The notes under the pieces: generated by a model | What the model was told of the DNA's origin: nothing | The model's database searches: none | What the model saw: the letters and a program-made list of their open reading frames with translations, nothing else | Made by a program: the position numbers and the translations under genes | In this document: one piece after another, positions 1-64,000 of the stretch | Layout: the number at the start of each line of letters is the position of its first letter | Position numbering within the stretch: position 1 is the first letter of the stretch | Sequence record: AP019521.1 | Strand: one strand, 5' to 3' | From: Escherichia phage KIT01 | Length of the DNA stretch: 64,000 nt

Positions 1-2211
1 TTAAGCCGCTTCCACGGCTTTCATGAATTTAACAATTTGAGCTACAGAAGCCTCGGTAATGGATGTTCCACGACGATACATGTAGTCCGAAACTAAATGG
101 TAATCAGATTCAAACTGTACAGTCATTTTATCATTGTTGCTTGAAGCATTATTGGTTAACGTATTAAACGTATTGTTACAAATTCTCTTGGTGATATTCA
201 ATTTATCATCAGTGATATAACCATGGAAATTCGTGTAACGGAATATATCATAGAAATTACTCAGACGAGTATATGCTTCAGTCACAGGCTTATCACTGAA
301 ATACTTAGTCATGAAATTAAGCTGAGGGAACTTGGCAATGATTTCAAGGTAATACCGAGCACGGGTATTACTACCAATGTATTCATCAACATCTACCGCG
401 TCTAGGGCTTCGGCATAGGCTTCTAATGTAGTTTCCATCAAGCATTCACACTGGCCTAACTTTTTAATCTTTTTGGCAATCTGAGGGCGAATGATATGGA
501 ATTCGGTGGCACCAATCAAATTAGCCATACGACACATGGTAGTGGTGTTGATGTCAAAGATACCATAAGCTTCATCCATTCCCATGATATCAGAACGGCT
601 GCCAAACAGAACATAACCTGTAATTTCTTCTGCTTCAGCTGCGGTCAAATACATGGTCTCAGTTTGCCAGCGCCCGTCTTTAATGAACCAACGATAAGCA
701 CTTGGTGTTTTAGGACGAGGTTCTGACGAACGAACCGTAACCGGAATCCATGGCTTAACAATTTTATTCAGTTCAGAGACTTTATAAAAATGAATTGTGT
801 CACCTTTAAAAAGTTCTTTAACATTTTCAAGCTGCTGCATTTGCAGCAAAGAATTAGGGTCGACAAAAATAAGGTCAGTTCCGTATTTAGGAATATTGTT
901 CTCTTTAACAATTTTCTTAGCCGAAGCACTGTTGTCCATTGCCAGGGCCCAAAGTCCTCGAACTAATGGCACACGACCTTTTTCATCATCATAAACAACA
1001 TGGATTTCTTTCTTATTAATGCCTAATAAATTACTAAGTCCTGCTACCGAAGAAGTATTACCACCTGACTTAATTCGTTTCAAACGTGGGTCTGAAACGA
1101 CTTCGTAAACCACACCTAAATTAATAAGGCCGTTTTGAAGTGTATAGCGCTGGTATAATTTCTCATATGTCAATTTTTCTGTAGTAAACAGGCTAGTTCC
1201 ACCTTTTTTGGTAAGATAGTCACGAGCACTGTAACCAAGGTTAGAAAGGTCACGATAAACATGGCGTGGATTATCAGATTCAACCCATTCCTGTGTATCG
1301 TTTTTAAAAACCACTGCATCCAGTGCTTCGATACGGGTTGCAATATTTTCCATCGTACGTTTATCAAGAGACAACACTTCACGAGAAGGAGCAATATCCA
1401 GTGAACCCATAGGGAACTTAATATAAACTACATCATGGCGAGTACGCATCCATGTGCCTTTATTATATGCAGAATCCAATGGATAAACAATACCACCGTA
1501 AACTGCATAAAGTCCTGAACGTTCGAAGTTGCCATAATTTGTAGTGGTTACAGGATAGTAATCGTCAAATTCAGGGAAATAATCAACTTCAACACCATCT
1601 ACATCACCAAGACCAATGAAAGGCCGCATGATATAACGAACTTCAGTTTCAAACTTACGGAAATCTTCTTCATCAACAGGAACTGTGATTTCGATACCTG
1701 TTTTATCACCTGGCTGCATAGGTTCTACGAAAGTAGGTTTAATCTGCGGGCCATCACCGTCCATATATGCTACATAACCGCGAACTTCGCCATTGTGCCA
1801 TGAGGTAATATTAAACGTTTCGGTATAACTGAATGGAGATTTTGAACCAAGGCCAAAGCCACCGATGAAATCGTTAGAAGCGGTTTTGGATGATGCGAAA
1901 TAAGAGTTATACAAACCTGTTTCGTTTTCATCACCACGAATTTGGAAATCACTCATACCCGGCCCGAAGTCACGGCATACGAAACGAGGGTCTAGTTTAC
2001 CAGGGACCTGTACTTTCCAACGTTCTTTATTACCATTCAGAATATGGGCATCAATCATGTTGGTAATTAGTTCACGTACTACAGCACGTACTTTATTACT
2101 ATAAAGGTCCGATGACAAAATTTTAAAGACCTTAGGCGATGCCTGGATAGTAAAGCCTGTGGACTTAGCACCATTACCAATGATTTGTTCTTTTTCGGTT
2201 TCGATAATCAT
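1..2211 (-). CDS. rIIA: rIIA protein (complete, stop at 1-3)
   Basis: 736-aa ORF; N-terminus MIIETEKEQIIGNGAKS...SPKVFKILSSDLY and C-terminal region near-collinear with T4 rIIA as recalled; first gene of the T4 map. Confidence 0.9.
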   Translation of the reverse strand: MIIETEKEQIIGNGAKSTGFTIQASPKVFKILSSDLYSNKVRAVVRELITNMIDAHILNGNKERWKVQVPGKLDPRFVCRDFGPGMSDFQIRGDENETGLYNSYFASSKTASNDFIGGFGLGSKSPFSYTETFNITSWHNGEVRGYVAYMDGDGPQIKPTFVEPMQPGDKTGIEITVPVDEEDFRKFETEVRYIMRPFIGLGDVDGVEVDYFPEFDDYYPVTTTNYGNFERSGLYAVYGGIVYPLDSAYNKGTWMRTRHDVVYIKFPMGSLDIAPSREVLSLDKRTMENIATRIEALDAVVFKNDTQEWVESDNPRHVYRDLSNLGYSARDYLTKKGGTSLFTTEKLTYEKLYQRYTLQNGLINLGVVYEVVSDPRLKRIKSGGNTSSVAGLSNLLGINKKEIHVVYDDEKGRVPLVRGLWALAMDNSASAKKIVKENNIPKYGTDLIFVDPNSLLQMQQLENVKELFKGDTIHFYKVSELNKIVKPWIPVTVRSSEPRPKTPSAYRWFIKDGRWQTETMYLTAAEAEEITGYVLFGSRSDIMGMDEAYGIFDINTTTMCRMANLIGATEFHIIRPQIAKKIKKLGQCECLMETTLEAYAEALDAVDVDEYIGSNTRARYYLEIIAKFPQLNFMTKYFSDKPVTEAYTRLSNFYDIFRYTNFHGYITDDKLNITKRICNNTFNTLTNNASSNNDKMTVQFESDYHLVSDYMYRRGTSITEASVAQIVKFMKAVEAA

Positions 2212-2218
2212 ATTTTTC

Positions 2219-2422
2219 TCAATTCAGGTTACGTTTAAAAAGGTCTGCCACTTCAAGGAGCTCGTCCTTAGTAGCGATGTCGTTAAGTATTTTATATCTG
2301 ATTTCTTTAAAGCGTTCTTTAAAATCCTCAGCCGCATTGATATCAAAAAATCGCTGGATTAACCGGAATTCTTTATGGACAGCTTTATCGAACAAATCAA
2401 TGTTGACTTTAAAGTTTGTCAT
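2219..2422 (-). CDS. hypothetical small protein (rIIA.1 position)
   Basis: 67-aa ORF directly upstream of rIIA on same strand. Confidence 0.45.
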   Translation of the reverse strand: MTNFKVNIDLFDKAVHKEFRLIQRFFDINAAEDFKERFKEIRYKILNDIATKDELLEVADLFKRNLN

Positions 2423-2732
2423 TTTTAACTACCTCATGTTGAACATATTCTCTGGTAGAACCTAGTTCAGCCAGAATTCTTCTCATAGAACCCATTGTAC
2501 TCTTGTGCTCCCGATGGCGATACATTATCTCTAAAACCTTTTCCTGGACAACAGGAGAGAGCGCCTGGTTATCTTTAATCTTTAAGGCAATAGATTTTAC
2601 AGCCTTAAGGTATTCAAGTCCCTTACCGCTTGTAGTCACTACTCCTTCGTCCTTACAGTTACGAATGGCCGTTTCCATAAAGGATAAAGCTAGGTTGCCA
2701 GTGTTCACTATACTGTTATCTTGCATAATCAT
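2409..2732 (-). CDS. hypothetical protein
   Basis: ORF track 2409..2765; start moved to ATG at 2732 preceded by GAGGTGA and lying downstream of the -10 of an early promoter. Confidence 0.45.
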   Translation of the reverse strand: MIMQDNSIVNTGNLALSFMETAIRNCKDEGVVTTSGKGLEYLKAVKSIALKIKDNQALSPVVQEKVLEIMYRHREHKSTMGSMRRILAELGSTREYVQHEVVKNDKL

Positions 2733-2751
2733 ATTCTCACCTCTAGATAAT

Positions 2752-2780
2752 CCTATCATAACCACAGGTCTTTGTAAACC
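2752..2780 (-). promoter_or_regulatory. early sigma70-type promoter (GTTTAC -35, TATGAT -10)
   Basis: plus-strand gtaaac at 2775-2780 = minus GTTTAC; drives 2409..2732. Confidence 0.45.
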
Positions 2781-2805
2781 CCGAAAAGGGCCCGAAGGCC
2801 CTTAA
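2780..2805 (-). terminator. intrinsic terminator, UUCG tetraloop hairpin
   Basis: minus strand GGGCC-UUCG-GGCCC followed by UUUU; directly after stop of 2806..3006. Confidence 0.5.
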
Positions 2806-3006
2806 TTAGTTGCTTGAATCGACCTTATAGACTTGTCCGCGGGTTTGGTAAACTTCGCCGTCCCATGTCTCGACTGTAATAGTCACGTATTCTGCAAACT
2901 GAGGTCTAGTATCAGTCCAGATATAACCGTATTCACCGGTGACGAGCGTAACCCAGTACTTTCTCATAAAGTCTCCTTTTGTATGGCACCAATTAGTACC
3001 ATACAT
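2806..3006 (-). CDS. hypothetical protein
   Basis: 66-aa ORF between gene 39 and terminator hairpin at 2786-2803. Confidence 0.4.
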   Translation of the reverse strand: MYGTNWCHTKGDFMRKYWVTLVTGEYGYIWTDTRPQFAEYVTITVETWDGEVYQTRGQVYKVDSSN

Positions 3007-3011
3007 ATTTA

Positions 3012-4829
3012 TTACGACATCCAGGCCTTACGGAGTTGTGGGTCATTACCAAGGAGCATTTCGAACTGTTCTTTCCAATCTTCAGGTAATTGAACCACAT
3101 CAAATTTAGGGTCTTGAATCATTCGGCGGTATTCAGCTTTCTCAAGAGAACCTAGTCCTTTGATGTATCGAATAGAATGTTTTGGTAGAGAGTCCTTAGC
3201 TTTGGTATAACTAGGCACATCATAAAACCATTCCTGTTCTTTACCAACCTGAGCAATAATTACCGGAGTTTTACAGAACCGTACTCGGCCTTGTTCGAAC
3301 AATTCAGGCCATTGACTAAAGAAGGCTAGCAATGACGGATAAATCGAACCAGTACCATCCACATCAGCATCAGTCATGATAGCTATATTACGATAGTTGG
3401 TTTTCTCTGCAGGTTCACCAATAACCAATCCAGTGATTGCACAGATATCAAATAGTTCCTTGTTCTTCATGATATCTGTTGCTGTCATTCCCCAGGTATT
3501 CATGACCTTACCACGTAATGGATAACCGCCTTGAAGGTCTTTATTACGGACTTCAATGAAAGGACCCATAGCGGAATCACCTTCGGTTAGGAACAGGGTT
3601 GTATCGGCATCTTTGCCGTATAAGTTAGCTTTAATATGCTTATGGACCTTGGCTTTAGAAGCTTTCTTAGCGGCTTTAGTTTCAGCTGCCTTTTCAGCTG
3701 CTAATTTACGTGCTAAAGCAGCTTCAACGATAGGCATAATCAACCCTTCGTCTTTAAGAATATACTGTGAGATTTTCTTTGCATCAATTTGAATATGGTT
3801 ACGAATTTCACCGAATGGTGACGTCAAACGTTCTTTAGTCTGGGAATCAAAACGCATATTACTCATATCGCGAATGAACATCAGCATAGTTAAGCATTCT
3901 TTAACTCGTGCCTTACTTACTTCAATGCCTTTATATTTCTTCTTGATGCCTGGCAAGAGATGTTCGCAGATATCATCAAACACACATTCAACATGATGAC
4001 CACCATTCTTAGTATGAATATTGTTCACATAAGTTAGGTGACGGAATCCATCTGGAGATGTAGTAAATGCCATTGAGACATTATCGGTTTCTTGGATTAC
4101 TACATCTTTACCAAATTGATTAGCATACTTTTTAAAGTTACCATCTACTTTTTTACCATTAAAAGTAAATTGAATATCAGGATAAATTACGGCTAGAGTT
4201 TTAAGACGATCTAGAGTAATATCCAGATAAATTTGCGACAGAGAGTTCTCTTCGAAATGGCTAAAGTCCGGAGTGAATATAACCGAAGTACCCTTACCTT
4301 TAGATTTCTTAGTAGACCAACCTTTGTTTTCCATTCCATTGGAACAGTTAACTGTAATTTCATTCTCGCCATCAGAGGTGATGCCTGTGAACAAAACAGA
4401 GAAGATATTAGTTAAACTACTACCGACACCATTCATGCCGCCTGTCTTACGCTCAGCGTCATCTCCAAAGTTACCACCAGCCTTTGGAATAGTCCATGCA
4501 GCTACAGGACCTGGAATCTGTTCACCATTTTGGTCGGTGACCATTGCTTGTGGAATACCACGACCATTATCAGAAACCGAAACCTGGTTATTCTTAATTT
4601 GAACATCAATTTTATTTGCGAATTTAAAATTGGTACGAATAGCTTCATCGACAGAGTTATCAATGATTTCGTCAATTAATTTAACCAGTCCAGGAACATA
4701 GTTCACCTGAGTAAAATTACCAAACAGGAATCGACCGTGAGCTTCATTAGCACTGGAGCCAATATACATCCCACTACGTTTTTTGATATGTTCAATGTCG
4801 GACAGTACTTTAATTTCATTCTTAATCAT
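3012..4829 (-). CDS. 39: DNA topoisomerase II large subunit (GyrB-like ATPase + Toprim), unsplit 39/60 form
   Basis: 605 aa; GHKL ATPase N-terminus (GMYIGS, IDNSVDE), Toprim LTEGDSA, PLRGK; length matches fused gp39 of T2-type phages rather than split T4 39+60. Confidence 0.9.
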   Translation of the reverse strand: MIKNEIKVLSDIEHIKKRSGMYIGSSANEAHGRFLFGNFTQVNYVPGLVKLIDEIIDNSVDEAIRTNFKFANKIDVQIKNNQVSVSDNGRGIPQAMVTDQNGEQIPGPVAAWTIPKAGGNFGDDAERKTGGMNGVGSSLTNIFSVLFTGITSDGENEITVNCSNGMENKGWSTKKSKGKGTSVIFTPDFSHFEENSLSQIYLDITLDRLKTLAVIYPDIQFTFNGKKVDGNFKKYANQFGKDVVIQETDNVSMAFTTSPDGFRHLTYVNNIHTKNGGHHVECVFDDICEHLLPGIKKKYKGIEVSKARVKECLTMLMFIRDMSNMRFDSQTKERLTSPFGEIRNHIQIDAKKISQYILKDEGLIMPIVEAALARKLAAEKAAETKAAKKASKAKVHKHIKANLYGKDADTTLFLTEGDSAMGPFIEVRNKDLQGGYPLRGKVMNTWGMTATDIMKNKELFDICAITGLVIGEPAEKTNYRNIAIMTDADVDGTGSIYPSLLAFFSQWPELFEQGRVRFCKTPVIIAQVGKEQEWFYDVPSYTKAKDSLPKHSIRYIKGLGSLEKAEYRRMIQDPKFDVVQLPEDWKEQFEMLLGNDPQLRKAWMS

Positions 4830-4847
4830 GTTATTTCCTCATGTAGT

Positions 4848-4880
4848 AGGAGAATATTATCCCATTTCACTTAAAGCATA
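4848..4880 (-). promoter_or_regulatory. candidate MotA-dependent middle promoter for gene 39
   Basis: minus strand reads tATGCTTTAAg (MotA box) - 12 nt - TAATAT, about 20 nt before the gene 39 SD. Confidence 0.45.
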
Positions 4881-4899
4881 AAAGGGCCGAAGCCCTTAA
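4876..4899 (-). terminator. terminator-like UUCG hairpin overlapping stop codon
   Basis: minus GGGC-UUCG-GCCC then UUUAUGCUUU. Confidence 0.4.
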
Positions 4900-5156
4900 T
4901 CAAATCGAATGGTCGACTTTTTAAAGAATAATCCAGAACAAACAGTTCCTTCAACCCTTTTACCTGTCGGACCCACCGCAATAAAGCCTGTACGTTGGAA
5001 ATCATCTTCAGAACAGCCAAATAGGTTGTATCCTGTAATTTGGATTTGTTCATAGCCATTTGCATCTAATACACGGGTAGCATTATCGGCATCAGTACAA
5101 CCTACCAACGAAACTGCTAGTACAAGAGCTGCAATAGAACGATTAACATATTTCAT
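4896..5156 (-). CDS. predicted lipoprotein
   Basis: N-terminal signal peptide with lipobox LVGC; 86 aa. Confidence 0.5.
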   Translation of the reverse strand: MKYVNRSIAALVLAVSLVGCTDADNATRVLDANGYEQIQITGYNLFGCSEDDFQRTGFIAVGPTGKRVEGTVCSGLFFKKSTIRFD

Positions 5157-5162
5157 AATTTC

Positions 5163-5339
5163 TCACTTAGTCAGTAGGTCGTAAAAACCGCCATTAACGT
5201 GTTTAGGAGCCGAGACTAACCGAACAGCCAGCCGTTGGCAATCAGGACAAACATCATTATCTCTTTCAGAGATTTTCTTGATTTTTTCGTATTCTTTTGC
5301 ACAGTCTTCAGATTGGCATTTGTAATCATAAAGTGGCAT
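5163..5339 (-). CDS. zinc-ribbon protein (FmdB-like)
   Basis: start set at MPLYDYKC after GGAG SD; CxxC...CPDC pattern. Confidence 0.5.
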   Translation of the reverse strand: MPLYDYKCQSEDCAKEYEKIKKISERDNDVCPDCQRLAVRLVSAPKHVNGGFYDLLTK

Positions 5340-5550
5340 TATAAGTCTCCTTCCAGAATTCAGTGCCTTCAGCAGTGATTTCACGGAACACTGCATAGAT
5401 AGGGTTTTTATCACCTTGATTTTCGTATACGTAAACCGACGATAAATGAGAAAACGTATCAGAATGTTCCTTTTGAACCACGATTAAATCAGGGTTGAAC
5501 AGGACATCTTCAAATTCTTCACGAGTCGAGTTCACAGTAACTTTAGCCAT
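5326..5550 (-). CDS. hypothetical protein
   Basis: 74-aa ORF, 14-nt overlap with downstream gene start. Confidence 0.4.
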   Translation of the reverse strand: MAKVTVNSTREEFEDVLFNPDLIVVQKEHSDTFSHLSSVYVYENQGDKNPIYAVFREITAEGTEFWKETYNATL

Positions 5551-5621
5551 TTTATTTTCCTCATTTGTTGATAGGGTAATAATATCACTACCCTACCATA
5601 TTGTATACTATTTTTTTAACT

Positions 5622-6191
5622 TTATGCACGATGAGCCGTAGCATATTCAACTATGAAGCTTTCAGGAACTACTTTAAAGCTACCAAGGAATACGATGTTA
5701 TACAGCTTAACACCTTCTTCAACCCATTGGTCTGTGATAAAACCACCCATGATAGTAGTTTTATTAGTTCCACCAAACGGCGGTTCATATTTAAATTCAA
5801 ATGGCTTAGGAGTAACAAAACGCACACCTTTACCTAATTTCCATTTGAAATCAACGCCAACATGAGATTGATCAATAGTTTCAACGTCTTGAGCTACTAC
5901 GCCACGGATATCATTGCTTTCACATACATACCCATCGTGGGATTCAACTTCTTCAACCACTGGGGTGTGAACCGGTTCAGGAACTACCGGACGCGCTTTA
6001 CCGACCTGAGGAATCAAAGTGACATAGCGTTCTTTAACGTATCCTACAAAAGAAGAAACGAAACCATTGGAACGAAATGCCTGGACTTTAACAAGACCAC
6101 GAGAGAAATTGAATCCAATAATAATACATTTTTTACCAGCAACTTTAGATTTAGAATCTTCGGAAACTGTTACGATATCACCGATTTTCAT
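5622..6191 (-). CDS. hypothetical protein, paralog A (shared C-terminal ITDQWVEEGV domain)
   Basis: 189 aa; C-terminal GGFITDQWVEEGVKLYNIVFLGSFKVVPESF resembles neighbour 6269..6823. Confidence 0.5.
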   Translation of the reverse strand: MKIGDIVTVSEDSKSKVAGKKCIIIGFNFSRGLVKVQAFRSNGFVSSFVGYVKERYVTLIPQVGKARPVVPEPVHTPVVEEVESHDGYVCESNDIRGVVAQDVETIDQSHVGVDFKWKLGKGVRFVTPKPFEFKYEPPFGGTNKTTIMGGFITDQWVEEGVKLYNIVFLGSFKVVPESFIVEYATAHRA

Positions 6192-6230
6192 AATATTACC
6201 TTTTGTTTAGGAATTAGGTTTATTCTCCAT

Positions 6231-6266
6231 GAGAGCCATTATAACATGGCTCTCGATAAAGTAAAC
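6231..6266 (-). promoter_or_regulatory. early promoter cassette with 9-bp inverted repeat flanking -10
   Basis: gtaaac 6261-6266, -10 TATAAT; gagagccat / atggctctc arms at 6231-6239 and 6246-6254. Confidence 0.5.
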
Positions 6267-6268
6267 TA

Positions 6269-6823
6269 TTAATTCAATACATTAACCACTGCACTACGAG
6301 GTACTACACTAAAATCACCTGCATGGACAACGTTCAGAAGCTCAACACCATCTTCAACCCACTGGTCTGTTACCCAACCACAGATAGGATTATCGAAAGG
6401 ACGACGGATAGACACAGCAGCACACAGAAGGTCGGTAGGGTCTTGTTCTTCAACTTCTTGGAACAGGATTAACTCTGCTTCATAAACCAGGTTTTTCTCT
6501 ATTTTGTTATTATCTAACCGGCGACCGTGGATGACGTAAGATTCGGCAAACCAGTCACTTTTGGCAAATTCTTCAACAATAAATTCGCCTTCGCCAAAAA
6601 CATCAGTCAGGGTTTTATGGCCGGAAATCAAGGCCTTAGTTTTAATTTCAGGTTCAACCAGTTTGTAGGTTTTGCCGATTTCGATAGTCTGAGTAGTCAT
6701 AGTAGGTTCCTTAATTTCCAGTGGTTTAACAGGGCATACATAAGTGCTTAAAACATCAAAATCAAAATCAATCAGCTTAGCTGCAGGATTTGGAGTGTAT
6801 TTAGGGTTGTAATTAAATTTCAT
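6269..6823 (-). CDS. hypothetical protein, paralog B
   Basis: 184 aa; C-terminal CGWVTDQWVEDGVELLNVVHAGDFSVVPRSA parallels 5622..6191. Confidence 0.5.
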   Translation of the reverse strand: MKFNYNPKYTPNPAAKLIDFDFDVLSTYVCPVKPLEIKEPTMTTQTIEIGKTYKLVEPEIKTKALISGHKTLTDVFGEGEFIVEEFAKSDWFAESYVIHGRRLDNNKIEKNLVYEAELILFQEVEEQDPTDLLCAAVSIRRPFDNPICGWVTDQWVEDGVELLNVVHAGDFSVVPRSAVVNVLN

Positions 6824-7329
6824 ATTGTTCTCAATTCAATAAAATCTACGAGTTCGGCATGGGATTTGCGGAACATTACTTGGCGGCCACCGATGACAAC
6901 CTCATCTTCCGGTATTTCGTAAACAGCAAGATAGAATCCTTTAGAAGATAATTCAGCACGCTCTTCACGAGTGAACCAACGCATCATATCATACTCGCTG
7001 GCAAAAGCAAAATGGTAGAGGTTAACAAACCAACCTGGAATATAATCATCACAGCCTTCATAATCAGGCTGGTCCCACTTAGTTCTAATGCTTTTATTAG
7101 AATTTTCCACCAACAACTTGTCTTGACCTGGTAGTGGAATATTTTTATTATTGGTATGATGGTGTCTAAAATTAGGTCTGTCGAAACCTACTTCCAATAA
7201 CCAACCTTCACTCCATTCGTCAAATGAGCCTCTATACGGGGTTAATTGGCGGCATTGATGACGAGTGATTGCGATAACATCGCTGTTGTCTAGGATACTG
7301 AACGATGACTCCACTCGATAAATTTTCAT
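6820..7329 (-). CDS. hypothetical protein
   Basis: 169-aa ORF, GAGGAG SD, ATGA overlap with downstream gene. Confidence 0.45.
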   Translation of the reverse strand: MKIYRVESSFSILDNSDVIAITRHQCRQLTPYRGSFDEWSEGWLLEVGFDRPNFRHHHTNNKNIPLPGQDKLLVENSNKSIRTKWDQPDYEGCDDYIPGWFVNLYHFAFASEYDMMRWFTREERAELSSKGFYLAVYEIPEDEVVIGGRQVMFRKSHAELVDFIELRTI

Positions 7330-7333
7330 TTTG

Positions 7334-7385
7334 TTCTCCTCATGTTGATAGGGTAGATAATATCATGTCATGAGGAGAAGTAAAC
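7334..7385 (-). promoter_or_regulatory. early promoter/stem-loop cassette (PeSL-like)
   Basis: gtaaac 7380-7385, 17-nt spacer, -10 at 7357-7362; 11-bp perfect inverted repeat 7334-7344 / 7369-7379 pairing the SD with the promoter spacer. Confidence 0.6.
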
Positions 7386-7389
7386 ACTT

Positions 7390-8064
7390 TTATCGATTTT
7401 TTACACTTAACGGGTCAGGATTCTCAGGGACATCTTCCAGACCTAAGGCATATCGTTGGGCATATTTAAGCATCAAGATATCCTTAGCACAGTCATGGAT
7501 GGAGTCATGGGCAACAAAGCCGTTCAATGTTCCATTAGGCAGAGGACACATGCTCAATCCGCGAGTCAATGAATAGGCTTCAATAGCCGTACGGATATCA
7601 CGTTGGTTCCAGAATTTAACCGGTTCTAATTTGCTGGTATCGATTTCATTCTCAGGAACACCTTCAGAACGATAAGCATCGCGAATAAGGTCGACTAAGA
7701 TAGGAAAGTCGAATGACATTCCACGACACCACATCTGTGATTTCCATTGGTCCACTTCGTTTTTACGGCAGTATTCCAGGAAATTACCGAGACCGATAGA
7801 AGTGCTCACATCCATTTCGGATGGAGCCAGGTTTTTACGTGCTTCAGGCCCTTGCTCTTTCCACCACTGCAATGTGCTTTTAGAAAACAGTCGTCTATCA
7901 CGTTGAGAAGCGAGGTCAAATTTAATACGAAGGCCTCGTTGAGTAAGCTCTTCAAACGATTCTACTACCTCTGGATTAGGGTCATAAGCAATTACTGCAA
8001 GGTCGATAACCGCCGCATTTTGGGTTGTGGCAAAGGTTTCGAAGTCAATAATTATATCTTTCAT
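7390..8064 (-). CDS. dexA: exonuclease A (DEDDh 3'-5' exonuclease)
   Basis: 224 aa; IIDFETF...AVIDLAVIA..DPNPEVVE...CRGMSFDFPILVDLIRD...FVAHDSIHDCAKDILM matches T4 DexA as recalled. Confidence 0.85.
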   Translation of the reverse strand: MKDIIIDFETFATTQNAAVIDLAVIAYDPNPEVVESFEELTQRGLRIKFDLASQRDRRLFSKSTLQWWKEQGPEARKNLAPSEMDVSTSIGLGNFLEYCRKNEVDQWKSQMWCRGMSFDFPILVDLIRDAYRSEGVPENEIDTSKLEPVKFWNQRDIRTAIEAYSLTRGLSMCPLPNGTLNGFVAHDSIHDCAKDILMLKYAQRYALGLEDVPENPDPLSVKNR

Positions 8065-8300
8065 TTAACATACCTCATAAGGTCTCGGATTTGGCCAACG
8101 GTGTAGTCTTCAATATAAACCGAAGAGATATTGTCGTCCATCAGTTTTTGTACTGCAATAAAATCGTATTCAATCTCTTTAAGTGAGTGCAAGACCTTAT
8201 GAGCCTTGCCACGAATATTTGTATCGTCTGGGTTGACCTTAATAATATATTCTGTTTCAAATTTCAGCTTATAAAATTGGTCTTTAGTTACTTTAATCAT
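8061..8300 (-). CDS. hypothetical protein
   Basis: start set at MIKVTK after GAGGAAAA SD, 8 nt past dda stop. Confidence 0.4.
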   Translation of the reverse strand: MIKVTKDQFYKLKFETEYIIKVNPDDTNIRGKAHKVLHSLKEIEYDFIAVQKLMDDNISSVYIEDYTVGQIRDLMRYVK

Positions 8301-8307
8301 ATTTTCC

Positions 8308-9639
8308 TCAAACGTAATAGGCATCATTACGAGCACGAGTAATACTAACATAAGCCAGCTGTGAAGCTAAATTCGCATCAGCCATGTGCATACATGGAGT
8401 ATAGATGAAACTGTTCTGGACTGTGAGGCCCTGCGATTTATGAACAGTGCTCACAGGAAGAGCTCGAACCTTAGTAAACATTCTCTTAGCTTTCCAGAAA
8501 TCAGCCCACTTAGGTTTCTTACCTGTTCCACGCATAGCTTTGTATTCAGTAGCAACCTTAGCCAAGAAATAATGGAACTTCTCTACTGAAGCCTCATCGA
8601 TGACCTTTAAATGCTCTACATAGTACTCGTCGTCTTCATCGACGGATTCTACTTGCAGGTCCCAGTAATTAATCATTTGTCGAGTGCCTACATCCTTGGC
8701 AGACAAGAACAATGAGGTGTGGTTCACATCCAGAATACGAACCATTTGGCCATTGTTAAAAATGGTTTCAGAGAATTTCTTACCGTCATATTCAAGCTCC
8801 TTAATAAAAGGCTCTTGCATCACTAGGATTTCGCCCTTGATATAAGGTGCATCGGTTTCATAAAGCTTTTTACGAATAATGCTATTCAGCTTTTCAACTG
8901 ATTTATTTGTATAAGCAAACATCCTATTCTCGAACAGGGCATCTGCGTCTTTTACAATGGAAAAATAATTCATCATAAAATCTTTTAAAGCCGTTTGAGA
9001 TTTAAAACCGTGGACACCATGGTCTTCGAATATACAATCTCTAAACCATCCACCATTACGGATTTCGGTGGCAACCTCAATGATAGGAGCATTACTACGC
9101 ATTACTTCAGTCAAATGCAATTGCTTAATTTTTGGGTGTGTAAAGAACGGAGACAACTGCGGACTACCATCACTTCCAGGTTCCACTGGCTGTAGCTGAG
9201 CTCTGTCGCCAATCCCTAATACAGTACACCATGGCGGCACGGAAGATTCAATAATCTTAAACAGCTTACCGTCAATCATCGAGCCTTCATCAACAACTAG
9301 CACATTACATTTACTCAAATCAGGAGCTTCGCGTTGTTCAAAGATGTCCTGGTCTTCGTATGTAGTAGGGTTAATCTTTAGAATTCTGTGGATTGTTGAT
9401 GCTTCTTGACCTGCGAGTTTCGACAACACCTTTTTGGCCGCATGAGTAGGTGCAGTCAAAATAACTCCGAGTTCACCATTCTTGACTAAATGGTCAAGGA
9501 TAAATTTGGTAAGGGTTGTTTTACCTGTACCAGCAGGACCGTTCAATGTAATCCATTCGCCCTTACGCCGTTTAATAGCTTCAATGATTTCTTTAAAGGC
9601 CGTCCTCTGGCCGATGTTCAAGTCTTCAAATGTAATCAT
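8308..9639 (-). CDS. dda: Dda DNA helicase (SF1)
   Basis: 443 aa; Walker A GPAGTGKTT, N-terminus MITFEDLNIGQ...close to T4 Dda. Confidence 0.9.
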   Translation of the reverse strand: MITFEDLNIGQRTAFKEIIEAIKRRKGEWITLNGPAGTGKTTLTKFILDHLVKNGELGVILTAPTHAAKKVLSKLAGQEASTIHRILKINPTTYEDQDIFEQREAPDLSKCNVLVVDEGSMIDGKLFKIIESSVPPWCTVLGIGDRAQLQPVEPGSDGSPQLSPFFTHPKIKQLHLTEVMRSNAPIIEVATEIRNGGWFRDCIFEDHGVHGFKSQTALKDFMMNYFSIVKDADALFENRMFAYTNKSVEKLNSIIRKKLYETDAPYIKGEILVMQEPFIKELEYDGKKFSETIFNNGQMVRILDVNHTSLFLSAKDVGTRQMINYWDLQVESVDEDDEYYVEHLKVIDEASVEKFHYFLAKVATEYKAMRGTGKKPKWADFWKAKRMFTKVRALPVSTVHKSQGLTVQNSFIYTPCMHMADANLASQLAYVSITRARNDAYYV

Positions 9640-9935
9640 GCCAATTTTACTCGCTTAACATATAAAGTGTCTAAAACTAATTTAAGTTCTCGGGCTCGTT
9701 CTTCGGTAGGATATACTGTTTTAGTTTCCCACTTATCAAACCACCATTTTCTAGGTGTGCACACTCTTTCAATGCGTCCCTTACTTAAATATCGTTTTGT
9801 AGTGTATGAATACCCTGCGCATTCGAAATCAGCAGCGGCTTTTGTGGAATATAAGGTCACCTTTCCGTCATATTCCAATGGAATTTCATACCCATCTTTG
9901 TCTTTGTGAACTAATACGTATGCATAATACATCAC
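9636..9935 (-). CDS. hypothetical protein
   Basis: 99-aa ORF immediately after upstream stop. Confidence 0.4.
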   Translation of the reverse strand: MMYYAYVLVHKDKDGYEIPLEYDGKVTLYSTKAAADFECAGYSYTTKRYLSKGRIERVCTPRKWWFDKWETKTVYPTEERARELKLVLDTLYVKRVKLA

Positions 9936-9936
9936 G

Positions 9937-10683
9937 TTAACCTCTAATCAATGAAAAAATTGAAGCATTCAGCGGAAGACCTTTTTTCAACTTCATTTTA
10001 TCAATAAAAGAAAGGTGTTCTAAACGCTCCAGACCTTGAATAATTTTATCATACATGTCGTAACGCGTTTCTGCTTCAGACAATTTAAACTTGACACGCC
10101 AATCAGGTCCACCAATTAAAGATTTAAGACCCTTTTCCATAGTACCGATTGAAGCATTAGAACCGTGGATACGGGCCTTAACCGCGATGACAGAAGGGGT
10201 CTTATCAGTAGCTCCTGATTTAATAAGGTCCTTAAGACGTTTTTCACGCTTTTTAAGACCTCTTTGGGTATCTTTAATATTTTTAACGATTTTACGAATT
10301 TTATAATAATTATCTGGGGTAACTTTAAAACTATTAGGCATTTTAGAACTACCTGAAATACGGACCGCTAAACGGGTCTGGGCTCGTTTCAATTCATCTA
10401 GAGACAAATCGGCCCGTAAGCTGTTATACTTGATTTTAACTGGGATTACATTACCCTCAATATAACCGATATCGTTGTTAAAACGTTCAAATGAAATCTT
10501 ATCACTAACTGAATTCTCATCAAAGCGCTCGCCTGAATAAGCACACACTTTTTGTTCGAGAAGTCTACGAACATACTTACTAGACAGATTGAAGTCCTTA
10601 CCGCGTTTATAAGCAGAAGCTTTGGTGTGTTTGCGGCGGTTGTAAACCTTTAACTCAAATTCAGTAGTCATGATATTTCTCAT
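9937..10683 (-). CDS. hypothetical protein in the srd position (Srd-like is position-based only)
   Basis: 248 aa basic protein between dda and modA-like genes; no motif recognised with confidence. Confidence 0.35.
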   Translation of the reverse strand: MRNIMTTEFELKVYNRRKHTKASAYKRGKDFNLSSKYVRRLLEQKVCAYSGERFDENSVSDKISFERFNNDIGYIEGNVIPVKIKYNSLRADLSLDELKRAQTRLAVRISGSSKMPNSFKVTPDNYYKIRKIVKNIKDTQRGLKKREKRLKDLIKSGATDKTPSVIAVKARIHGSNASIGTMEKGLKSLIGGPDWRVKFKLSEAETRYDMYDKIIQGLERLEHLSFIDKMKLKKGLPLNASIFSLIRG

Positions 10684-10697
10684 CTTACGGACGATTA

Positions 10698-10738
10698 GTT
10701 GATATGTCTATAGTATCAAGTTACTCGATAAAGTAAAC
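10698..10738 (-). promoter_or_regulatory. early promoter cassette
   Basis: gttgatatgtctatagtatca core; gtaaac 10733-10738; 17-nt spacer. Confidence 0.55.
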
Positions 10739-10807
10739 ACTTTTTTGCTTTAAATTTTCGACGGTATAATGAATCAAGGACTTTGCCTTTCAATTAAACT
10801 GGGTGGT

Positions 10808-11422
10808 TCAGTAAGAAAGAACGGAAAGATTCCAAATGGTGTAATTATTCCATTTAGGATTTCTCTCAATAGAGTCTACGCGCAGCGTAGTTCCCGCAGG
10901 GAACATCATCTCATCTTCATCATTGATTAATTGTAAGTTTGCTATACGGGTAGATTCAGGAAATGCGCCTGGGAACTCTTCAGGGGGCGCAGCACATAAC
11001 ATTTTAAAGATTTCTTCCTGATAATTGTACACAAATGGTGCATCATTAATACAAAAGATATTAAATGTTCCATAGAAGTTATAAGATGCAAAATTCCTTG
11101 CCACGTTGAAGTCTTTAGAGAAGCTCATCACGCGGTCGAATTCAATTACCGCACCTACACACATTGTGGATTCTAGATACTTCATAGTCTTTTTAGATAT
11201 GCCGCGATAGAGCTTATCAGGCACTACAGAAGTCAGGTTCTTACGGATGATTTTGTTCAGAGTTTCCTGGATACAATCTGGTTTATTTTCCATGCACTGC
11301 CAGAGGGTACTCTGTTCTAAATCAGAATACACCTCATCAATTTCTATCTGAGTATTCTCACGGAAATCATCGCATTTGACATTGTTGATAAATTCTGCTA
11401 ATTTATGGCTCGGATATAACAT
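10808..11422 (-). CDS. ADP-ribosyltransferase, ModA/ModB-like
   Basis: 204 aa; R-S-E triad candidates (LYRGI, SFSKDFNVARNFA, acidic QEEIF) and T4 mod locus position. Confidence 0.6.
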   Translation of the reverse strand: MLYPSHKLAEFINNVKCDDFRENTQIEIDEVYSDLEQSTLWQCMENKPDCIQETLNKIIRKNLTSVVPDKLYRGISKKTMKYLESTMCVGAVIEFDRVMSFSKDFNVARNFASYNFYGTFNIFCINDAPFVYNYQEEIFKMLCAAPPEEFPGAFPESTRIANLQLINDEDEMMFPAGTTLRVDSIERNPKWNNYTIWNLSVLSY

Positions 11423-11445
11423 ATTATTCTCCTCAGTTGATAGAA

Positions 11446-11477
11446 AGATAGTACCACAAGCTTCCTTGCCTGTAAAC
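11446..11477 (-). promoter_or_regulatory. early promoter cassette
   Basis: gtaaac 11472-11477 with gttgatag...atagta core upstream of modA-like gene. Confidence 0.5.
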
Positions 11478-12046
11478 TAAAAATTCAACATTTTTAAATG
11501 AATTGTTTTGTACTCGATGTCATACGGGTCTCTTTTGATGGTTTCGATTGCAACAATCTCAAATCGTGATAGGCTGGAGACCATGAACTCACATTCAGTT
11601 TCGACCATATCATAGAGGTCAATACGAGTTTCATCAATTTCAAGTTCATCTACATTCCCAGCAAGAACAAGGTCGATAGCATGATTGTAGTAGTCGAAAA
11701 TGAACGGTGCATTCCTGAGACTTAAAATGGTTTTGGTTCCGTATTCCCATGACCCTGCGAACTGACGAGCCTGAGAGTATTGTGTACTAAAAGAAGTAAC
11801 TCGACCAGGAGACCATTGACACCCTACTGAAAGGAGCTCTAATTGCTCAAGTTCTCTGGTGGTAATCCCACGATACAACTCTACCGGAACCGCTGAAGTA
11901 ACATGCTTACGAACCAGTTTGTCGAGGTCGTAATGGAAGTTAGGGTCCTTTTTAGCATCCAGACATTTTTCTAAAAGATTCTGTTCATGTTTTGAGAATT
12001 TGGAATTGATTCGGTCTTGGTAAAGACATTTTTGTTCGATGTTCAT
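11477..12046 (-). CDS. ADP-ribosyltransferase, ModA/ModB-like paralog
   Basis: 189 aa; LYRGIT, SFSTQYSQARQFA; tandem with 10808..11422. Confidence 0.6.
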   Translation of the reverse strand: MNIEQKCLYQDRINSKFSKHEQNLLEKCLDAKKDPNFHYDLDKLVRKHVTSAVPVELYRGITTRELEQLELLSVGCQWSPGRVTSFSTQYSQARQFAGSWEYGTKTILSLRNAPFIFDYYNHAIDLVLAGNVDELEIDETRIDLYDMVETECEFMVSSLSRFEIVAIETIKRDPYDIEYKTIHLKMLNF

Positions 12047-12061
12047 ATGACCTCCAGTGAT

Positions 12062-12099
12062 TTAGAGGTCATTATAACATGAAGGGAGGAGGTGTAAAC
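12062..12099 (-). promoter_or_regulatory. early promoter
   Basis: gtaaac 12094-12099, 17-nt spacer, TATAAT (plus attata 12071-12076) upstream of modB-like gene. Confidence 0.55.
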
Positions 12100-12353
12100 T
12101 ACTTAAACACACCAAGTGGGACGCCAAACACTGCAATGTCAGCAGCCATGCCTAATGAGGATTGGGTATATGAAGTATAAGAGCTTTTTGATTCATAAGA
12201 GCTTTTTATTTCCGGCTCTCTGGCCGTAATCTTAGGGGCTTTCGCCTGAATATTTTTTTGCTCGATTTCCTTACGAGCCTGTTTACGGTCGATATCCAAC
12301 GCCGATGTAGGTATATTAATCAGCCAATTCATTATTTTACCCAAGGAGCCCAA
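12099..12353 (-). CDS. hypothetical protein with Ser/Tyr-rich segment
   Basis: 84-aa ORF; SSYESKSSYTSYTQSS low-complexity. Confidence 0.4.
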   Translation of the reverse strand: MGSLGKIMNWLINIPTSALDIDRKQARKEIEQKNIQAKAPKITAREPEIKSSYESKSSYTSYTQSSLGMAADIAVFGVPLGVFK

Positions 12354-12520
12354 GGTGGAGGGTCTAAGTAATAAGAAGCAAGGTCACTAAGGACCTCTTT
12401 AGGCAACTTAAACCCATGCTTCTGTATAATCATATCAAGTTCGTTGACAAGGTCAACAGGCGGCTCCTGAGTTGTTTCAGGCTCAGGGTCCGGAATGACA
12501 AACATATCAAATAAGTCCAT
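12332..12520 (-). CDS. hypothetical protein
   Basis: 62-aa acidic ORF. Confidence 0.4.
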   Translation of the reverse strand: MDLFDMFVIPDPEPETTQEPPVDLVNELDMIIQKHGFKLPKEVLSDLASYYLDPPPWAPWVK

Positions 12521-13011
12521 TAGTAGCCACCGATAGGGCCGTAACCGTACATACGAGCTCGTAACTTAGCATCACGAATAGCTTCTTCGGTCGGGGTAAA
12601 ACGCAATCCAATATCAAAGTGTTTCCAAATCTGACATTCTATTTCTATCAGGTCTTCGACGGCAGAAATCAGATAAGTACGACCTTTAAGACGTTCGTTG
12701 GACATTCTATCGGTATCTTTATAGAAAATGTCCATTGTTCCTTCAGCATACGAGTCAGCCGGATAACGATAGCCTTTGATATGTAAGGCTTGAGCCACAC
12801 TAAAAGGACAACCCTCAGCAACATCAACGTTTTGATTATGGCGTACTTTCATCATAACATTTTCTGGAAGCTTAGTATCTTTTAAGCGCGTTTCTAACTG
12901 GGTGATAGAATTCATACCGTTGTCGACAAGGATAAGACTTACCGTAGCATCATAAGGACGCGTTTGACCGGCAGAATCCCGTACATGGAATTCGAGTTCA
13001 TAGACTTTCAT
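12520..13011 (-). CDS. hypothetical protein
   Basis: 163-aa ORF. Confidence 0.45.
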
Positions 13012-13165
13012 TATGTTTTCCTCTTCTTAGTTTACCTACTAAAGGACCATCCGGAATTTTATTTTCTTGGATGTATTTCTCGTTTTCTTCCATCATTTTA
13101 CTACCAATTTCAAGAAGCAAATCCAGTGCCTCTTTAGCATGTTTTTCAGCCTCTTCAGTAGTCAT
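12998..13165 (-). CDS. small hypothetical protein (55 aa, below ORF-track cutoff)
   Basis: ATGA start/stop overlap with upstream gene at 13162-13165 and stop overlapping next start; read manually. Confidence 0.3.
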
Positions 13166-13362
13166 GATTTATCCCCATAGATGTCACGCATAATTCTAAG
13201 AGCTTCGCGTTCTAATTTCTTTTCGCGTTCTTCACGGATACCTTTAAGAATCCATTCTTCGGACTCGCGTTTCATTTCTGCATTGGCTTGGTCTAACCAC
13301 CCATCGTCAAGATAATCGCCAGGACGGTCTAGCCAATCTTTAAGCCATGATAAAGGTTTCAT
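13162..13362 (-). CDS. hypothetical protein
   Basis: 66-aa ORF. Confidence 0.4.
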
Positions 13363-13685
13363 TAATCACACGAGCCGGACGATGAGTCACAGCTTCCCGA
13401 GTCATAAGATGAATAAGAAGAATCACCAGTCCATGAACTAACAGCAGCCGCAACCATAATAGGAGTGGTATCAATATGGCTTGTGCGACGAGCTTCTAGA
13501 TGTTCTTTAAACTTTTTAGAATTCAAAGGAAGGGTGCCCAGGCCTACATTATCTGCTTTTTCAGGTTGACGGATAACTTCTTCCATCATACCATCGCCTA
13601 CATAAACATATTCCTTCGGGCCTGAGATAGGAACCACCCCTTCGCCGGGTTTGGTCTTGAAAAAATTCTTAAGCCAACGAATCAT
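13362..13685 (-). CDS. hypothetical protein with Ser/Cys/Tyr-rich C-terminal tail
   Basis: 107 aa; tail SSYSSYDSGSCDSSSGSCD. Confidence 0.4.
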   Translation of the reverse strand: MIRWLKNFFKTKPGEGVVPISGPKEYVYVGDGMMEEVIRQPEKADNVGLGTLPLNSKKFKEHLEARRTSHIDTTPIMVAAAVSSWTGDSSYSSYDSGSCDSSSGSCD

Positions 13686-13891
13686 AGGAAACCTCGTTTA
13701 AATTCAACTTTATCGATATCATCAGTCTCGTGACGGATTTCGGCATTAAATTCGATAGAACCGTCTTCATGCATCATAAATGAATGGACGATAACTTCGG
13801 TATACCAAGGAGTATAAAAGTACTTTTTCAATACATGGTTAGCGATAATTTCATCCAAAGTTTTATTAGGTTTAATCCAACGATTTAACAT
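13682..13891 (-). CDS. hypothetical protein
   Basis: start set at MLNRWIK after GAGGAG SD. Confidence 0.4.
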   Translation of the reverse strand: MLNRWIKPNKTLDEIIANHVLKKYFYTPWYTEVIVHSFMMHEDGSIEFNAEIRHETDDIDKVEFKRGFL

Positions 13892-13954
13892 AGTGTTCTC
13901 CTCTATAAGGTAAGACCATCTTAACACAACCTTCCTAGAAAGTAAACCCTTAAA

Positions 13955-13982
13955 ACGAAAAAAGGAACCCGAAGGTTCCTTA
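13955..13982 (-). terminator. intrinsic terminator after soc
   Basis: minus GGAACC-UUCG-GGUUCC followed by UUUUUU. Confidence 0.6.
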
Positions 13983-13985
13983 TAA

Positions 13986-14219
13986 TTAAACTACTGGGGT
14001 CGGCGTGAACATTGCTGCGTTCTTAGTTCGCCAATCGGCTGCATCAGTTACTACAGTAGTGTAGGCTGCAACGGCCGAAGGAAAAGTCTGATAGTGTGCA
14101 TTTGCAATACGATGCTCGTTTGAATAGATTTCAAACGGGACTGACACTTCAACACCTTTAACTTCTTTACCTTCACCTGCTGGATGCGTAAAGGTTTTGA
14201 TATTAACGAAACCACCCAT
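13986..14219 (-). CDS. soc: small outer capsid protein Soc
   Basis: 77 aa; GFVNIKTF...AHYQTFPS...AAY matches T4 Soc; late promoter TATAAATA upstream and terminator hairpin downstream. Confidence 0.85.
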   Translation of the reverse strand: MGGFVNIKTFTHPAGEGKEVKGVEVSVPFEIYSNEHRIANAHYQTFPSAVAAYTTVVTDAADWRTKNAAMFTPTPVV

Positions 14220-14248
14220 AATTAACTCCTTTGTTGTTTAATTACAGG

Positions 14249-14260
14249 TGTATTTATAAC
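14249..14260 (-). promoter_or_regulatory. late promoter TATAAATA for soc
   Basis: plus tatttata at 14251-14258 = minus TATAAATA about 30 nt upstream of soc ATG and AAGGAG SD. Confidence 0.55.
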
Positions 14261-14782
14261 TTAATATCCTCGGTCTTGACGAGCAAAGTTCTCGGCATTT
14301 TTCAGATAATACAACTTAAAGATTTCTTCAGCAGTCAGACCAAGGCCTTGGAACATATTCAGAACAAAGTGCAGAATATCAATCATCTCGAATTTAATCT
14401 CGAGCTGGTCTTCAGGAGACAAATCGTTAATCAGGGTTTCACGACGTTCAGCATGTTGAGCTTTCCAAGGCTTCCATACTGCAGATGCATCTTTTTCACC
14501 ATTGCTCATACCGCCAAGAGAAGTCAGAAGTTCACGGAATTCGTCATCAATATAATCTTTCTGATTACGCAGCCAATCAACAACTTCACCTGCAGTGGCC
14601 AAATCATCAGGATGACGGTTATATTCAGGTTTATCTTTAGCCAAACGGACCTGTAATGATTTCTGCATATCAAGCATAACCTGCAGAGGGTCTTTATCTT
14701 CGTGAATCAGAGCATTAAAATAAGCTTCCTCAGCTTTATCAACACCTGCAATCAGTTGAGAACATTCATTAAAATGAGCCAT
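14261..14782 (-). CDS. 56: dCTP/dCDP pyrophosphatase (MazG-like)
   Basis: start at MAHFNEC as in T4 gp56; DPLQVMLDMQ, EIFKLYYLKN..ENFARQDRGY C-terminus matches T4. Confidence 0.85.
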   Translation of the reverse strand: MAHFNECSQLIAGVDKAEEAYFNALIHEDKDPLQVMLDMQKSLQVRLAKDKPEYNRHPDDLATAGEVVDWLRNQKDYIDDEFRELLTSLGGMSNGEKDASAVWKPWKAQHAERRETLINDLSPEDQLEIKFEMIDILHFVLNMFQGLGLTAEEIFKLYYLKNAENFARQDRGY

Positions 14783-14872
14783 TATATTTTTCCTTTTCAA
14801 TTCATTAGTAAGTTAGATAATTATAAACTGTCAGATTAAAGCGAATAAATAATAATTTAACAGGAGGATAAC

Positions 14873-15073
14873 ATGGGCAGTATTTTTTACCAAATCTGGA
14901 AATTGGCCGAAAAGAAAGACAAGAAAATGATGTTAGGTTTTCTTGCGCTAGACGTATTCCTTTGGAATCTTCTAGTAGTCCCTGTAGCCGCTAGCCAAGG
15001 GATAATTTTACCAGCGGTTACAATGGAACACGTGTTAAGCATAATTGGATTCTTTAGCGGAATTCCTGCCTAA
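14873..15073 (+). CDS. small hydrophobic protein (opposite strand)
   Basis: 66 aa; AGGAGG SD 5 nt before ATG; hydrophobic segments; convergent with gene 61. Confidence 0.4.
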   Translation: MGSIFYQIWKLAEKKDKKMMLGFLALDVFLWNLLVVPVAASQGIILPAVTMEHVLSIIGFFSGIPA

Positions 15074-16098
15074 ATTTTGGAATATTTCGAAAGTCTCATT
15101 TTAGCCATTAGACCTTGGGCTATATTAGCTTTCATATATGCCAGTACATCATTTATATCAGCTTTATCTTTCATAATCATATCATTTATATCTTTAGAAG
15201 GCCATGGAGCCTTGTCCCAGAATAGAACCCTTTCGCCGGCATCAACTAATCGTTGCATACGCTTAATTGTGTCAGGATGGCGGGGTTCATTGTCCATTAC
15301 CCAGGCGCGAGTTTCTTTACACGGAACCATAGCCAAGTCCAATGACCCACCGGTAATTGCTATTGCATTAGGTACGAATAATGAATCAATAGGACCCTCC
15401 ATTACCCATACCAACTGACGTTCGTCGACTGCATCCATTCCATATATTTTTGTAGCTTGGTCATGAGCTTTTATTGTAATATATTTTTGTGGAGCATCTT
15501 TACGTAAGGCTCGACCCTGGAAACTTTCTATTTGTTTATCCTTATTGAAAATAGGAATAACCAAACGTGGTTCAGGCATTTCTTTAGAATAGGTGCCCGG
15601 ATTCACAGAGTTAACTAATGCTGGCCATTCTTTAGTAAACCACAGCCGATTCCATTTATTTTCAGGAATGCAACGTAACGTCACATATTTGATAATAGGG
15701 TGGTCCTTTGGCATTCTATCTAATCGTTCACAGAAATTAAGCTTTTCGATGACGGGCATCTTAGCTTTAATTTTTTCAGATATCTCCACCTTAGGTGCAG
15801 CTTGTCTCCCGAACGATTGCTCTTTATGTTTCTCAAGAATATATTCGCGATATAAATCAGGCTCATATTCGTATAGATACTTCTTAATTCCTGCTGAATA
15901 ATCACAGTTAAAACAGTGCAGCATTACAGAGCCGTCATTAGCCGGATAGGCCCAAAAACGCGCTTTGTTCTCATCTTTTAGGGAGTCGCCACATACACGG
16001 CAACGACAGTTTAATTTAAAATCACTACCAGTTACTTGTCTGAATTTAGGTTGGTAATTCAAGGCACGTACAGCAAATTCTCTATCGACATATGACAT
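15070..16098 (-). CDS. 61: DNA primase
   Basis: 342 aa; zinc ribbon CRCRVCGD..HCFNCDY, Toprim region, C-terminus GLMAKMRLSKYSKI matches T4 gp61. Confidence 0.9.
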   Translation of the reverse strand: MSYVDREFAVRALNYQPKFRQVTGSDFKLNCRCRVCGDSLKDENKARFWAYPANDGSVMLHCFNCDYSAGIKKYLYEYEPDLYREYILEKHKEQSFGRQAAPKVEISEKIKAKMPVIEKLNFCERLDRMPKDHPIIKYVTLRCIPENKWNRLWFTKEWPALVNSVNPGTYSKEMPEPRLVIPIFNKDKQIESFQGRALRKDAPQKYITIKAHDQATKIYGMDAVDERQLVWVMEGPIDSLFVPNAIAITGGSLDLAMVPCKETRAWVMDNEPRHPDTIKRMQRLVDAGERVLFWDKAPWPSKDINDMIMKDKADINDVLAYMKANIAQGLMAKMRLSKYSKI

Positions 16099-16314
16099 TA
16101 TTTTTCCTTGGGCTCTAAATTAATAGAGCCATTATATCATTCGTTTTCGGATTTTTCTTTACGCTTTTTAGATGGGATTTGTTCAGGCCCTTTGTTGACG
16201 ACTGCGCCTGAGGTAGTTCCGGAGGCAATATCAGTAGGATTTCCACCTGCATCGCCTGCGACCATATCTTCGTTCATAACTTCTTTAAAAGATTTCATAG
16301 GCTCCTGGCCTTAT

Positions 16315-16506
16315 TTATATTACGAAAATAGCTTTATCACCATTTGCATCAGTGACTTCGTACGTATCTTCGTGATAAAGTGGAATAATCCAAGTCACAC
16401 CATCACTAGCAATAATATGGATAGCTTCTTGGTCTTTTGATACGATTTCATATTCTTCGAATAATTCGAATACAGAAATCTTAGAGCCCGTACACATTGC
16501 AGTCAT
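16315..16506 (-). CDS. hypothetical protein
   Basis: 63-aa ORF. Confidence 0.4.
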   Translation of the reverse strand: MTAMCTGSKISVFELFEEYEIVSKDQEAIHIIASDGVTWIIPLYHEDTYEVTDANGDKAIFVI

Positions 16507-16702
16507 ATTGTTCCCTTCTTTTAATCAGTTGGCGGTGAGCCTTTTTAAGTTTACGAATCTGACGTTTAGTCGGCCGTGCAACATAAGCTTGAGTAGTTAC
16601 TCGTCCAAAAACGCCGTACTTTGGTGAAGGAGAATCGATAAAGACTTCCCACTGACAAGAGTAACTATACACAGCTTTAGAGAATTGAGTTAAGACAAAC
16701 AT
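16481..16702 (-). CDS. hypothetical protein
   Basis: 73-aa basic ORF. Confidence 0.4.
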   Translation of the reverse strand: MFVLTQFSKAVYSYSCQWEVFIDSPSPKYGVFGRVTTQAYVARPTKRQIRKLKKAHRQLIKRREQYDCNVYGL

Positions 16703-16703
16703 A

Positions 16704-17147
16704 TTAACCTCGATTCATAAAGGCATTAAAAATCTGGTCGTCAATTGAATGAACCGGAGCTTCCAGAATTTTCAACAGACTGTTTTTGATATACTTGCTA
16801 GGGATATCCATATTAACGCGGTCGTTCAATTCGTTGTCCGGGTGGATATCTTTAAATTCGAATCCTTCAAATTCAACCTTGTCCGGAAACCCGTCAGCGA
16901 AAAAATAAACCAATTGGTGCATTGCATTGAGCGAAAATAATTTAGACTTAACAGCAATAAGTTCTTGCCAATGGTTTAATTCTCTGTTAAGAAGTTTATG
17001 AGCGAATACAATTCTATCGTCGCTATCAACAAGAAAATAACCTAGGTATTGGTGGTCGTCGCTCCAAAACATCCTGTAGGCTTGTGCGTTTGGATTTTTA
17101 CAACGAAGCTTTTTAATAACCAAAGTTCTGTTAATCATTTTACTCAC
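16704..17147 (-). CDS. hypothetical protein
   Basis: 147-aa ORF. Confidence 0.45.
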   Translation of the reverse strand: MSKMINRTLVIKKLRCKNPNAQAYRMFWSDDHQYLGYFLVDSDDRIVFAHKLLNRELNHWQELIAVKSKLFSLNAMHQLVYFFADGFPDKVEFEGFEFKDIHPDNELNDRVNMDIPSKYIKNSLLKILEAPVHSIDDQIFNAFMNRG

Positions 17148-17433
17148 CTGTCACCTCTTTAACGATATTTTTGTTATCGAAATTGGCATCACAATACAAA
17201 ACATAGTTATATTGCATAACACCACCTGAAGCTAATTGGTCTGACACTTCTTTAGCCATATCAGGGCGGTCACGTTTAGTGATGTTCATGATATCAGCAT
17301 AAATCTGATGTTCGACTGATTCTTGGTCTGCAGTCATAGACCATTCACAAAGGTCTTTATCCAATCCGGCAGTTACCGGAGCTGTGCCACATGATGCTAC
17401 TGTAAGGATTGCTGCGATTAATAACTTTTTCAT
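17140..17433 (-). CDS. secreted/periplasmic protein, spackle-like by size and position
   Basis: 97 aa; signal peptide MKKLLIAAILTVASC; T4 sp is also a 97-aa periplasmic protein near gene 61 (memory-based). Confidence 0.45.
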   Translation of the reverse strand: MKKLLIAAILTVASCGTAPVTAGLDKDLCEWSMTADQESVEHQIYADIMNITKRDRPDMAKEVSDQLASGGVMQYNYVLYCDANFDNKNIVKEVTGE

Positions 17434-17444
17434 AATGTTCTCCT

Positions 17445-17491
17445 CGGTAGTTGATAGGGGTAATATACTACATTACCCCTTTGATGTAAAC
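17445..17491 (-). promoter_or_regulatory. early promoter cassette
   Basis: gtaaac 17486-17491; gttgatagg core; ggggtaat / attacccc inverted repeat around -10. Confidence 0.5.
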
Positions 17492-17493
17492 TG

Positions 17494-17697
17494 TTATTTT
17501 TCGTTAGAACGATAATCACACTCAAAAACTTTATTGTCATCAACAAAGGCTTTCACCAGCGCATTATTCACTTCTGCATACTGCACTGTAACCCATTCAA
17601 TCATATTTTGGTCACTAACATCTAGAACGGTTTCTTTGGTAAACATATTACCATTTTCAAACCAACCAATAAACACTACTTTCTCTAATTTAGGCAT
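17494..17697 (-). CDS. hypothetical protein, tandem paralog 1
   Basis: 67 aa; KLEKVVFIGWF...VKAFVDDNKVFECD similar to neighbour. Confidence 0.45.
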   Translation of the reverse strand: MPKLEKVVFIGWFENGNMFTKETVLDVSDQNMIEWVTVQYAEVNNALVKAFVDDNKVFECDYRSNEK

Positions 17698-17892
17698 TTA
17701 GATTTCCTTAATACGTGCATCATGTTCATAAACTTCTACGTCATCAACATAGGCCTTGACTAGAATGCCATTGATTTCAGCGAATTGAGTGGCCACCCAC
17801 ACAATATCATTTTCAGGTACTGAAGCTTCTTTGGTAGTGGTATCATCATTATTAAAACAGCATACAAATTCTACCTTAACCAATTTGGACAT
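17698..17892 (-). CDS. hypothetical protein, tandem paralog 2
   Basis: 64 aa; KLVKVEFVCCF...VKAYVDDVEVYEHD. Confidence 0.45.
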   Translation of the reverse strand: MSKLVKVEFVCCFNNDDTTTKEASVPENDIVWVATQFAEINGILVKAYVDDVEVYEHDARIKEI

Positions 17893-18222
17893 TTAGATTT
17901 CCTCACAGAAGGCCCATTCAGCATGATAAACCGTAGCGCCTTTAGTATCATTTAAACAAACCACGTCTACCGGAGCAATTACACGATAAAGACGAGGTTC
18001 TCCTCCCACTGAACGGGCTGCACGTCCAGCATAAATCTTAGCCAAACCGATATCTTCAGTAAAGAACACACGATTCAGGTTTTTCTTACGACCAGTTTCA
18101 GACAGAACTCCTGTCTCCTCAGGAGGACAAAGCATATTACCGATATTAGCAACACTACAACTTCCGTGGTAATACACTTTATATTCTGCTTTACAATCGA
18201 TGGTTTTCATTTTGTTCTCCAA
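17893..18222 (-). CDS. hypothetical protein
   Basis: 109-aa ORF behind early promoter cassette. Confidence 0.45.
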   Translation of the reverse strand: MENKMKTIDCKAEYKVYYHGSCSVANIGNMLCPPEETGVLSETGRKKNLNRVFFTEDIGLAKIYAGRAARSVGGEPRLYRVIAPVDVVCLNDTKGATVYHAEWAFCEEI

Positions 18223-18263
18223 GTTGATAAGTCTATAGTATCATGCCTATAGGGGATGTAAAC
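18223..18263 (-). promoter_or_regulatory. early promoter cassette
   Basis: gttgataagtctatagtatca core; gtaaac 18258-18263; 17-nt spacer. Confidence 0.55.
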
Positions 18264-18271
18264 CCTTAAAA

Positions 18272-18297
18272 TCAAAAAAGGAGCCGAAGCTCCTTAA
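18272..18297 (-). terminator. intrinsic terminator after gene 41
   Basis: minus GGAGC-UUCG-GCUCC followed by UUUUUU; overlaps stop codon. Confidence 0.6.
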
Positions 18298-19733
18298 AAT
18301 TTGATAGATGCTGCTAAATCGTCCAAATCACTTCTATTAACACGCGTCTGTCGATTGACCTCGGCTTGGCGATTCATCTCACCTGTAGCCTCACGAACGG
18401 TGTTCACTGGGCCAGGGTTGGAATCGTCTTCAACTTCATACCAACGTTGATTTCCTTTCTTAACGCCAATCTTAAATTTGTTGTAGTAGCTCTTATCGCC
18501 ATAACGAGATTTAAGCTGCTTAACCATCTGCATACCCATCTGAGCAAACTCTTCTGTCTCGACCACACCTAACATGAAGTCTGCAGTATGCGCAATACCA
18601 AAGGATTCAGCAATATCAGCCATATCGATTTCTGCCGCAACGTTCGCGCCACGAGTAGTCTGGGCTGCCGTCCACAACAATAATTTCTTCTCTACTGCCA
18701 GTCCACGTAGTTCTTCGGCAACCATCTTAATCAATCCGTAACTGTTTTCAGAGAAAACTTTAGTACGAGACGATGCACAGATGGCCAAGTAGTCGACGAT
18801 AACAACCTGTGGGACAAAGTTTTGTTTGAGCTTGTATTCGTTTAATAATGCTCGAAACGTATCGGCATTAGCACCACCGGTAGGATACTGTTTAATCTTT
18901 AAACGACCTAAGGTAGCAGTTGAACGCCATTTATCCATCTTAGCTTTATATTCAGGCCACGAGACATGACCATCATCGATATCATCCAGTGACACGTCCA
19001 GAAGGTTGGCATCGATACGCTTAGCACATACTTCCTCTGCCATCTCCATGGAAATATAAAGAACATCGTATCCGGATTGAAGGTAATCAGCAGCCAATGA
19101 ACACAGTCCAAGAGACTTACCTACGTTTGTTCCTGCTAACAATACGTTTTCAGTACCAAACTCGGCACCGCCCTTGGTAATCTTATTCAGAATATTAAGA
19201 CGGAATGGAACCTTACGTGCTTTATCGGAATAACTTTTGAATCGTTCTTCATAGTCATCCATCCAGTCATGACCTAATTCAGAATCGAAACAAATCGATA
19301 ATGCATCACGCATGATATCTGGAATAGCACCAATACCTGGAAGTTTTCTATTTTGTTGCTCAACCGGAAGGTCGGCATTAGTTTGGATTTCAATGATTTT
19401 TGAAGTTGCATTATACATCGCTGCTTTCTGAACGTATTTCTCCGTCTCTTTAACCAACCATTCTTGGTCTTCAGGTCCGGCATTCAGTGAACTTAAAAGC
19501 TCTTTAGCGCCTTGGTGTTCAACTTCTGAAAGCGTACTGTTATCTAATGCAATGCTTAATGCGTTCTTAGAAGGCACTGCATTATATTCATTGACGTGTT
19601 TTTTAATTTCTTTGAAAAGGGTCTTTGCAGGACCCTGGTCAAAATATGAATCATTCATATAAGGCCAGACCTTAGTGAAATAATCACTATTGCCTAGCAG
19701 TTGAGCCAAAATAGTTTCTACCACTTCCACCAC
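18294..19733 (-). CDS. 41: replicative DNA helicase (DnaB-like)
   Basis: 479 aa; Walker A GTNVGKSLG, near-collinear with T4 gp41. Confidence 0.9.
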   Translation of the reverse strand: MVEVVETILAQLLGNSDYFTKVWPYMNDSYFDQGPAKTLFKEIKKHVNEYNAVPSKNALSIALDNSTLSEVEHQGAKELLSSLNAGPEDQEWLVKETEKYVQKAAMYNATSKIIEIQTNADLPVEQQNRKLPGIGAIPDIMRDALSICFDSELGHDWMDDYEERFKSYSDKARKVPFRLNILNKITKGGAEFGTENVLLAGTNVGKSLGLCSLAADYLQSGYDVLYISMEMAEEVCAKRIDANLLDVSLDDIDDGHVSWPEYKAKMDKWRSTATLGRLKIKQYPTGGANADTFRALLNEYKLKQNFVPQVVIVDYLAICASSRTKVFSENSYGLIKMVAEELRGLAVEKKLLLWTAAQTTRGANVAAEIDMADIAESFGIAHTADFMLGVVETEEFAQMGMQMVKQLKSRYGDKSYYNKFKIGVKKGNQRWYEVEDDSNPGPVNTVREATGEMNRQAEVNRQTRVNRSDLDDLAASIKF

Positions 19734-20047
19734 CTCTTAGATTTAATTTTATCCAGTTCTTCTTGTATTTGCATTGTAACACATTTTTCTACATGAAGCG
19801 CTAGCTCTTCTTTTCGGTCTTCGGAAGGTGTTCCGAAATCAACCGACACTTTTCCATCTTTCTCAATAACAATATTCATCACATAAACGATGTGAGCAGT
19901 GCCATCGGGTAAAGTAAGCATAATTTCCTGCTTAACAGAACCCATTGACTTACGGATTATATCTAATGATTTCTCATAATAACGAGGGTCACTAGGACCC
20001 TCTTCGGTATCTTTAACAAAATTATCTAAATCAGATAAATCAGTCAT
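19718..20047 (-). CDS. hypothetical protein at gene 40 position
   Basis: 109 aa between 41 and uvsX; assignment by synteny only. Confidence 0.4.
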   Translation of the reverse strand: MTDLSDLDNFVKDTEEGPSDPRYYEKSLDIIRKSMGSVKQEIMLTLPDGTAHIVYVMNIVIEKDGKVSVDFGTPSEDRKEELALHVEKCVTMQIQEELDKIKSKRWWKW

Positions 20048-21212
20048 CTAAATCCATCTCTTCTAAATCGTTTTCGATATCAGCGGCGCTTTGGGTATTT
20101 CCACCTAATTTAACAGCAACGTTCTTAGAGACACGAGAGTTAATAAGGTCGTTCACTGCATCGTCAACTTCTTTAATAGAATTAATTGCACCGAGCTTAT
20201 ACTTATTCTCGATTGCTTCACGGAACGGAGCATGTTTAAACAGCGGTCCCCAGAACTCAACACAATCGGTAGCTTTAGCACGCCATGCTTTTTCTTCTTG
20301 AACCATTTCACCTGTGGTTTCGTCAAGGAATGCACGATTATACCAGCCAGCTTTAGGTTTCACGACAAAGCCAATATCAGTAGCCATTTCAAGCAATCCG
20401 CTGAATGGGTCGATACCACCTTCGAAGTTAACAGTGATAGGGAACGTTGATTTCTCTTTAACCGTACGAGATTTCTCAGCCTTCAGTGTGAAGTCATAAC
20501 CAGTGAGCTCAGTACCATCTTTAACCTGACGTTTAGAGATAAAGAACACGGTAGAAGCAGAGTACAGAATACCAGTACCACCACCCATAATCTCTTTAGG
20601 ATACATTCCACCAATTTCCATAGCCGTGTGGTTAATTGCTACACAAGGGATATCTTTGATGGTCAGATAAGGTGTTACGATACGGAACAGAGATTTCAGT
20701 GACTTAGCACGAGTCATATCACCTACAACTTTCTCGTTCAAAGCATCTTCGGTTTCTTTCTTAGAAGCAGTGTTACCGATGGAGTCGATAAAGATAATAA
20801 CCTTTTCGCCACGAGTAATTTCTTCTAACTGGTTGGTCATATCAACTTTAAGCTGTTCGACTGACTGGATTGGGGTATGAACCACACGTTCCAAATCAAC
20901 ACCCATCGAACGGAAATAAGATTCTGAAGCACCAAACTCAGAGTCATAGAACAAACAAATTGCGTCTGGATATTTCTTCATATATGCCGCAACCATGGTA
21001 AGTCCAAACAACGTTTTAAAGTGTTTAGATGGAGCAGCAAAGATTGTCAAACCTGATTGTAAGCCTGCATTCAACGCACCACCTAATGCAATATTCAGCA
21101 TAGGGATACGAGTAGGAACTTCGTCACGACCATTAAACAATTTAGATTTGGTCAGGTCGGCAGTCATTTTAGAAGTAGAAGCTTTAATCAAACGGGATTT
21201 TAAATCAGACAT
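20040..21212 (-). CDS. uvsX: UvsX recombinase (RecA-like)
   Basis: 390 aa; MSDLKSRLIKASTSK...FYDSEFG... very close to T4 UvsX. Confidence 0.95.
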   Translation of the reverse strand: MSDLKSRLIKASTSKMTADLTKSKLFNGRDEVPTRIPMLNIALGGALNAGLQSGLTIFAAPSKHFKTLFGLTMVAAYMKKYPDAICLFYDSEFGASESYFRSMGVDLERVVHTPIQSVEQLKVDMTNQLEEITRGEKVIIFIDSIGNTASKKETEDALNEKVVGDMTRAKSLKSLFRIVTPYLTIKDIPCVAINHTAMEIGGMYPKEIMGGGTGILYSASTVFFISKRQVKDGTELTGYDFTLKAEKSRTVKEKSTFPITVNFEGGIDPFSGLLEMATDIGFVVKPKAGWYNRAFLDETTGEMVQEEKAWRAKATDCVEFWGPLFKHAPFREAIENKYKLGAINSIKEVDDAVNDLINSRVSKNVAVKLGGNTQSAADIENDLEEMDLDD

Positions 21213-21289
21213 TATATTTTTCCATAGGCATCATTATATTTTACTCACGTTTTAAGATAGGGTAATTATATCACTTCATATTTACAGCG

Positions 21290-22183
21290 TTAAAGGACCA
21301 CGTCCTCATAACTTGGCATTTCGTGCTCAGAATGGATATGGGCACCGAAATAAATGAATTCAGCTAGACCAGGATGGAATACTAAACCAGGATTCTCATG
21401 ATAAATGATATGAGGTCTTGATTTCAGAATCTGATAATATTCAACCTTACTCGGTTTGAATTTAATAATCTCTACATCAGGACGATAGTCTTCACGCTTA
21501 AATGAATCATTCGGATCGGTGATATAAAGGCGAGAACCTCCAGCCGCAGCTTGGTCTACAACTCTTTCGAATTGATAGCATTTATCAGAGATACGGAATG
21601 GATGGAAAATACCATCAATTTTAATAGGCGCTAGACCTTCAGAGTAACGCTCAATTACTGCCGGATTAATTACCTTTTGGTCTACAAAAATCTTATCAGA
21701 GGACGCACCTCGTGACACCAGGACGTCTTTCTGGCATTGATTCAAGACTGTAGTATAAATCGAACGTTCAACTGAAGACACGTCGATATCAATGAACTCA
21801 TCGATGTAATAACGAGGAACTTCAGGGTCCATTGTAATGTTAAAGTTGAATTGTACAGTATGAGCACCATCATAACCTGTGATATCGGTTACCAATCCTG
21901 AGCAGTCATAGTATTCGATTAACGAATCAACAACGAACTCATTTTCAGACCAAAAATGTTTACGAGTTTCATAAGCATTTTCTTTATACCAAAGCGGTAC
22001 AAAATTCAGTTCAGGAAACAATTCAATACATTCTTTGATATCGCTCGAATTTCTAGGATAAGCCAGATAATCACCTGGGCAAGCACGGTTTAAATGGAGT
22101 TGAAAATTACCGTCCTTAAGGACGGCATATTCACCTGTTTCGTAACTACGCATACTGAAAATAGGAACGATAAACAAACTCAT
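21290..22183 (-). CDS. unrecognised protein at the beta-glucosyltransferase locus (candidate hmC-modifying transferase)
   Basis: 297 aa; lies between uvsX and gene 42 where T4 has beta-gt; no similarity to T4 beta-gt detected by eye. Confidence 0.55.
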   Translation of the reverse strand: MSLFIVPIFSMRSYETGEYAVLKDGNFQLHLNRACPGDYLAYPRNSSDIKECIELFPELNFVPLWYKENAYETRKHFWSENEFVVDSLIEYYDCSGLVTDITGYDGAHTVQFNFNITMDPEVPRYYIDEFIDIDVSSVERSIYTTVLNQCQKDVLVSRGASSDKIFVDQKVINPAVIERYSEGLAPIKIDGIFHPFRISDKCYQFERVVDQAAAGGSRLYITDPNDSFKREDYRPDVEIIKFKPSKVEYYQILKSRPHIIYHENPGLVFHPGLAEFIYFGAHIHSEHEMPSYEDVVL

Positions 22184-22878
22184 TTCAGGAATCCTCGAAC
22201 GTAGTCAAAATCACGTTCAAATACATGTGCACTAACCATAGTATGGGAATACGTACCCAGACCAACACCACACTGTTCAGCAATAAAGGCCATCAGTTTA
22301 CCCTGCAGATAGAAATCCAGCTGCATAACGATAGCACAGTTCTGTGAACGCATATGGGTATGTGCATAAAGACGTCCATCACGAATATAATATGTTACCG
22401 AATCGGTGCACGGATATTCTAAGGATTCGTCAGAATCAAGGAGGGCTTGGTCTTGTTCTTGGAGAATTTGGAACACAACTCGTCTCGAGTTAGGCTTTTC
22501 TTTAAGCTCTTTAAGTAAGGCTGGGAGTTGGGCCACAATTCGAGGTCCATAGAAAGTGTTGAAGTTTGCAGGCAATACGTCACTTTTCGGCTTATCAATG
22601 AACTTAGCAACATTAGGGTATTCCTTAAATGCTTCGGCGGCATCAGTACCGCCGGAAATCATAAACTTCCAGAAAGATTCGGCATAATCATAGTTGATAC
22701 GATTAATACGAGGGTCGGTGAATTTATAGGTGCTTGCATCCAGTACTTCTACCGAAGCAGAACCAATTTCATAACAACGGCCGATACGAGAATCAACTGC
22801 AAACTGTGGAGCTTCCAGGATTTCTTCGTTCATTTGCTTAAACGCGTTTTCAAAACTAACAGCGGTAATGTGTTTCAT
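22180..22878 (-). CDS. 42: dCMP hydroxymethylase (thymidylate synthase fold)
   Basis: 232 aa; PCTDSVTYYIRDGRL...MRSQN...QLDFY aligns with T4 gp42 CTNTVQYLIRD...MRSND...RNDY; synteny. Confidence 0.8.
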   Translation of the reverse strand: MKHITAVSFENAFKQMNEEILEAPQFAVDSRIGRCYEIGSASVEVLDASTYKFTDPRINRINYDYAESFWKFMISGGTDAAEAFKEYPNVAKFIDKPKSDVLPANFNTFYGPRIVAQLPALLKELKEKPNSRRVVFQILQEQDQALLDSDESLEYPCTDSVTYYIRDGRLYAHTHMRSQNCAIVMQLDFYLQGKLMAFIAEQCGVGLGTYSHTMVSAHVFERDFDYVRGFLK

Positions 22879-23411
22879 TTATTCACCTTATTTTCAATAT
22901 ATTCATTCAGACGTTTTAATTCTACCATATCGACGTTAAGCAAGTTATTATGCCCGTCATGGTTTAAAACTTTAAAAACATTTTTAAAACAGTCTTCATA
23001 TTTTTGGATAGTTAAGTTGAATTCATCTTTAGTCAGTTTAATGAGGTCATCTTCAAAGTCTTTATCCAACGGATTACGGGTTAAAATAATCTCAATGATA
23101 TTGAATTCTTTTTTGAAATCAATCCAATCTGCTAGTTCTACATAAGGGTCCATTTCACCACGAAGGAATCCCGAGTAAACAATATTACTAGGATACCCAC
23201 GGTCTAAGATGTAGACAAAATTAGGGTCTAAAAACTTATACAACGTCTCGACTAAAGCCTTGTCATTATCAGTCCCTAATGAAATGCATTTGCCATTAAT
23301 CTTTTTAGGGAAATCAATAAGACGATATTTCTTATCAGATAAAAGTGATTCAATTAAAGTAGACTTCCCGGAATTATCCGGGCCGTCGATAACAATGATT
23401 TTTGGTTTCAC
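22875..23411 (-). CDS. P-loop nucleoside/nucleotide kinase-like protein
   Basis: 178 aa; Walker A IIVIDGPDNSGKSTL at N-terminus; small kinase fold typical of dNK/TMK-like enzymes. Confidence 0.6.
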   Translation of the reverse strand: MKPKIIVIDGPDNSGKSTLIESLLSDKKYRLIDFPKKINGKCISLGTDNDKALVETLYKFLDPNFVYILDRGYPSNIVYSGFLRGEMDPYVELADWIDFKKEFNIIEIILTRNPLDKDFEDDLIKLTKDEFNLTIQKYEDCFKNVFKVLNHDGHNNLLNVDMVELKRLNEYIENKVNK

Positions 23412-23782
23412 GGATGATATGCCTTATAGGTTTCAAGAGTTCCTTCACGAACCATTTCTTTAAAGTGGTCAGGACGGATTGCTCGGTCATCGATGATAAA
23501 AGTATAACTCGGCTTATGTGTAAGCAGATTATGATATTTCAATCCGATCTTTTCAAGGTTCTTAACCAATGCAGGAACTACTTCAACCAAGATTCGACCA
23601 GGGCCGCATGAAGTCATGCCACGGGCAGTGAACAAGGTAATCTCATGACCTTCGTCATAAAGCTTATTAATCATGGACACCATTTCGGTGTCCGGTTTAA
23701 AGTTTTCGTAATCACGGTCATCTTGCCAGTGAGTAATGGTATTATCGATATCAAAACACAGATGCATTAAATTTTCTTCCAT
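23408..23782 (-). CDS. HAD-superfamily phosphatase-like protein
   Basis: 124 aa; motif I FDIDNTI (DxDxT), later TAR and IIDD motifs; alternative start at 23767. Confidence 0.55.
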   Translation of the reverse strand: MEENLMHLCFDIDNTITHWQDDRDYENFKPDTEMVSMINKLYDEGHEITLFTARGMTSCGPGRILVEVVPALVKNLEKIGLKYHNLLTHKPSYTFIIDDRAIRPDHFKEMVREGTLETYKAYHP

Positions 23783-25440
23783 TGTTTGTGGAGTTCAGTA
23801 GAACCTGTAGGTTTATATTTTACACCAGTTTCCTGGTCAAGCAAAACCCACTTATCAGGGCAACGAGTGATAATTTGAGCCGTAATAGGGTCACGAACTT
23901 CATCGACAAATTCACCTGTAATAAGCTTACGCTTACGAGGATGCCGCTTCAGCAGCACACTCAGTTGGTATAGACCGTTGTAATAAGCACCCAGAGCTTT
24001 CAGAGGATTATTCTTAAAGTAACCTGCCAGTGCCATCCAAATAACGGCAATCCAGAGCTTGTGCTTAAATGTACACATCGGAATATCATCTAAAGGCATA
24101 ACCTTTTCAATATCAACGAATACACGAGTTCCGTTACGAGTTAATCCACCCCATAGAGGGTCAGAGTTAAATTTGTCATAGCCATCGATAGAATAAAGCA
24201 CCTTAGCTTCGTCATAAATCGCAGGGCCTTTAGAACTATTACCAAAATAACCACGTGGGTCGATGATTTTAATATCACCTTCGTCCGACAGCATAATATT
24301 ACTGTAGTGCGGGTCACCATGAATAAGTTGGTATGGTTCTTTATGTTCAGACAGAATTTCTAGTGCATGACGGAGAAGTTTTTCAGGGTCGCCTACCTTG
24401 AAGTCGTTAACATGGGTAATGCCCTGTGGAGCAAAGCCTTCAATCAATCCAGCAATAGAAGCATTACGAATAAGGACCTTGTCCAATACTTCTTTCTTAA
24501 CATCAGAATACCATTGCTCATCGGATGGGTTATCGATAGTTCCGCCGAATGAACGCAATGCACTAATGACCTTATAAACCATGAGGACTTTGGTTTCTTT
24601 AGACATAAACCGGTAGGCATCTGCCATGGTACGACCAAAGATACGTTCCATTTTAATGAATTCGCCTGGAGCAAAGTCTACAATGCTAGGAACGAATTCA
24701 GAATCAATAGAATTATACCAATTGATTTCTTTAGATTGGATTTCTTTACCTAATTCGTTGGTAGGTACTTTAATAGCCAGATTCTCAGTGAATTCTAATT
24801 TATTAAATTCACGGTTAATTTCAGAATCTTCATGGGCCTTAGCCAGTTTCAATTTGTCACCGACATCAACCACAAAGTCCAGCTTACGTTCAGTCAAATG
24901 GACCATCGAATCCAGGTTGTCTGCAAGGTCTTCGCCATAATTAGAACGGTCGAAACCTGTCCAATTAGCCACCTGATACAAACCAACCACACCACCGCCA
25001 GTACCAATTTCACGCAAGTACGGTTCTTCAAATGTAAAACGACAGTCGGTCCCATAGGTATAACAGTAGTCGTTATCCCACTCAACTTTATGACCTTCAG
25101 GAATAATATCACACCAGTTAAACAAGACATTATGCCCGATGATATCTTCGGCAATGCAATCGATAGCATGAGCTGAACCATTGGCCACATCTACGTTACG
25201 GATAGTGAATTTAGGCTTATCACTGGTAATCATGTTAATGGATTTAATATAGCCTTTAACGAGGTCGTTAAATTTGCTGTGAATAACCAGAATAATTTCA
25301 TCTGATTGGTTACTATACAAATCATACAAATGTTTTAATACGGTATGTTGTTTGTAGTTAACCAATACCTTCGGGATTTCGTTAGTAATTGGATACAACC
25401 GTGAGCCAAGACCCGCGCCTAAAATAACAACCTTTTTCAT
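23767..25440 (-). CDS. bifunctional sugar-1-phosphate nucleotidyltransferase / APH-choline-kinase-like sugar kinase
   Basis: start set at MKKVV after GAGGAA SD; N-terminus VVILGAGLGSRLYPIT..IPKVLV = RmlA/GlmU signature; C-terminal HGDPHYSNIML...IIDPRGYFG = Brenner kinase motif. Confidence 0.7.
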   Translation of the reverse strand: MKKVVILGAGLGSRLYPITNEIPKVLVNYKQHTVLKHLYDLYSNQSDEIILVIHSKFNDLVKGYIKSINMITSDKPKFTIRNVDVANGSAHAIDCIAEDIIGHNVLFNWCDIIPEGHKVEWDNDYCYTYGTDCRFTFEEPYLREIGTGGGVVGLYQVANWTGFDRSNYGEDLADNLDSMVHLTERKLDFVVDVGDKLKLAKAHEDSEINREFNKLEFTENLAIKVPTNELGKEIQSKEINWYNSIDSEFVPSIVDFAPGEFIKMERIFGRTMADAYRFMSKETKVLMVYKVISALRSFGGTIDNPSDEQWYSDVKKEVLDKVLIRNASIAGLIEGFAPQGITHVNDFKVGDPEKLLRHALEILSEHKEPYQLIHGDPHYSNIMLSDEGDIKIIDPRGYFGNSSKGPAIYDEAKVLYSIDGYDKFNSDPLWGGLTRNGTRVFVDIEKVMPLDDIPMCTFKHKLWIAVIWMALAGYFKNNPLKALGAYYNGLYQLSVLLKRHPRKRKLITGEFVDEVRDPITAQIITRCPDKWVLLDQETGVKYKPTGSTELHKQWKKI

Positions 25441-25500
25441 TATCTGTTCCTCAAGTGAATGTAGGTACATTATACACTATTTTTAATAAATTGGTATTGC

Positions 25501-26001
25501 TTAAATCTTATCTTTACCGATTTCAATACACTGTTCTATTGCCGCCGGTACTTTGGTCTTGAGCTTATCGATTTGTTTCTTATAATCACGAGCTTTACCG
25601 AAGCTCTCGGTTTCGAGCATTTCGTAATAACGAGCCTCATGGATAGAAATCTGTAGATTGATATGGTTTACACACATCGCATACAGTTTCTGCTTTTTGT
25701 ACAAATCATCTTGGCGCTTCATTTCTGCCTGGTGTTTGGCTAGTACCGCTTCACGCTTGGACTCTTGTTCACGTTGGAATTCGATTTCCCTTTGAGCATA
25801 TTTTGCACAGTTATTACCGCATTGATTATTAGCTCGGGTATACACAAGTCCAGAACCAGCACGGAATTTCATTTCGCCATCGAATTGTTTCTGTTCAGCT
25901 GCGATACGAGCTTTACCAACTTCATCGGTCGAAACTGCATCACCATATTGGACCGCGCAACCTGATAGGAGCATACTCATTGCGATAATTAACTTTTTCA
26001 T
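25501..26001 (-). CDS. predicted lipoprotein
   Basis: 166 aa; signal peptide with lipobox LSGC; charged coiled region. Confidence 0.5.
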   Translation of the reverse strand: MKKLIIAMSMLLSGCAVQYGDAVSTDEVGKARIAAEQKQFDGEMKFRAGSGLVYTRANNQCGNNCAKYAQREIEFQREQESKREAVLAKHQAEMKRQDDLYKKQKLYAMCVNHINLQISIHEARYYEMLETESFGKARDYKKQIDKLKTKVPAAIEQCIEIGKDKI

Positions 26002-26008
26002 AATATCC

Positions 26009-26146
26009 TCAATTAAAACAGTTATACTTAATTTGTGCTATAAGAATAATCCATCCAATGATGAGTGTCGGAATCATTGGCGGAATTGCCACTGCCCAAT
26101 AAATGGTAAAGGCAGTCATTATAAGAAATAAAATAATTATTTTCAT
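26009..26146 (-). CDS. small hydrophobic protein (45 aa)
   Basis: read manually: MKIIILFLIMTAFTIYWAV...; ATGA overlap with stop of upstream gene. Confidence 0.3.
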   Translation of the reverse strand: MKIIILFLIMTAFTIYWAVAIPPMIPTLIIGWIILIAQIKYNCFN

Positions 26147-26379
26147 TGTTTAACAATAATGATTTGTGCGTTTGATTTACGTTCAGCGACGATAGCCCAG
26201 ATTAAAGCCACTACCCAACCAATCATCGTCCAGCCTAACAGAAGATTAAGGAAGAAAATTCCGACATTACTACGAGTGCCTCGCAGAAGAGCCAGAATCC
26301 ATGGTAAAAAGTAACCGATGAACATAATAGCCAGAGAACCAAATCCTAAAACACCAGCACTAACGATTAAAGCTTCCAT
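26143..26379 (-). CDS. imm: superinfection immunity protein Imm-like membrane protein
   Basis: 78 aa, two hydrophobic helices, LLGWTMIGWVVALIWA motif; position between 42 and 43. Confidence 0.55.
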   Translation of the reverse strand: MEALIVSAGVLGFGSLAIMFIGYFLPWILALLRGTRSNVGIFFLNLLLGWTMIGWVVALIWAIVAERKSNAQIIIVKQ

Positions 26380-26394
26380 TGTAATTTCCTCATG

Positions 26395-26439
26395 TAGTTG
26401 ATAGGAAGGATACTACCACGTTCCATGTGGTATGTAAAC
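26395..26439 (-). promoter_or_regulatory. early promoter cassette upstream of imm
   Basis: gtaaac 26434-26439; gttgatagg core. Confidence 0.5.
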
Positions 26440-26441
26440 AC

Positions 26442-29153
26442 TTAAAAGTCGAACATATCAAATAATGTTGCTTTTTTCTCGTAGTCGATTTTAGCAGATT
26501 CAGTAAAACCAGTCAGAGGTTTGATAAAGGTCTTTTGGAACAGTACGTTGTAGTCCATCCAACGGAGGACCTGGTCACGAATCTGAACCGGAAGTTCAAT
26601 ACCCGACGGCCATGCCATACAAGCTTCACCAAACGGGTTGCCTTCTTTAAGCGGCAGCACATATACCTTTTCACCATCAACGATACGAGGCATAGTCAAA
26701 TCACCTGCAGAAGCACGCATGTAAGCTAAGCAACCTTTGATGTGGTATGGACATTTAGAGCCAGGGAATCCACCTTCATTATATTTCTCGATGTTGTTAG
26801 CACTGGATACTGCTGCAATGCTTACATAGTTGAGTTCGTTAAATTCCTTATTAAACTGTTTGAAATATTCTTGCAAAGATGCCTCGCCTTCCTGAAGCAT
26901 ACGACGGATACATTCCTTCAGAGCTTTCTGAACTGCTTTAGGTGTACTTGATTTCTGAGTTTCAAGACCCATGATTTTCAAGTGTGGTTCGGCATAACGA
27001 GTACCTTCCATGTCCCAAACGTTAAGTGCATAACGTTTCTTGCCTGTCCAGAATCCACCAAGACCTTTAGAACCAAGTGGAGGACCAGCGATAGCTTCTC
27101 GGTCCATGAACATCAAGTGCTGTTTGTTGTTCATATACTCGCACATCTCACGGAAGCCTGCATCAATAGCAGGTTCCATACGTTCACGTGCAAATTTATC
27201 TAAGAAGTCGACCCAGTGGTTAGTATCACGGAATTTATCTTCGCCTACTTTATTGATGATTGCATCCGCCTTAACATAAATGGAGTCAGTATCACCATAG
27301 AGCACGAACTTCTGATTTTCAGTCTTACACACGCTATTCAGATATTCGTTAACCTTACGTTCAATCCATTGGAGGGCCATTTGACCAAACAGTGTGATTG
27401 CAGTTGCGTTCCTGAGGTCATAGTAACGGAACCATACGTTACCAAGTGCACCATAAAGGGAGTTGATAAGCAACTTACGGTTAATCTGAGCAGTGTTACC
27501 TGCAACTTCAGTGAGCTCGGCTTTCTTCAACATTTCTCTTAAAGAAGGCGCTGACAGTGCTTTAATCTGGGCTTTGATTTCGTCAGAGAAGTCAAAACGA
27601 TAATCGATATCCAGTGGACTATCAACTGAGAGATTAGGATTTTCCAATGCTTCTTTAATTAACTCACCATTACGTTGAGCTGCAAGCATGTAACCTTTAT
27701 GTTCTTTACGCTGCAAGAATACCTTGGTGATTTCTGTCGGAATCACACCTTCACGGTCTTTATAATACATCATGCCGTTAGGAGAGCAACTGTAGACGTC
27801 GCTAGGACGCGGAGCTGTTCCGGCAATATATTCATGTATCGGTGCGTTAGCGAATGTCCCTGCGATGGTCTCTGGGCTTATATTCACTTGTCGAATGATA
27901 CTCGGGTACAGAGATGTAAGGTCGAAACTCATTACATATTTGTAAGCGTTAGGAATCGGTTCCTTAACGAAAGCACCAGGATAAGGTTGGACCACGTGTG
28001 AACGAGCTTGTGGAATTACCTTGCCTTGTTCTTTAAGACTATTAAAGATAATAGCGTCCCAAGTCTTAATTGGACTGAACACCGACTGAATCTGCATCTT
28101 GGCATAATAACCCATGTCCAAACTCAGAAGAATGAACTGGCGTTTCATATCAATCTGCACTACACGATATACGTCGATAATGTTATAGGAAATATATCGT
28201 TGGTGGTTCGTCTCACGTAACTTAGAGATCGGACCATCATATTTCAACTTACCTACTTTCAATTCATATTCAGAAACATAATCCAGAGAATAAGAAGGCT
28301 GGTTGGTGAAGCTGAATTTTTTATAAAGGTCGATATAATCTAGAACAGAGATACCGAACAAAGTAATGATTTCACGAGCACCGTACATGTTCTCGATAAC
28401 TTTAACACGAGTTTTACGATGCGGGCTTAATCGCTTAGCAGTGTTCTCACCGAACAGATTTTTCAGACGGTTATAAACGTACGGCACGTCAAACGACTCA
28501 ACGTTCCATCCAGTCAAAATCACAGGGGTTTTCTGTTGCCAGAAATTCAAGTACTCAAGCATCATTTCTTCTTCGGAATTAAACGGAAGATAAACGATTT
28601 TGTCAATGATTTCCTGTGGAACTTCGTCACCACCTTCTTCTTGGAGTTTCTCAGCGATTTTAATCGACCACTCTTCAACAGTACCATAAGGCGAAACTAA
28701 AAGGTCGAATACATAGAATTTATCGTCAATCGAGTCGTAGTGGGTAATGGCATCGATAGGATGTTTGGCCTGAGCTGGTTCAGGGAATCCATCAGGAGAT
28801 GTTACCTCGATGTCGAAGTTAGCAATACGAATCTTAGAAGAATCATATTTGATTTCTTTACGATAGGTATCAGACAAATAGGCTAATTTATAGTCGTCCA
28901 TACCCAGGGCTTCGAGACCCATATCGTCCATACGTTTCATCCATTGGGATGCATCACGCATAGAATCGAATTCTTTCTTAACACAACCCTTACCATAGAT
29001 ATCAATGTATTTTACGGCTTGCTCTGGATTAGCATGCATAAACATTGTAGGCTTGTATGGAACTTCACGACTACGTTCGTTACCATTTTTATCGATGTAA
29101 CGTTCGAGAATATTATCACCGATTTGTTCGACTGTCAAATAGAATTCTTGCAT
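26442..29153 (-). CDS. 43: DNA polymerase (family B)
   Basis: start set at MQEFYLTVEQIG matching T4 MKEFYISIETVG; exonuclease motifs, YGDTDS, C-terminal clamp-binding tail. Confidence 0.95.
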   Translation of the reverse strand: MQEFYLTVEQIGDNILERYIDKNGNERSREVPYKPTMFMHANPEQAVKYIDIYGKGCVKKEFDSMRDASQWMKRMDDMGLEALGMDDYKLAYLSDTYRKEIKYDSSKIRIANFDIEVTSPDGFPEPAQAKHPIDAITHYDSIDDKFYVFDLLVSPYGTVEEWSIKIAEKLQEEGGDEVPQEIIDKIVYLPFNSEEEMMLEYLNFWQQKTPVILTGWNVESFDVPYVYNRLKNLFGENTAKRLSPHRKTRVKVIENMYGAREIITLFGISVLDYIDLYKKFSFTNQPSYSLDYVSEYELKVGKLKYDGPISKLRETNHQRYISYNIIDVYRVVQIDMKRQFILLSLDMGYYAKMQIQSVFSPIKTWDAIIFNSLKEQGKVIPQARSHVVQPYPGAFVKEPIPNAYKYVMSFDLTSLYPSIIRQVNISPETIAGTFANAPIHEYIAGTAPRPSDVYSCSPNGMMYYKDREGVIPTEITKVFLQRKEHKGYMLAAQRNGELIKEALENPNLSVDSPLDIDYRFDFSDEIKAQIKALSAPSLREMLKKAELTEVAGNTAQINRKLLINSLYGALGNVWFRYYDLRNATAITLFGQMALQWIERKVNEYLNSVCKTENQKFVLYGDTDSIYVKADAIINKVGEDKFRDTNHWVDFLDKFARERMEPAIDAGFREMCEYMNNKQHLMFMDREAIAGPPLGSKGLGGFWTGKKRYALNVWDMEGTRYAEPHLKIMGLETQKSSTPKAVQKALKECIRRMLQEGEASLQEYFKQFNKEFNELNYVSIAAVSSANNIEKYNEGGFPGSKCPYHIKGCLAYMRASAGDLTMPRIVDGEKVYVLPLKEGNPFGEACMAWPSGIELPVQIRDQVLRWMDYNVLFQKTFIKPLTGFTESAKIDYEKKATLFDMFDF

Positions 29154-29208
29154 TTCATTTCCTTTATAGACGAGTGATTGTCTTTTGTTTGTTGATGAAT
29201 CATTATAC

Positions 29209-29233
29209 TCCAAAAGGGACCGAAGTCCCTTTG
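29209..29233 (-). terminator. UUCG hairpin between regA-downstream ORF and gene 43
   Basis: minus GGGAC-UUCG-GUCCC followed by UUUU; may also act as gene 43 leader structure. Confidence 0.45.
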
Positions 29234-29234
29234 C

Positions 29235-29450
29235 TTAAATTTCTATTGTAAAACGTTTAATGGATGGATTGCCATATTCGTCTTTAGTTCTAATCATAGC
29301 CTGGAAGACTTTCTGACCTGGATGTAGCAACTTATGGAGTTCCTTTTGAAATTCTATTTGGAGCTCTTCGGAAAGGTCAAAAACAGTTTGAGTTGGGGAA
29401 AGTCCGTATACCTCTTTAAGACGTTCACACGTTTCAATTTCAAGAATCAT
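29235..29450 (-). CDS. small hypothetical protein
   Basis: start MILEIE 1 nt after regA stop; terminator hairpin just downstream. Confidence 0.35.
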   Translation of the reverse strand: MILEIETCERLKEVYGLSPTQTVFDLSEELQIEFQKELHKLLHPGQKVFQAMIRTKDEYGNPSIKRFTIEI

Positions 29451-29451
29451 A

Positions 29452-29814
29452 TTAATTACCAATGGTGTACTTAGACAACAGTTCCCAGTCATTTTTCTGC
29501 TTAAAGGAAATGACACGGAAATTATTAGTGATTTCGAACAGGTCAGAGTCGTCTACGATATCAATCAGTCCCCACTCCTTAAGAAGCTGGGCAATTGAAT
29601 CACGACGTTGGTAGTCTTCACCATCGATATCAACTTGGCGGCCATCCATACGTAACATCTCTTTAAAGTGGACGATATAGTATAGTCCTTGCTTTTGCAG
29701 AATGTGGCAGGATTGATATAGTTTCTTTTCTTTATTATTAGCGATACCCATACGAGTTAGGGTCTCTTTCACTTTCAAGAAGTCTTCAGGTTGTTTCAGA
29801 GTAATTTCAATCAT
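29452..29814 (-). CDS. regA: translational repressor RegA
   Basis: 120 aa; MIEITLKQPEDFLKVKETLTRMGIANNKEK...FRVISFKQK matches T4 RegA. Confidence 0.85.
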   Translation of the reverse strand: MIEITLKQPEDFLKVKETLTRMGIANNKEKKLYQSCHILQKQGLYYIVHFKEMLRMDGRQVDIDGEDYQRRDSIAQLLKEWGLIDIVDDSDLFEITNNFRVISFKQKNDWELLSKYTIGN

Positions 29815-29820
29815 TTTAAT

Positions 29821-30393
29821 TTACCATTCCAATGCTTTCTTTTTCAAGTCTTTTTGTTCTTTAACATTTTTAGTTACAGATTTCAGGAATTCGTCCGTAA
29901 CCAACCCTTTCATCTTCTTAAGCACAGCCGGAAGATGGCCTTTAATTTTATAAGTCTCGAGATAACGATAAGCGTCATCATTATTAATTGAATGGTATTT
30001 CATCAATAAACGAGTAATAAAAACTACACTAACTTCATCATCATGGGCCTTAGCCCATTTACCAAATCTCTTACCCTTAGGAACCGCGTGTAAAAGATAG
30101 TTAAAATGACTTTGGTCATCAAGTTTCAAACAGTTAACCATTGCAGCTTGCATAATGCAATCCACATGTTGGCTCAAACTATTATCAAGCCAAAATTGAT
30201 TGTAGTTTTCCGATTGAGCCAAGTTACGTTGGTTCTTACCATATGTGATATCGTTCATAATGGCGAACAATTCGTTTTCAGCCTTTTCTTTAAATGAATC
30301 AGCCAAGGCTTGAATAGCTGCATCGTTACGTTGTTTCCATGCAACTTCATGTTCGTTCAGTTCAACGTCATCATCAAAAAGACTTATAGCCAT
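29821..30393 (-). CDS. 62: clamp loader small subunit
   Basis: 190 aa; SFKEKAENE...GLVTDEFLK.VTKNVKEQK.LKK.ALEW matches T4 gp62. Confidence 0.85.
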   Translation of the reverse strand: MAISLFDDDVELNEHEVAWKQRNDAAIQALADSFKEKAENELFAIMNDITYGKNQRNLAQSENYNQFWLDNSLSQHVDCIMQAAMVNCLKLDDQSHFNYLLHAVPKGKRFGKWAKAHDDEVSVVFITRLLMKYHSINNDDAYRYLETYKIKGHLPAVLKKMKGLVTDEFLKSVTKNVKEQKDLKKKALEW

Positions 30394-31343
30394 TGGAGCT
30401 CCAGAGCAAGTTGGATGAACAGATAAGTCATGTGAATTTCTGGGTTAGCCGCAATACCGTGGTATTGGTTATTTTCACCGACAATTTCGTACATTCTAAC
30501 AATGCTTGGCCCAGGCAATTTACCATAGAGTTCGTTAGCCAGCGACATAATAAAGTTGGAATAATCGTTGACATGACGTGGAGCTAATGCACGGAGTTCT
30601 TTAAAGTTTTTATCTTTAAGTGCAGCCACTACTTCATCGATAGGCGAATTGGTATTCATTACAATACTCAAAATGCCTGTATCGATTTTACCACTGGATG
30701 AGTAACGGTCCAGTTGGTTAACTGTTTTACGGAAGTCAGGAAAGTTTTGCTTAACTAAGGCAGCAATAACTTTAAGGTCTTCGACTTCGATATTTTCGTT
30801 TTTACAGATTGCTACAGCACGATGAATCATTTCTTTCATCATGGATGTTTGGTCGGCTGGAGTGGCTTCACCAAATTTAATAACACGACAACGGGATTGA
30901 AGTGGACCGATAATACCATCAATATTGTTTGCTGTAATAATTACAGAACAGTTTGAGGAATAGGCTTCTAAGAACGAACGAAGGTGACGTTGAGCTTCAG
31001 CAACACCAGCACGGTCGAATTCGTCGATAACAATTACCTTACGTTTACCTTCAATAGATTTGGAAGATGCAAAACGAGTAAGTTCATTACGAACGAAATC
31101 AATACGGCAGTCGGAACCGTTAACAAACAGCATGTCTGAATTTGTATCAGCACACAATGCTTTAGCGACGGTAGTTTTGCCTGTGCCTGGTGAAGAAGAG
31201 ACTAGGATAATGTTAGGGATTAGGCCCTTATTAACAATGGCTTGGAGGGTTTCTTTATCATGCGCAGGCAGAATACACTCAGATAAAGTACCCGGACGAT
31301 ATTTCTGCTCGAACATGAATTCATTATTGTTTACTGTAAGCAT
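30384..31343 (-). CDS. 44: clamp loader ATPase subunit
   Basis: 319 aa; SPGTGKTTVAKALC, VIDEFDR, near-collinear with T4 gp44. Confidence 0.9.
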   Translation of the reverse strand: MLTVNNNEFMFEQKYRPGTLSECILPAHDKETLQAIVNKGLIPNIILVSSSPGTGKTTVAKALCADTNSDMLFVNGSDCRIDFVRNELTRFASSKSIEGKRKVIVIDEFDRAGVAEAQRHLRSFLEAYSSNCSVIITANNIDGIIGPLQSRCRVIKFGEATPADQTSMMKEMIHRAVAICKNENIEVEDLKVIAALVKQNFPDFRKTVNQLDRYSSSGKIDTGILSIVMNTNSPIDEVVAALKDKNFKELRALAPRHVNDYSNFIMSLANELYGKLPGPSIVRMYEIVGENNQYHGIAANPEIHMTYLFIQLALELQWL

Positions 31344-31404
31344 ATTAATTTCCTCAGGTTTGTTTTTACATTATACTCCAAGGGAGGAATCTCCTCCCTA
31401 TGCT

Positions 31405-32103
31405 TTAGAACGAGTGGCTTGAGCCTGCTTCCATAGCCAATACATAAGAAGCTTGTGAACCTTCAAACTTGGCTGCGAAACGAGCGTCCTGACCTTCACC
31501 ACGAGCCCATAACAATACATGGTAATCGGCAGGCATCATTTTCATATTAGTTTTGTTGATAATGAATTTGAATTCAGGGCCATCATGGTCTGCAACCACT
31601 AAGGAATACAATGGACGTGCCAGGTCCTTATCATCAACTTGTTTGTAACCGTTGATTACAATTTTACCATTGTCTACAGTAATAGCAAATGTATCAATAC
31701 TCAGTCCAGAGGACACACGCATCAACTGTTGGTAATCTTCGGCTTTAAGGTCAAAAATAACTTCAGCCACTGGGAACGGAATAGCTTTGCTTGGGAATGC
31801 AATTGTGCTTGGGTCGGCAATAGGCCACTTAATAGTTGAACGTTGGTCTTTAATAATTAGAGTGGTTTGGTCTTCACTTACCGAAACTTCAGCACTTTCA
31901 GATACCAATGACAGAATACTTAAGAAGCCGTTCAGGTCGTAGATTGCGGCTTCGATATCAAAGGTGTCATTTACAGTAGCTTCACCATAACTTGCACCAG
32001 TTACTGAACGAGTTAGAATAGTGTTACCAGGTTTAAGCATGATACCTGGGTTAATACTGGAGAAGTTTTTCAGAATGTTCAGAGTTTCTTTAGAGAATTT
32101 CAT
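31405..32103 (-). CDS. 45: sliding clamp
   Basis: 232 aa; collinear with T4 gp45 (LKNF..IN.GIML..., KFEG..A.YV.A.EA.S.H.F). Confidence 0.9.
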   Translation of the reverse strand: MKFSKETLNILKNFSSINPGIMLKPGNTILTRSVTGASYGEATVNDTFDIEAAIYDLNGFLSILSLVSESAEVSVSEDQTTLIIKDQRSTIKWPIADPSTIAFPSKAIPFPVAEVIFDLKAEDYQQLMRVSSGLSIDTFAITVDNGKIVINGYKQVDDKDLARPLYSLVVADHDGPEFKFIINKTNMKMMPADYHVLLWARGEGQDARFAAKFEGSQASYVLAMEAGSSHSF

Positions 32104-32131
32104 AATGTTTCCTTATCAAGTCAAAAATTAA

Positions 32132-32545
32132 TTAAGCAATAACGATCATTTGTTTACGAATGGATTCAGGCAGAGATTCAATATACTCTGGAATCTGGGA
32201 AGCAACAATAGCACCAGCTTCAAGCAGTTGTTCGTCAAAATCTACGCAATAATCATCTTCGAGACGTTCAGAACCATCACGGTCGATAACCAGTTTAGCA
32301 CCTGCGGCCAGTGAATCATTATAGTGGCGACGCATAATTTCTACCCACTTATCGGATACGTCGTTATCAATGATACCGTAGAGCATGAACTTAGTTTCTT
32401 GTGGAAGAGACTGCAGACGACGTGCAGAGTTGGTATCAATATTCAGTACCCATGATTTACGGATACGGTTTTGATTATGTGGGTTGGAATCAGTACGAAT
32501 GGTTTTAACTTGGATATCTTTAACAGTAATAGCGTTAGCAAACAT
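32132..32545 (-). CDS. RNA polymerase-binding protein RpbA-like (by position)
   Basis: start set at MFANAITV; MotA-box middle promoter immediately upstream; position between 45 and 46. Confidence 0.45.
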   Translation of the reverse strand: MFANAITVKDIQVKTIRTDSNPHNQNRIRKSWVLNIDTNSARRLQSLPQETKFMLYGIIDNDVSDKWVEIMRRHYNDSLAAGAKLVIDRDGSERLEDDYCVDFDEQLLEAGAIVASQIPEYIESLPESIRKQMIVIA

Positions 32546-32572
32546 AATATTTTCTCTCATTTGGTTGGTAGA

Positions 32573-32601
32573 TGTATTATAAATCAATATTTTAAAGCAC
32601 T
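32573..32601 (-). promoter_or_regulatory. candidate MotA-dependent middle promoter for rpbA-like gene
   Basis: minus strand GTGCTTTAAA - 11 nt - TATAAT. Confidence 0.45.
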
Positions 32602-32607
32602 TAACGT

Positions 32608-32802
32608 TTAATCAAAGTATTCATAAACGAACCAGGCAGGGTTCCTGTTCGACATGATTCTATCATACTCTGACTTAAAAGCATTTCGGAGATAATCTTC
32701 AGTAACAAGATGTTCGTCTCCAGAGAAGTTATTAACTAAAACATACCGCTTTAGTTCAGGAACGGCCAACAAATGCTGGCCTGTTATAAAATTGGAAGCC
32801 AT
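32608..32802 (-). CDS. hypothetical protein
   Basis: 64-aa ORF. Confidence 0.4.
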   Translation of the reverse strand: MASNFITGQHLLAVPELKRYVLVNNFSGDEHLVTEDYLRNAFKSEYDRIMSNRNPAWFVYEYFD

Positions 32803-32845
32803 ATAAATATCTTTATCAGTCGCTGTATCAAATAAGGATTTGATA

Positions 32846-33562
32846 ATGAATTATAAATCAATATACGAAAAGCTTATTCAACGAGCAGTTAATAGAAATT
32901 TAACTACCTATAAAGAACGTCATCACATTATACCACAATGCATGGGTGGGACGGATGACGCTTTAAACTTGGTAGACTTAACACCTGAAGAACATTACTT
33001 GGCTCATCAGTTGTTAGTTAAAATCCATCCAGATAACGCATCGTTAGTCTACGCAGCAAGAATGATGACAGTTAGCTCACCAAAAGCTGATAGGTCTAAA
33101 AATAAATTATTTGGATGGCTTCGTCGTAAGAATTCAGAAGCCCAAAAGGATAAAGAATTCTCTGAAGAAACCAGAAAGAAAATGTCAATTTCTGCTTTAA
33201 AAAAGCCTAGAGTTACCTGTCCACACTGCGGCAAAACTGGATTGGTAGGCAATATGAACAGATGGCATTTCGATAACTGCCCTAAAGGCCCTAATAAAGT
33301 GGACCGCTCTATATCTGAAGAGCAAAAATTAAAAATAAAGAAAGGCCTAGAAAACATGGTCTATAAAATTGTGGAATGTGAATTCTGCGGCCTTTCAGGA
33401 AAATCCTGTGTTATTGCCTCTCATAAAGTTTTTTGTAAGAAAAATCCTAACGGGCGCAAAAAAACAGAAAAGAAGGTAGAATGCCCTCATTGTGGTAAAC
33501 AAGGGAATTCCGGTAATATGAATCGTTGGCATTTCGATAACTGTAAAATGAAGCCTCAATAA
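32846..33562 (+). CDS. free-standing HNH homing endonuclease with repeated zinc-finger modules
   Basis: ATG at 32846 after AAGGA; HNH core HHIIPQCMGGTDDALNLVDLTPEEHYLAHQ; three CxxC..C modules, two near-identical (CPHCGK.G..GNMNRWHFDNC). Confidence 0.8.
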   Translation: MNYKSIYEKLIQRAVNRNLTTYKERHHIIPQCMGGTDDALNLVDLTPEEHYLAHQLLVKIHPDNASLVYAARMMTVSSPKADRSKNKLFGWLRRKNSEAQKDKEFSEETRKKMSISALKKPRVTCPHCGKTGLVGNMNRWHFDNCPKGPNKVDRSISEEQKLKIKKGLENMVYKIVECEFCGLSGKSCVIASHKVFCKKNPNGRKKTEKKVECPHCGKQGNSGNMNRWHFDNCKMKPQ

Positions 33563-33567
33563 GAGGC

Positions 33568-35262
33568 TTATTCCATAATTGTAAATCGACCAACCTTTTT
33601 CATTTGTAAATGCTGACCGTACGCTTGAGGGTCATGGTCCCTGTGGCTGATTATAAAAACATTACTGTCTTCAAGACTATTAAGAATACTTGCAATCGCC
33701 TTAACAGCCTCAGCGTCAACTGCTCCGTCAAAAACTTCATCCAACACTAATGTACTGATGTGGACTCCACTGACTTTTTCAGCAATATCACGCCATGTAA
33801 AAAGTAGTGCGATATCAATACGTGCTTTCTCACCCTGTGAAAATGAAGCATAACTAAAGTCTTCACGTCCACGTGATTTAATCGTCTCATTGAATTCTTC
33901 GTCTAGGGTAAAGACGTAGTCGGCTTCCATAATCTTCAAATAAGAATTTATCTGCTTATTAAAGATAGGAATGTATTTCTTAATAATGGAACCTTTAATA
34001 CCGGTATCCTTCAACATTTCTGTTAGAATTCCACGATGATATTTTTCCATTACCAATGTGGATTTGGTAGAGACGATTTTATCAAGTTCTGCTTGAAGCG
34101 CTGCAATCTCTTCGGCGTTACTTACGAACTCAGCAGCGGCCTGGTCAATTAATACTTTAACCTTTTTAGCTTTCTCTACGGCAGTAATGGCTTGTTGCTT
34201 ATGAGTAGCTATCTGGGATTTAATAGCCAGAGCTTTATTACGTTGTTCGGTTACTTGGTCCTTAATGAGCTTGAGTTCTTGATACTGCTCATTAATCTTA
34301 TCCAAAGATTTTTGAAGCTCAAAGTTCTTATCCTTAATTTTAGTAAGGATATTTCCGTGCTCTTCCAATCCTTGCATACACGTAGGACAGCTGCCGCCAG
34401 TTTCGTATAATTTCACGACCTTAGTAAAGGTTGCCATATCATTCTTGATTGCAAACCCTTTATTGCTCAGGTCACTCATGGAGTTGCTAGGGTCATCATC
34501 GACGATAACATTGAGTAATTCATCAGTTAGTTTTTCTATATTGCCCTTCGCAGTCCTGGCTTCTTTAACGAGCTCGTCATACATTACTTGTAGACGTGCT
34601 GCGTTCTCGCCAGATAATTTACGTTGACGTTCTTCGTTGTCATTATAAATTTTAATCTGTTGGGTAATAGAATCCTGTTTAACGTCGATTACTTGGATTT
34701 GGCTATTAGTCTCACGAATCAAAGATTTGTTCAACTTATCCATATCCGCTAATACAGAAACCTCTAAGAGGTCTTCGACGAGTTTTCTTCTTGCAGGAGT
34801 GGATAGGCCCATAAAAGGGGTATATCCAGCTGTCCCGAGTACGACAATCTGTTTGAAGCTTGTGTAGGACATTCCGATAAGCTGTTCAAATTCTGCTTGG
34901 AAGTCCTTACTGCTGGCAGATTCATCAAGACGTTCACCGCCACAAGAGATTTCAAAAACGTTGGGTTTTTGCCCACGTTTGATGTAGTATTCTTTGCCAT
35001 CATATTCCATCCACAGTTCGACCAAAAGGTCTTTCTTATTACTTGAGTTAATCAACTGCCCTTTCTTAACATCACGAAAAGGCTTACCAAACAGAGCAAA
35101 TGTAACAGCTTCAAGGAACGTAGATTTCCCAGCGCCATTTTTACCGGTGACTAAGGTCTTTTGGACCTTATCAAGTTGGATTGTAATAGGTTGCTGGCCT
35201 ACCGACATAATATTTTTATACGTTACTTTCTTTAACTTAAAAGTCTTCATCGTTATAAGCAT
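33568..35262 (-). CDS. 46: recombination endonuclease subunit (Rad50/SbcC-like)
   Basis: 564 aa; Walker A GKNGAGKST, coiled-coil middle with CPTC zinc hook, Walker B/D-loop at C-terminus. Confidence 0.9.
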   Translation of the reverse strand: MLITMKTFKLKKVTYKNIMSVGQQPITIQLDKVQKTLVTGKNGAGKSTFLEAVTFALFGKPFRDVKKGQLINSSNKKDLLVELWMEYDGKEYYIKRGQKPNVFEISCGGERLDESASSKDFQAEFEQLIGMSYTSFKQIVVLGTAGYTPFMGLSTPARRKLVEDLLEVSVLADMDKLNKSLIRETNSQIQVIDVKQDSITQQIKIYNDNEERQRKLSGENAARLQVMYDELVKEARTAKGNIEKLTDELLNVIVDDDPSNSMSDLSNKGFAIKNDMATFTKVVKLYETGGSCPTCMQGLEEHGNILTKIKDKNFELQKSLDKINEQYQELKLIKDQVTEQRNKALAIKSQIATHKQQAITAVEKAKKVKVLIDQAAAEFVSNAEEIAALQAELDKIVSTKSTLVMEKYHRGILTEMLKDTGIKGSIIKKYIPIFNKQINSYLKIMEADYVFTLDEEFNETIKSRGREDFSYASFSQGEKARIDIALLFTWRDIAEKVSGVHISTLVLDEVFDGAVDAEAVKAIASILNSLEDSNVFIISHRDHDPQAYGQHLQMKKVGRFTIME

Positions 35263-35500
35263 CCTTGATGCATGATTCAGCCATATGAATTAATGTTTCT
35301 GGAGTATCATCTACCATTACATTAAAGCTAAATTCCACAGCCCAATCGGTAGCAACATAAACTTTAATAAGCTCGTTGGTATCGCGAGTGCTCACGGCTT
35401 CAAACCAGAACTTAATTGTATTAGGTTGTCCGTCGTCATCAATAACGATACAGTCGTGTTCTAGTTCAAGGCCTGATTTTTTGAATTCATCTAAAGTCAT
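35237..35500 (-). CDS. hypothetical protein
   Basis: 87-aa acidic ORF between 46 and 47. Confidence 0.4.
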   Translation of the reverse strand: MTLDEFKKSGLELEHDCIVIDDDGQPNTIKFWFEAVSTRDTNELIKVYVATDWAVEFSFNVMVDDTPETLIHMAESCIKDAYNDEDF

Positions 35501-36519
35501 CGTGTAACCTCATTATAAAGTTGCGCGGCCATAGTCTTAAGGGCTTTAACATCATCTTCAGTGTGGCCGTCAGGAAGGGCATCGATATAATCATACATCA
35601 TATCCAAGAGGGACTTAACTTCATCTTCCTCTTCAGAATCATCGATATCAACACTGTTATCTACCTTAGACACAATACGTAAAGAATGGACAACCTTTTC
35701 AAGCTCTGATTCGAACTTAGTAAGTCCATCATCGATTTTATCGACTATAACACGAACTGCGATATTTGTAAAATCTTTGTAATCGATAGTCGCATTTGGA
35801 TAATGAATCTTACGGTGCCAACAGGTTTCATTGATGATGAAATCCATCTTATGAGTTTCTGTATCGAAAATCCAGAAGCCGCGAGGGTCATTCTCATCAC
35901 CTGCAGTTAGGGTCCAGGGCGTACCAATATACTTAACGTTTGCTGCATCAGAAATAGTGTGGAAGTGGCCTGACCAAACCTGCTTATATCTCTTAAGGAA
36001 ATCAGGTTCTAAACCATGGGATTTCATTCCTTTATAGAAATAGAAACCATTTAATTCCCAGTGACCTATACAGAAATCTGCCGTGGTATTTTTGATATGG
36101 TCCATGATATCAGTCGTGTTTTCTTCACACATCCATGGAATCAAATCAATTTCGGTGCCATCAAAATTAACAGTAGTAGGTTTCTCGTAAACAGTAAAAT
36201 TTTCATACTGAGTAAGAAGTTCAGAAACTGCATTAGGAGTTATGCTATTTTTAAACGTTGCATCATGGTTACCAATTATAACATGGACTTTAATACCTGC
36301 ATCGCTGATAATTTCCACCAGACCACGATTAAATTCCATACATTTATGGGTGATAGCCTTGCGTACATCGAACCAATCACCATATTGAATCCATGTATCA
36401 ATATTGTTTGCTTTAGAATATTCTACAGCCTGTTTAATACCGTTAAGCTGGATTTTCTGAATCCAAGGGTCATCGGCTTTTACTCCGATATGCAAATCAC
36501 CTATATTCAAAATTTTCAT
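35497..36519 (-). CDS. 47: recombination endonuclease subunit (Mre11/SbcD-like)
   Basis: 340 aa; phosphoesterase motifs GDLHIG, GNHD, GHWE matching T4 gp47. Confidence 0.9.
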   Translation of the reverse strand: MKILNIGDLHIGVKADDPWIQKIQLNGIKQAVEYSKANNIDTWIQYGDWFDVRKAITHKCMEFNRGLVEIISDAGIKVHVIIGNHDATFKNSITPNAVSELLTQYENFTVYEKPTTVNFDGTEIDLIPWMCEENTTDIMDHIKNTTADFCIGHWELNGFYFYKGMKSHGLEPDFLKRYKQVWSGHFHTISDAANVKYIGTPWTLTAGDENDPRGFWIFDTETHKMDFIINETCWHRKIHYPNATIDYKDFTNIAVRVIVDKIDDGLTKFESELEKVVHSLRIVSKVDNSVDIDDSEEEDEVKSLLDMMYDYIDALPDGHTEDDVKALKTMAAQLYNEVTR

Positions 36520-37370
36520 AATCTACCTTTATAATGTATTTCACTATTAAATTCTATCTCAGAAATCATAAAGCTTTTTATGCCGTCATTAGCCCAGATT
36601 TTCTTAGGTCTAGTAATTGTAACTGTAGGCTTAAAAATTTTATAAACCAAATTGTGATAATTACCATCCATAAAACCTTTAGCTAAAGCTATTTCTCTAA
36701 ATTTATACGGTGGCAAAAATCCAGTAGAAATCCAAAGCTCTTTTAATTCTTTTTGAATATCAGGGTCATATATCCCATCGGTCTTTTTCAAGTTTTTCTT
36801 ATGTTCATCGGTTAGAAAACTGCCAAGGACCCAAGATTCAGGTTGTTTTCCTTCTACAAATAATCCTTTATCAACGCCATTGTTATACCACTTCTTACCC
36901 TTATTATGACTAGATGCTTTATAATTAGGAGAACGACCTTCTACGTATCCTTCGGGGACTGTAGGTGCAAAGGTTTGTTCTAATGTAACAGGATTATAGG
37001 AATGAATATATCCTTTGGCATTATGAGAGCCATAAAGAGGGTGTTGCTCTTTAGGTAGCGAAAGCCCAAAGAATCCTTTAGGAGCGGCGACAGCCCTATT
37101 AAAGAATAGAGGATTTTGGGCTGCGTCAGTTCTTAACTGGTACATTCTTTCAGCTTCTAAAGCCTCTTCTCTTGTAGGGTGTTCGCTTACAATACACGAG
37201 TCGAATAATTCAGGATGCTCTAAAAGCTCATTTTTATATATTTCTTTATATGCTTTAGAAAGGACACTCCCGTGATACCCTTTCAAATGCTTCTCCAAAG
37301 TGGTAGACCCTATATAAAACGGTGGAAGCTTAGTCCCGGAATATATTGTCAGGTATGTGATGTATTTCAT
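36516..37370 (-). CDS. GIY-YIG homing endonuclease (Seg-like)
   Basis: 284 aa; N-terminal YITYLTIYSG...FYIGST, conserved R and E (EALEAER); sits where T4 has 47.1/alpha-gt. Confidence 0.7.
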   Translation of the reverse strand: MKYITYLTIYSGTKLPPFYIGSTTLEKHLKGYHGSVLSKAYKEIYKNELLEHPELFDSCIVSEHPTREEALEAERMYQLRTDAAQNPLFFNRAVAAPKGFFGLSLPKEQHPLYGSHNAKGYIHSYNPVTLEQTFAPTVPEGYVEGRSPNYKASSHNKGKKWYNNGVDKGLFVEGKQPESWVLGSFLTDEHKKNLKKTDGIYDPDIQKELKELWISTGFLPPYKFREIALAKGFMDGNYHNLVYKIFKPTVTITRPKKIWANDGIKSFMISEIEFNSEIHYKGRL

Positions 37371-37396
37371 AGATTTATTTTATCATCCATTCAGAA

Positions 37397-37422
37397 AGCA
37401 AAAAAGGAGCCTAAGCTCCTTT
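37397..37422 (-). terminator. intrinsic terminator
   Basis: minus GGAGC-UUAG-GCUCC followed by UUUUUU. Confidence 0.5.
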
Positions 37423-37642
37423 ACCAACTAATACACCATACAGAGGTTCATGAGAAGACCTGAACTTGATTTTCTTATAGGTAATAGTACCTTCGTTTTC
37501 TGCTTTAATACGAGCGGCTTCAAATTGAAGAATCATCTCGTTTTTGTCAGATTTAATCTTATCAAAATCCATCGAATTCGTCATTCATACGACCTCTTAA
37601 ACTTTTTCGTATTCGTCTTTCATTAGCCACCTGTCCACGTTA

Positions 37643-37843
37643 TCATCGTTGCCACCATTTCTTAAGTTGATGAGAATCTACCCAAACCTTGGCTACGGGC
37701 TCAATCTTAAAAATACCATCAGAATATTGGCCCATCATTTTGTATTCGGTTTCGGACTGCTTAATACAGATATTACCGTATGAGCGAAGTCTAAAGGCGG
37801 CTCCAATAAGAAGCCGTTTAAAGGGTTTATTTACTAGAGCCAT
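37643..37843 (-). CDS. hypothetical protein
   Basis: 66-aa ORF. Confidence 0.4.
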   Translation of the reverse strand: MALVNKPFKRLLIGAAFRLRSYGNICIKQSETEYKMMGQYSDGIFKIEPVAKVWVDSHQLKKWWQR

Positions 37844-38138
37844 TGACGATTTCCCAAATTTGTTTGCGGGTAGATTCCCACATCAATTGAACAAGTTCAT
37901 CAGTAACAGGTTGACGGTAAATACCACGTAATTTAATTAAAGCGTACTTATATGCTTCAAAGTTGTTTTCAAGTACAGCGCCTTGGGCATGGAGATTTAA
38001 ACGACGGATTTCACGAGCGTTCTTCTTAAGAATCTTAGCCGCTTGCGAATTAGCTTCTTTAATATTGTGCTCTTCTAAACGTTGCTGGGCTTCTTCAATT
38101 TGCTCATCAGTCAATTGAGAAATGACATGGCTTTGCAT
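37827..38138 (-). CDS. hypothetical protein
   Basis: 103-aa ORF. Confidence 0.4.
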   Translation of the reverse strand: MQSHVISQLTDEQIEEAQQRLEEHNIKEANSQAAKILKKNAREIRRLNLHAQGAVLENNFEAYKYALIKLRGIYRQPVTDELVQLMWESTRKQIWEIVNGSSK

Positions 38139-38139
38139 A

Positions 38140-38370
38140 TTAATCCTTTGGAGTCAATTCAATAGTGAAGTAGAAATTAGCGTTCTCAACATGATAACGA
38201 TAATCTACGTTATTGTCAGGAGAAGTGAATTCAATATTCCTGACGTTAAGTGGGTCAATATCAATAGGAAGGCCTTTAACATCCCGTAATATCAATTTAA
38301 TAAAATAAGGGAGTGCTTCGAAGTCTTCCATTCCATCTAAAAGTGGAGTGATATTAATCTGATGTTCCAT
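38140..38370 (-). CDS. hypothetical protein
   Basis: ORF overlapping 3' end of gene 55; start uncertain (ATG 38370 or GTG 38406). Confidence 0.35.
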
Positions 38371-38911
38371 ATAAAAAATCCAGTTCACCAACTTTAGGTT
38401 CGGCACTCTTATCAGACCCTGGTGCTTTAGTTAAAGAGGTTTCATACTGAGTCATTTTGTCGTAGATATCTTGGATAAAGGTTTCATCTGCAATACCTAC
38501 CATGTCGTCATCATTACTGTCATAGACATTATGGACGAAGTAGCTATATTTCTTTGCCATTTCTTTACGTTCTTTTTTGATACGCTGAACGAAGGCATTA
38601 AAACAAGCCATAGTGATATATGCATGTGGGTTGTCGTATTTTGTTTCGTCGAAGTTGTGAAGACCTTTAATCGAAGCTTCGATTCCATCAGCAATCATTT
38701 CTTGCTTCCAAGATTGGGTATATCCTGAGAAGTTGAAACGTTTACTTAGTCCTTCAGCAATGAGCATAATAGCCAAGCCAATAACGTCGTTCTGGCGAAC
38801 TATTTTATTAGGATCGGTATTTTCTCTGAGCTCTGTTTTCCATTGGGTGATAGCTTTCAGAAGCTCCTTATTATTTACATAGTTATTTTTAGTCAGTTTA
38901 ATTTCGGTCAT
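38354..38911 (-). CDS. 55: late transcription sigma factor
   Basis: 185 aa; [16 protein letters not shown]...[58 protein letters not shown] essentially identical to T4 gp55. Confidence 0.92.
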
Positions 38912-38977
38912 TGTTACCTCGGATAACTCAAATCATAGGTCTATTATATCATGGTATTTGAAGACCCTTTTAAAGCA

Positions 38978-39241
38978 TCAACGGAGTAAGCAATAAGCCT
39001 GAAATACTGTTTCAAGGATTTGTGTGAACTCGGAATAAGAAATTGTATCAGTACATCCATGTTCAGACATATATCCACAAAATTCTTTAAAAAGACCTGG
39101 ATATTCACGATGGTTGTATTTGGAAATATGAGACTTCCATACTAAAGAAGTCTCACCACAAACAAACTCAACATCCATACGGTTATCTATTAAGAAAAAT
39201 CCGAGACCTTCGTAGGCGAGGGTGGTGGATATGGGTTTCAT
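38978..39241 (-). CDS. hypothetical protein
   Basis: 87-aa ORF. Confidence 0.4.
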   Translation of the reverse strand: MKPISTTLAYEGLGFFLIDNRMDVEFVCGETSLVWKSHISKYNHREYPGLFKEFCGYMSEHGCTDTISYSEFTQILETVFQAYCLLR

Positions 39242-39504
39242 TGTAGGAATCGGGCTCCTTCCAAGGCATCATCTAGGTTATCGAACTCGTCGACATAATC
39301 AACACCGCCAACTTCGTCCTTCGCATAAAGCCAATACTGTTTAAATTCATATTCAATAATAAAGTGGTCGCCTTCAATTTGAAGAGCCCCATCACCATTA
39401 AATTGAACTGCATAACCTGTAAAGCGGACATCATTCAAGAGTTCTTCTTTCATAGCAATCATTTCCAAGTTTTTATCGTAATTAGAGAGTTTTATTTTAA
39501 TCAT
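39238..39504 (-). CDS. hypothetical protein
   Basis: 88-aa acidic ORF. Confidence 0.4.
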   Translation of the reverse strand: MIKIKLSNYDKNLEMIAMKEELLNDVRFTGYAVQFNGDGALQIEGDHFIIEYEFKQYWLYAKDEVGGVDYVDEFDNLDDALEGARFLQ

Positions 39505-39830
39505 TTCGCTGCCTTAACAATTTTCAGGTCAACGAATTTTTTCTTACGTTGGTTTTTCATACGACGGATAGTTTTATCCGTGATTTCACCAGGGGCCCAA
39601 GCTTTAGATTCAACACCAAATGCAGCGACATCGAATTCATCAAGGATATATTGAACCAGGATTTCACGAATACCGTTCTTACCAATTTTCTGGTCTTTAG
39701 AGTGCATGATTGGTAATAGTTCAGCAACCCATTGGTCAAGAACCTGAGGAGTTACAAAACCGGTTTTCATCAGTTCGTTTACTTTATCGAAAGCGAAAGA
39801 GTTCAGTACGTTTTTAATAGCTTGTGACAT
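39501..39830 (-). CDS. hypothetical protein
   Basis: start set at MSQAIKNV after GAGGAAA SD, downstream of early promoter cassette. Confidence 0.4.
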   Translation of the reverse strand: MSQAIKNVLNSFAFDKVNELMKTGFVTPQVLDQWVAELLPIMHSKDQKIGKNGIREILVQYILDEFDVAAFGVESKAWAPGEITDKTIRRMKNQRKKKFVDLKIVKAAK

Positions 39831-39864
39831 AATAATTTCCTCAGTTTTAAAGTTATAATCCGTA

Positions 39865-39899
39865 GGACCATTATACTCTGGTCCCAAGAGTTTGTAAAC
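39865..39899 (-). promoter_or_regulatory. early promoter cassette
   Basis: gtaaac 39894-39899; -10 TATAAT flanked by ggacca/tggtcc inverted repeat. Confidence 0.5.
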
Positions 39900-40099
39900 T
39901 ATTTTTGTGCTTTGGCGCCTTTCCAACCTTCATACATCATTCCGGCGGAAATTAACAAAGCACCCGAGCAACTTGAATACTTGTGATTCCAAAACCAGTT
40001 TAGAAAAACTTCGTCATCAATACCTTGAGCTATCATATTTTCAAAGAACTGACGACGAGCTTCAGCAATTCGCTGTGATAATTTAGATTCAGGATTCAT
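39899..40099 (-). CDS. hypothetical protein
   Basis: 66-aa ORF. Confidence 0.4.
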   Translation of the reverse strand: MNPESKLSQRIAEARRQFFENMIAQGIDDEVFLNWFWNHKYSSCSGALLISAGMMYEGWKGAKAQK

Positions 40100-40231
40100 T
40101 TAAATTTTCCAATTGCCATTTTCATCAATGAATTTAACCCAGTCATTTACTGACCACTTGGTTGTATCGCCTTTTGGACTAACATTTAAAGTGTATAGTC
40201 CTTGCTTAAAAAGCATTCGTTTGATATTCAT
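40100..40231 (-). CDS. small hypothetical protein (43 aa)
   Basis: start MNIKRML after GAGGAAAAT SD. Confidence 0.3.
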   Translation of the reverse strand: MNIKRMLFKQGLYTLNVSPKGDTTKWSVNDWVKFIDENGNWKI

Positions 40232-40238
40232 ATTTTCC

Positions 40239-40532
40239 TCAGCTGTAACGATAACACTCGTTTGATTTACGTTTTGCAACTTGATGAGAAGTATTGTAAT
40301 CAGGTTCATCGTCGTTGTAAACATCTTTTTTCAGCTTTCTCACTTCTTTACGAAGTTGGCGATTCATTTCATTCTTAACTTCAGAGTCAACGCCTCTCAT
40401 ACGTTTCCACTTGTCGGAACGGAAGATATTTTCTTCAACCAAATCCTGACTTACGCCGACCGGTGCTTTACGACGTCCGGAATAATAAAAATCTTTTACA
40501 GACAATTCTTTACGACGAATAGTTTTACCCAT
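40239..40532 (-). CDS. hypothetical basic protein
   Basis: 97 aa, Lys/Arg-rich. Confidence 0.4.
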   Translation of the reverse strand: MGKTIRRKELSVKDFYYSGRRKAPVGVSQDLVEENIFRSDKWKRMRGVDSEVKNEMNRQLRKEVRKLKKDVYNDDEPDYNTSHQVAKRKSNECYRYS

Positions 40533-40534
40533 AG

Positions 40535-40789
40535 TTACCTCAGCAGTTTGTATCCAATAAGATTTTTAATGTATTGGACATCTTTGACATCCAAATCTAA
40601 CTTAATATCTTTCAGGCGTTCAGCCAGAGTAAGAAATGTTACACGTTTCCAATTCTTAACAGGGCAGCAATAAGTTTTCGGGCCGTTAGCGATTTCAATA
40701 TTTTTATCAGTGATGGTGAGAAAAATCAGGCGCTCATCATCCAGATTAAGTGTGACGATATTTTTCATTGAATGTAATTTCAGGCTCAT
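40535..40789 (-). CDS. hypothetical protein
   Basis: 84-aa ORF. Confidence 0.4.
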   Translation of the reverse strand: MSLKLHSMKNIVTLNLDDERLIFLTITDKNIEIANGPKTYCCPVKNWKRVTFLTLAERLKDIKLDLDVKDVQYIKNLIGYKLLR

Positions 40790-40968
40790 AATTTGATTTC
40801 CTTAGCTATTGAACAAAACACGCTACGGTCACATACCATCATTGGAATATTTCTATGGTCTAGTACACGATACCATACGTCTGAATCGCTAGCAGCAATT
40901 ACACGAACCGCACGCCCATTTACCAAATAATACTGGTCGGCTTTAATTTCTTTATCTTGGATAGTCAT
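40786..40968 (-). CDS. hypothetical protein
   Basis: 60-aa ORF behind early promoter cassette. Confidence 0.4.
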   Translation of the reverse strand: MTIQDKEIKADQYYLVNGRAVRVIAASDSDVWYRVLDHRNIPMMVCDRSVFCSIAKEIKL

Positions 40969-40971
40969 AAT

Positions 40972-41026
40972 GTTCTCCTCATGTGTTGGTAGGATAGACT
41001 ATAACACGTGAGGAGAGGAAGTAAAC
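40972..41026 (-). promoter_or_regulatory. early promoter/stem-loop cassette
   Basis: gtaaac 41021-41026; arms cctcatgtgtt / aacacgtgagg (1 mismatch) pair SD with spacer. Confidence 0.55.
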
Positions 41027-41027
41027 A

Positions 41028-41345
41028 CTAATCTTCAATTAAATCTCGGTCATAACCAAGTTCAATCAAAAGTGATTTGAAGGTAGGAATATTTTCTATT
41101 TTCTTATTATCGACAAATATGACAGGATAGCGTATCGCTAAGCTCTTGAAGCCGGCACGTTTGGCCAATGATACTATAAGAGGCTTGTCATATACTGCGC
41201 CTGACGGCGTCTGGTTAATCACGGGATAGAAAGTATGTGGGATAGAAAGGGAATTTAGGAGCGATAGAACTGCAATGCACCCTGGACAGCGCATGACTGT
41301 CTCAGGGATGCCGTAGATTTCGATTTTAGTTAACTTTTGGTCCAC
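41028..41345 (-). CDS. glutaredoxin/thioredoxin-like protein (NrdH-like)
   Basis: 105 aa; CPGC active-site-like motif near N-terminus. Confidence 0.5.
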   Translation of the reverse strand: MDQKLTKIEIYGIPETVMRCPGCIAVLSLLNSLSIPHTFYPVINQTPSGAVYDKPLIVSLAKRAGFKSLAIRYPVIFVDNKKIENIPTFKSLLIELGYDRDLIED

Positions 41346-41622
41346 AGGAAATAACTCCTTGGTAGTCCCATGTTTTTAGAACTTCGTCTTCATTAGTTCC
41401 GTATGGGACGTAAACCTGTACAAGAAAACCTGTGTCATCGAAAGAGAAATAAACTGTCGGTTTGATTCCGTGAATCTCTGATAGAGCATAGATGTCTTTA
41501 AGGTCTTCTTCCTTACCGACAAAGAATTCCGGGTTCAGGTCACAGTCATGGAAGTACCAATCATCACCGAACTTGTCCCATGCGGTCCAATTCAAAGCTA
41601 CATATTCTTCAAAACGTTTCAT
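41326..41622 (-). CDS. hypothetical protein
   Basis: 98-aa ORF. Confidence 0.4.
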   Translation of the reverse strand: MKRFEEYVALNWTAWDKFGDDWYFHDCDLNPEFFVGKEEDLKDIYALSEIHGIKPTVYFSFDDTGFLVQVYVPYGTNEDEVLKTWDYQGVISCGPKVN

Positions 41623-41846
41623 TCTTTCACCTTCATCATTTTAGAAATAACACTATGAACAGACTGGATTCGTTTTTCGAACTCAGACGCTTCAAGACCT
41701 TTTTCAGTACTCAGGGCGCCAATAATCACAAACAGCAATCCAAATGGGATGACCAGGATTAAAAGGCACACGATAAACAGGACAAATGTAATATTGGCCA
41801 GGATATCAGAAACAGCATTACGAAATTTGTTCATTAAAGAACCCAC
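41619..41846 (-). CDS. small membrane protein
   Basis: 75 aa with central hydrophobic helix pair. Confidence 0.4.
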   Translation of the reverse strand: MGSLMNKFRNAVSDILANITFVLFIVCLLILVIPFGLLFVIIGALSTEKGLEASEFEKRIQSVHSVISKMMKVKE

Positions 41847-41955
41847 ATGTTAGTTACAACAAATAACCATTGAGCAGGATACTCAACACCCATAATACGT
41901 ACCACATCGTTCAGAGATTCGGCTAAAGCATAAAATGTGTAGCCATAAAAATTAA

Positions 41956-42429
41956 TCATTTAAGCGATTTCCTCAGTTGTTTTTTGAATGAATCCACCAT
42001 TTGTTTCTTAGTGGCAGATTCATTATAAGTCATTCCATGTGAAAGCATTTCAGCAATCATTTCTTCCTTACCCAACCTGCTGAACTCTTTGGTTTTATCA
42101 GGAACGAAATTAGGATGAATATTGTTTTCAGTATAATCAGCTTTCAGATAGACCAGCAAATTCTCTAACCATTCGAGGTAGTCAACGTTTTGACCTTTAA
42201 GACCAGAACGGTTGAACTTATGCTTCATTTGTCCTTCTGCAGCATTGCACAGGTTACATAGTAAACCACGAACCTTACCGGCTTTTGGCCCGTTCAATTC
42301 ATGGTCGTGGTCAAGGTGGTTACTTTGAACATCAGGGTTTAATTCACGTTTACAAATCAAACACTTACCACATTGTACATCATAAAGTTTTTGTTTTTCT
42401 TCTTTGTATAATTTGCCGGTCAACAACAT
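41956..42429 (-). CDS. 49: endonuclease VII (Holliday junction resolvase)
   Basis: 157 aa; MLLTGKLYKEEKQK.YD.Q.GKCLIC.RELNPDVQ.NHLDHDHELNGPKAGKVRGLLCNLCNAAEGQMKHKFNRSGLKGQ nearly identical to T4 gp49. Confidence 0.92.
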   Translation of the reverse strand: MLLTGKLYKEEKQKLYDVQCGKCLICKRELNPDVQSNHLDHDHELNGPKAGKVRGLLCNLCNAAEGQMKHKFNRSGLKGQNVDYLEWLENLLVYLKADYTENNIHPNFVPDKTKEFSRLGKEEMIAEMLSHGMTYNESATKKQMVDSFKKQLRKSLK

Positions 42430-42464
42430 AATAAACCCTTACCATTATTAGATAAGGGTATTTA

Positions 42465-42650
42465 TTATTTTTCAAATGTACTATAAAACGAGCGATGCAA
42501 CCGTTTAAATTGACGAATCATCTTTTTAGTAGGACGGGTGTATAATCCTACACAAGTGGCCATAAACTGGTCAGTTGGACTTCCTTTGATAAGAAGTTTC
42601 CAGACCTTGTCACCGTTTAACTTTTCGGTATAGACTAATACAGTTTTCAT
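42465..42650 (-). CDS. hypothetical protein
   Basis: 61-aa ORF. Confidence 0.4.
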   Translation of the reverse strand: MKTVLVYTEKLNGDKVWKLLIKGSPTDQFMATCVGLYTRPTKKMIRQFKRLHRSFYSTFEK

Positions 42651-42949
42651 GCGACCTCAAATTCATTATCATCGTTAGTCCAAAAACACCAGAATGCAGA
42701 TTTGGTGCCTTCATACATTTCTTTGGTGTATTCATATACCTTACCATTGAACTCAATAGCAGTCACACCAATGATTTCAGGATTACCCCAGGGAGAAATC
42801 TCCACCTTCAAGATTTTAACTTCAGCACCTTCACAGAGCTTACCGGATTCAAAGCCGCGATTGCCGTTTAATTCAGGCCAGTCAACATAATGGTCAACGG
42901 TTTCTTCAGTAATACGAACAGTTTTACCTTCAAATTCAAATAAATTCAT
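42647..42949 (-). CDS. hypothetical protein
   Basis: 100-aa ORF. Confidence 0.4.
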   Translation of the reverse strand: MNLFEFEGKTVRITEETVDHYVDWPELNGNRGFESGKLCEGAEVKILKVEISPWGNPEIIGVTAIEFNGKVYEYTKEMYEGTKSAFWCFWTNDDNEFEVA

Positions 42950-43238
42950 CAGAATACCTCATCAGAAAAGCGAAGTTGAGCTTCAAGCCAATGGATATAG
43001 TCAGCGGCAGCTTTAATCAAATCGGATTCTAGGTCAGGTAAAGAACCTGAATCCGACAACTCGTAAAGCGAATGTTCAATCAGACGGCCCTTATGACGGC
43101 CAACTTCAATTTTGGTACTCATATCCAAACTCCATATCGATTAAATCATTGTTTGAAGGTTCATTATACTCTATTTCGGAATCATTGTAAACCGGTTCCT
43201 CTGGCTCGGTAGTTTCCCACCGAGCGACATACCATGGC

Positions 43239-43547
43239 TTAACGGTCACACCACCAACTCGATACTTCAAAATCGGGTTCGCCGTGTTCCCAGTACCAAG
43301 GGCCGACTGGGTGCCAATCACCGTGTTCATCTTCTTCAAATTCTTCGGATTCAAGCCCAACGTATTGCCATTGAACTTCATAAGCGGTGCCACCTATTAC
43401 AACGGTGTTCTCGCCATATGGGTGAGCTACAGCAAAGTCTATACCTTCTGCTTTAGCCAGCCAAACCATATATTCATATAGTTTATATTCCAGGTCATCT
43501 TCGGTACCATCACCTAGAAAAATGGTTTGTTCGTTTAATTCAATCAT
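43239..43547 (-). CDS. hypothetical acidic protein
   Basis: 102-aa ORF; preferred over overlapping 43106..43393. Confidence 0.4.
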   Translation of the reverse strand: MIELNEQTIFLGDGTEDDLEYKLYEYMVWLAKAEGIDFAVAHPYGENTVVIGGTAYEVQWQYVGLESEEFEEDEHGDWHPVGPWYWEHGEPDFEVSSWWCDR

Positions 43548-43732
43548 AACTCCACCATAAATTCAAATAGCTGGTCACGTACACAGGTATCAGTCCAACC
43601 CCATTCGTTGGCTTCTTCTTTTAACCAATCAGGGAGACTTGCCAATACGGTTTCTTTACTAGGGGCAGGAGTATAAAACTCACTTGCAAAATCTCTTGCG
43701 CAGGTTTCATAAGCCGTATCAAATTCAGTCAT
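43544..43732 (-). CDS. hypothetical protein
   Basis: 62-aa ORF. Confidence 0.4.
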   Translation of the reverse strand: MTEFDTAYETCARDFASEFYTPAPSKETVLASLPDWLKEEANEWGWTDTCVRDQLFEFMVEL

Positions 43733-43892
43733 TTAAAGTTCCAGAATGAAGCACCAACCAGAAATAAAGGCCAACAAATCATAGACGTCAGCCACCAACA
43801 AAAGTCACCTATACCAGAATCATCTAATTTAGCTAGGGTCTTAGCATAACCAATACCGATGATAAGATACAAAATACCCAACAATAATTCAA

Positions 43893-44156
43893 TCATTTGA
43901 AGTATGCTCGCAGTTGGTCAAAGCCGCCAATATGACTTCCATCCGGAGCAAATACTTGAGGCATAGTCAAACCCACCTGAGATTCACGTCCAAGGGCAGC
44001 CAGGAGTTCGGCAATCTTCTCATCATCAAATACACCTTTTTCCGGCATCACGTTAATGAATTCGTAAGGTTGTTTCTTAACATCAAGCAGACGTTTGGCA
44101 TTATCACAGAAAACACAACGGTGAATATTTGAATCATAACCATAAACTTTAAACAT
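43893..44156 (-). CDS. nrdC: thioredoxin/glutaredoxin NrdC
   Basis: 87 aa; MFKVYGYDSNIH.CV.CDNAKRLL.VKKQP.EFIN.MPEKGVFDDEKIAELL nearly identical to T4 NrdC. Confidence 0.92.
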   Translation of the reverse strand: MFKVYGYDSNIHRCVFCDNAKRLLDVKKQPYEFINVMPEKGVFDDEKIAELLAALGRESQVGLTMPQVFAPDGSHIGGFDQLRAYFK

Positions 44157-44157
44157 T

Positions 44158-44394
44158 TTAAATTCCTAATATTTGTTTGAATGCTTCAGAACGGTCGAGT
44201 TCTGTTCCATATTTTTCCATGTGCTCATATTTTAAATTATACACATCAGATAGTATATTATTATACGAACGAGTTAAAGCAGATTTTAAAACTGAATAAC
44301 TGTCTGGGAATTTACCATGCTCTTTATAATAAGCTAGGGTAAGTTCGCGGACTGCCTTATCGGCAGCCTCTACATATTCTTTACGCTTTGCCAT
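44158..44394 (-). CDS. hypothetical protein
   Basis: start MAKRK overlapping upstream stop by 14 nt. Confidence 0.4.
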
Positions 44395-44689
44395 TTTCGT
44401 CTCGCTCAAATCGGTGTTTGCAATGGCGGCATTTGTAACGAAGATTACTAGTCTGCCAATGGACCAATTGGACCTGTTCTGTACCGCACTCAGGACAGTT
44501 AGGAACATTCTTAGAAGATTGTTCTCGTCGTGCGACCATAGCCATTACGGCATCCCAATTAACAGGGCTATAATCATCACAGCCATGAATCTTACCAACC
44601 AATTCAGCTTCAACATCCTCGGCTTTAATAAATTTCAATAAACCGGTATTAGATGCCGAAGCAATATCTTCAGCTAAACGTTGTTTCAT
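44381..44689 (-). CDS. zinc-ribbon protein
   Basis: 102 aa; CPECG...CRHCKH. Confidence 0.4.
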
Positions 44690-45696
44690 TTCAGCAGCTC
44701 CAGAGCCTGTTCAAGACGGTCTAAACGATTGGTAGACTCTTCCCAAAGTTTCTTGGCAGCAGTATATTGCCCGGTCAGTTTTTTGTTGATAGCAAGGGCA
44801 TCTTTATACGCTTTTTCTAAGGCAACGACTTCTGGTAACTTGGATTTAGTAATTGGTGTAGGGGCCATGATAGGGCTGTTCAAGTCGTTAATCAAGTCTT
44901 CTAATGTAGCAGGCTCTTTATCAGTGTTCACAATTTCCTCACATTTTTCTTGGTAAATTTCAGCATCAGTTTTTGGAACGGTATATTTGATTTCACGGAC
45001 TGTTACTAAAACTTCATATCCTTTCCAGCCTAAGTGGTGTTTAACTTCTTGGGTCTCATATTTCTCTACGGTATCCATCAGAGCTAAAGCTTGTTCGATA
45101 GTATTCAAGGTATCGTAAGCAATATCTTGATACTTTACAACTTCCGCATCATCTTTAGGTTTCCTATTAGGTGACCAAATAACAGAAATAATAGCTTTTC
45201 CTTTATAACTATTTGTTTTAATCATGCAATTAGCCAGCGGGTGAATAGTACGACAATCACCGGAAACTATAGTTTTAGAGGCCGCTTTGAGAATTAATGC
45301 AGAGTTAGCCTTGAATTCGCTAACCCAACGTTGCGGAAATAAACTACTAGGGTCCATACCTTTAATTTTGACATAATCTTTTATGGTATCACCAAACCAT
45401 TTGTAGCTAACAACATGGCTAGAACCCGGATATTTCTCTTTACCGAACTCAGAAAGGATGTCCTTATTGACCAGACGCGAAAGAAGTCGAGAACCTTTAA
45501 ATGTATCTACGATATCAGAAATAAACAAACGGCCTGCGATCTTTTCGATTTCAGCTTTGAAACAGCGCGATAATGCATCATCAATTTGGTCGACCCATTT
45601 ATTGATATTAGAAACTATTACCACATATGGGGTTAATGGAGGGGTGTTGGCAGTGATATACGTAGTAAAGGCATTGATGTATTCAGTACGAGTCAT
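44686..45696 (-). CDS. hypothetical protein with C-terminal coiled coil
   Basis: 336 aa; tail ...[14 protein letters not shown]. Confidence 0.45.
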   Translation of the reverse strand: MTRTEYINAFTTYITANTPPLTPYVVIVSNINKWVDQIDDALSRCFKAEIEKIAGRLFISDIVDTFKGSRLLSRLVNKDILSEFGKEKYPGSSHVVSYKWFGDTIKDYVKIKGMDPSSLFPQRWVSEFKANSALILKAASKTIVSGDCRTIHPLANCMIKTNSYKGKAIISVIWSPNRKPKDDAEVVKYQDIAYDTLNTIEQALALMDTVEKYETQEVKHHLGWKGYEVLVTVREIKYTVPKTDAEIYQEKCEEIVNTDKEPATLEDLINDLNSPIMAPTPITKSKLPEVVALEKAYKDALAINKKLTGQYTAAKKLWEESTNRLDRLEQALELLK

Positions 45697-45704
45697 GATA
45701 TTCT

Positions 45705-45752
45705 CCTCAAGTTGATAGAAAGATTATACTCCATCCATCCTTGGATGTAAAC
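45705..45752 (-). promoter_or_regulatory. early promoter cassette
   Basis: gtaaac 45747-45752; TATAAT; gttgataga core. Confidence 0.5.
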
Positions 45753-45753
45753 A

Positions 45754-46659
45754 TTATTTTAGAGCTAATACTGCCGCGCGGAGCTTGTCACGCTGGAGTT
45801 CCATGTTCTTGATGCGAATCAATACGTCTTGGATACTCTTTTTCTCATCTTCGATTTGACCGTTTAAACGGTGGATTGATTCCTGGAGGTGGTCCTCATG
45901 ATACTTCTCGATAGGTTTCATCGTAGGGTTAGTAACAACCAAAGAATTATCAGGTTTAATTTTCCAATGATACGGTTCGGAATTGAATGGGCTTGGTACA
46001 GCCGTGGTTTTGAATTTGTCATAGGCTGCATACTGGCCTACGCTATCACATGATACGGCAGAGGTAGAGATAGATATACGACGTTCCATTTGTGCGTCCT
46101 TTTGTTGGGATTGATAAGGGGCATAAGACAAAAGATATTCACTAGTTAGTTTAACGTTGATATACACTGCATCAGCCCGTCCAGAACAATCAGCGTATTC
46201 ATCGGTTGTAACTTTATATGATTCTACAGCCTTAATACGGGTCATTGCTTCCCTGAATAAGGTTTCAAATGCTTCACGAAGAGCCTTATTACCTTTTGAG
46301 GTAGGACGGAAACGAACTTGAATGCCGTCATTCAGAATATTAATGACTAGGTTACGAGCCGTAAAATTAATATTTTTGATATTGACAGGAACCGTAGAAA
46401 TACGTCCTGCGGTAGCCAAGAGGTCTTTGATATTAGCTCGCAATGTTGCACCGAACAGGTGGGCCGGGCAACGGCAATAATCGTTCAAAGAACCAATATA
46501 AGTTCCTTTACGGCCTACACCATAAGTATAATTACCATTACAAATATGGCCAAAGTCTGCCAGCCGATCGATAGCGATACGACGAGTCGTGTCATGGTCA
46601 TAGATGGAATATTCTTTACGTGTTTTAATGTTCATATCAGAGTCCAAATAATTTTTCAT
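45754..46659 (-). CDS. hypothetical protein with C-terminal coiled coil
   Basis: 301 aa; tail ...MELQRDKLRAAVLALK. Confidence 0.45.
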   Translation of the reverse strand: MKNYLDSDMNIKTRKEYSIYDHDTTRRIAIDRLADFGHICNGNYTYGVGRKGTYIGSLNDYCRCPAHLFGATLRANIKDLLATAGRISTVPVNIKNINFTARNLVINILNDGIQVRFRPTSKGNKALREAFETLFREAMTRIKAVESYKVTTDEYADCSGRADAVYINVKLTSEYLLSYAPYQSQQKDAQMERRISISTSAVSCDSVGQYAAYDKFKTTAVPSPFNSEPYHWKIKPDNSLVVTNPTMKPIEKYHEDHLQESIHRLNGQIEDEKKSIQDVLIRIKNMELQRDKLRAAVLALK

Positions 46660-46852
46660 AGAATTTAGCGATAGGCCACAGAATTAGCATACATAACCAA
46701 GCAAAGCAAAATACTGGCCATACAAATGTAATGAATACTGCATCATAGCTTGATTCAATTTTAACCGGGTTCCATGCGCCTGTTTTATGCGCAATCAAAG
46801 CAGTAATAAATCCTATCACAAGATATCCAAGAATAAAACTAATAATTTCCAT
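46637..46852 (-). CDS. small membrane protein
   Basis: 71 aa, two hydrophobic helices. Confidence 0.4.
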   Translation of the reverse strand: MEIISFILGYLVIGFITALIAHKTGAWNPVKIESSYDAVFITFVWPVFCFAWLCMLILWPIAKFYEKLFGL

Positions 46853-46854
46853 GA

Positions 46855-47697
46855 TTAATCCTTAAGAAGATTTAGGATATCGATATATTTTTGTCGTTCA
46901 GCCTTAGCTTTAGCGTTCAGACTAGAGAGTCGGAAAATCTCATCATCTTGTTGCTGAATTGTAACATTCAAGCAAGTAAGCAAATTGCTAAAATACTCGA
47001 TTTGAGATTGATGCTTCTCATTGCTGCGCACTGGTACAGGTTCCGGTTTAGGAGCTTCTGGGTGCTCTTCAGCCAGGTCTTTAATTTTATAAAGTTTAAT
47101 ACGCTGACCCGCGCCAGTTTCGGCATCACCAAAACTAAGAACACCGTGCTGTTCTAATTCAGACAAGGCCAGTCGGAGATGGAACTTCCAGTTGTCGTAT
47201 TGACAACCACTGTAATGGGAAATGGTATACTCATTTTCATTTCTGGGGTGGTTAACAATACTAAAGATAATCCAATCACCTGAACCATTGGTCTTAAAGG
47301 TCATTTGTTTATCAAGACCTTTTGCAAGGCGAGCGCCAAGAGCCAGTAGACGTCGTTGGTTGGCATGAAGGTCTTGAACAACTTCGTCAAATGACATCGC
47401 CGGGATTAAACGACCATAAAGGTCGTAGCCTTTGTTATAATTTTTAAGAATAATTTTGGCATTAGCACGAGACAACATACCTGTTTTACGAAGAGTTTTC
47501 ATGACCCGGTCTTCTAAGGTAAAAGACCCTTTGGTCTTGTCAAAGATTTTAGTGAAGTCATCTTTAACAGTACAAACATTGAACTTGTCCCACATCATAT
47601 ATAGAACCTTTTCAACCACTTCTTTAGTACTCGGAATACGACCAAATTTAATAACTTTTTTAACTTCAGAACGAATTTGATTAATTGCCTGTGACAT
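46855..47697 (-). CDS. hypothetical protein with C-terminal coiled coil
   Basis: 280 aa; tail ...AKAKAERQKYIDILNLLKD. Confidence 0.45.
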   Translation of the reverse strand: MSQAINQIRSEVKKVIKFGRIPSTKEVVEKVLYMMWDKFNVCTVKDDFTKIFDKTKGSFTLEDRVMKTLRKTGMLSRANAKIILKNYNKGYDLYGRLIPAMSFDEVVQDLHANQRRLLALGARLAKGLDKQMTFKTNGSGDWIIFSIVNHPRNENEYTISHYSGCQYDNWKFHLRLALSELEQHGVLSFGDAETGAGQRIKLYKIKDLAEEHPEAPKPEPVPVRSNEKHQSQIEYFSNLLTCLNVTIQQQDDEIFRLSSLNAKAKAERQKYIDILNLLKD

Positions 47698-47763
47698 AAT
47701 AATAATTTCCTCAGTAAGTAATTAAGAACCTAGAACCATTATACCATCCTTGGTATAAAGCGT

Positions 47764-48288
47764 TTATGCGAGAACCGTCTTTAAACGCTCTTCAAATTTC
47801 TGAAGCAGAGCTTGGCGTTCAGCTCGTTGTGATTTGTACTGCTCGATACGACCTGAAGTGAGGGCGTACTGTTCGTTTACTGATTCCCGCATGAATTCAG
47901 GAATCTCTTTACAAGCTTTGATTTCGTCAAACTTATCAATAACAGCTTGTTGTTCAGCAATCAGATTATCGAAATAAGCGATATCAGATTTAACGTTTGC
48001 CAGGTCGGATTCGGTAGGCATTAAACGTTTGTTACGTTCAGCTTGATAAGCCTGATTGGTTTCACGACTCCAGTGAAGAGTACGTTTTTTGTTAGTGTTT
48101 TTATAGAGCTCTACAATACCAACTGAATCGATGACTGCAATCCAGTTCCAACGGCTTTTGTAAATCTCTCCTCCGGATACGGTAATCTCATTACCACAAG
48201 CAACATCGTTAAAGAACTTGCTTTGTTTTTCAGATTTGAAATTACCGTTGTTGAAATTAATCAGTGAAAAAATATCTTTAGCGTTCAT
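47764..48288 (-). CDS. hypothetical protein with C-terminal coiled coil
   Basis: 174 aa; tail ...RAERQALLQKFEERLKTVLA. Confidence 0.45.
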   Translation of the reverse strand: MNAKDIFSLINFNNGNFKSEKQSKFFNDVACGNEITVSGGEIYKSRWNWIAVIDSVGIVELYKNTNKKRTLHWSRETNQAYQAERNKRLMPTESDLANVKSDIAYFDNLIAEQQAVIDKFDEIKACKEIPEFMRESVNEQYALTSGRIEQYKSQRAERQALLQKFEERLKTVLA

Positions 48289-48294
48289 GATAAC

Positions 48295-48343
48295 CTCCAG
48301 TAGTTGATAGGTCTATAGTATCATTTCTACTGGAGATGTAAAC
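48295..48343 (-). promoter_or_regulatory. early promoter/stem-loop cassette
   Basis: gttgataggtctatagtatca core; gtaaac 48338-48343; 9-bp arms ctccagtag 48295-48303 / ctactggag 48327-48335. Confidence 0.6.
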
Positions 48344-48345
48344 AA

Positions 48346-48687
48346 CTAATAGAAACTTTTTTCACCTGATTGTCCACTAAACCATGCGGATTGGGTATTC
48401 TCTTTCCGTTGGTGTTCGATACGAATGCGATATTCATTCCTGATGGCGCAGAGTTCACCTCGGAAGTCGCCTACCAACTTTACCTGCTTATGGTCTAGAT
48501 TTATTAAGGCTTGGGTCTTCGCTGCCAAGAGCAGTCTCCTGTAGTCTCCTTCTTCACAATCAGTTTTATAAACTCTATTAGTATATCCGTCGACAACTTC
48601 TTTATCATAGTCCTCGACAGACTGTTTCATGGCTTTAGAAAAAGTCTGACCTGCGTTAAAAAGATTGTAAATAAATTGTTCAAACAT
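48346..48687 (-). CDS. hypothetical protein
   Basis: 113-aa ORF. Confidence 0.4.
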   Translation of the reverse strand: MFEQFIYNLFNAGQTFSKAMKQSVEDYDKEVVDGYTNRVYKTDCEEGDYRRLLLAAKTQALINLDHKQVKLVGDFRGELCAIRNEYRIRIEHQRKENTQSAWFSGQSGEKSFY

Positions 48688-48696
48688 AATTCACCT

Positions 48697-49678
48697 TTAT
48701 TTCAGAAGGGTAACTTCAGCGATTTCGCTCCAGTCATTTTTATCGGTGGCAATGAAGTCCGCCAGATAAAGAGCTGTACGTAATGATACGTTACGAAGAC
48801 GAGATACATTAGCCTTCATCCATGCTAAAGCTTGATAAGTCTCAGCATCAGTCAGACCTCGATTTTGCATCATATCAGTGGACAGGATAACGTCTTCAAC
48901 ACGAACCATAATCTCTTCGTTAGAGTGAACTCCGAGGTCTAAGTAAACTGAACGAGATACTAAAGCCTGGAGGTGTGGAGCAAGTTTAGTTCCACGCTCT
49001 AATTCACGGTCGATATCAACGTTGGTGATGAACACGATGGTGCCTTCGTATTCAAATTCTTTATCGATATTTTTATCATCGAGGTAAGAACTTGAAGTGC
49101 TCCAGCACACCTTACGTTTTTCACCTGTATCCAATGCCGCTTTTAACAGGTTCAGGATATCCATATCAGAGAATACATCAACATCATCAATAAGAAGAAC
49201 ACTATTAGGGCCGCGGTTATTCCAAAGCTGCTCGTAAAGACCGATTCCACTAATCTTTCCGTTGATTGATTTATATTCGATAGTTTCATTTTCGTGGGCA
49301 TTTTGTAATGCTTTATCCAAAGAATACGTTTTACCAATACCTGCGGCACCAGAGATGATAAGGGAACGAATTTTACCATCGATGATTCCGTTGGTCATCA
49401 TGTTCATTACTTTAAAACGTTTGTTAATGCGATGTTTCATTTCTTCAGCGGATTCAGTAACCATTGCAGGAGCTTCAGCACCTTCCATTTCAACGTCACA
49501 TTTGAACACCCATACACCACGTTCAACACCATCAATCTGTACGAATACCTTGCCATCACCGAGGTGAGCTTCGGATTCATGAATTTTGTTAGGGAACCAG
49601 GTTTTACCTGAACTCATGAACGTACCAGAGATTTCATTACCGCGATAGATGCCTTTGTTGATTTTGATAGTTAACATT
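48697..49678 (-). CDS. AAA+/P-loop ATPase
   Basis: start set at MLTIKINKG after GGAG SD and downstream of promoter -10; Walker A GAAGIGKTY, Walker B VLLIDDVD. Confidence 0.6.
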
Positions 49679-49699
49679 ATATTCTCCATTTCACTCAGT

Positions 49700-49743
49700 A
49701 GATTTGATAGGTCCATAATAACATGCTCTACGAGAGTGTAAAC
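49700..49743 (-). promoter_or_regulatory. early promoter cassette upstream of AAA+ ATPase gene
   Basis: gtaaac 49738-49743, 17-nt spacer, TATTAT. Confidence 0.5.
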
Positions 49744-49760
49744 TCTTTTTTGCACTAAAC

Positions 49761-49784
49761 CCAAAAAGGCCCGAAGGCCTTTTA
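49761..49784 (-). terminator. intrinsic terminator after nucleotidyltransferase-fold gene
   Basis: minus GGCC-UUCG-GGCC followed by UUUUU. Confidence 0.5.
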
Positions 49785-50825
49785 TCATTTATAATACGAG
49801 TTGTGGTTGTCGAGGTATACCTCTTCAACGAACTTGTCCCAGAACTTCATGTCTACCTTCTCAGGCATACCGTTCTTAGCGGCCCAGATAGCATTAGTTT
49901 CGACTTCATCAACGATGGCTTCAAGTTCGGCCTGCACATCTTTAAAAGCATGAAGCCCTTGTTTGATTTCAAGGATAAACGGTGCCGTACGTAAAGGATA
50001 TTGGAGGTCACCTGTTTGATAGATTTCCTTCAACTGATAACCAGCACGATAAGCATGGCTCAGAGCTTTCCAGTCAATACCTTCGTTAGCTTCAGCCTTA
50101 CGAGCACGTTCACCATATTCCGCATCGAGCTTATTCAGAGATTGCTTGAGCTCGATTAATGACAGGGTGGTTTGGTATTTACGCCCGAGAACAGTATAGA
50201 ACGTTTGAGGGCCTGTTTTCTCATGGTTATGGAATACCCATTCACAGAATTCGTTTTCAGGGAGTCGATGTTTGATATCTTCTACCTTAGTACGACGTTG
50301 CTTAGTCGAACCATCTTCTTGATAATCGACCCACTGTTCAGGAATCTGGTTAACAATAGCCAGTACACCACGCAGAGCAGCCAGTCGAGAACCCTTAACA
50401 CCATATTTAGAAGCTTGCTTACGGACATACCCTAAATAGGCTTTCATGTTAGTTGTATAGAACCGAGAACGGTTATCTTGGATAAATTTCCATACATCAG
50501 GTAAATCAGATTTAACCACCAGTTCAGGTGGGGTGTGGAGCATATCCAGAGCAACGGTTTCGCCTTCAGCCGCTAGTTTAAAGAAATATTTCAGGCTGTA
50601 AAGCTCATGGTCAACATCATCTTTAGTGTTTTTGGAAGCAGTGTTATTCGTATTCAGGTTGGTATGGTTCATAGCCGTACCTAACAGAATATCACGCGGA
50701 TGTGGAACAAAGATTTCTTTAAAATCGACATCAGATTCCGGAGTACTTGTTCCATAAAGGTGGCTACCGAAGTAGCCTTTCATAACTGTTCTCATTCTTT
50801 GTTCTCGAAGTGGATTACAGGACAC
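49785..50825 (-). CDS. Pol-beta-superfamily nucleotidyltransferase-fold protein
   Basis: 346 aa; N-terminal YFGSHLYGTSTPESDVDF = G[SG]x9-13 D-x-D NTase signature. Confidence 0.5.
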   Translation of the reverse strand: MSCNPLREQRMRTVMKGYFGSHLYGTSTPESDVDFKEIFVPHPRDILLGTAMNHTNLNTNNTASKNTKDDVDHELYSLKYFFKLAAEGETVALDMLHTPPELVVKSDLPDVWKFIQDNRSRFYTTNMKAYLGYVRKQASKYGVKGSRLAALRGVLAIVNQIPEQWVDYQEDGSTKQRRTKVEDIKHRLPENEFCEWVFHNHEKTGPQTFYTVLGRKYQTTLSLIELKQSLNKLDAEYGERARKAEANEGIDWKALSHAYRAGYQLKEIYQTGDLQYPLRTAPFILEIKQGLHAFKDVQAELEAIVDEVETNAIWAAKNGMPEKVDMKFWDKFVEEVYLDNHNSYYK

Positions 50826-51244
50826 ATCTTAGATTTACGAGCTTTAATGTATTGAATAACGATATTTTCTTTAGTTTCTCGGCCTTCACGCTCAGCTTGA
50901 ATACGTTGCCATTCCTTTTCTTCTCTACGGGCATCATACCATGCGTGTAAATTCATCGCACCGAATGCCAAACCAATGGATAGCGCAATAATAAGAGCTA
51001 TTGCAACCAACCCTAAAACAAACCCAAGGCTCAACAGAACAGGAGTACTTAATACAAAGAAATGCTCTAATACGCCAGCGCCCGCGACAGTTAATCCAAA
51101 AAGCGTACTACCTGCAACAACAGCACAAGCAAAACAAGCCCAAATCATTTTCCAGAAATAAGCGCACAGAGAGTGTGGTCGAGAATGACGGTCGTAAAAA
51201 CGGTCATGTAGTTTAACGTGCCAAGAGTTCGCATTGATAATCAT
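50792..51244 (-). CDS. membrane protein
   Basis: 150 aa; three or more hydrophobic helices. Confidence 0.45.
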   Translation of the reverse strand: MIINANSWHVKLHDRFYDRHSRPHSLCAYFWKMIWACFACAVVAGSTLFGLTVAGAGVLEHFFVLSTPVLLSLGFVLGLVAIALIIALSIGLAFGAMNLHAWYDARREEKEWQRIQAEREGRETKENIVIQYIKARKSKMCPVIHFENKE

Positions 51245-51254
51245 AATATTTTCC

Positions 51255-51815
51255 TTAAGAGTTCATAGTTGGGATAACAGAGTTCAGATAAGAGACTAAA
51301 ACTTTTAGCTCGTCTTTAGTAAATACCACTTCATTTTCACCGTCGTGTCTTTGGGTCAAGGATAGTAAATCACGGCCCTGATATTGATACACGGTTAATT
51401 CGGTATCATAATCCAGTTCTTCTTCATCACCTTCAAATGTTTCACTAGAACGAATCACCGCATCTTGACCTGGGACTTTCCATTCAACTTCCGGATGGCA
51501 TTCTTCCTGGAACAGTTTAAAAATACATTTAAAGAAATTAGCAGAATCACTAATGCTTAGGCATTCTTTGTCAGTTTCGATATTAAACCCAACTTCATGT
51601 TTATAAATTTTGGCCCATACATCGCTGTTAATATCAATCGAGGCACTATGGCGTCCATCAAGATAATCCTGTTTGTCCAAAACCTTTAAATCGTAAAGTG
51701 GTTTGATATCTTGGATAGTCAGTACGATTTTATCGTCTTCTTGTGAAAGCACAATTGCATTATCAACTACTTCAGCGGTCAGTTCGCCAAACAATTCAGT
51801 TGTTTCAATAATCAT
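51255..51815 (-). CDS. hypothetical acidic protein
   Basis: 186-aa ORF. Confidence 0.45.
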   Translation of the reverse strand: MIIETTELFGELTAEVVDNAIVLSQEDDKIVLTIQDIKPLYDLKVLDKQDYLDGRHSASIDINSDVWAKIYKHEVGFNIETDKECLSISDSANFFKCIFKLFQEECHPEVEWKVPGQDAVIRSSETFEGDEEELDYDTELTVYQYQGRDLLSLTQRHDGENEVVFTKDELKVLVSYLNSVIPTMNS

Positions 51816-51825
51816 TTTCTGTTCC

Positions 51826-52098
51826 TCAACGGTTATGTTTTAAAATACTATAAAGCTCTTCAACTTGGCTTGCGTTCAGACAAATCATATCATTTTCTTG
51901 TTGGAGCGTAATTCCACCTTTTTCTTCCCAATCTTTAACAAAGACATCATCGTCAGATTCTTCAACATCTGCCAAAAGGACAATAATACCATCTTCAGAA
52001 TTACCACTCGGATCATATAACATTACAGTTTCCTCGCTAACCGTGAAAAGAATAAACCAATTAAAACAGGCCCTACAACCATTGTTAACCAAGCCCAA
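51826..52098 (-). CDS. hypothetical protein
   Basis: 90-aa ORF. Confidence 0.4.
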   Translation of the reverse strand: MGLVNNGCRACFNWFILFTVSEETVMLYDPSGNSEDGIIVLLADVEESDDDVFVKDWEEKGGITLQQENDMICLNASQVEELYSILKHNR

Positions 52099-52143
52099 GG
52101 TTCAAGATAGTAAATCATCTTCAGGCTCCTGTGCCATCAGCCA

Positions 52144-52326
52144 TTATGCTTTCAACTCATTAAGATACTCAACCAAGGCCGCTTTAGAGTTAGCCAAATC
52201 TCGTTTACACTGCTCTATTCCGGAATATGAATAACCTTCGCAATATTCAACAGCCAGGTCATTGGATGCGTTTTCAATGTGCCGGGCGAGTTTGATAATT
52301 TTCTCAATCTGTTCAGTAGTTAACAT
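52144..52326 (-). CDS. hypothetical protein
   Basis: 60-aa ORF. Confidence 0.4.
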   Translation of the reverse strand: MLTTEQIEKIIKLARHIENASNDLAVEYCEGYSYSGIEQCKRDLANSKAALVEYLNELKA

Positions 52327-52330
52327 AATA

Positions 52331-52567
52331 TCACCAGTATTTGTTGATAGTAGAAATTAATTCTTGGGCTTGGGTAGTCTTCAGTTTACATCCACAACCC
52401 TTTAATGTGTCTTTAAGGAGCCACGGTTCCTTGAGCTCGTCCTTTTCTAGACGAATTCTGTATCCTCGATAATCGGCGAAGATACTTCGGTCGTCGAATA
52501 TCTTAATCTCAAGGATACGGCCATTGATTTCGTATTCTAATGAAACCGTAGTACTCGTAAGTTTCAT
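52331..52567 (-). CDS. hypothetical protein
   Basis: 78-aa ORF behind early promoter cassette. Confidence 0.4.
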   Translation of the reverse strand: MKLTSTTVSLEYEINGRILEIKIFDDRSIFADYRGYRIRLEKDELKEPWLLKDTLKGCGCKLKTTQAQELISTINKYW

Positions 52568-52576
52568 ATTGTTCTC

Positions 52577-52624
52577 CTCATTAGTTGATAGGTCTATAGT
52601 ATCATGTTCCTAGAGGATGTAAAC
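52577..52624 (-). promoter_or_regulatory. early promoter cassette
   Basis: gttgataggtctatagtatca core identical to 48303-48323; gtaaac 52619-52624. Confidence 0.6.
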
Positions 52625-52631
52625 ACCTAAA

Positions 52632-52662
52632 CGAAAAAAGGTCCCACCGAAGTGAGACCTTT
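52632..52662 (-). terminator. intrinsic terminator
   Basis: minus GGUCUCAC-UUCG-GUGGGACC followed by UUUUUU. Confidence 0.55.
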
Positions 52663-52664
52663 GA

Positions 52665-53048
52665 TTATTCTAACGTTAGCAAATACTTAGTCTGGTAAAA
52701 GACACCAGTGATATCGTCCAAAGTCGACTGGATGGCCTTAGGAAGGGTATCATAGATTTTATCAGATGCTTTAAGAAGCTCGTCAAGAAAATCTACCGGG
52801 TCCTTAGGCAAGTCTGAAGCAGACGGTAATGATGCTTTATATTCTTTGCCACTGAATCCAAGATATTGCTCACTAAATTGGTCCAGAGGTCCTTGAACTT
52901 CTACATAATAGAAGTCATACGCTTTGTGTCTTGCATAGCTTTTGGTTTCTAAATGGGCTGACTTAAAATAGGCTAAAGAAACCAGTAGCCAACCAATATA
53001 AGAATCCACTTCAGACCCTCGACCGGGTACGAAATCATTGAACTTCAT
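52665..53048 (-). CDS. hypothetical protein
   Basis: 127-aa ORF followed by terminator hairpin. Confidence 0.45.
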   Translation of the reverse strand: MKFNDFVPGRGSEVDSYIGWLLVSLAYFKSAHLETKSYARHKAYDFYYVEVQGPLDQFSEQYLGFSGKEYKASLPSASDLPKDPVDFLDELLKASDKIYDTLPKAIQSTLDDITGVFYQTKYLLTLE

Positions 53049-53328
53049 CTTCCACCTTCATTAGTTTTACATAACGCTCTCCGATGGCACGACCTTCAAT
53101 TGAGCATGTTTCTACAGTCTGACAACTTGAAATCTTCCAGGAAGCCGTAACATAAGCCCAATAGTCTTCGGAGGCCTTTACGCTAGGTCTACTCATTTGC
53201 GCATAAACAGGCATCGCACTACTAGCAAATGCATCCATCAATTTACCATTGGTATCATTTGCTAGTGAAACTGTAGGGCTTAAACATCCCGCCATAAGGA
53301 TACAAGCCGCTGTACGGAAAATATCCAT
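53035..53328 (-). CDS. rI: lysis inhibition regulator RI-like
   Basis: 97 aa, N-terminal signal-anchor, C-terminal SC..ETCSIEGRAIGERYVKLMKVEDE pattern resembles T4 RI; adjacent to tk as in T4. Confidence 0.55.
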   Translation of the reverse strand: MDIFRTAACILMAGCLSPTVSLANDTNGKLMDAFASSAMPVYAQMSRPSVKASEDYWAYVTASWKISSCQTVETCSIEGRAIGERYVKLMKVEDEVQ

Positions 53329-53352
53329 ACAAAAGTCCTTTGTTGTTTTATA

Positions 53353-53700
53353 CTATTTGCCTTTCGGCCTTAACCGATAGCGATTACCAAAAGCTAAAGC
53401 TCTACGGTTAGTATTATTATTTATAGCTTTTTTAAGCTTACGACAATAAGAATAGAACACGTCGTTAAAATTATGCTCAACCCAATTCCTCTGTATAGGC
53501 GAGGTAATGGAAAGCATATAATGCGCTTTAATTAAATCCATCCCATTTTTATTAGGACATTCTTTATTATTAGCATTATATGTCGCTGCTACAACCTCTA
53601 TCTCTCTTTTGTAAGCCACATCATCCATGATAGGCGAAAGAACAATATAAGAAATGGCCACAGCGAACGCTAGAATTAAAATCTTTGAATTTAGGTCCAT
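53353..53700 (-). CDS. hypothetical membrane-anchored protein
   Basis: 115 aa with N-terminal hydrophobic segment. Confidence 0.4.
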   Translation of the reverse strand: MDLNSKILILAFAVAISYIVLSPIMDDVAYKREIEVVAATYNANNKECPNKNGMDLIKAHYMLSITSPIQRNWVEHNFNDVFYSYCRKLKKAINNNTNRRALAFGNRYRLRPKGK

Positions 53701-53707
53701 AGTACCC

Positions 53708-54280
53708 TCAACTCGTTATTTCTATCCAGTGCTTCCTGCACAATGACACGTAAGAATCGTTGCCACCTATAGAAACTTGGGCGCCGTCCTTAATTGCGAT
53801 ACCATCCTGGACCCTAGCAGTCATAGTAGCTTTACGGCCACAATGGCACACACCTTTGTACTCAACGAGTTTATCTGCTGTAGCGAGTAATTCAGCAGAG
53901 CCAGGAAACAGTTTACCCTGAAAATCAGTTCTTAGCCCGTAGCACATAACCGGGACATTATAATTGTCTACTATCTTTGCCAGTTGTTTTATCTGTGCAG
54001 GTTCTAAGAACTGTGCTTCATCCACAAATACACAGTGGATATCTTTTTGAGATTCAGCCCAACGATAGAACTCGTATAGGTCCATATCCGGAGTCACGGC
54101 ATTAGCCTCTTGACTAATCCCTATACGAGACGAAATGGTATGGCTTGATTCTCTATTGTCTATCGCAGGCTTTAAAAGGAGTACGCCCATACCGCGTTCT
54201 TTGTAGTTATGAGCGGCCGTTAGCAATGAAGCAGTTTTCCCGGAATTCATTGCCGCATAGTGAAAATAAAGTTGAGCCAT
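53708..54280 (-). CDS. tk: thymidine kinase
   Basis: 190 aa; YAAMNSGKTASLL, CHCGRKA zinc motif, collinear with T4 Tk. Confidence 0.9.
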   Translation of the reverse strand: MAQLYFHYAAMNSGKTASLLTAAHNYKERGMGVLLLKPAIDNRESSHTISSRIGISQEANAVTPDMDLYEFYRWAESQKDIHCVFVDEAQFLEPAQIKQLAKIVDNYNVPVMCYGLRTDFQGKLFPGSAELLATADKLVEYKGVCHCGRKATMTARVQDGIAIKDGAQVSIGGNDSYVSLCRKHWIEITS

Positions 54281-54289
54281 ATTACCTTC

Positions 54290-54496
54290 TTAAAGACTAT
54301 TTACATAAGCAATTAATTCGTTTTCTTTCTCATCAAATCGATTAGCAAATTCTTCCAAATGGTCGGCATCTATCGGGCCATATTCATCATAAAAGGCATT
54401 TGCTTCCGTATGCTCATCCAAAAGCTCATGGATAAGCTCAAACAATTTATCTTTCTGTTCTTTACTCAGACTCATAACCATTGTACCTTTAAGCAA
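54290..54496 (-). CDS. hypothetical protein
   Basis: 68-aa acidic ORF. Confidence 0.4.
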   Translation of the reverse strand: MLKGTMVMSLSKEQKDKLFELIHELLDEHTEANAFYDEYGPIDADHLEEFANRFDEKENELIAYVNSL

Positions 54497-54684
54497 TATT
54501 CTTCTACGTGCTGTTTACGTTTATTTTTATCTATAAAAGTATATTCAACATATTCGCCAATATACCATTTATCGGTGTTGTGTTGACTTTTTATAGGACA
54601 TTTAGTTACTCGAGTTTCGGTCCAGCGTCGAATAATTTCCGCTTTGTTTTTAGGGTCAAACGGATGTGGGTAATGGGCTTTCAT
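54472..54684 (-). CDS. hypothetical protein
   Basis: 70-aa ORF. Confidence 0.4.
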   Translation of the reverse strand: MKAHYPHPFDPKNKAEIIRRWTETRVTKCPIKSQHNTDKWYIGEYVEYTFIDKNKRKQHVEEYCLKVQWL

Positions 54685-55123
54685 AATCTACCACCACTAA
54701 ATTAATATCAGGAGTAAACAAATTAATCAATTGGTAAACCTTGTCCCAATCACCACCAGCAATACCACAACCAATGCGAGGGATATAAATTCTTGGTTTA
54801 AACAAAAGACCTTTTGCTTGTTGATTTAATTCTATCATACAGTTTACTAAAGCGCCGTAATCAAGATTAGGGCCTGGTTCGTATTGGGTATATAAATTAT
54901 AGCAAATTTGGCCATTATTACCTGTAGCTTGAGTAAACGTGCCAAGTTTTGCCAAATTACCTAAATAAGTAGTTTTATCGATAGCGAGAATAGGCGGATA
55001 AGCCTTAGCCAATTGCCCAGCTACACCTGAACCCATCGTGTGGAAACAGTTACACCCGTGTGCAACATTATTACCTTGAAGAAACAGGGCGACGATATCG
55101 CCCTTAATATAATCAATAATCAT
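54656..55123 (-). CDS. macrodomain (ADP-ribose binding/processing) protein
   Basis: 155 aa; N-terminal GDIVALFL..NNVAHGCNCFHTMGSGVAGQLA resembles macro domain GDIT..DAIVNAAN...GGGV signature. Confidence 0.5.
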   Translation of the reverse strand: MIIDYIKGDIVALFLQGNNVAHGCNCFHTMGSGVAGQLAKAYPPILAIDKTTYLGNLAKLGTFTQATGNNGQICYNLYTQYEPGPNLDYGALVNCMIELNQQAKGLLFKPRIYIPRIGCGIAGGDWDKVYQLINLFTPDINLVVVDYESPLPTSV

Positions 55124-55476
55124 TTAGAGTTTAATCCTCGATTGTATGAGTCAACGAGTCTGTCTACCATAGACGCGCACATTTCTTTGTACTTTTTATC
55201 AGATGGAATACATTCAGTAACGTTTAGACGTTGCTCGTATCTTTTAGAAAGGGTTTTCTCTTTCATTCGGCGATGCTCTACGTCGTTCTGGCCATCTTTA
55301 AAAGCAGCTGTGATTTTTGAACTGAATTCGATAATGCATTCAGTATTACTCGGATGACAATAATCTTTTGCTGTACGGGTAGCATACTCGACAATTGAAT
55401 TATTACTATCATCAACTTGTGACGCTAATACTCCCGGAGCAATCAACATAAGCGCTATAGTCATCTGCTTAATCAT
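55120..55476 (-). CDS. secreted protein
   Basis: 118 aa with signal peptide. Confidence 0.4.
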   Translation of the reverse strand: MIKQMTIALMLIAPGVLASQVDDSNNSIVEYATRTAKDYCHPSNTECIIEFSSKITAAFKDGQNDVEHRRMKEKTLSKRYEQRLNVTECIPSDKKYKEMCASMVDRLVDSYNRGLNSK

Positions 55477-56016
55477 TTAATACACCGCCTCAAACATCTT
55501 TTTAGATTTTAGGTAATTGGCCTTTTCTAGAACTTCAGAAGCATATTTACTGCCTGCTTTGACGTTCCAGCCTGCATTATAAGAAGCAATCGCTTTTCTC
55601 AGGTCACCTTTGTGAACATCAATCCAATAAGACAGTTCAATGTAGGCCCAAGAGGCACTGTTCTGTCGTTTTTGGACCATACGAATTATTTCTTTGTCTG
55701 ACATCTTCCAACCTACCTGTTGAACACGACTTCTTAACGTAGGCAAGTAATTTTGGAACATGCCATAAGCATGGTGCTTATCTTTATTTAAACCCTGATT
55801 AATTCCGGCGGATGATTCCTGCCATAGTAATCCGGCCATAATATATCCTAATCCTTTTTGATTAGGGTTTTCTTTGAACTTTCCCGACTTTTGGTATTGT
55901 TCACCGAAAGCATACGCATAATGTAAATTATCGAGTTGTTCATTACTGAAAGTAGGCTCTACGCTATAGGCAGACATACTAACTGTCAATAGTAAAGTGG
56001 CTAATACTTTTTTCAT
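55477..56016 (-). CDS. secreted lytic transglycosylase-like protein
   Basis: 179 aa; signal peptide; E-S (WQESS), GMFQ and SYNAG motifs typical of SLT domain. Confidence 0.5.
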   Translation of the reverse strand: MKKVLATLLLTVSMSAYSVEPTFSNEQLDNLHYAYAFGEQYQKSGKFKENPNQKGLGYIMAGLLWQESSAGINQGLNKDKHHAYGMFQNYLPTLRSRVQQVGWKMSDKEIIRMVQKRQNSASWAYIELSYWIDVHKGDLRKAIASYNAGWNVKAGSKYASEVLEKANYLKSKKMFEAVY

Positions 56017-56028
56017 GAGACCTCATTA

Positions 56029-56487
56029 TTAAAGATAGATTACTTTCGTGCTGGTTTTACCTTCTAAACGTTTAGAGTTAACAAATGCCATACGACATTT
56101 AAGGGAATATCCTTTATCAGGATGTTTACGGTCTACGGTCATACCCAACCATAAGGTTTTATCGGTAATTTCGAGACGCAACGGGCGATACACTTTACCA
56201 GGGACAATTTCGGATTCAACATCAGGCAGAGGTTCCTGGATTAAGAATTCATGAATTTCTTTAACATGGATATGGAGTTGCTTGAATAAAGCAAAAACGT
56301 ATTTTTCGTCGATTTCACGTTGGATAGCACGGTCCAACAAGTGATTAGAGTACTTAATAAAGAAGGCTGGGACTCCGCTCTTAATGGCGGCTTTTTTGAT
56401 GGACGCATTCAGTTCACGGAATTCGGTTTCGAACTGACGACGTAATTTGTTGCGGCGGATGAATACTTCTGAATTAATTTCTGACAT
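56029..56487 (-). CDS. regB: endoribonuclease RegB
   Basis: 152 aa; EVFIRRNKLRR.FE.EFR..N, HLLDRAIQREIDE.YVF, RLEITD..LWLG matches T4 RegB. Confidence 0.9.
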   Translation of the reverse strand: MSEINSEVFIRRNKLRRQFETEFRELNASIKKAAIKSGVPAFFIKYSNHLLDRAIQREIDEKYVFALFKQLHIHVKEIHEFLIQEPLPDVESEIVPGKVYRPLRLEITDKTLWLGMTVDRKHPDKGYSLKCRMAFVNSKRLEGKTSTKVIYL

Positions 56488-56493
56488 TTTGTA

Positions 56494-56544
56494 ATCTCCT
56501 GTAGATGATAGGTCTATAGTACCACGTCTACAGGAGATGTAAAC
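56494..56544 (-). promoter_or_regulatory. early promoter/stem-loop cassette upstream of regB
   Basis: gtaaac 56539-56544; 12-bp perfect inverted repeat 56494-56505 / 56527-56538 containing the regB SD. Confidence 0.6.
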
Positions 56545-56550
56545 TGCTTT

Positions 56551-56832
56551 TTAGTATTTCTCTTCAGGTCGGAAAACACCGCGACAAGCCCACATAGAAG
56601 CTTCTTTCAAACGGTCTTTGGCCTTAGACAGACAATCAGATGCAAAGAGTACCGGGTCCAACTCTTCTTCTGGGGTGGAAGAGCTGTTGGCTAGTCGATT
56701 ATATTCTTCGATAATCTCGTCTTCAAGCGCTTTAAAGATTAAACCCAATCGAACTTCAGCGTCTTTGATAGCATTCACTTTACTGATTTTATCGTCGGTA
56801 TGTGGTTTATAACCCTTGATATCTTCAATCAT
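56551..56832 (-). CDS. hypothetical protein
   Basis: 93-aa ORF. Confidence 0.4.
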   Translation of the reverse strand: MIEDIKGYKPHTDDKISKVNAIKDAEVRLGLIFKALEDEIIEEYNRLANSSSTPEEELDPVLFASDCLSKAKDRLKEASMWACRGVFRPEEKY

Positions 56833-57047
56833 TTCACTTCCTCATCAGATGCAATATCATATTCAACTAAATGAAGCCCATCATATCCACCACGAACAGA
56901 GATATATGTGTTTGGATAAACGGTTTCTTTACCATTCCATTGACCACTGTCCCAGCATTCCAGAAAGTCTTGTTCACCTTGGCCATGGAACCAATCAACA
57001 AACACCTTCAAAGCCTCATCAGAACCTTCAATAGTCAATTTAGACAT
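56829..57047 (-). CDS. hypothetical protein
   Basis: 72-aa ORF. Confidence 0.4.
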   Translation of the reverse strand: MSKLTIEGSDEALKVFVDWFHGQGEQDFLECWDSGQWNGKETVYPNTYISVRGGYDGLHLVEYDIASDEEVK

Positions 57048-57384
57048 ATTTTTTCCAGTCAGAAATCATATGAATCTCTTGGTCATAAGTCAAGAGACTG
57101 CGAGTAATAATACCCTTACAAGGCCCTGAGATGAACTCGAGGGTGAAGTAAGGAACCTGTTTCATTAATCGGATGCTTGGGGCATGGCATCTAAAACGAG
57201 AGCCCTTAAAGGGTCCTGTCATGAACACGTATTCTAGTGGATAGAAATAAGCATATTCGAAATTTTTAGTAAGGTCCTCTCTTCGAACCTTACGTGAGAA
57301 ATAACAGAACTCAAAAAGTTCTTCATCAGTCATCATTGCATTCCTATCACAAAGAACAGAGGCAAAGGCTTGTCGCCTTGGCAC
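57040..57384 (-). CDS. hypothetical protein
   Basis: 114-aa ORF. Confidence 0.4.
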   Translation of the reverse strand: MPRRQAFASVLCDRNAMMTDEELFEFCYFSRKVRREDLTKNFEYAYFYPLEYVFMTGPFKGSRFRCHAPSIRLMKQVPYFTLEFISGPCKGIITRSLLTYDQEIHMISDWKKYV

Positions 57385-57860
57385 ATAAATTTATTAATCA
57401 TTATCTGGTAAGCTTCGTAGAACTTATCCATCGCTGGAAGGCGCATCGGCTCTTCGATAATAATCAATAATCTAGTAACAGATAGTCCACGATACTTATG
57501 GAAATTGTCTTCATCAAGGAAACTGCGCACAGTATCATAGACAACAAAACCGGGACCTTCGACTTGGAGATGTGGGTGTGCCTTAGAAACCTGTTTTATT
57601 ATATTACAAATTTCTCGCGAGCGATGCGAACTACTTGACATAACAATCACATCATTACCTTTGGAAACCCAATCGGCTGCGAACTGAGCAAGGGCACTTG
57701 TTTTACCTGTTTGTCGACCACCATCAAGACGAAGAGTACCAAACTCTTGCATTCTTGAAGCAGGTTCATACCAGGTATATTGGTCTGAGTCTAAACGTTC
57801 AATGGCGCGTTCAGCGAAGGCGTGCATTAAGGTTAGATAAATAGGGGTTAAAAATTTCAT
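57333..57860 (-). CDS. P-loop NTPase-like protein
   Basis: 175 aa; GGRQTGKTSA Walker A-like, IIIEEP Walker B-like. Confidence 0.45.
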   Translation of the reverse strand: MKFLTPIYLTLMHAFAERAIERLDSDQYTWYEPASRMQEFGTLRLDGGRQTGKTSALAQFAADWVSKGNDVIVMSSSSHRSREICNIIKQVSKAHPHLQVEGPGFVVYDTVRSFLDEDNFHKYRGLSVTRLLIIIEEPMRLPAMDKFYEAYQIMINKFMCQGDKPLPLFFVIGMQ

Positions 57861-58021
57861 AGGTGTCTCTTAGTTGGTGGGGCCGTTCCTTGGCACATAA
57901 TTCATCCATGTATCCGTATGTAAACCCTTTACCGCACTTGGGCTCGACCTTATTACAGGTAGGGAAAGGTCCATCACTCAGAGGACGCGACGTTCATGAG
58001 GAGAGGGCCGGCTTGCCTTTA

Positions 58022-58321
58022 TTAGAAAGAACCAGAACCTTTAATTGTGTTCTGACGACCTTTATTTTCCAATTCGGAGTGGTCGATTTCATATGCTTGT
58101 GCTACGCCAAAGGCCTTTTTAACTTTAGCTAAAGAACCTTTAGATGTAACAATATTAAAAGTATTACCTTTGGTAAAATCAACCAAATCCACTTGTACAC
58201 CCTGCTTGCCGAGGCTTGCTACAATAGCATCAACATATTGTTGGTCTAAAGTACCTTGGACGCCAATTTGAAATGCTTTAGGAGCTTTGGCTTCTGTAAT
58301 AAATTCTTGATAAGTTTTCAT
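58022..58321 (-). CDS. internal protein (IP-like) with capsid targeting sequence
   Basis: N-terminus MKTYQEFITEA = T4 IP capsid-targeting leader MKTYQEFIAE. Confidence 0.7.
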   Translation of the reverse strand: MKTYQEFITEAKAPKAFQIGVQGTLDQQYVDAIVASLGKQGVQVDLVDFTKGNTFNIVTSKGSLAKVKKAFGVAQAYEIDHSELENKGRQNTIKGSGSF

Positions 58322-58329
58322 ATTAAGCC

Positions 58330-58689
58330 TTAAAGATGGTCTAGTGCTGGGTTATGAGGTTTTTCTGCTTTAGTAGTGTTTTTATGCCAATCTGATTTAG
58401 AAACACGGATGGCATCAGCGCCATAAGAACTCTTAAGGAGACCTTTTTTATTGTACACGCTTATTGAAGTAAGAGAATCACCATTCCATGTAGCATGAAT
58501 GAAGTTAGATTTAGATTTAAGTTCTTTAGCCAAGCTCTGGTTAGTGGCCATGGAAGCAAAGTCTTTACCTGTAACTTTAAAAACTTCAGATGGGTTCAGC
58601 CCTTCTTTAGCCTTAGCCAATTGTTCAGGAGACATAGCTTCGTTAATGCGCTGAGTAGATTCAGTAATAAATTGTTGGTAAGTTTTCAT
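58330..58689 (-). CDS. internal protein (IP-like) with capsid targeting sequence
   Basis: N-terminus MKTYQQFITES. Confidence 0.7.
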   Translation of the reverse strand: MKTYQQFITESTQRINEAMSPEQLAKAKEGLNPSEVFKVTGKDFASMATNQSLAKELKSKSNFIHATWNGDSLTSISVYNKKGLLKSSYGADAIRVSKSDWHKNTTKAEKPHNPALDHL

Positions 58690-58731
58690 ATTATTCCTTA
58701 AGTTGATAGAAGTATTCTATCACGGATTTAA

Positions 58732-59148
58732 TTAAGCGTAAATAGCCTTGCCGTAATGTTTGTACCAGGTAGGACGCTGTGCAATTTTTTCGTCCAAACG
58801 GGCTTGTGAAATGGCGATAGAAGCTTCGTGTGGAGTATAATCACCACGGAATTCCTGAGGAATATCACTAATGTCCTGGACCGTAGTATCCTTGATATTA
58901 AAACCACGTTTTAAACATTCCGCTATAAGCTCGATTTGACGTTTACGTAAAAACTCAAGCTTATCATAAAAGAAAGTAACATGGCCTGTACCAAGGATAA
59001 AAGTAGAGCTAATTTTAAAATCACGAACACGTTTACCATTAGCAACATGCTTACGAACTGCACCGAAAACACGTGGCAATTCACGATATTCAGCCATTAA
59101 GTGTTGGTCAGCCAATTCAGATACTAAGGTAAGGTTGATACGAGTCAT
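58732..59148 (-). CDS. denV: endonuclease V (pyrimidine dimer DNA glycosylase)
   Basis: start set at [34 protein letters not shown], essentially identical to T4 endo V; 138 aa. Confidence 0.92.
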
Positions 59149-59208
59149 TTTAGTGTTCTCCATGTTTGTATGAGAACACTATATCACAGCTATTGTAAAA
59201 GTAAACTG

Positions 59209-59511
59209 TTATTTAGCTTTAATTGCTTTAGCTGCTTCGGTAGCCGCTTGCTGAAGGTCATCCATAGACATACCGAACTTAGAAGCAAAGTTATCAATTT
59301 TCTTTTCGACAGAATTCAAAGGCTTGGCCTGTTTACCTTCATTAGCGCCCGGGAGAGCGAGAATACGCTCTTTGTCAATATAAAGGCTTACAAGTTTCTT
59401 ACGGTCTTTATCCGACAAATCATGAAATGAATGGGCCTTTTTATTTACAGCGGCTTCTAATTTACCTGCGGTTACGCGGGCTTCAGTGATAAATTCTTGA
59501 TAGGTTTTCAT
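59209..59511 (-). CDS. internal protein (IP-like) with capsid targeting sequence
   Basis: N-terminus MKTYQEFITEA. Confidence 0.7.
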   Translation of the reverse strand: MKTYQEFITEARVTAGKLEAAVNKKAHSFHDLSDKDRKKLVSLYIDKERILALPGANEGKQAKPLNSVEKKIDNFASKFGMSMDDLQQAATEAAKAIKAK

Positions 59512-59559
59512 ATGTTTCCTTAAAGGTAAATATTTTAATTGGTATGTTCAAGTAACTGT

Positions 59560-59592
59560 AGATATACTATCACAATTCTAGGAGATGTAAAC
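59560..59592 (-). promoter_or_regulatory. early promoter upstream of IP-like gene
   Basis: gtaaac 59587-59592, 17-nt spacer, TAGTAT. Confidence 0.5.
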
Positions 59593-59991
59593 TTATTTGT
59601 AGGTTTTCATCCAATTCTTGAACAAAGCCGCGACGTCTTTCTCTTTAACGTTCAGTTTAACGTCCAACATTTTACCACCCGCTGCTCTCGTTTGGCGAAT
59701 CTTAGCAGTACCGGTTTCACCATTCCACTCAACATAATACTGTCCAGTGTTCATTGCAATACCATCACCATAGTCTTCATTTTTAGAAGTGGTGAATGCC
59801 AGCTTCATAGTCTTAGATACACGAGCCTGCATGCCTGTCTGAAGGGCATTACGAACTCGAATAACCTGAGGAGTGGCCTGGGTCAGGTTCTCATTCAGTT
59901 CTTCAGTGAACTCTTCGGATTCGAACATCGCCAAAAGTTCTTTAGATGCAGGAATTACATTCTCTGCGATAAATTCATTATAAGTTTTCAT
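59593..59991 (-). CDS. internal protein (IP-like) with capsid targeting sequence
   Basis: N-terminus [11 protein letters not shown]. Confidence 0.7.
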
Positions 59992-60472
59992 ATGCTTTCC
60001 AAGTACCTGTTTTAAATGTAGAAATCACGCGCTTAGCACGATTAGGAGTTTGTTTATACCAACGGGATTGAGCCAGGTTAACTGCCGCATCGTTCCAACG
60101 TTTCTGTCGGAGCATACGTAAAGAGTTAGTGAACCCTGCTACACCTGCTTCACCCATTTGGAAGACCATGTTAATTAAAGCACAACGACGAACTTCGTCC
60201 AATACATCGTAAACAGGTTTCAATTTAGGATTACGCAGAATAGCTCTACGAGCATTTTCAACCGATCGGTTAAAGAGTTGTTCAGCTTCAGCCATAGTAA
60301 TACGTCCATTGCAAACTCGACCCATAAGCTTATCAAGTTCAGCCCGAGCAACATCTTTAGAAGGATTCTTAGTAATCAATTGGCCAATACCAATAGTCCA
60401 ATAACCTTCGGTGTCTTTATAAAGATTTAAATCAAGACCTTCGTCTTGACGTAACATATCAAAAATATCCAT
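59978..60472 (-). CDS. e: lysozyme (endolysin)
   Basis: 164 aa; collinear with T4 lysozyme ([23 protein letters not shown], catalytic E11/D20/T26 context, [25 protein letters not shown]). Confidence 0.95.
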
Positions 60473-60505
60473 AATACCTCCTGAGTATAGGAGGTATTTA
60501 TATCA
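60470..60505 (-). promoter_or_regulatory. late promoter TATAAATA plus SD-sequestering hairpin for lysozyme gene e
   Basis: minus strand reads TATAAATACCTCCTATACTCAGGAGGTATTATG: arms ACCTCC / GGAGGT pair across the SD. Confidence 0.6.
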
Positions 60506-60952
60506 AAAGAGCGAATCTAAAACCTTAAACATCGACGGGCCCATGACATATTCCCATTGCGGACGTTTAATCAAAGCAAAAGCATCGAATTCAGGAATCG
60601 TGCGACCATCAGGGAACGTATGGTAAGCTGTACATTTGCAATCCTTGAACTGCTCGTGTTCCACAGGCACCGTATATAAGAACAGGTGTAGATTCTTATT
60701 GCTTGAATATTTGAACTCACCTAGGTCTTTCAGGAACGCAGGATCGTATGCTGTGAATCCAATCTCTTCTTCGGTTTCACGCATTGCCGCTTGAATAGGC
60801 TCTTCGCCTGGTTCGACATGACCTTTAGGAATGTCCCATTTATGACGCATATTCTCTGGATTACGAGAGCCTGTTACACGACCCATAACTAGTTCTTTAT
60901 CAACGGTCATGAACAAAATACCTGCCGATAATTCCTTAGCTTTCTTACTCAT
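60503..60952 (-). CDS. nudE: Nudix hydrolase
   Basis: 149 aa; Nudix box GHVEPGEEPIQAAMRETEEEIG. Confidence 0.8.
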   Translation of the reverse strand: MSKKAKELSAGILFMTVDKELVMGRVTGSRNPENMRHKWDIPKGHVEPGEEPIQAAMRETEEEIGFTAYDPAFLKDLGEFKYSSNKNLHLFLYTVPVEHEQFKDCKCTAYHTFPDGRTIPEFDAFALIKRPQWEYVMGPSMFKVLDSLF

Positions 60953-60972
60953 CGTCTCGTTCCCATGATTGT

Positions 60973-61182
60973 TTAAAAAATATCTCGTATAATAATTTCA
61001 ACACATGTTTCTGTTGACGGACTTTCACTATCAGATATTTGGACCATATAATCAGAAATAGGTCGGAACATATCCAAGTCGCTTTCTAAATCTTCTTTGA
61101 TTTTCTCTTCTGATGTTCCGGTATCATAGGAATACAGGTAAGAATCACATGACTCAGATTTAATATAAATTGCAATACTCAT
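60973..61182 (-). CDS. hypothetical protein
   Basis: 69-aa acidic ORF. Confidence 0.4.
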   Translation of the reverse strand: MSIAIYIKSESCDSYLYSYDTGTSEEKIKEDLESDLDMFRPISDYMVQISDSESPSTETCVEIIIRDIF

Positions 61183-61766
61183 TTACGGCATTCCTTAATA
61201 AAAGAGTTTAATGTATTTTTCTTGGTGATATCATCATATACCTTTTTAACTTTAGAAATACGAAAAGGTACTTCAATAACGGAGGTCCATAAAAATGATG
61301 CGATAAGACCTAAGATAGCAGCAGACATCGCTGAAGCGAATACACAAATAGGCAGGTCATTATCTGTTGTCAGGAAAAACCCTAGGAGTAGGAAAAATAA
61401 TATACCCATCCAAACATAGAATCTAGAACTCACCAATTTGTCGTATTCATCACTCCAGGCACGGAAGCCGTATTTTTTGCTATAACAAATCAATGGGTCT
61501 GGAGTCTGTTCTTTATGTGGTTCTGGTTGCCAGCCGTTTACGATATAGCCCATTTTATATTCCTCAATTAAAAGCCGTTTCATTTCGGCAGTACAACCTG
61601 ACCAATCTATTGTACTGGCTGAAATTCCTTCATCACCGTCATCGATATTTCGCCAGGACTTTTTAATAATCATAGTCTCACCACTTGGGATAATAATTCC
61701 GGCATTTTCCGACCGACGGATGAAGTTTGCATCAATACCCATACACCCAGGTTCATAAAGGGCCAT
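61179..61766 (-). CDS. membrane protein
   Basis: 195 aa; two C-terminal hydrophobic helices. Confidence 0.45.
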   Translation of the reverse strand: MALYEPGCMGIDANFIRRSENAGIIIPSGETMIIKKSWRNIDDGDEGISASTIDWSGCTAEMKRLLIEEYKMGYIVNGWQPEPHKEQTPDPLICYSKKYGFRAWSDEYDKLVSSRFYVWMGILFFLLLGFFLTTDNDLPICVFASAMSAAILGLIASFLWTSVIEVPFRISKVKKVYDDITKKNTLNSFIKECRK

Positions 61767-62455
61767 TACCAGCCCTCCATAGGGAATTCCAGATATACTT
61801 GAGCATTAACACGGATTTCATTAGTAATCTTTTTAACACGGTCTGTATTACGAGACACACGACCAAACCAGCGCCAACCGTTACTTACTGCACGAGAACC
61901 TGTATGCCATGTCTGCCAATCAAACTGGAGCAACGTGCGGTCAGGAGCATCCCACTTGGTTAATTCATTGGACTCAATTTTTTCCAGAACTTCTTTATGC
62001 CACTGGCGATAGATAAGTTCGCCTTCAGGAATCTGACTGAACTGTGCAGTTCCGGTTGCAAAATGAGTAGGACACACATCAGCGTTAACAAGACCAAGAA
62101 TATGTTCAGAATGGTATCGAGGATTATCATAATCAGGTTGCCCTGCGGTAATAAAGTGTTGACCAACCGGAATATCCGGACGTGGTACATCATCATGGTG
62201 GAAGCCTGGAATTGCAGGGTACCAGCCAGGCATTAACATGTGTACACGGGAATCAAATACAATATCAGGGCCACATTGCCAATCTTCAGGCAGGTTTTCA
62301 ATAAAGCTACGAGTAATAGGACCACCGTGTTTATGAGCAAAATAAGCATCGCAATTAAAGAACATAGGCTCATTTTTAATCATACCATTACTGATATCTT
62401 GAGCAAAATTACCTACTATAGAAGCTTTAGAATTAAAAGTTTTCGGACCGTTCAT
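61766..62455 (-). CDS. hypothetical protein (possible metal-dependent enzyme; His-rich motifs)
   Basis: 229 aa; GFHHDDVP ... YHSEH ... FGRVSR could be an HxD..H..RxS 2OG-Fe(II) oxygenase-like arrangement but this is speculative. Confidence 0.4.
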   Translation of the reverse strand: MNGPKTFNSKASIVGNFAQDISNGMIKNEPMFFNCDAYFAHKHGGPITRSFIENLPEDWQCGPDIVFDSRVHMLMPGWYPAIPGFHHDDVPRPDIPVGQHFITAGQPDYDNPRYHSEHILGLVNADVCPTHFATGTAQFSQIPEGELIYRQWHKEVLEKIESNELTKWDAPDRTLLQFDWQTWHTGSRAVSNGWRWFGRVSRNTDRVKKITNEIRVNAQVYLEFPMEGW

Positions 62456-62469
62456 AATATTTTCCTCAC

Positions 62470-62682
62470 TTACTTTTTGTTGAAAAAGTACATTTTACCT
62501 TTAGGAGATAAGGATACACGAAGTGCGTTACCAATACCAACTGAACATTTAACCAGGTCAGCAGATTTCAATTCACCAAATGCTTGACGAAGGTCACCAT
62601 CACGAGTGTTAACCATCAGGCATTTAGCACCAGCTGCACGAACTTCGTTTAACATGTTGATTGCTTGGTTAGAAAGTTTCAT
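62470..62682 (-). CDS. hypothetical protein
   Basis: start set at MKLSNQ after GGAGAA, downstream of promoter cassette. Confidence 0.4.
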   Translation of the reverse strand: MKLSNQAINMLNEVRAAGAKCLMVNTRDGDLRQAFGELKSADLVKCSVGIGNALRVSLSPKGKMYFFNKK

Positions 62683-62704
62683 TTTATTCTCCATTTCACT
62701 CTGT

Positions 62705-62750
62705 TGTTTTGATAGGTCTATAGTATCACACCTATAGACCTTGTACACTG
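62705..62750 (-). promoter_or_regulatory. early promoter cassette, variant -35
   Basis: ttgataggtctatagtatca core; -35 reads GTGTAC rather than GTTTAC. Confidence 0.4.
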
Positions 62751-62760
62751 TTTTGTGCAA

Positions 62761-63720
62761 TTATTTTTCGAAAGGACGAATTAAATGATGGTTATCTTGG
62801 AAACGCTTGATGTAGTCGTTTTCACCTAAAGTCTTGTACATATTAACCACAGCTTGGTAGTTTTCCCAGGCGTACTCACGGAACCAACCTGAAGTGATTG
62901 AGGTACACACTTTCTCAAGGGCCATATAGAAACTTAATGATGGTGAAATATTGAAGTCATTAGGAACCTGTGAACGTTCTAGGGCAAGGACACAAGTTTC
63001 TTCATACACGCCAGCCAATTTAATAGCTTCAGGCAAAGCCTCGAACTTCTCACGAGAGGTCATGACTTCAGAACCTTCCTTCATATAAAAGGTATATGCA
63101 GGGCGCCCTGCCAATGCTACTGCTTCATGAATAGAGTCATGGTCCAGCGTATAAATGGTATCATTAAAGAATGATGATTTGTTTACGTCCAATTTAGGGT
63201 GGGAATAGCTCAACGTTTCTTTTTGACGCTGCAGCATAATTTCCTGGAGTTCTTCGTTCAGGGTGATACCTTTATTACGAAGGTATTTGATGTGGGACAT
63301 AGTTTTCAGGAAGAACGGAGTATTCTTCAGGAAACGATGAGAGGTTTTGATAGCCAGACAGATATCAGGCGTAGCCCAATAGAAACCTGTAAGACGGTCC
63401 TTTTTAATATGATTTTCGGCATATTTCAAAAGACGATAACTTGAGGTGAAATCTTCGTCTTGAAGCTCACCGGTGATTTCGCGTACATTAGTCAGAGCAC
63501 GAACGATATAAGCTTCAAAATAGGTTTCTTTACCATTATGCATACATTTGAAAGCCTGGACATCAGGATTGTCAACGTGTACATGGGCACCGAACATCCG
63601 AGCTTTAAAGTGATTCCATGAGCCTTGGTCGGCAATGAAATCCCAATCAGAATTTTCGATTTGCTTACTTTCAATCAGGCCAGCGTGGTGCAGTGCACGA
63701 GAACCAATAACTAACATCAT
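62761..63720 (-). CDS. hypothetical protein
   Basis: start MMLVIGSR after GAGGAAAA SD; 320 aa. Confidence 0.45.
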   Translation of the reverse strand: MMLVIGSRALHHAGLIESKQIENSDWDFIADQGSWNHFKARMFGAHVHVDNPDVQAFKCMHNGKETYFEAYIVRALTNVREITGELQDEDFTSSYRLLKYAENHIKKDRLTGFYWATPDICLAIKTSHRFLKNTPFFLKTMSHIKYLRNKGITLNEELQEIMLQRQKETLSYSHPKLDVNKSSFFNDTIYTLDHDSIHEAVALAGRPAYTFYMKEGSEVMTSREKFEALPEAIKLAGVYEETCVLALERSQVPNDFNISPSLSFYMALEKVCTSITSGWFREYAWENYQAVVNMYKTLGENDYIKRFQDNHHLIRPFEK

Positions 63721-63739
63721 AATATTTTCCTCATTAAAC

Positions 63740-63979
63740 TTAAATTTCAGCAACGTAATCGTTATGCAATTCCCACATATCATCAGAATTATTCTTAATG
63801 ATAGGAATTATCTCATTAGAGATTTCTTCTGCATAAGGGTCATTGATACAGTGAGCATCTTCAAAACGAACACCGTAATCAGACTTCTTATAGGCAAAGC
63901 CATAAATCTTTTTAAACTTGGCACGGGTAATGCGTACCGGTTCATTAGACTTATCAGACAACGGAGAGTAATACCACAT
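63740..63979 (-). CDS. hypothetical protein
   Basis: 79-aa ORF with GAGGAG SD. Confidence 0.4.
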   Translation of the reverse strand: MWYYSPLSDKSNEPVRITRAKFKKIYGFAYKKSDYGVRFEDAHCINDPYAEEISNEIIPIIKNNSDDMWELHNDYVAEI

Positions 63980-64000
63980 ATGTTCTCCTCATGTTTGTGT

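Follow-up and report, generated by a model that had tools for sequence, protein, structure and literature searches.

A probable trimmed arabinosyl-5-hydroxycytosine pathway in place of the T4 glucosyltransferases in a T4-like Dhakavirus

A T4-like phage with an apparent gene 42 and no recognisable glucosyltransferase raises the question of which modification its cytosines carry. This question concerns positions 21290-25440 of the window (the whole stretch of 64,000 nucleotides of Escherichia phage KIT01, AP019521.1, that was analysed), for which a non-glucose module acting on hydroxymethylcytosine had been proposed. The taxonomy of the nearest matches identifies the window as belonging to a Dhakavirus, a JS98-type T4-like coliphage, and the nucleotide identity of the block to phages WG01, QL01, Bp7, and IME08 is 95-97%. 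The open reading frames are present as described in the original prediction, every one on the minus strand, and comprise five translationally coupled genes between DNA polymerase/imm and uvsX. They are given below with their neighbours, in the order of transcription along the minus strand.

29213..26442, minus strand: gp43 (DNA polymerase)
26379..26143, minus strand: imm
26001..25501, minus strand: lipoprotein-like ORF, 166 aa
25440..23767, minus strand: nucleotidyltransferase-kinase fusion, 557 aa; probable bifunctional sugar kinase/NDP-sugar pyrophosphorylase of AfhE type, orthologue of RB69 gp52:53
23782..23408, minus strand: HAD phosphatase, 124 aa, or 119 aa from the Met at 23767; predicted HAD-family sugar-bisphosphate phosphatase of AfhF type, orthologue of RB69 gp51
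23411..22875, minus strand: P-loop kinase, 178 aa, GTG start; thymidylate-kinase-like nucleotide kinase, orthologue of RB69 gp45
22878..22180, minus strand: ThyA/gp42-like protein, 232 aa; predicted 5-hydroxy-dCMP synthase of the thymidylate-synthase superfamily, orthologue of RB69 gp48
22183..21290, minus strand: 297-aa protein; predicted GT-B fold glycosyltransferase, putative base-proximal "arabinosyltransferase 1", orthologue of RB69 gp46:47 and DLP3 gp79
21212..20040, minus strand: uvsX
14261..14800, minus strand: gp56 dCTPase/dUTPase (Pfam dUTPase_2; the WG01 counterpart is annotated as gp56 dCTPase), an upstream partner of the pathway outside the block

The HAD and kinase genes overlap by GTGA, and the kinase/ThyA and ThyA/297-aa junctions are ATGA overlaps, in agreement with the coupling that had been predicted; between the stop of the fusion gene and the start of the HAD gene, the overlap is 1 nt with one candidate Met and 16 nt with the other. 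The kinase, HAD, and fusion genes were said to come after gene 42, which holds in plus-strand coordinates only, as they precede it in the direction of transcription. The domains named for these three proteins are confirmed by Pfam (NTP_transferase and APH, a weak HAD match, and P-loop matches, besides Thymidylat_synt in the ThyA homologue) and by catalytic motifs (GAGLGSR, HGDPHYSN, DIDNT, GPDNSGKS, and PCT), which are intact in all enzymes of the block. Each of the five proteins has a full-length orthologue in the RB69/HY126 cluster (RB69 gp48, gp46:47, gp51, gp52:53, and gp45, with identities of 79, 66, 63, 43, and 37%, respectively), and the synteny of this cluster is kept across several genera of Straboviridae; Dhakaviruses have been named among its carriers (Lee et al. 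2026, PMC13326640). This orthology supports the presence of a non-glucose hypermodification module, with a sugar-activation arm and a transferase, in the place of the T4 glucosyltransferases, as well as its proposed relation to the RB69 system, although the enzyme set, thought to be different, is the same. The module is thus real but not new, being a trimmed version of one already described. Judging from these comparisons, the block very probably encodes the phage arabinosyl-5-hydroxycytosine pathway as it occurs in Dhakavirus, which would be the smallest version known so far.

The gene first called 42 is labelled dCMP hydroxymethylase or thymidylate synthase in RefSeq and in older papers. Its product is 79% identical to RB69 gp48 and to the HY126 homologue, compared to 25% for T4 gp42, and its matches in the PDB include 9iqc, 9iqu, and 9ir2 at E values of 1e-125 (1.6e-125 for 9iqc), compared to 4.7e-6 for T4 dCMP hydroxymethylase (1b49). 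Around the position of Asp169 of E. coli ThyA, the aligned motif is RSCD in E. coli, RSND in T4 gp42, and RSQN in RB69, HY126, and the window, with Asn replacing the Asp found in gp42 and ThyA; RSQN is also present in the orthologues from Marfavirus and Bragavirus. Lee et al. 2026 (PMC13326640) put D169N forward as diagnostic of 5-hydroxy-dCMP synthase. The catalytic Cys146 (E. coli numbering) occupies an invariant column of the alignment that includes this protein, and the position of E. coli Asn177 is taken by Asp (MQLD), a residue that marks cytosine specificity. RB69 gp48 has been shown experimentally to be a flavin-dependent 5-hydroxy-dCMP (5hodCMP) synthase that incorporates 18O2 (Lee et al., NAR 2026, PMC13326640); nine further D169N homologues likewise make 5hodCMP, and flavin-dependent, O2-derived hydroxylation of dCMP is also reported for the HY126 enzyme (PMC13326640). 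The protein is therefore a predicted 5-hydroxy-dCMP synthase and not an orthologue of dCMP hydroxymethylase, contrary to the original prediction, and the modified base would most likely be arabinosyl-5-hydroxycytosine rather than a derivative of hydroxymethylcytosine.

The fusion protein comprises 557 residues from the Met at 25440, preceded by an SD-like GAGGAA, in a frame open to 25470 (567 aa). An N-terminal nucleotidyltransferase domain (NTP_transferase, 3e-8, residues 13-110) with the motif GAGLGSR is followed by a C-terminal APH/choline-kinase-like domain (APH, 1.3e-5, residues 356-427) with HGDPHYSN...IIDP. The identity to the 562-aa protein of HY126 (AfhE) is 42.7% over the full length, that to RB69 gp53 and gp52 is 41-44%, and phrog_4098 is matched at 3e-269. 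This enzyme is found in 367 records of the phage collection, and gp43 of IME08 has already been cited as a homologue (Thomas et al. 2018, PMC6024577). The protein is most likely an AfhE-type enzyme, with a specificity for D-arabinose 5-phosphate and UTP that an identity of 43% does not fix. Dhakavirus and Marfavirus fusion enzymes are 43-47% identical to those of Bragavirus and Mosigvirus, the identity between the latter two being 51%; as judged from these values, the enzyme appears to evolve fast in every lineage, with the Dhakavirus/Marfavirus pair only a mild outlier. The HAD protein is 63% identical to AfhF of HY126 and to RB69 gp51, carries motif I (DIDNT, for DxDxT) at residues 11-15, and matches 9iqw (E 3.8e-54) and 1xpj (1e-11) in the PDB, the NCBIfam capsule biosynthesis phosphatase TIGR01689 (5e-14, under the curated cutoff), and a PHROG of polynucleotide-kinase phosphatases (1e-5). 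Entries 9iqc, 9iqu, 9ir2, and 9iqw belong to one deposition series with 9iqz, "phage HY126 glycosyltransferase". According to the account of He et al. 2026 given by Lee et al. (PMC13326640), AfhE and AfhF of HY126 make UDP-arabinose.

For the P-loop kinase, the identity to RB69 gp45 and to the 182-aa kinase of HY126 is 37%; the protein has the Walker A motif GPDNSGKS, a match to phrog_761 ("thymidylate kinase") at 4e-40, and weak Pfam/NCBIfam matches to dTMP/CMP kinases. It is conserved in the cluster, and the pathway proposed below assigns no step to it. The 297-aa protein has no Pfam match, and its structure is predicted with high confidence to adopt the GT-B fold. Its gene adjoins that of the synthase, in synteny with RB69 gp46:47, and both this protein and the HAD phosphatase share 63-69% identity with their Mosigvirus counterparts. 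Single first-step transferases of RB69 and DLP3 showed no activity on 5hoC-DNA with UDP-Araf or UDP-Arap (Lee et al., PMC13326640), a result that counts against the transfer step proposed below.

As had been stated, neither α- nor β-glucosyltransferase is found in the window by tblastn or phmmer, and the same is true for the closely related WG01, searched over its complete genome; the α-gt slot is occupied by an HNH homing endonuclease. The arabinose-5-phosphate isomerase (SIS domain, RB69 gp55) is likewise absent from the window and WG01 (tblastn E<=1, phmmer E<=10), as are the U32-family protein (RB69 gp50, Peptidase_U32) and the second, chain-extending transferase (RB69 gp3) by tblastn and phmmer. 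The isomerase is present in 276 phage records and the gp3-type transferase in 212, with no Dhakavirus or Klebsiella phage among the matches listed for either; those of the gp3 type all belong to Mosigvirus or Acinetobacter phages. That no further transferase is encoded was judged from WG01 and from searches at the sequence level, which very remote GT-B proteins could escape. In Mosigvirus, Bragavirus, and Acinetobacter phages, AfhE is accompanied by the isomerase, an observation that, like the 43% identity of the fusion, would allow for a sugar other than arabinose.

The pathway that we propose would begin with the supply of dCMP and removal of dCTP by gp56. The ThyA homologue would hydroxylate dCMP at C5 with a flavin cofactor and O2, and the resulting 5-hydroxy-dCMP would be converted to the triphosphate by the phage gp1 dNMP kinase, encoded outside the window, and the host NDP kinase, to be put into DNA by gp43 in the place of dC. 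Kdo synthesis in E. coli and Klebsiella entails a constant production of arabinose 5-phosphate (KdsD, GutQ). With no isomerase gene found in the window or WG01, D-arabinose 5-phosphate would be drawn from this host pathway. The C-terminal kinase domain of the fusion would phosphorylate it at C1, the HAD phosphatase would take off the 5-phosphate, and the N-terminal nucleotidyltransferase domain would combine arabinofuranose 1-phosphate with UTP to form UDP-arabinofuranose, a reaction order taken from the account by Lee et al. of He et al. 2026. The 297-aa GT-B enzyme, acting on either DNA or the nucleotide, would then place arabinofuranose on the 5-hydroxyl to give ether-linked 5-O-arabinosyl-dC. 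The presence of a single transferase predicts DNA in which each modified cytosine is mono-arabinosylated. The literature searched contains no nucleoside analysis of Dhakavirus DNA, and the product is predicted from orthology only.

Could the module nevertheless rest on a true gp42 that makes hydroxymethyl-dC, with a novel set of enzymes, unrelated to those of RB69, that decorates the hydroxymethyl group with a sugar other than glucose? The database labels of the gene, its merely generic Thymidylat_synt match in Pfam, and the 297-aa protein without a Pfam match would suit such a view, but the identities, Asn169, and the PDB matches (1e-125 vs 5e-6) contradict it, the other four proteins are orthologues of the RB69 cluster, and the "hydroxymethyl" assignment in RB69 has itself been corrected (PMC13326640; PMC13390438), making it very improbable. 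Hardly more credible is that the flanking genes serve ordinary nucleotide metabolism (a dNMP kinase, a nucleotidase, and an unrelated transferase), leaving bare 5-hydroxy-dC or hmC in the DNA. Tight translational coupling to the synthase and the GT-B transferase, synteny across several genera, the confidently predicted fold of the 297-aa protein, and the production of UDP-arabinose reported at second hand for the AfhE/AfhF orthologues all argue against that role, even if the kinase weakly resembles dTMP/CMP kinases and the HAD protein matches polynucleotide-kinase phosphatases.

As for the sugar, with a fusion enzyme so diverged and the isomerase missing, it could differ from arabinose. Dhakaviruses and Marfaviruses might add to the 5-hydroxycytosine base another pentose, made from a different host pentose phosphate such as ribose 5-phosphate, in keeping with the lack of an isomerase in the window, in WG01, and at the Klebsiella Marfavirus locus, and with the lower identities of their fusion enzymes. 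Yet these enzymes are only mild outliers of a fast-evolving family, the transferase and HAD phosphatase stay close to those of Mosigvirus, and the hosts constantly produce arabinose 5-phosphate; we regard a different pentose as unlikely. In addition, Lee et al. (PMC13326640) count Dhakaviruses and Marfaviruses among the phages with arabinosylating clusters. We can speculate, with little expectation of being right, that the Dhakavirus/Marfavirus kinase-pyrophosphorylase, the most diverged of the AfhE type, was retuned to another host pentose phosphate in this lineage, which has lost the isomerase. If so, 5-hydroxycytosine bearing a non-arabinose pentose would be a further natural DNA base; in a milder version, an arabinose modification wholly reliant on host KdsD/GutQ would be an exploitable host dependency.

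Returning to the arabinosyl-5-hydroxycytosine pathway, the cluster in RB69 and HY126 (Mosigvirus) comprises gp45, gp46:47, gp48, gp50, gp51, gp52:53, and gp55, as well as gp3, located in RB69 between rIIA and gene 39; the HY126 counterparts bear Afh names, AfhE and AfhF among them. The Dhakavirus block shares with it the slot between gene 43 and uvsX, five protein families (37-79% identity), the D169N synthase, the GT-B first transferase, and the bifunctional kinase-pyrophosphorylase with its HAD partner. It differs in lacking the gp55 isomerase, the gp50 U32-family protein, and the gp3 second transferase, in retaining imm and the lipoprotein-like gene beside gene 43, and in the position of the P-loop kinase gene, which lies between the HAD and synthase genes in Dhakavirus and after the transferase gene in RB69/HY126. 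Klebsiella phage EI (Marfavirus), with proteins 69-87% identical to those of the window, has the same order (fusion, HAD, kinase, synthase, transferase) and also no isomerase at the locus, although it keeps between kinase and synthase the U32-family "peptidase" that is lost in the window. Shewanella phage Thanatos, a distant member of Straboviridae likened here through its published account, has one syntenic ara-GT and mono-arabinosylated cytosine (Lee et al., PMC13326640), the pattern predicted for Dhakavirus.

The features of the T4 glucosyl-hmC system (gp42, α-gt, β-gt, and host UDP-glucose) are not seen, as the identity to gp42 is 25%, the diagnostic residue differs, and α-gt and β-gt were not found in the window or WG01. 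The logic is nevertheless shared: a thymidylate-synthase-family enzyme yields C5-oxygenated dCMP, gp56 and gp1 direct the modified dCMP towards incorporation into DNA, and the hydroxyl is glycosylated by a GT-B transferase. In the window, the gene for this last enzyme lies in the β-gt slot of T4, adjoining the synthase gene.

The five genes between 25440 and 21290 on the minus strand form a block that is very probably an ordinary member of the recently characterised arabinosyl-5-hydroxycytosine pathway. In the direction of transcription, the region reads as follows:

29213..26442, minus strand, DNA polymerase gp43 (first in the direction of transcription)
26379..26143, minus strand, imm (Pfam Imm_superinfect)
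between imm and the 166-aa ORF, minus strand, 45-aa ORF
26001..25501, minus strand, 166-aa lipoprotein-like ORF
25440..23767, minus strand, nucleotidyltransferase-kinase fusion, with motifs GAGLGSR (nucleotidyltransferase) and HGDPHYSN...IIDP (APH-type kinase)
23782..23408, minus strand, small HAD protein, with DIDNT (HAD motif I)
23411..22875, minus strand, P-loop kinase, with Walker A motif GPDNSGKS
22878..22180, minus strand, thymidylate-synthase-family protein, with PC(T) nucleophile
22183..21290, minus strand, 297-aa protein
21212..20040, minus strand, uvsX (last in the direction of transcription)

The sequence was correctly located and described in the original prediction. The catalytic motifs of the fusion, the HAD protein, the P-loop kinase, and the ThyA-family protein are all intact, and the genes overlap at all four block junctions (GTGA, ATGA, and ATGA, as well as 1 or 16 nt between fusion and HAD), so that the five genes constitute a translationally coupled unit. 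The placement of kinase, HAD, and fusion after "gene 42" (the ThyA-family gene) holds in plus-strand coordinates, but in the direction of transcription they precede it. The fusion comprises 557 residues from the Met at 25440, where its homology also starts, with a Shine-Dalgarno-like GAGGAA upstream; its reading frame stays open for ten codons upstream of this Met. Two start codons are possible for the HAD gene (23767–23782, minus strand). From Met 23782 the protein has 124 residues, its gene overlaps the fusion gene by 16 nt, and the homology to HY126 reaches into the N terminus so defined, whereas RefSeq relatives start at Met 23767, yielding 119 residues and a 1-nt overlap (TAATG). A scan of 20900–26600 for sigma-70 promoters and terminators revealed no enrichment compared to shuffled sequences.

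Direct BLASTP comparison with proteins translated from RB69, HY126, and T4 matches all five proteins to RB69 or HY126 proteins at 37–79% identity. That the block handles a sugar other than glucose, by a logic akin to that of RB69, had been rightly recognised, although the enzyme set is not, as was supposed, a different one. The 297-aa protein, a GT-B glycosyltransferase, is 66% identical over its full length to a 299-aa protein of HY126, and 64–69% identical to RB69 gp47 and gp46, which are a single gene split through a sequencing error (PMC13326640). The HAD protein shares 63% identity with RB69 gp51 and its HY126 homologue, and the fusion shares 43% with a 562-aa HY126 protein (full length) and 41–44% with RB69 gp53 and gp52. 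The P-loop kinase, present in every cluster examined, is 37% identical to RB69 gp45; PDB and NCBIfam searches show only weak similarity to YorR and to dTMP/CMP kinase.

The assignment of hydroxymethylcytosine as the base very probably does not hold. The ThyA-family protein is 79% identical to RB69 gp48 and to its HY126 homologue, but only 25% identical to T4 gp42. In a five-way alignment that includes E. coli ThyA, the catalytic Cys146 is kept and Asp, which confers cytosine specificity, occupies the position of Asn177, while at the position of Asp169 the proteins of the window, RB69, and HY126 have Asn (RSQN), compared to RSCD in E. coli and RSND in T4 gp42. RB69 gp48 and DLP3 gp80 convert dCMP to 5-hydroxy-dCMP with a bound flavin and oxygen derived from O2 (Lee et al., NAR 2026, PMC13326640); D169N was put forward there as the diagnostic residue and borne out on nine further homologues (PMC13326640). 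A PDB sequence search with the ThyA-family protein finds 9iqc, 9iqu, and 9ir2 at ~1e-125, and T4 dCMP hydroxymethylase (1b49) at 5e-6; the HAD protein finds 9iqw at 4e-54. From length, numbering, and series, we infer that these four top entries are HY126 enzymes; 9iqz, of the same series, is labelled "phage HY126 glycosyltransferase".

Three genes of the RB69 cluster gave no match in the window or in the full genome of WG01, either by tblastn (E ≤ 1) or by phmmer over all ORFs (E ≤ 10): the SIS-domain arabinose-5-phosphate isomerase gp55; gp50, which belongs to the Peptidase_U32 family (Pfam); and gp3, the second transferase. Only one copy is detected with an HMM built from the 297-aa family, and a Pfam scan of ten other large unassigned ORFs in the window showed no glycosyltransferase or SIS domain. 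The phage collection contains 367 records with the fusion enzyme, compared to 276 with the isomerase and 212 with a gp3-type transferase; the matches listed for these last two include no Dhakavirus or Klebsiella phage. Klebsiella Marfavirus EI, whose proteins are 69–87% identical to those of the window, shares the order fusion-HAD-kinase-U32-synthase-transferase and also lacks the isomerase, but it keeps the U32 gene between kinase and synthase, which the window lacks. The protein in the isomerase position of the Bragavirus locus carries an annotation of similarity to a protein of Mosigvirus JS09, and we take it to be the isomerase. Compared to the RB69 cluster with its gp55, gp50, and gp3, the Dhakavirus cluster is the smallest version, and its five genes show that isomerase, U32 protein, and second transferase are dispensable accessories. 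RB69 gp50 (9120–10289 in L004, the sequence that carries it) represents a Peptidase_U32 gene common to the RB69, Marfavirus, and Bragavirus clusters and missing in Dhakaviruses. This family also includes RlhA and TrhP, which are RNA pyrimidine C5-hydroxylation factors, and we can speculate that the gene might provide a second, oxygen-independent hydroxylation route in those three groups.

On a straightforward reading, arabinose 5-phosphate would be drawn from the host Kdo pathway, in which KdsD and GutQ are its source in E. coli. According to He et al. 2026, as reported in PMC13326640, the bifunctional HY126 AfhE (RB69 gp52:53) converts arabinofuranose 5-phosphate to the 1,5-bisphosphate, the HAD enzyme AfhF (gp51) removes the 5-phosphate, and the N-terminal domain of AfhE then makes UDP-arabinofuranose; by orthology, the fusion and the HAD protein of the window would perform the same reactions. 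The base arm would lead from the gp56 dCTPase (14261..14800) through the 5hodCMP synthase to the gp1 dNMP kinase with host NDP kinase, and on to gp43. RB69 gp1 phosphorylates 5hodCMP to 5hodCDP (PMC13326640), and in WG01 gp1 is encoded outside the region matching the window. Finally, the GT-B enzyme would form ether-linked 5-O-arabinosyl-dC, and, since there is a single transferase, mono-arabinosylated DNA is predicted. Thanatos, which has one arabinosyltransferase, is reported to be mono-arabinosylated (Lee et al., PMC13326640). First-step transfer on 5hoC-DNA was not seen in that study, leaving a first arabinosylation at the nucleotide level possible (PMC13326640), and because of this the P-loop kinase is a reasonable candidate for a dedicated kinase of the modified dCMP.

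A lineage devoid of the isomerase might attach a pentose other than arabinose, which we consider very improbable. Both the fusion enzyme and the kinase are fast-evolving in every lineage. The Dhakavirus and Marfavirus fusions diverge only slightly more (43–47% identity to those of Bragavirus and Mosigvirus, which share 51%), so that nothing substantial points to a change of sugar. A search for signs that these fusions are functional outliers showed a divergence barely above that of other inter-genus pairs, which leaves a different sugar as a low-probability alternative. Mono-arabinosylation fed by host arabinose 5-phosphate is a modest, testable refinement and not a new system.

The module itself is already known from earlier papers. 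Petrov et al. 2010 noted a gene-42 homologue without glucosyltransferases in RB69 and JS98, Thomas et al. 2018 (PMC6024577) detected arabinose in the DNA of RB69 and listed gp43 of the Dhakavirus IME08 as homologous to the fusion enzyme over its full length, and Nikulin et al. 2021 catalogued the gene 43–uvsX region of Tevenvirinae. Lee et al. 2026 (PMC13326640) corrected the base to 5-hydroxycytosine and carried the pathway by synteny to Dhakaviruses, Marfaviruses, and others, while the Durham Collection paper (PMC13390438) confirmed 5-ara-dC and 5-ara-ara-dC in another Mosigvirus. We found no nucleoside or base analysis of any Dhakavirus (JS98-type phage) in the literature searched.

The DNA of the block is 95–97% identical to that of ~50 phage genomes, including WG01 (Straboviridae, Tevenvirinae, Dhakavirus, JS98 group in NCBI taxonomy), QL01, Bp7, IME08, and MX01. 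RefSeq names the five genes, in order, "hypothetical", "phosphoheptose isomerase", "thymidylate kinase", "thymidylate synthase", and "hypothetical". The practical value lies in correcting such annotation: what Dhakavirus records call gene 42, dCMP hydroxymethylase, or thymidylate synthase is better read as 5-hydroxy-dCMP synthase, and the adjacent genes marked "hypothetical", "phosphoheptose isomerase", or "thymidylate kinase" as members of a UDP-arabinose/arabinosyl-transfer pathway. How far restriction, CRISPR, and type IV systems such as GmrSD/BrxU act against Dhakaviruses, which are often considered for coliphage therapy, is set by the chemistry of their DNA.

The 166-aa ORF (25501–26001, minus strand) is located between imm and the cluster, roughly where T4 has imm.1; it has a lipoprotein-type N terminus (MKKLIIAMSMLLSGC) and belongs to phrog_1754, with no match in Pfam or NCBIfam. 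It is outside the sugar pathway and may function in superinfection exclusion or be an envelope protein. In the nrdC.10 region, a 363-aa ORF (48697–49788, minus strand) gives weak AAA/STAND-NTPase and HTH_37 Pfam matches below curated cutoffs; it looks longer than its presumed counterpart in WG01, ORF92 (326 aa). On the strand opposite to all its neighbours, between gene 46 and the rpbA/45.2 region, lies a 240-aa ORF resembling homing endonucleases (32840–33562, plus strand; phrog_655 at 7e-69, with HNH and zinc-ribbon traces, TTG start as listed). A 284-aa ORF (36516..37370, minus strand) was considered as a hidden transferase and rejected, being an HNH homing endonuclease (phrog_10820 at 8e-83). 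It directly follows gene 47, overlapping its stop codon, in the slot of T4 alpha-gt and mobB. Its occurrence in just a subset of Dhakaviruses (LQ5, SHP1, vB_EcoM_005) and its absence at that point from WG01, IME08, and QL01 mark this gene as a mobile insertion.

Follow-up and report, generated by a model that had tools for sequence, protein, structure and literature searches.

The gene under study occupies positions 21290..22183 on the minus strand (ATG start, stop codon included) of a 64,000-nt stretch of the Escherichia phage KIT01 genome (AP019521.1), hereafter called the window. It encodes a protein of 297 amino acids (aa), a putative base-proximal arabinofuranosyltransferase acting on 5-hydroxycytosine (5hoC). 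The window belongs to a T4-like Dhakavirus and is about 97% identical at the nucleotide level to QL01, WG01, and Bp7; the 6 kb around the gene are 95–97% identical to QL01, WG01, Bp7, MX01, and IME08, and the counterpart of the protein in JS98 and JS10 is 97% identical to it. A GAGGA Shine-Dalgarno sequence is found 8 nt 5' of the open reading frame (orf), and the start codon overlaps the stop codon of the upstream thymidylate synthase (ThyA)-like gene by 4 nt (ATGA). On the minus strand, the genes run in the order DNA polymerase, imm, a 166-aa orf, the genes for proteins of 567, 124, 178, and 232 aa (the last being ThyA-like), the 297-aa orf, and uvsX; the equivalent position in T4 reads 42, beta-gt, segA, and uvsX. 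The earlier note, made from the sequence alone, had assigned the gene to the slot that T4 gives to beta-gt, and the location of the 297-aa orf between uvsX and the ThyA-like gene bears this out. The same note found the protein unlike T4 beta-gt, which holds at the sequence level (BLASTP E = 0.63; hhalign profile probability 0.2%). A scan of the gene cluster for promoters and terminators returned a number of sites not above that in shuffled sequence.

The gene was confirmed to be real and to be conserved far beyond chance. Full-length homologs of its product were found in 356 phage records, the family forms 117 clusters at 90% identity, and among 1.84 billion representative sequences, a profile search with HMMER returned 242 family representatives at 50% identity. 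As the search yields only these 242 proteins, the family remains separate, at the sequence level, from the large glycosyltransferase (GT) families (GT4, GT1). Pfam gave no match for the 297-aa protein and, at E ≤ 10, assigned none of 61 members to a GT family; NCBIfam gave no match for the protein and no GT family among the members, and neither phmmer nor a profile search of PDB sequences found a GT family for the 297-aa family. In PHROGs, the protein falls into phrog_3891 ('unknown function') with E = 1.6e-158, and its homologs, among the entries listed in GenBank and other naming sources, are annotated as 'hypothetical' or 'uncharacterised'.

Neighbouring genes and the predicted precursors

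Upstream of the 297-aa gene lies the gene for the 232-aa protein (22180..22878, minus strand), which is a member of the thymidylate synthase superfamily (PF00303) and a predicted flavin-dependent 5-hydroxy-dCMP (5hodCMP) synthase. The protein is 79% identical to RB69 gp48 and 25% identical to T4 gp42, and it matches PDB entries 9iqc, 9iqu, and 9ir2 (E = 1e-125), which we take to be the structure of the HY126 enzyme. A previous study established by experiment that RB69 gp48 and DLP3 gp80 make 5-hydroxy-dCMP, and named an Asn at the position of E. coli ThyA D169 as a predictor of 5-hydroxy-dCMP synthases (PMC13326640). In our alignment, this site reads MRSQN in the 232-aa protein versus MRSND in T4 gp42. 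E. coli ThyA presumably has QRSCD there; the contrast between T4 and RB69 is independent of that sequence. The 232-aa protein also keeps an Asp at the N177 position, the position of cytosine specificity. The Asn signature is present in all seven of the other ThyA homologs compared that stand beside clear (non-PS2) family members, i.e., those of RB69, DLP1, Thanatos, Ac42, phiM9, Atu_ph04, and a 383-kb contig, and PS2 has MRSND. Since the neighbour is a homolog of the N-type 5hodCMP synthases and not a T4-type dCMP hydroxymethylase, the acceptor would be 5-hydroxycytosine and not 5-hydroxymethylcytosine (hmC). The proposal of hmC as the acceptor, made when the neighbour was read as gene 42, is thus abandoned on the strength of the two identities and the Asn signature.

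The next three genes, all on the minus strand, encode enzymes with predicted roles in nucleotide and sugar activation. The 178-aa protein (22875..23411, minus strand) is a P-loop protein resembling dNMP/thymidylate kinases (PHROG 761; weak Pfam and NCBIfam kinase matches), is 37% identical to RB69 gp45, and is predicted to be the kinase for 5hodCMP or for its arabinosylated form. The 124-aa protein (23408..23782, minus strand) is a HAD phosphatase (TIGR01689, E = 5e-14) with 63% identity to RB69 gp51 and a homolog of HY126 AfhF; it is predicted to convert arabinofuranose (Araf)-1,5-bisphosphate to Araf-1-phosphate. The 567-aa protein (23767..25470, minus strand) joins an N-terminal sugar-1-phosphate nucleotidyltransferase to a C-terminal APH-like kinase (PF00483, E = 3e-8; PF01636, E = 1.3e-5). 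It is 41–44% identical to RB69 gp52/gp53 and 44% identical to TH1_060, is a homolog of HY126 AfhE, and is predicted to make UDP-arabinofuranose (UDP-Araf). The Afh genes of HY126 are reportedly the subject of He et al. 2026 (Nat Chem Biol). As they are cited in PMC13326640, AfhE and AfhF together would lead from Araf-5-P through Araf-1,5-P2 and Araf-1-P to UDP-Araf.

A tblastn search of the 64-kb window with the proteins of the RB69 module found homologs of gp45, gp51, gp52, gp53, and gp54, whereas gp49, gp50 (U32), gp55 (arabinose-5-phosphate isomerase), and gp3 (second transferase), all of which RB69 has, gave none; nor did T4 beta-gt. Because a phage isomerase is absent from the window, arabinose-5-phosphate would come from the host enzymes KdsD and GutQ, which provide it for KDO synthesis in E. 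coli.

T4-like coliphages have three places for DNA glycosyltransferase genes, and all three fall within this window. The orf in the alpha-gt slot (36516..37370) was considered as a second GT but encodes an HNH homing endonuclease, the rIIA-39 slot is taken up by a 118-aa DUF7367 orf, and the other large orfs of unknown function are either DUFs of the T4 nrdC.x type or without a Pfam match. The matches to RB69 gp3 found in E. coli phages are all at least 95% identical to it, and we read them as belonging to Mosigvirus rather than Dhakavirus. The 297-aa orf had been put forward as the transferase for the activated sugar that the neighbouring genes would produce, and it is indeed the best candidate, and the only one, in the window. 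Given that the window is without a second DNA glycosyltransferase, DNA whose 5hoC bears one arabinose (mono-arabinosyl-5hoC) would be the end product. Thanatos, which has one GT of the 297-aa family, is described as mono-arabinosylated (PMC13326640). For the Dhakaviruses themselves, the searchable literature holds no report on DNA chemistry.

Orthologs and predicted fold

The 297-aa protein is 69% identical to RB69 ORF047c (gp47) and 63% identical to ORF046c (gp46), two halves that together amount to 298 aa. Its full-length identity is 50% to DLP1_077, which corresponds to DLP3 gp79, and 51% to Thanatos TH1_063 (300 aa); the E-values against RB69 gp46, gp47, and the DLP-type gp79 range from 1e-48 to 9e-99. 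Sequence comparison identifies the protein as an ortholog of RB69 gp46:47, DLP3 gp79, and TH1_063. Lee et al. (NAR 2026, PMC13326640) describe RB69 ORF046c and ORF047c as a single gene split by a sequencing error, predicted gp46:47 and TH1_063 to be 'arabinosyltransferase 1' and DLP3 gp79 to be 'alpha-arabinosyltransferase 1', and listed the Dhakaviruses among the phage groups with the syntenic cluster. Because a role for the family has been proposed in print (2025–2026) and the Dhakaviruses are named there, the finding on the 297-aa gene is essentially already explained; the new part of our analysis is the anatomy of the family, namely its invariant core, its size and charge, its gene trio, and its fusions. 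The earlier note had suggested a structural comparison with the RB69 arabinosyltransferase. The RB69 protein to compare is gp46:47, the ortholog, rather than ORF003c/gp3, which shows no sequence similarity to the 297-aa protein (hhalign probability 0.24%).

An AlphaFold2 model of the 297-aa protein, built from a 61-sequence alignment, has a pLDDT of 95.4 and a pTM of 0.90 and consists of alternating beta-alpha elements in two halves, in keeping with a pair of Rossmann-like alpha/beta domains and a cleft between them. Foldseek against the PDB gave 105 matches at E ≤ 0.001, and the best 50 of the 105 are all GT-B proteins; the best matches have E-values of about 1e-5, a probability of 1.00, TM-scores of 0.45–0.60, and about 10% identity. 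Among these GT-B proteins are UDP-GlcNAc 2-epimerases, HepE, MshA (3c4q), BshA, WsaF, and GT1 enzymes, and MshA 3c4q is also the match given for RB69 gp46:47 (PMC13326640). Against the viral models of BFVD, the orthologs come out best, followed by viral group-1 GT and DNA alpha-GT proteins. A novel fold had been thought possible; the structure check, i.e., the AlphaFold2 model together with Foldseek, points instead to an ordinary, if unusually compact, GT-B. It is this predicted fold, and no sequence profile, that argues for the family being GTs. The best transferase matches to the fold, the retaining bacterial GT4 enzymes MshA and BshA, and HepE, have about 10% identity to the 297-aa protein, which is some 80–100 residues shorter and is not recognised by PF00534 or PF13692. 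The family is without the EX7E motif of GT4 and has H270-x4-E275 in its place.

Across the 61 members and 135 further representatives, the near-invariant residues are R12, D24, Y66, R74, and Q151 in the N-terminal domain, and P195-F196-R197, D200, Y203, T222, P224-N225, K/R246, H270, and E275 in the C-terminal domain. Judged by their position relative to the predicted strands and helices, R197, K246, H270, and E275 would fall at the sites that hold the nucleotide diphosphate and the ribose in GT-B enzymes, and they are candidates for this function. By sequence pattern, the Arg shortly after the first strand of the C-terminal domain and the Glu on the helix after its fourth strand look analogous to the donor-binding residues of GT4 enzymes.

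Synteny, fusions, and related systems

The trio of N-type ThyA homolog, GT, and kinase is found in RB69, DLP1, Thanatos, Ac42, phiM9, and the 383-kb contig, and extends well beyond Straboviridae, e.g., to phiM9 (Pootjesviridae) and the 383-kb contig. The kinase-like gene adjoins the GT gene in seven out of seven other loci examined in which the GT occurs together with an N-type ThyA homolog. At least nine family representatives are GT–kinase fusions, recognised by a profile of eight cluster kinases (E from 6e-9 to 5.5e-5), by TIGR00041 (E = 6e-10), and by the shared motif EGFDRIGKD, and at least eight carry an N-terminal HAD phosphatase domain of the KdsC/YrbI type (TIGR01670, E = 7e-10). The invariant residues are kept in all of the GT fusions. 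By their domain content, the fusions tie the 297-aa family independently to both the sugar-activation and the nucleotide branches of the pathway.

The family is acidic, with a median pI of 5.2, and the 297-aa protein has a pI of 4.9 and a net charge of −18. By comparison, T4 beta-gt has a pI of 9.05, and DLP1_075 and DLP1_074, the counterparts of DLP3 gp77 and gp76, have pIs of 5.7 and 7.2. DLP3 gp76 and gp77 act on DNA (PMC13326640); since the DLP-type GTs are thus not basic either, charge is weak evidence against DNA binding.

RB69 gp46:47 resembles the 297-aa protein in length (298 vs. 297 aa), in lying directly downstream of the gene for the 5hodCMP synthase, and in its GT-B matches of the MshA type. 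However, in RB69 the kinase gene follows the GT and adjoins uvsX, whereas in the Dhakavirus window it is upstream of the ThyA homolog. DLP1 has the order ThyA-GT-kinase, as do many Acinetobacter phages. The DLP-type phages have two further GT4-like transferases and tri-arabinosyl-5hoC (PMC13326640), whereas the window is without further ones. In Thanatos, TH1_063 follows the ThyA homolog and is the sole GT-like gene of its cluster, like the 297-aa gene, and Thanatos is the best model of a phage that adds one sugar only; its cluster differs from the window in having a U32 gene. T4 beta-gt (GT63) shares with the 297-aa protein its slot, the GT-B architecture, and presumably the logic of placing a sugar onto a C5-linked cytosine hydroxyl. 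However, it is a basic protein of 351 aa that uses UDP-glucose as the donor and hmC as the acceptor, and the acidic 297-aa protein has no detectable sequence kinship with it. RB69 gp3/Bas46 Aat and DLP3 gp76/gp77, the GT4-like enzymes for the second and third arabinose, have the pathway and the GT-B superfold in common with the 297-aa protein, whereas the gp3/Aat type is about 366 aa long, is recognised as a GT by HMM methods, and is without sequence similarity to it.

Predicted reaction, its alternatives, and implications

We consider it probable that the 297-aa protein is the initiating UDP-Araf:5-hydroxycytosine arabinofuranosyltransferase, with a GT-B fold. In the proposed pathway, the ThyA homolog would hydroxylate dCMP to 5hodCMP, as its orthology suggests, and the P-loop kinase-like protein, together with host enzymes, would phosphorylate 5hodCMP up to the triphosphate that replication uses. 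From arabinose-5-phosphate, UDP-Araf would be made by the 567-aa kinase/nucleotidyltransferase together with the 124-aa HAD phosphatase. This donor would be bound in the C-terminal Rossmann domain of the 297-aa enzyme, with PFR197, D200, K246, H270, and E275 as candidate residues, and the N-terminal domain, whose conservation is very strong (R12, D24, Y66, R74, and Q151), would hold the 5hoC acceptor. The first D-arabinofuranose would then be transferred onto the 5-hydroxyl of 5-hydroxycytosine to give a C5-O-arabinoside. By analogy with the characterised phage DNA glycosyltransferases, we assume that the enzyme acts on 5hoC after its incorporation into DNA; to our knowledge, every characterised phage DNA glycosylation is post-replicative. 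[quoted passage not shown]

The accessible literature reports no transferase activity for any member of the family. Tested one at a time, the DLP3 GTs did not arabinosylate 5hoC-DNA, whether the donor was UDP-Araf or UDP-Arap (PMC13326640, data not shown), and TH1_063 gave no glycosylation of plasmid DNA, dCMP, dCTP, or cytosine (PMC12838424). Since none of the acceptors offered to TH1_063 has a 5-OH, the latter is a weak test.

A rather unlikely alternative is that the 297-aa protein acts ahead of replication and arabinosylates the free nucleotide (5hodCMP, 5hodCDP, or 5hodCTP), in which case the kinase would act next and the polymerase would use the glycosylated dNTP. The trio, with its overlapping genes, is kept across distant phages, the GT–kinase fusions retain all the catalytic-looking invariants, and the entire family is acidic, all of which would fit an enzyme of nucleotides. 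T4 glucosyltransferase mutants are viable on permissive hosts. In contrast, knockout of the sugar-activating TH1_060 nearly abolishes the propagation of Thanatos (PMC12838424), which speaks for the same alternative. RB69 has a T4 gp1-type dNMP kinase in addition to its cluster kinase (Table 1, PMC13326640), suggesting a special substrate for the latter, and the authors who saw no activity on 5hoC-DNA say that their results do not distinguish between the mononucleotide and DNA for the first sugar (PMC13326640). However, the fusions may reflect mere co-expression or tethering to the dNTP-synthesis/replication complex, and the DLP-type GTs that act on DNA are likewise not basic. In addition, T4 beta-gt adjoins gene 42 too, yet its substrate is DNA, and the characterised phage DNA glycosylations noted above are post-replicative. 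We regard post-replicative transfer, as in T4, as more likely than transfer at the nucleotide stage.

It is very improbable that the protein is a UDP-pentose pyrophosphorylase (sugar-1-phosphate uridylyltransferase) supplying the activated sugar, a role that would follow from work on Thanatos in which His-tagged TH1_063, given UTP and xylose-1-phosphate, produced an MS/MS match to UDP-xylose (PMC12838424). This published activity conflicts with the predicted fold, which is GT-B and not that of a nucleotidyltransferase (GT-A-like). The 297-aa protein has neither PF00483 nor PF12804, whereas the 567-aa neighbour has both, and AfhE, the HY126 ortholog of that neighbour, is the protein cited as a UDP-arabinose pyrophosphorylase in PMC13326640. 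The only control described for the TH1_063 reaction is a no-enzyme control, which leaves room for a co-purifying E. coli uridylyltransferase, and if the family were pyrophosphorylases, no transferase would be left in phages that have just one GT-like gene. It is least probable of all that the protein is a non-transferase GT-B enzyme of the UDP-sugar 2-epimerase type (e.g., one that interconverts the ribo and arabino C2 epimers of a UDP-pentose) or a catalytically inert partner: most of the top 10 Foldseek matches in the PDB are non-hydrolysing UDP-GlcNAc 2-epimerases, and a 2-epimerase is the FoldSeek match of the syntenic RL38J1 gp215 (PMC13326640), but the TM-scores of the epimerases (0.45–0.55) are no better than those of the GT4 transferases MshA, BshA, and HepE (0.55–0.60), the arabinose-5-phosphate route needs no epimerase, the pathway would then be short of a transferase, and the very strong conservation of both domains argues against an inert partner.

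Among the hypermodifications of phage DNA, arabinosyl-5-hydroxycytosine has been recognised recently; it protects against restriction enzymes, against the glycosylase Brig1, and against some CRISPR systems. With the 297-aa protein as the initiating arabinofuranosyltransferase, its gene would be the predicted entry step of this glycosylation. For the Dhakaviruses, which serve in phage-therapy work, this implies DNA that probably contains mono-arabinosyl-5hoC and not hmC, and it implies that the GenBank labels 'thymidylate synthase', 'dCMP hydroxymethylase', and 'hypothetical' mislead for this cluster. The sensitivity of Dhakaviruses to type IV restriction and to CRISPR should resemble that of Thanatos or of a Mosigvirus with Aat deleted; an Aat deletion has been reported for Bas46. 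Transfer at the nucleotide stage, if true, would explain both the extra kinase in the 5hoC clusters and the near-lethality of the TH1_060 knockout, and would be, as far as we know, the first natural pre-replicative DNA glycosylation. The pattern of fusions, charge, and synteny described here makes it directly testable whether the first sugar is placed on DNA or on the nucleotide.

The ThyA-like neighbour and the type of modified base

In GenBank, the ThyA-like gene that adjoins the putative 5-hydroxycytosine (5hoC) arabinosyltransferase (window 22180-22878, minus strand) bears the name of a thymidylate synthase or a dCMP hydroxymethylase; the earlier note had taken it for gene 42. With 79% identity to RB69 gp48 and Asn at the position of E. 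coli ThyA D169, its product belongs to the 5-hydroxy-dCMP-synthase type. On this assignment, the DNA of Dhakavirus is probably 5hoC-based rather than hmC-based.

A reduced gene set and other features of the window

The RB69 cluster includes gp55 (arabinose-5-phosphate isomerase), gp50 (U32 family), gp49, and a second arabinosyltransferase, gp3, whereas a tblastn search of the window (1-64000) found no counterpart of any of the four. The window cluster looks like a minimal arabinosylation module of five genes, presumably dependent on host KdsD/GutQ. Between the sugar-activation gene and imm lies a 166-aa orf of unknown function (25501-26001, minus strand; phrog_1754), which none of the RB69 module proteins matched by tblastn in the window; its N-terminus, MKKLIIAMSMLLSGC, resembles a lipoprotein signal peptide. 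The T4 alpha-gt slot (gene 47 to a-gt.2/55) is filled by an HNH homing endonuclease (36516-37370, minus strand; phrog_10820, E=8e-83) of 284 aa, longer than the HNH endonuclease annotated in QL01 (205 aa). A site that resembles a promoter (TTAACG-17-TATAAT, TG upstream; 21265-21293, minus strand) starts at the stop codon of the 297-aa orf and would serve uvsX; in the promoter scan as a whole, such sites were no more numerous than in shuffled controls.

Orthologs, remote relatives, and fusions of the transferase

Thanatos TH1_063 (L006, the Thanatos locus: 25460-26362), a GT-B ortholog 51% identical to the window protein, was published as a UDP-xylose pyrophosphorylase (PMC12838424). Because the acceptors in its transfer assays had no 5-hydroxyl (PMC12838424), the published negative result has no bearing on transferase function. 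A remote member of the family, gp042 of Serratia phage PS2 (L011, the PS2 locus: 5001-5927; hhalign probability 99.1%, 21% identity), is flanked by a T4-type (Asp) gp42 and by beta-alpha-gt and beta-gt genes. Its N-domain is recognisable, but the C-domain invariants PFR, D200, K246, and H270 are not conserved; the protein is possibly a paralog that has degenerated or been repurposed in an hmC phage.

Some family members are naturally fused to a dTMP-kinase-like protein, with the kinase domain C-terminal in eight representatives (P0204, P0206, P0215, P0221, P0228, P0240, P0244, and P0252) and N-terminal in P0212. Such a fusion on a T4-like contig (metagenomic locus L014: 5412-7064) adjoins genes for a SIS isomerase, an NTP-transferase/kinase, a KdsC-like HAD, and a U32 protein. 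Eight others (P0131, P0142, P0148, P0154, P0162, P0171, P0192, and P0217) carry an N-terminal HAD domain of the KdsC/YrbI type (KDO-8-P/KDN-9-P phosphatase-like), unlike the EcbF/BcbF-like phosphatase of the window, a difference that may reflect the attachment of different sugars to 5hoC in these phages.

Candidate hydroxylation genes in 5hoC clusters

Directly upstream of a trio of ThyA homolog with Asn at the D169 position, transferase, and kinase on a 383-kb contig (GCA_040384225.1) is a Flavodoxin_2-family gene (L008, the locus on that contig: 4426-4932), which fits a flavin supply to a flavin-dependent hydroxylase. Several 5hoC clusters include a gene of the peptidase U32 family (E 3e-10 to 7e-11): RB69 gp50 (L002, the RB69 locus: 5493-6662), Thanatos TH1_065 (L006: 26927-28063), and genes in two metagenomic loci (L009: 7049-8125; L014: 10053-11153, matching RB69 gp50 at E=9e-111), in neither of which a ThyA homolog was seen near the transferase. 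Since the U32 family includes O2-independent hydroxylases, namely RlhA (ho5C in rRNA), TrhP, and UbiU/V, the U32 proteins of 5hoC clusters may be an alternative, anaerobic cytosine-5 hydroxylase.

Follow-up and report, generated by a model that had tools for sequence, protein, structure and literature searches.

A five-gene Dhakavirus block that probably encodes a version of the arabinosyl-5-hydroxycytosine pathway, with a predicted kinase of modified dCMP

The window, a stretch of 64,000 nucleotides from Escherichia phage KIT01 (AP019521.1), belongs to a Dhakavirus-type T4-like phage and shares 96-97% identity with phages 04086, WG01, and Bp7. Between the genes of DNA polymerase and uvsX lies a minus-strand block of five genes, including the P-loop and HAD ORFs under study. 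The genes are listed below in the order of transcription, followed by a dCTPase gene located outside of the operon.

23767..25440, minus strand: AfhE-like bifunctional enzyme, 557 aa (Pfam domains, identity to HY126 AfhE)
23408..23782, minus strand: HAD-superfamily phosphatase, 124 aa, AfhF ortholog (identity to HY126 AfhF, PDB 9iqw, HAD motifs)
22875..23411, minus strand: P-loop kinase, 178 aa, thymidylate-kinase fold, RB69 gp45 family; predicted 5-hydroxy-dCMP kinase
22180..22878, minus strand: TS homolog, 232 aa, earlier "gene 42"; 5-hydroxy-dCMP synthase (HY126 enzyme, PDB 9iqu/9iqc, D169N, N177D)
21290..22183, minus strand: glycosyltransferase, 297 aa, homolog of "arabinosyltransferase 1" (RB69 gp46:47, DLP3 gp79)
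14261..14782, minus strand: dCTPase, T4 gp56 homolog (tblastn to HY126 dCTP pyrophosphatase)

The P-loop and HAD ORFs were both found where the initial annotation had placed them, on the minus strand and with overlaps of 4, 4, and 16 nt with their neighbours. The P-loop protein (22875-23411; MKPKIIVIDGPDNSGKST) starts with GTG, and the HAD protein (23408-23782) contains CFDIDNTI. The TGA stop of the kinase gene and the ATG start of the TS homolog have four nucleotides in common (ATGA, 22875-22878), as do the TGA stop of the HAD gene and the GTG start of the kinase gene (GTGA, 23408-23411), and the TS homolog overlaps the downstream glycosyltransferase gene by 4 nt at 22180-22183. The HAD gene lies directly downstream of the AfhE-like gene, in the same order as in HY126, LC53, and Thanatos-1, and its ATG at 23782 is 16 nt within that gene, the TAA stop of which occupies 23767-23769. 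In RefSeq, the HAD gene of WG01 starts at the second ATG (23767), giving an overlap of 1 nt; the longer N-terminus can be aligned with HY126 AfhF. Contigs L009 and L011 carried a small extra ORF between the AfhE-like and HAD genes. The upstream ORF of 567 aa really starts at ATG 25440, which is preceded by the Shine-Dalgarno sequence GAGGA, and encodes 557 aa; the ATG at 25470 falls within a TATAAT-like hexamer. Homologs of the kinase, the HAD protein, and the glycosyltransferase were present in 343, 390, and 356 phage records, respectively, with E-values down to 1e-111, so these genes are not chance ORFs. The five-gene block is translationally coupled, and the proposal that both small enzymes are tightly coupled to a nucleotide-modifying enzyme of the TS family and serve DNA modification was right, the overlaps amounting to 4-16 nt. 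Scanning the block for promoters gave no more sites than chance, and no minus-strand terminator was found within it, which is compatible with a single transcription unit but is not proof of one.

The reading of "gene 42" as a dCMP hydroxymethylase was not borne out. The TS homolog shared 79% identity with the HY126 enzyme and matched the structures of the HY126 hydroxylase (PDB 9iqu/9iqc) with an E-value of 1.5e-125, compared with 4.7e-6 for T4 gp42 (PDB 1b49). In the alignment of YPCTD...HMRSQNCAIVMQLD of the window with PPCHC...YQRSVDVFLGLPFN of the phage td TS, the catalytic Cys146 was kept and both D169N and N177D were present (E. coli ThyA numbering). D169N together with the retained Cys146, and N177D for cytosine specificity, is the signature of 5-hydroxy-dCMP synthases (PMC13326640), and by these residues the TS homolog is identified as a flavin-type 5-hydroxy-dCMP synthase. 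A hydroxymethylase of the T4 gp42 type was rejected, position 169 being Asn, not Asp, and gp42 not being the closest relative.

The HAD protein is an ortholog of HY126 AfhF, RB69 gp51, and DLP3 gp81. It shared 63% identity with HY126 AfhF over 122 residues (E 4e-65) and matched the crystal structure of that protein (PDB 9iqw, E 3.8e-54), 1xpj (E 1e-11), and PHROG 1238 (E 6e-42). All four HAD motifs were present in the translation, namely D11-I-D13-N-T15, T52 (FTARG), K90 (THKP), and D98-D99 (IIDDRA), and aligned with those of 9iqw and 1xpj. According to the summary of He et al. 2026 in PMC13326640, HY126 AfhF is Mg-dependent and converts arabinofuranose-1,5-bisphosphate to arabinofuranose-1-phosphate, and the window protein is predicted to be the corresponding 5-phosphatase. 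The suggestion of a phosphorylated sugar intermediate trimmed by the HAD phosphatase was thus supported by AfhF orthology. The GmhB-type and capsule HAD phosphatases (TIGR01689 EcbF/BcbF; D-glycero-D-manno-heptose-1,7-bisphosphate 7-phosphatase) are likewise small and capless, and both the GmhB and AfhF types act on a sugar 1,n-bisphosphate, stripping it of its distal phosphate before nucleotidyl transfer; however, the match of the window protein to the TIGR01689 capsule biosynthesis phosphatase was weak (52 bits, under the 162-bit cutoff), and its predicted substrate is a pentofuranose 1,5-bisphosphate. The RefSeq label of this gene, "phosphoheptose isomerase", is wrong.

The AfhE-like protein matched Pfam NTP_transferase at residues 13-110 (E 3e-8) and APH at residues 356-427 (E 1.3e-5), which points to an N-terminal sugar-1-phosphate nucleotidylyltransferase and a C-terminal kinase of the APH/choline-kinase-like type. 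It was 43% identical to HY126 AfhE over its full length (576 columns, E 5e-144) and matched PHROG 4098 with an E-value of 3e-269, the alignment starting at residue 11; by homology, it is the putative arabinose-5-phosphate 1-kinase and UDP-arabinofuranose pyrophosphorylase. The glycosyltransferase matched PHROG 3891 (E 2e-158) and was 66% identical to HY126 XAN60474, 63% to its LC53 counterpart, 51% to Thanatos TH1_063, and 24% to RL38J1 gp215 (E 3e-10); a Pfam search with this protein gave no match. For its homologs RB69 gp46:47 and DLP3 gp79, named "arabinosyltransferase 1", base-proximal sugar attachment has been proposed (PMC13326640).

In block order, the five proteins shared 43%, 63%, 37%, 79%, and 66% identity with those of the HY126 cluster, and all five also matched the LC53 cluster. 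The arabinosyl-5-hydroxycytosine system is already known and was published in 2025-2026; the pathway replacing cytosine with this base and the roles of AfhE and AfhF have been described, and Dhakaviruses were named as carriers (PMC13326640). We consider it probable that the block is the Dhakavirus version of this pathway, with the kinase acting on modified dCMP. The assignments made here rest on homology, diagnostic residues, fold, and synteny, and the activities ascribed to AfhE, AfhF, and the hydroxylase come from the literature. In the sugar branch, the C-terminal kinase domain of the AfhE-like enzyme would phosphorylate arabinose-5-phosphate at C1, the HAD protein would take off the 5-phosphate, and the N-terminal nucleotidylyltransferase domain would then form UDP-arabinofuranose for use by the glycosyltransferase. 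In the base branch, dCMP would come from the phage dCTPase, the TS homolog would convert it to 5-hydroxy-dCMP, and the P-loop protein would convert the modified dCMP to the diphosphate for polymerisation, alongside the canonical gene 1 dNMP kinase. The dCTPase, 89% identical to the HY126 dCTP pyrophosphatase by tblastn, is the upstream component of the pathway: it delivers dCMP and clears the pool of dCTP. Sugar-phosphate trimming and a nucleotide-pool step, offered by the initial annotation as alternatives, are each probably true for one enzyme, the former for the HAD protein and the latter for the kinase.

The window and WG01 55,000-169,936 were searched for an arabinose-5-phosphate isomerase, a U32-peptidase-like gene, a chorismate-mutase-like gene, and a second glycosyltransferase of the RB69 gp3 type, and none of these turned up. 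Since the phage is without its own isomerase, arabinose-5-phosphate is probably supplied by the host through KdsD/GutQ, and since only one glycosyltransferase was found, a single arabinose is probably added per modified cytosine, so that the DNA would be mono-arabosylated. A search for published chemical analyses of Dhakavirus DNA found none.

The P-loop kinase belongs to a family containing RB69 gp45, DLP3 gp78, LC53 UYM28688, and Thanatos TH1_064, with full-length similarity and identities of 37% to the RB69 protein and to HY126 XAN60473 and 42% to the protein of LC53. Among 34 sequences of the family, G10, D12, G15, K16, D70, R71, N76, and D121 were invariant, and after strand 4 only R112 was conserved. 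The family profile matched thymidylate kinases (TMPK) across the P-loop and the DR motif, the best matches of the window kinase in the structure search were dTMP kinases, and the TMPK fold, the acidic P-loop residue, and the DR(Y/H) acceptor-phosphate motif were all found in it. Going by established TMPK structures, D12, the invariant Asp of the P-loop, and D70-R71 would correspond to the residues that contact the dNMP at its 3'-OH and at its phosphate; the TMPK segment that presumably holds the thymine-stacking Phe and Arg was left unaligned. The scores were under the curated TMPK thresholds (Pfam PF02223, 15.3 vs 27 bits; TIGR00041, 19.3 vs 83 bits). Like TMPK PF02223 and B. subtilis SPbeta YorR (PDB 2axp/3kb2), the kinase has a GxDxxGK(S/T) P-loop with an acidic residue and a DR motif followed by S-x-x-x-Y, but its identity to them was 13-19%, its LID region is short, and it has a cytosine-specific TS homolog as its partner in the genome, so that the expected substrate is modified dCMP, not dTMP. 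The comparison with T4 gene 1 dNMP kinase (gp1), called for by the initial annotation, found no similarity in sequence or structure. That annotation had set against its own reading the case of a plain thymidylate/dNMP kinase ortholog beside a generic nucleotidase with no link to modification. This case held in part for the kinase, which is thymidylate-kinase-like though no plain ortholog, and failed for the HAD protein, which is specifically linked to modification.

Among the relatives of the kinase, one was a kinase-TS fusion and several were fused to HhH-GPD-like or UDG-like glycosylase-fold domains; the fusion relatives P0058 and P0037 gave no matches in scans of viral contigs. The neighbourhoods of the distant relatives P0099 and P0098 were uninformative.

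The kinase was found beside cytosine-specific TS homologs in the examined Straboviridae genomes and metagenomic contigs, save for the uninformative contigs L018 and L019. The gene order TS, glycosyltransferase, kinase was kept in HY126, LC53, Thanatos-1, and RL38J1, the last of which uses galactose and glucose, not arabinose. In unrelated phage contigs of the PolA type, the kinase occurred with a dUTPase/dCTPase-like gene, a cytosine-specific TS homolog, and a dCMP deaminase, and no sugar genes were present. Because the kinase gene stays beside cytosine-specific TS homologs across lineages with other sugars or none, the P-loop protein most likely phosphorylates modified dCMP, and we infer from this synteny that it is a 5-hydroxy-dCMP kinase. 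RB69 gp159, the gene 1 homolog, phosphorylates 5-hydroxy-dCMP in vitro, yielding the diphosphate (PMC13326640), and Dhakavirus WG01 carries gene 1; a second kinase therefore looks redundant unless its substrate, timing, or efficiency differs. Among the papers accessible to the analysis, no functional test of a gp45-type kinase was found; He et al. 2026 and Mahler et al. 2025 may define the substrate. The relationship to the RL38J1 kinase is distant (hhalign, 90.7% over 88 columns), which makes the synteny argument across families weaker for the kinase than for the glycosyltransferase.

The initial annotation had treated the P-loop kinase and the HAD phosphatase as a functional pair, which would act on the same phosphorylated sugar or small-molecule intermediate. 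Their genes are adjacent with a 4-nt overlap in the Dhakavirus genus, and each Straboviridae genome with one has the other, the per-genus record counts being equal, but in HY126, RB69, LC53, and Thanatos-1 the TS homolog and glycosyltransferase genes, and in the first three further genes too, lie between them, and the kinase gene comes last, adjacent to uvsX. In addition, the C-terminal domain of AfhE has already been credited with the sugar kinase activity, and this APH-like domain, not the P-loop protein, is the partner of the phosphatase (PMC13326640). The fold of the P-loop protein is that of a thymidylate kinase, including the dNMP-binding DR motif, and the protein occurs with TS homologs where HAD and sugar genes are absent, and HAD homologs were found in 27 Synechococcus phage records, whereas Synechococcus was absent among the ten genera listed for the kinase. 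Synteny and fold largely refute the pair, which we regard as very improbable. An ordinary kinase for dTMP or for nucleotide salvage in general, not specifically linked to modification, would agree with the database label of the P-loop protein and its best structural matches. Nevertheless, such a role is quite unlikely, since the family is very small, with 63 cluster representatives in a set of 1.84 billion proteins, falls below both the Pfam and NCBIfam thresholds, has cytosine-specific TS homologs as neighbours with the two exceptions given above, and shows per-genus record counts in Straboviridae identical to those of the glycosyltransferase and the HAD protein; moreover, gene 1 already covers dTMP in T4-type phages.

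Phosphorylation of the 5-hydroxyl of 5hoC in DNA by the P-loop protein was also considered, since 5-HMUDK genes associate with TS-family genes too (PMC5889632) and the glycosylase-fold fusions of the relatives have the architecture of SP10 gp186 (kinase + aGPT-PPlase). This activity seems hardly probable: similarity to M6 gp54 (5-HMUDK) was confined to the P-loop (31 residues by BLASTP, 30 columns by hhalign), tblastn with the kinase and a fusion relative gave no ViI-, M6-, SP10-, or W-14-type phage among the matches listed, profile and structure searches led to nucleotide (dTMP) kinases, and, with UDP-arabinofuranose as the donor for the glycosyltransferase, the known pathway has no need of a phosphorylated base. 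A further explanation, unlikely in our view, is that the mononucleotide receives its first sugar ahead of replication and that the P-loop kinase acts on arabinosyl-5-hydroxy-dCMP, too bulky a substrate for the gene 1 kinase. In its favour, Straboviridae (HY126, LC53, Thanatos-1) and the Pootjesviridae phage RL38J1 share one arrangement of neighbouring genes, namely TS, first glycosyltransferase, and kinase. A gene 1-type dNMP kinase is also encoded in both groups, and since 5-hydroxy-dCMP is accepted by the RB69 homolog of gene 1, it is not obvious what an extra kinase would be for. Single glycosyltransferases gave no arabinosylation of 5hoC-containing DNA, and Lee et al. could not distinguish whether the first arabinosylation takes place on the mononucleotide or on DNA (PMC13326640). 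If this explanation were true, the first sugar would be set on the free nucleotide and the polymerase would take a sugar-bearing dCTP analogue, which would explain both the linkage of the three genes despite gene 1 and the failure of the glycosyltransferases on 5hoC DNA. However, PolA-type contigs have the kinase and TS homolog without a recognisable glycosyltransferase, the precedent of T4 is glycosylation after replication, and the kinase gene of the window precedes the TS homolog and does not come after the glycosyltransferase. Deletion of the arabinosyltransferase Aat of Bas46 still gave phage, as PMC13216743 reports from Mahler et al., so the polymerase can use a nucleotide lacking at least that sugar.

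The closest counterparts of the block are the Afh (arabinofuranosyl-5-hydroxycytosine) cluster of Escherichia phage HY126 (He et al., Nat Chem Biol 2026) and its equivalents RB69 gp45-gp55 and DLP3 gp76-gp83 (Lee et al., NAR 2026, PMC13326640). The five window proteins have homologs there with 37-79% identity, and the location between DNA polymerase and uvsX, the direct succession of AfhE and AfhF, the TS homolog with D169N, the single base-proximal glycosyltransferase, and the dCTPase and separate gene 1 kinase elsewhere in the genome are all in common. By contrast, the kinase gene of the window lies between AfhF and the TS homolog, whereas in the others it follows the glycosyltransferase, and the isomerase, the U32-peptidase-like gene, and the RB69 gp3-type arabinosyltransferase are absent, which makes the window cluster a minimal five-gene version. 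As in the T4 module of genes 42, 1, and 56, dCTP would be destroyed and dCMP modified by a TS-family enzyme, re-phosphorylated, polymerised, and glycosylated. Unlike T4, which hydroxymethylates and draws on host UDP-glucose, the window phage type would hydroxylate via flavin and O2, as known from the literature, would use phage-made UDP-arabinofuranose, and has an extra TMPK-like kinase besides gene 1.

The DNA of Dhakavirus coliphages, frequent members of phage-therapy collections, almost certainly contains arabinosyl-5-hydroxycytosine, not the hydroxymethylcytosine implied by the label "gene 42 / dCMP hydroxymethylase". Such DNA alters their predicted sensitivity to restriction, CRISPR, and type IV systems. 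The five-gene cluster without an isomerase would also be a compact natural "minimal set" for reconstitution of the pathway. The TMPK-like kinase is conserved beside cytosine-modifying TS homologs in several phage lineages.

Public labels of three genes of the block are misleading: "phosphoheptose isomerase" stands for the phosphatase, "thymidylate kinase" for the P-loop kinase, and "RNA polymerase binding protein" for the glycosyltransferase.

The block is a series of overlapping minus-strand ORFs bounded by uvsX and the DNA polymerase gene. HY126, which carries the arabinofuranosyl-5-hydroxycytosine (Afh) cluster, and Serratia phage LC53 provided the comparison clusters, and each window protein was aligned with HY126.

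Genes of the block and its flanks, with protein identity to HY126
20040-21212, uvsX, flank of the block
21290-22183, minus, 297-aa protein (glycosyltransferase), 66%
22180-22878, minus, 232-aa thymidylate synthase (TS) homolog, 79%
22875-23411, minus, 178-aa P-loop protein (kinase), 37%
23408-23782, minus, 124-aa HAD protein, 63%
23767-25470, minus, 567-aa ORF as mechanically called (real start ATG 25440), AfhE-like protein, 43% over the full length
26442-29213, DNA polymerase, flank of the block

The junctions read in the sequence showed that the kinase gene overlaps its neighbors by 4 nt at each end (ATGA and GTGA), and the HAD gene overlaps the upstream gene by 16 nt. No terminator-like sites were found on the minus strand within the block. 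With these ORF positions, junctions and the lack of an internal terminator, the initial annotation was correct in describing two overlapping small ORFs beside "gene 42". ATG 25440 is the true start of the large ORF: a GAGGA ribosome-binding site precedes this codon, and the alignments to homologs and to the PHROG profile begin at it. The ATG at 25470 falls within a TATAAT-like hexamer (gtgTATAATG; window 25440-25470, minus strand), which may serve as the -10 element of a promoter driving the entire block. The 4.2-kb block shared 96-97% identity with Escherichia phages 04086, WG01, Bp7, and QL01, of which WG01 belongs to the genus Dhakavirus. The interval from imm to the modification block holds two further minus-strand ORFs: a 166-aa ORF (25501-26001) with a lipoprotein-type signal (MKKLIIAMSMLLSGC) and 29% identity (E 4e-21) to the 'signal peptide' protein at the equivalent position of LC53, and a 45-aa membrane ORF (26009-26146) matching a 47-aa HY126 ORF located after the isomerase gene. 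PHROG 1754 is the family associated with these ORFs.

The system is already known, having been published in 2025-2026 with the genus Dhakavirus named as a carrier. RB69 DNA was formerly believed to contain arabosyl-hydroxymethylcytosine (PMC6024577), but the modification is actually arabinosyl-5-hydroxycytosine, and the genera with the syntenic cluster include the Dhakaviruses by name (Lee et al., NAR 2026, PMC13326640). In this pathway, the TS homolog produces 5-hydroxy-dCMP using flavin and O2, while arabinose-5-phosphate is converted to UDP-arabinofuranose via the bifunctional kinase/pyrophosphorylase AfhE and the HAD phosphatase AfhF, through which arabinofuranose-1,5-bisphosphate loses its 5-phosphate (PMC13326640). 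The TS homolog of the window matched PDB 9iqu/9iqc at E 1.5e-125, compared with 4.7e-6 for T4 gp42. Aligned with td, the thymidylate synthase of the phage itself, it kept the catalytic Cys and carried N177D and D169N (E. coli ThyA numbering), the latter being the diagnostic residue for 5-hydroxy-dCMP synthases (PMC13326640). Since the 9iqu/9iqc match is far above that of T4 gp42 and D169N occurs with the catalytic Cys retained, "gene 42" is a hydroxylase and not the hydroxymethylase of the initial annotation.

The HAD protein contained all four HAD motifs and gave E 3.8e-54 against the HY126 structure (PDB 9iqw), and its gene directly follows the AfhE-like gene, as it does in HY126 and LC53. 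It is an AfhF ortholog, and on this orthology the sugar-phosphate trimming proposed in the initial annotation would be right for the HAD enzyme. Its proposed pairing with the P-loop kinase did not hold: the HAD protein has its kinase partner in the AfhE-like protein, as the APH-like domain at the C-terminus (Pfam APH match, residues 356-427), and the adjacency of the two small genes is peculiar to the window's genus. The kinase gene stands apart from the HAD gene in HY126, RB69, LC53, Thanatos-1 and two T4-like contigs from metagenomes, where it lies after the TS homolog and glycosyltransferase and directly before uvsX or one gene away. AfhF-like HAD genes were also present in 27 cyanophage records at 31-36% identity (Synechococcus phages S-T4 and S-CAM1; marine virus AG-345-D19; H153-H155). 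In S-CAM1 the gene adjoins a 'putative nucleotidyltransferase' and a 'putative carbohydrate kinase', and these neighbors suggest that cyanophages without the gp45-type kinase may have a related sugar-nucleotide pathway.

Searches by tblastn with HY126 and LC53 proteins, and with RB69 gp3 for the second arabinosyltransferase, found no arabinose-5-phosphate isomerase, U32-peptidase-like, chorismate-mutase-like or second arabinosyltransferase gene in the window and WG01 55,000-169,936, so the Dhakavirus cluster is a minimal five-gene version. A gp56-type dCTPase gene was present at 14261-14782. Arabinose-5-phosphate, which KdsD and GutQ make in E. coli for Kdo synthesis, would be taken from the host, and a single arabinose would be attached. 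In some relatives, additional genes separate AfhF from the glycosyltransferase (metagenomic T4-like contigs L011:3291-7123 and L012:38-3852; LC53, L003:4894-6404), namely U32-peptidase-like and chorismate mutase (CM_2) genes and, in both contigs, a complete homolog of EPSP synthase (Pfam E 1.8e-113); all three types were absent from the window. The U32-family proteins TrhP and RlhA hydroxylate pyrimidines of tRNA and rRNA at C5 in a prephenate-dependent manner, so the additional genes might represent, by analogy, an O2-independent hydroxylation route or further sugar modification.

The P-loop protein has homologs in RB69 (ORF045c), DLP3 (gp78), LC53 (UYM28688) and Thanatos (TH1_064), and RB69 gp45 and DLP3 gp78 were given only as "nucleotide kinase" on structural grounds (PMC13326640). 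The family is very small, with 63 matches when 1.84 billion cluster representatives were scanned exhaustively with HMMER, and G10, D12, G15, K16, D70, R71, N76, and D121 were invariant in a 34-sequence alignment. Among the matches of the profile from this alignment were B. subtilis YorR (1e-9) and a large number of thymidylate kinases (1e-7 to 1e-5), and the alignments extended through the DR motif. Curated thymidylate kinase thresholds were not reached by the P-loop protein; its AlphaFold model was confident (pLDDT 89.8), and its viral structure matches were consistent with a thymidylate-kinase-like fold. Metagenomic relatives carried HhH-GPD-like (P0037, P0041, P0043, P0047, P0060, P0070) or UDG-like (P0068, P0108, P0121) C-terminal domains, the architecture of SP10 gp186, and a DNA-base kinase of the 5-HMUDK type was therefore tested; it was rejected because M6 gp54 aligned over the P-loop only. 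The region L020:7001-8819 is listed with these fused relatives. P0121 lies immediately upstream of a TS homolog, dCMP deaminase and PolA, and P0058 is a kinase-TS fusion whose C-terminal TS domain is of the cytosine-specific type.

Within Straboviridae, searches with the kinase, the HAD protein and the glycosyltransferase all recovered one set of genera, and each genus had as many records for one protein as for the others (Escherichia 176, Acinetobacter 57, Shigella 15, Enterobacter 9, Proteus 7, and others). Rhizobium phage RL38J1, which places galactose and glucose instead of arabinose on 5-hydroxycytosine, shares with the Straboviridae relatives the order TS (gp216), glycosyltransferase (gp215) and kinase (gp214). 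A gene 1-type kinase is encoded separately in RL38J1. Homology is detectable for the RL38J1 glycosyltransferase (E 3e-10); the kinase gp214 is only a distant homolog. Two unrelated PolA-type phage contigs carried kinase relatives with a dUTPase/dCTPase-like gene, TS homolog and dCMP deaminase, without sugar genes. N177D, the mark of cytosine specificity, was present in every kinase-linked TS homolog, among which D169N was limited to the glycosyl-5-hydroxycytosine phages. On the simplest reading, the kinase family would phosphorylate the 5-modified dCMP from the neighboring TS homolog. This phosphorylation would correspond to the "separate nucleotide-pool step" of the initial annotation.

The RB69 gene 1 homolog phosphorylates 5-hydroxy-dCMP in vitro (PMC13326640) and WG01 has gene 1 at 72.3-73.1 kb, beyond the extent covered by the window, so the presence of the extra kinase has to be explained. 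Lee et al. found that single glycosyltransferases did not arabinosylate 5hoC-containing DNA, and could not distinguish between attachment of the first sugar to the nucleotide and to DNA (PMC13326640). These two points leave room for glycosylated dCMP as the kinase substrate, which we consider unlikely; phosphorylation of the 5-modified dCMP itself is the reading we prefer.

Public annotation of the cluster is misleading. The RefSeq record of WG01 (L001) labels its genes "thymidylate synthase", "thymidylate kinase", and "phosphoheptose isomerase", with both flanking genes as hypothetical proteins (further examples, H12/H13 and L004:16686-17249). Across records, the AfhF-type phosphatase is mislabelled 'phosphoheptose isomerase', the hydroxylase is named 'thymidylate synthase' or 'dCMP hydroxymethylase', and the glycosyltransferase is in some cases named 'RNA polymerase binding protein'. 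M6 gp54, the 5-hmdU DNA kinase, is labelled 'terminase small subunit' in phage M6.
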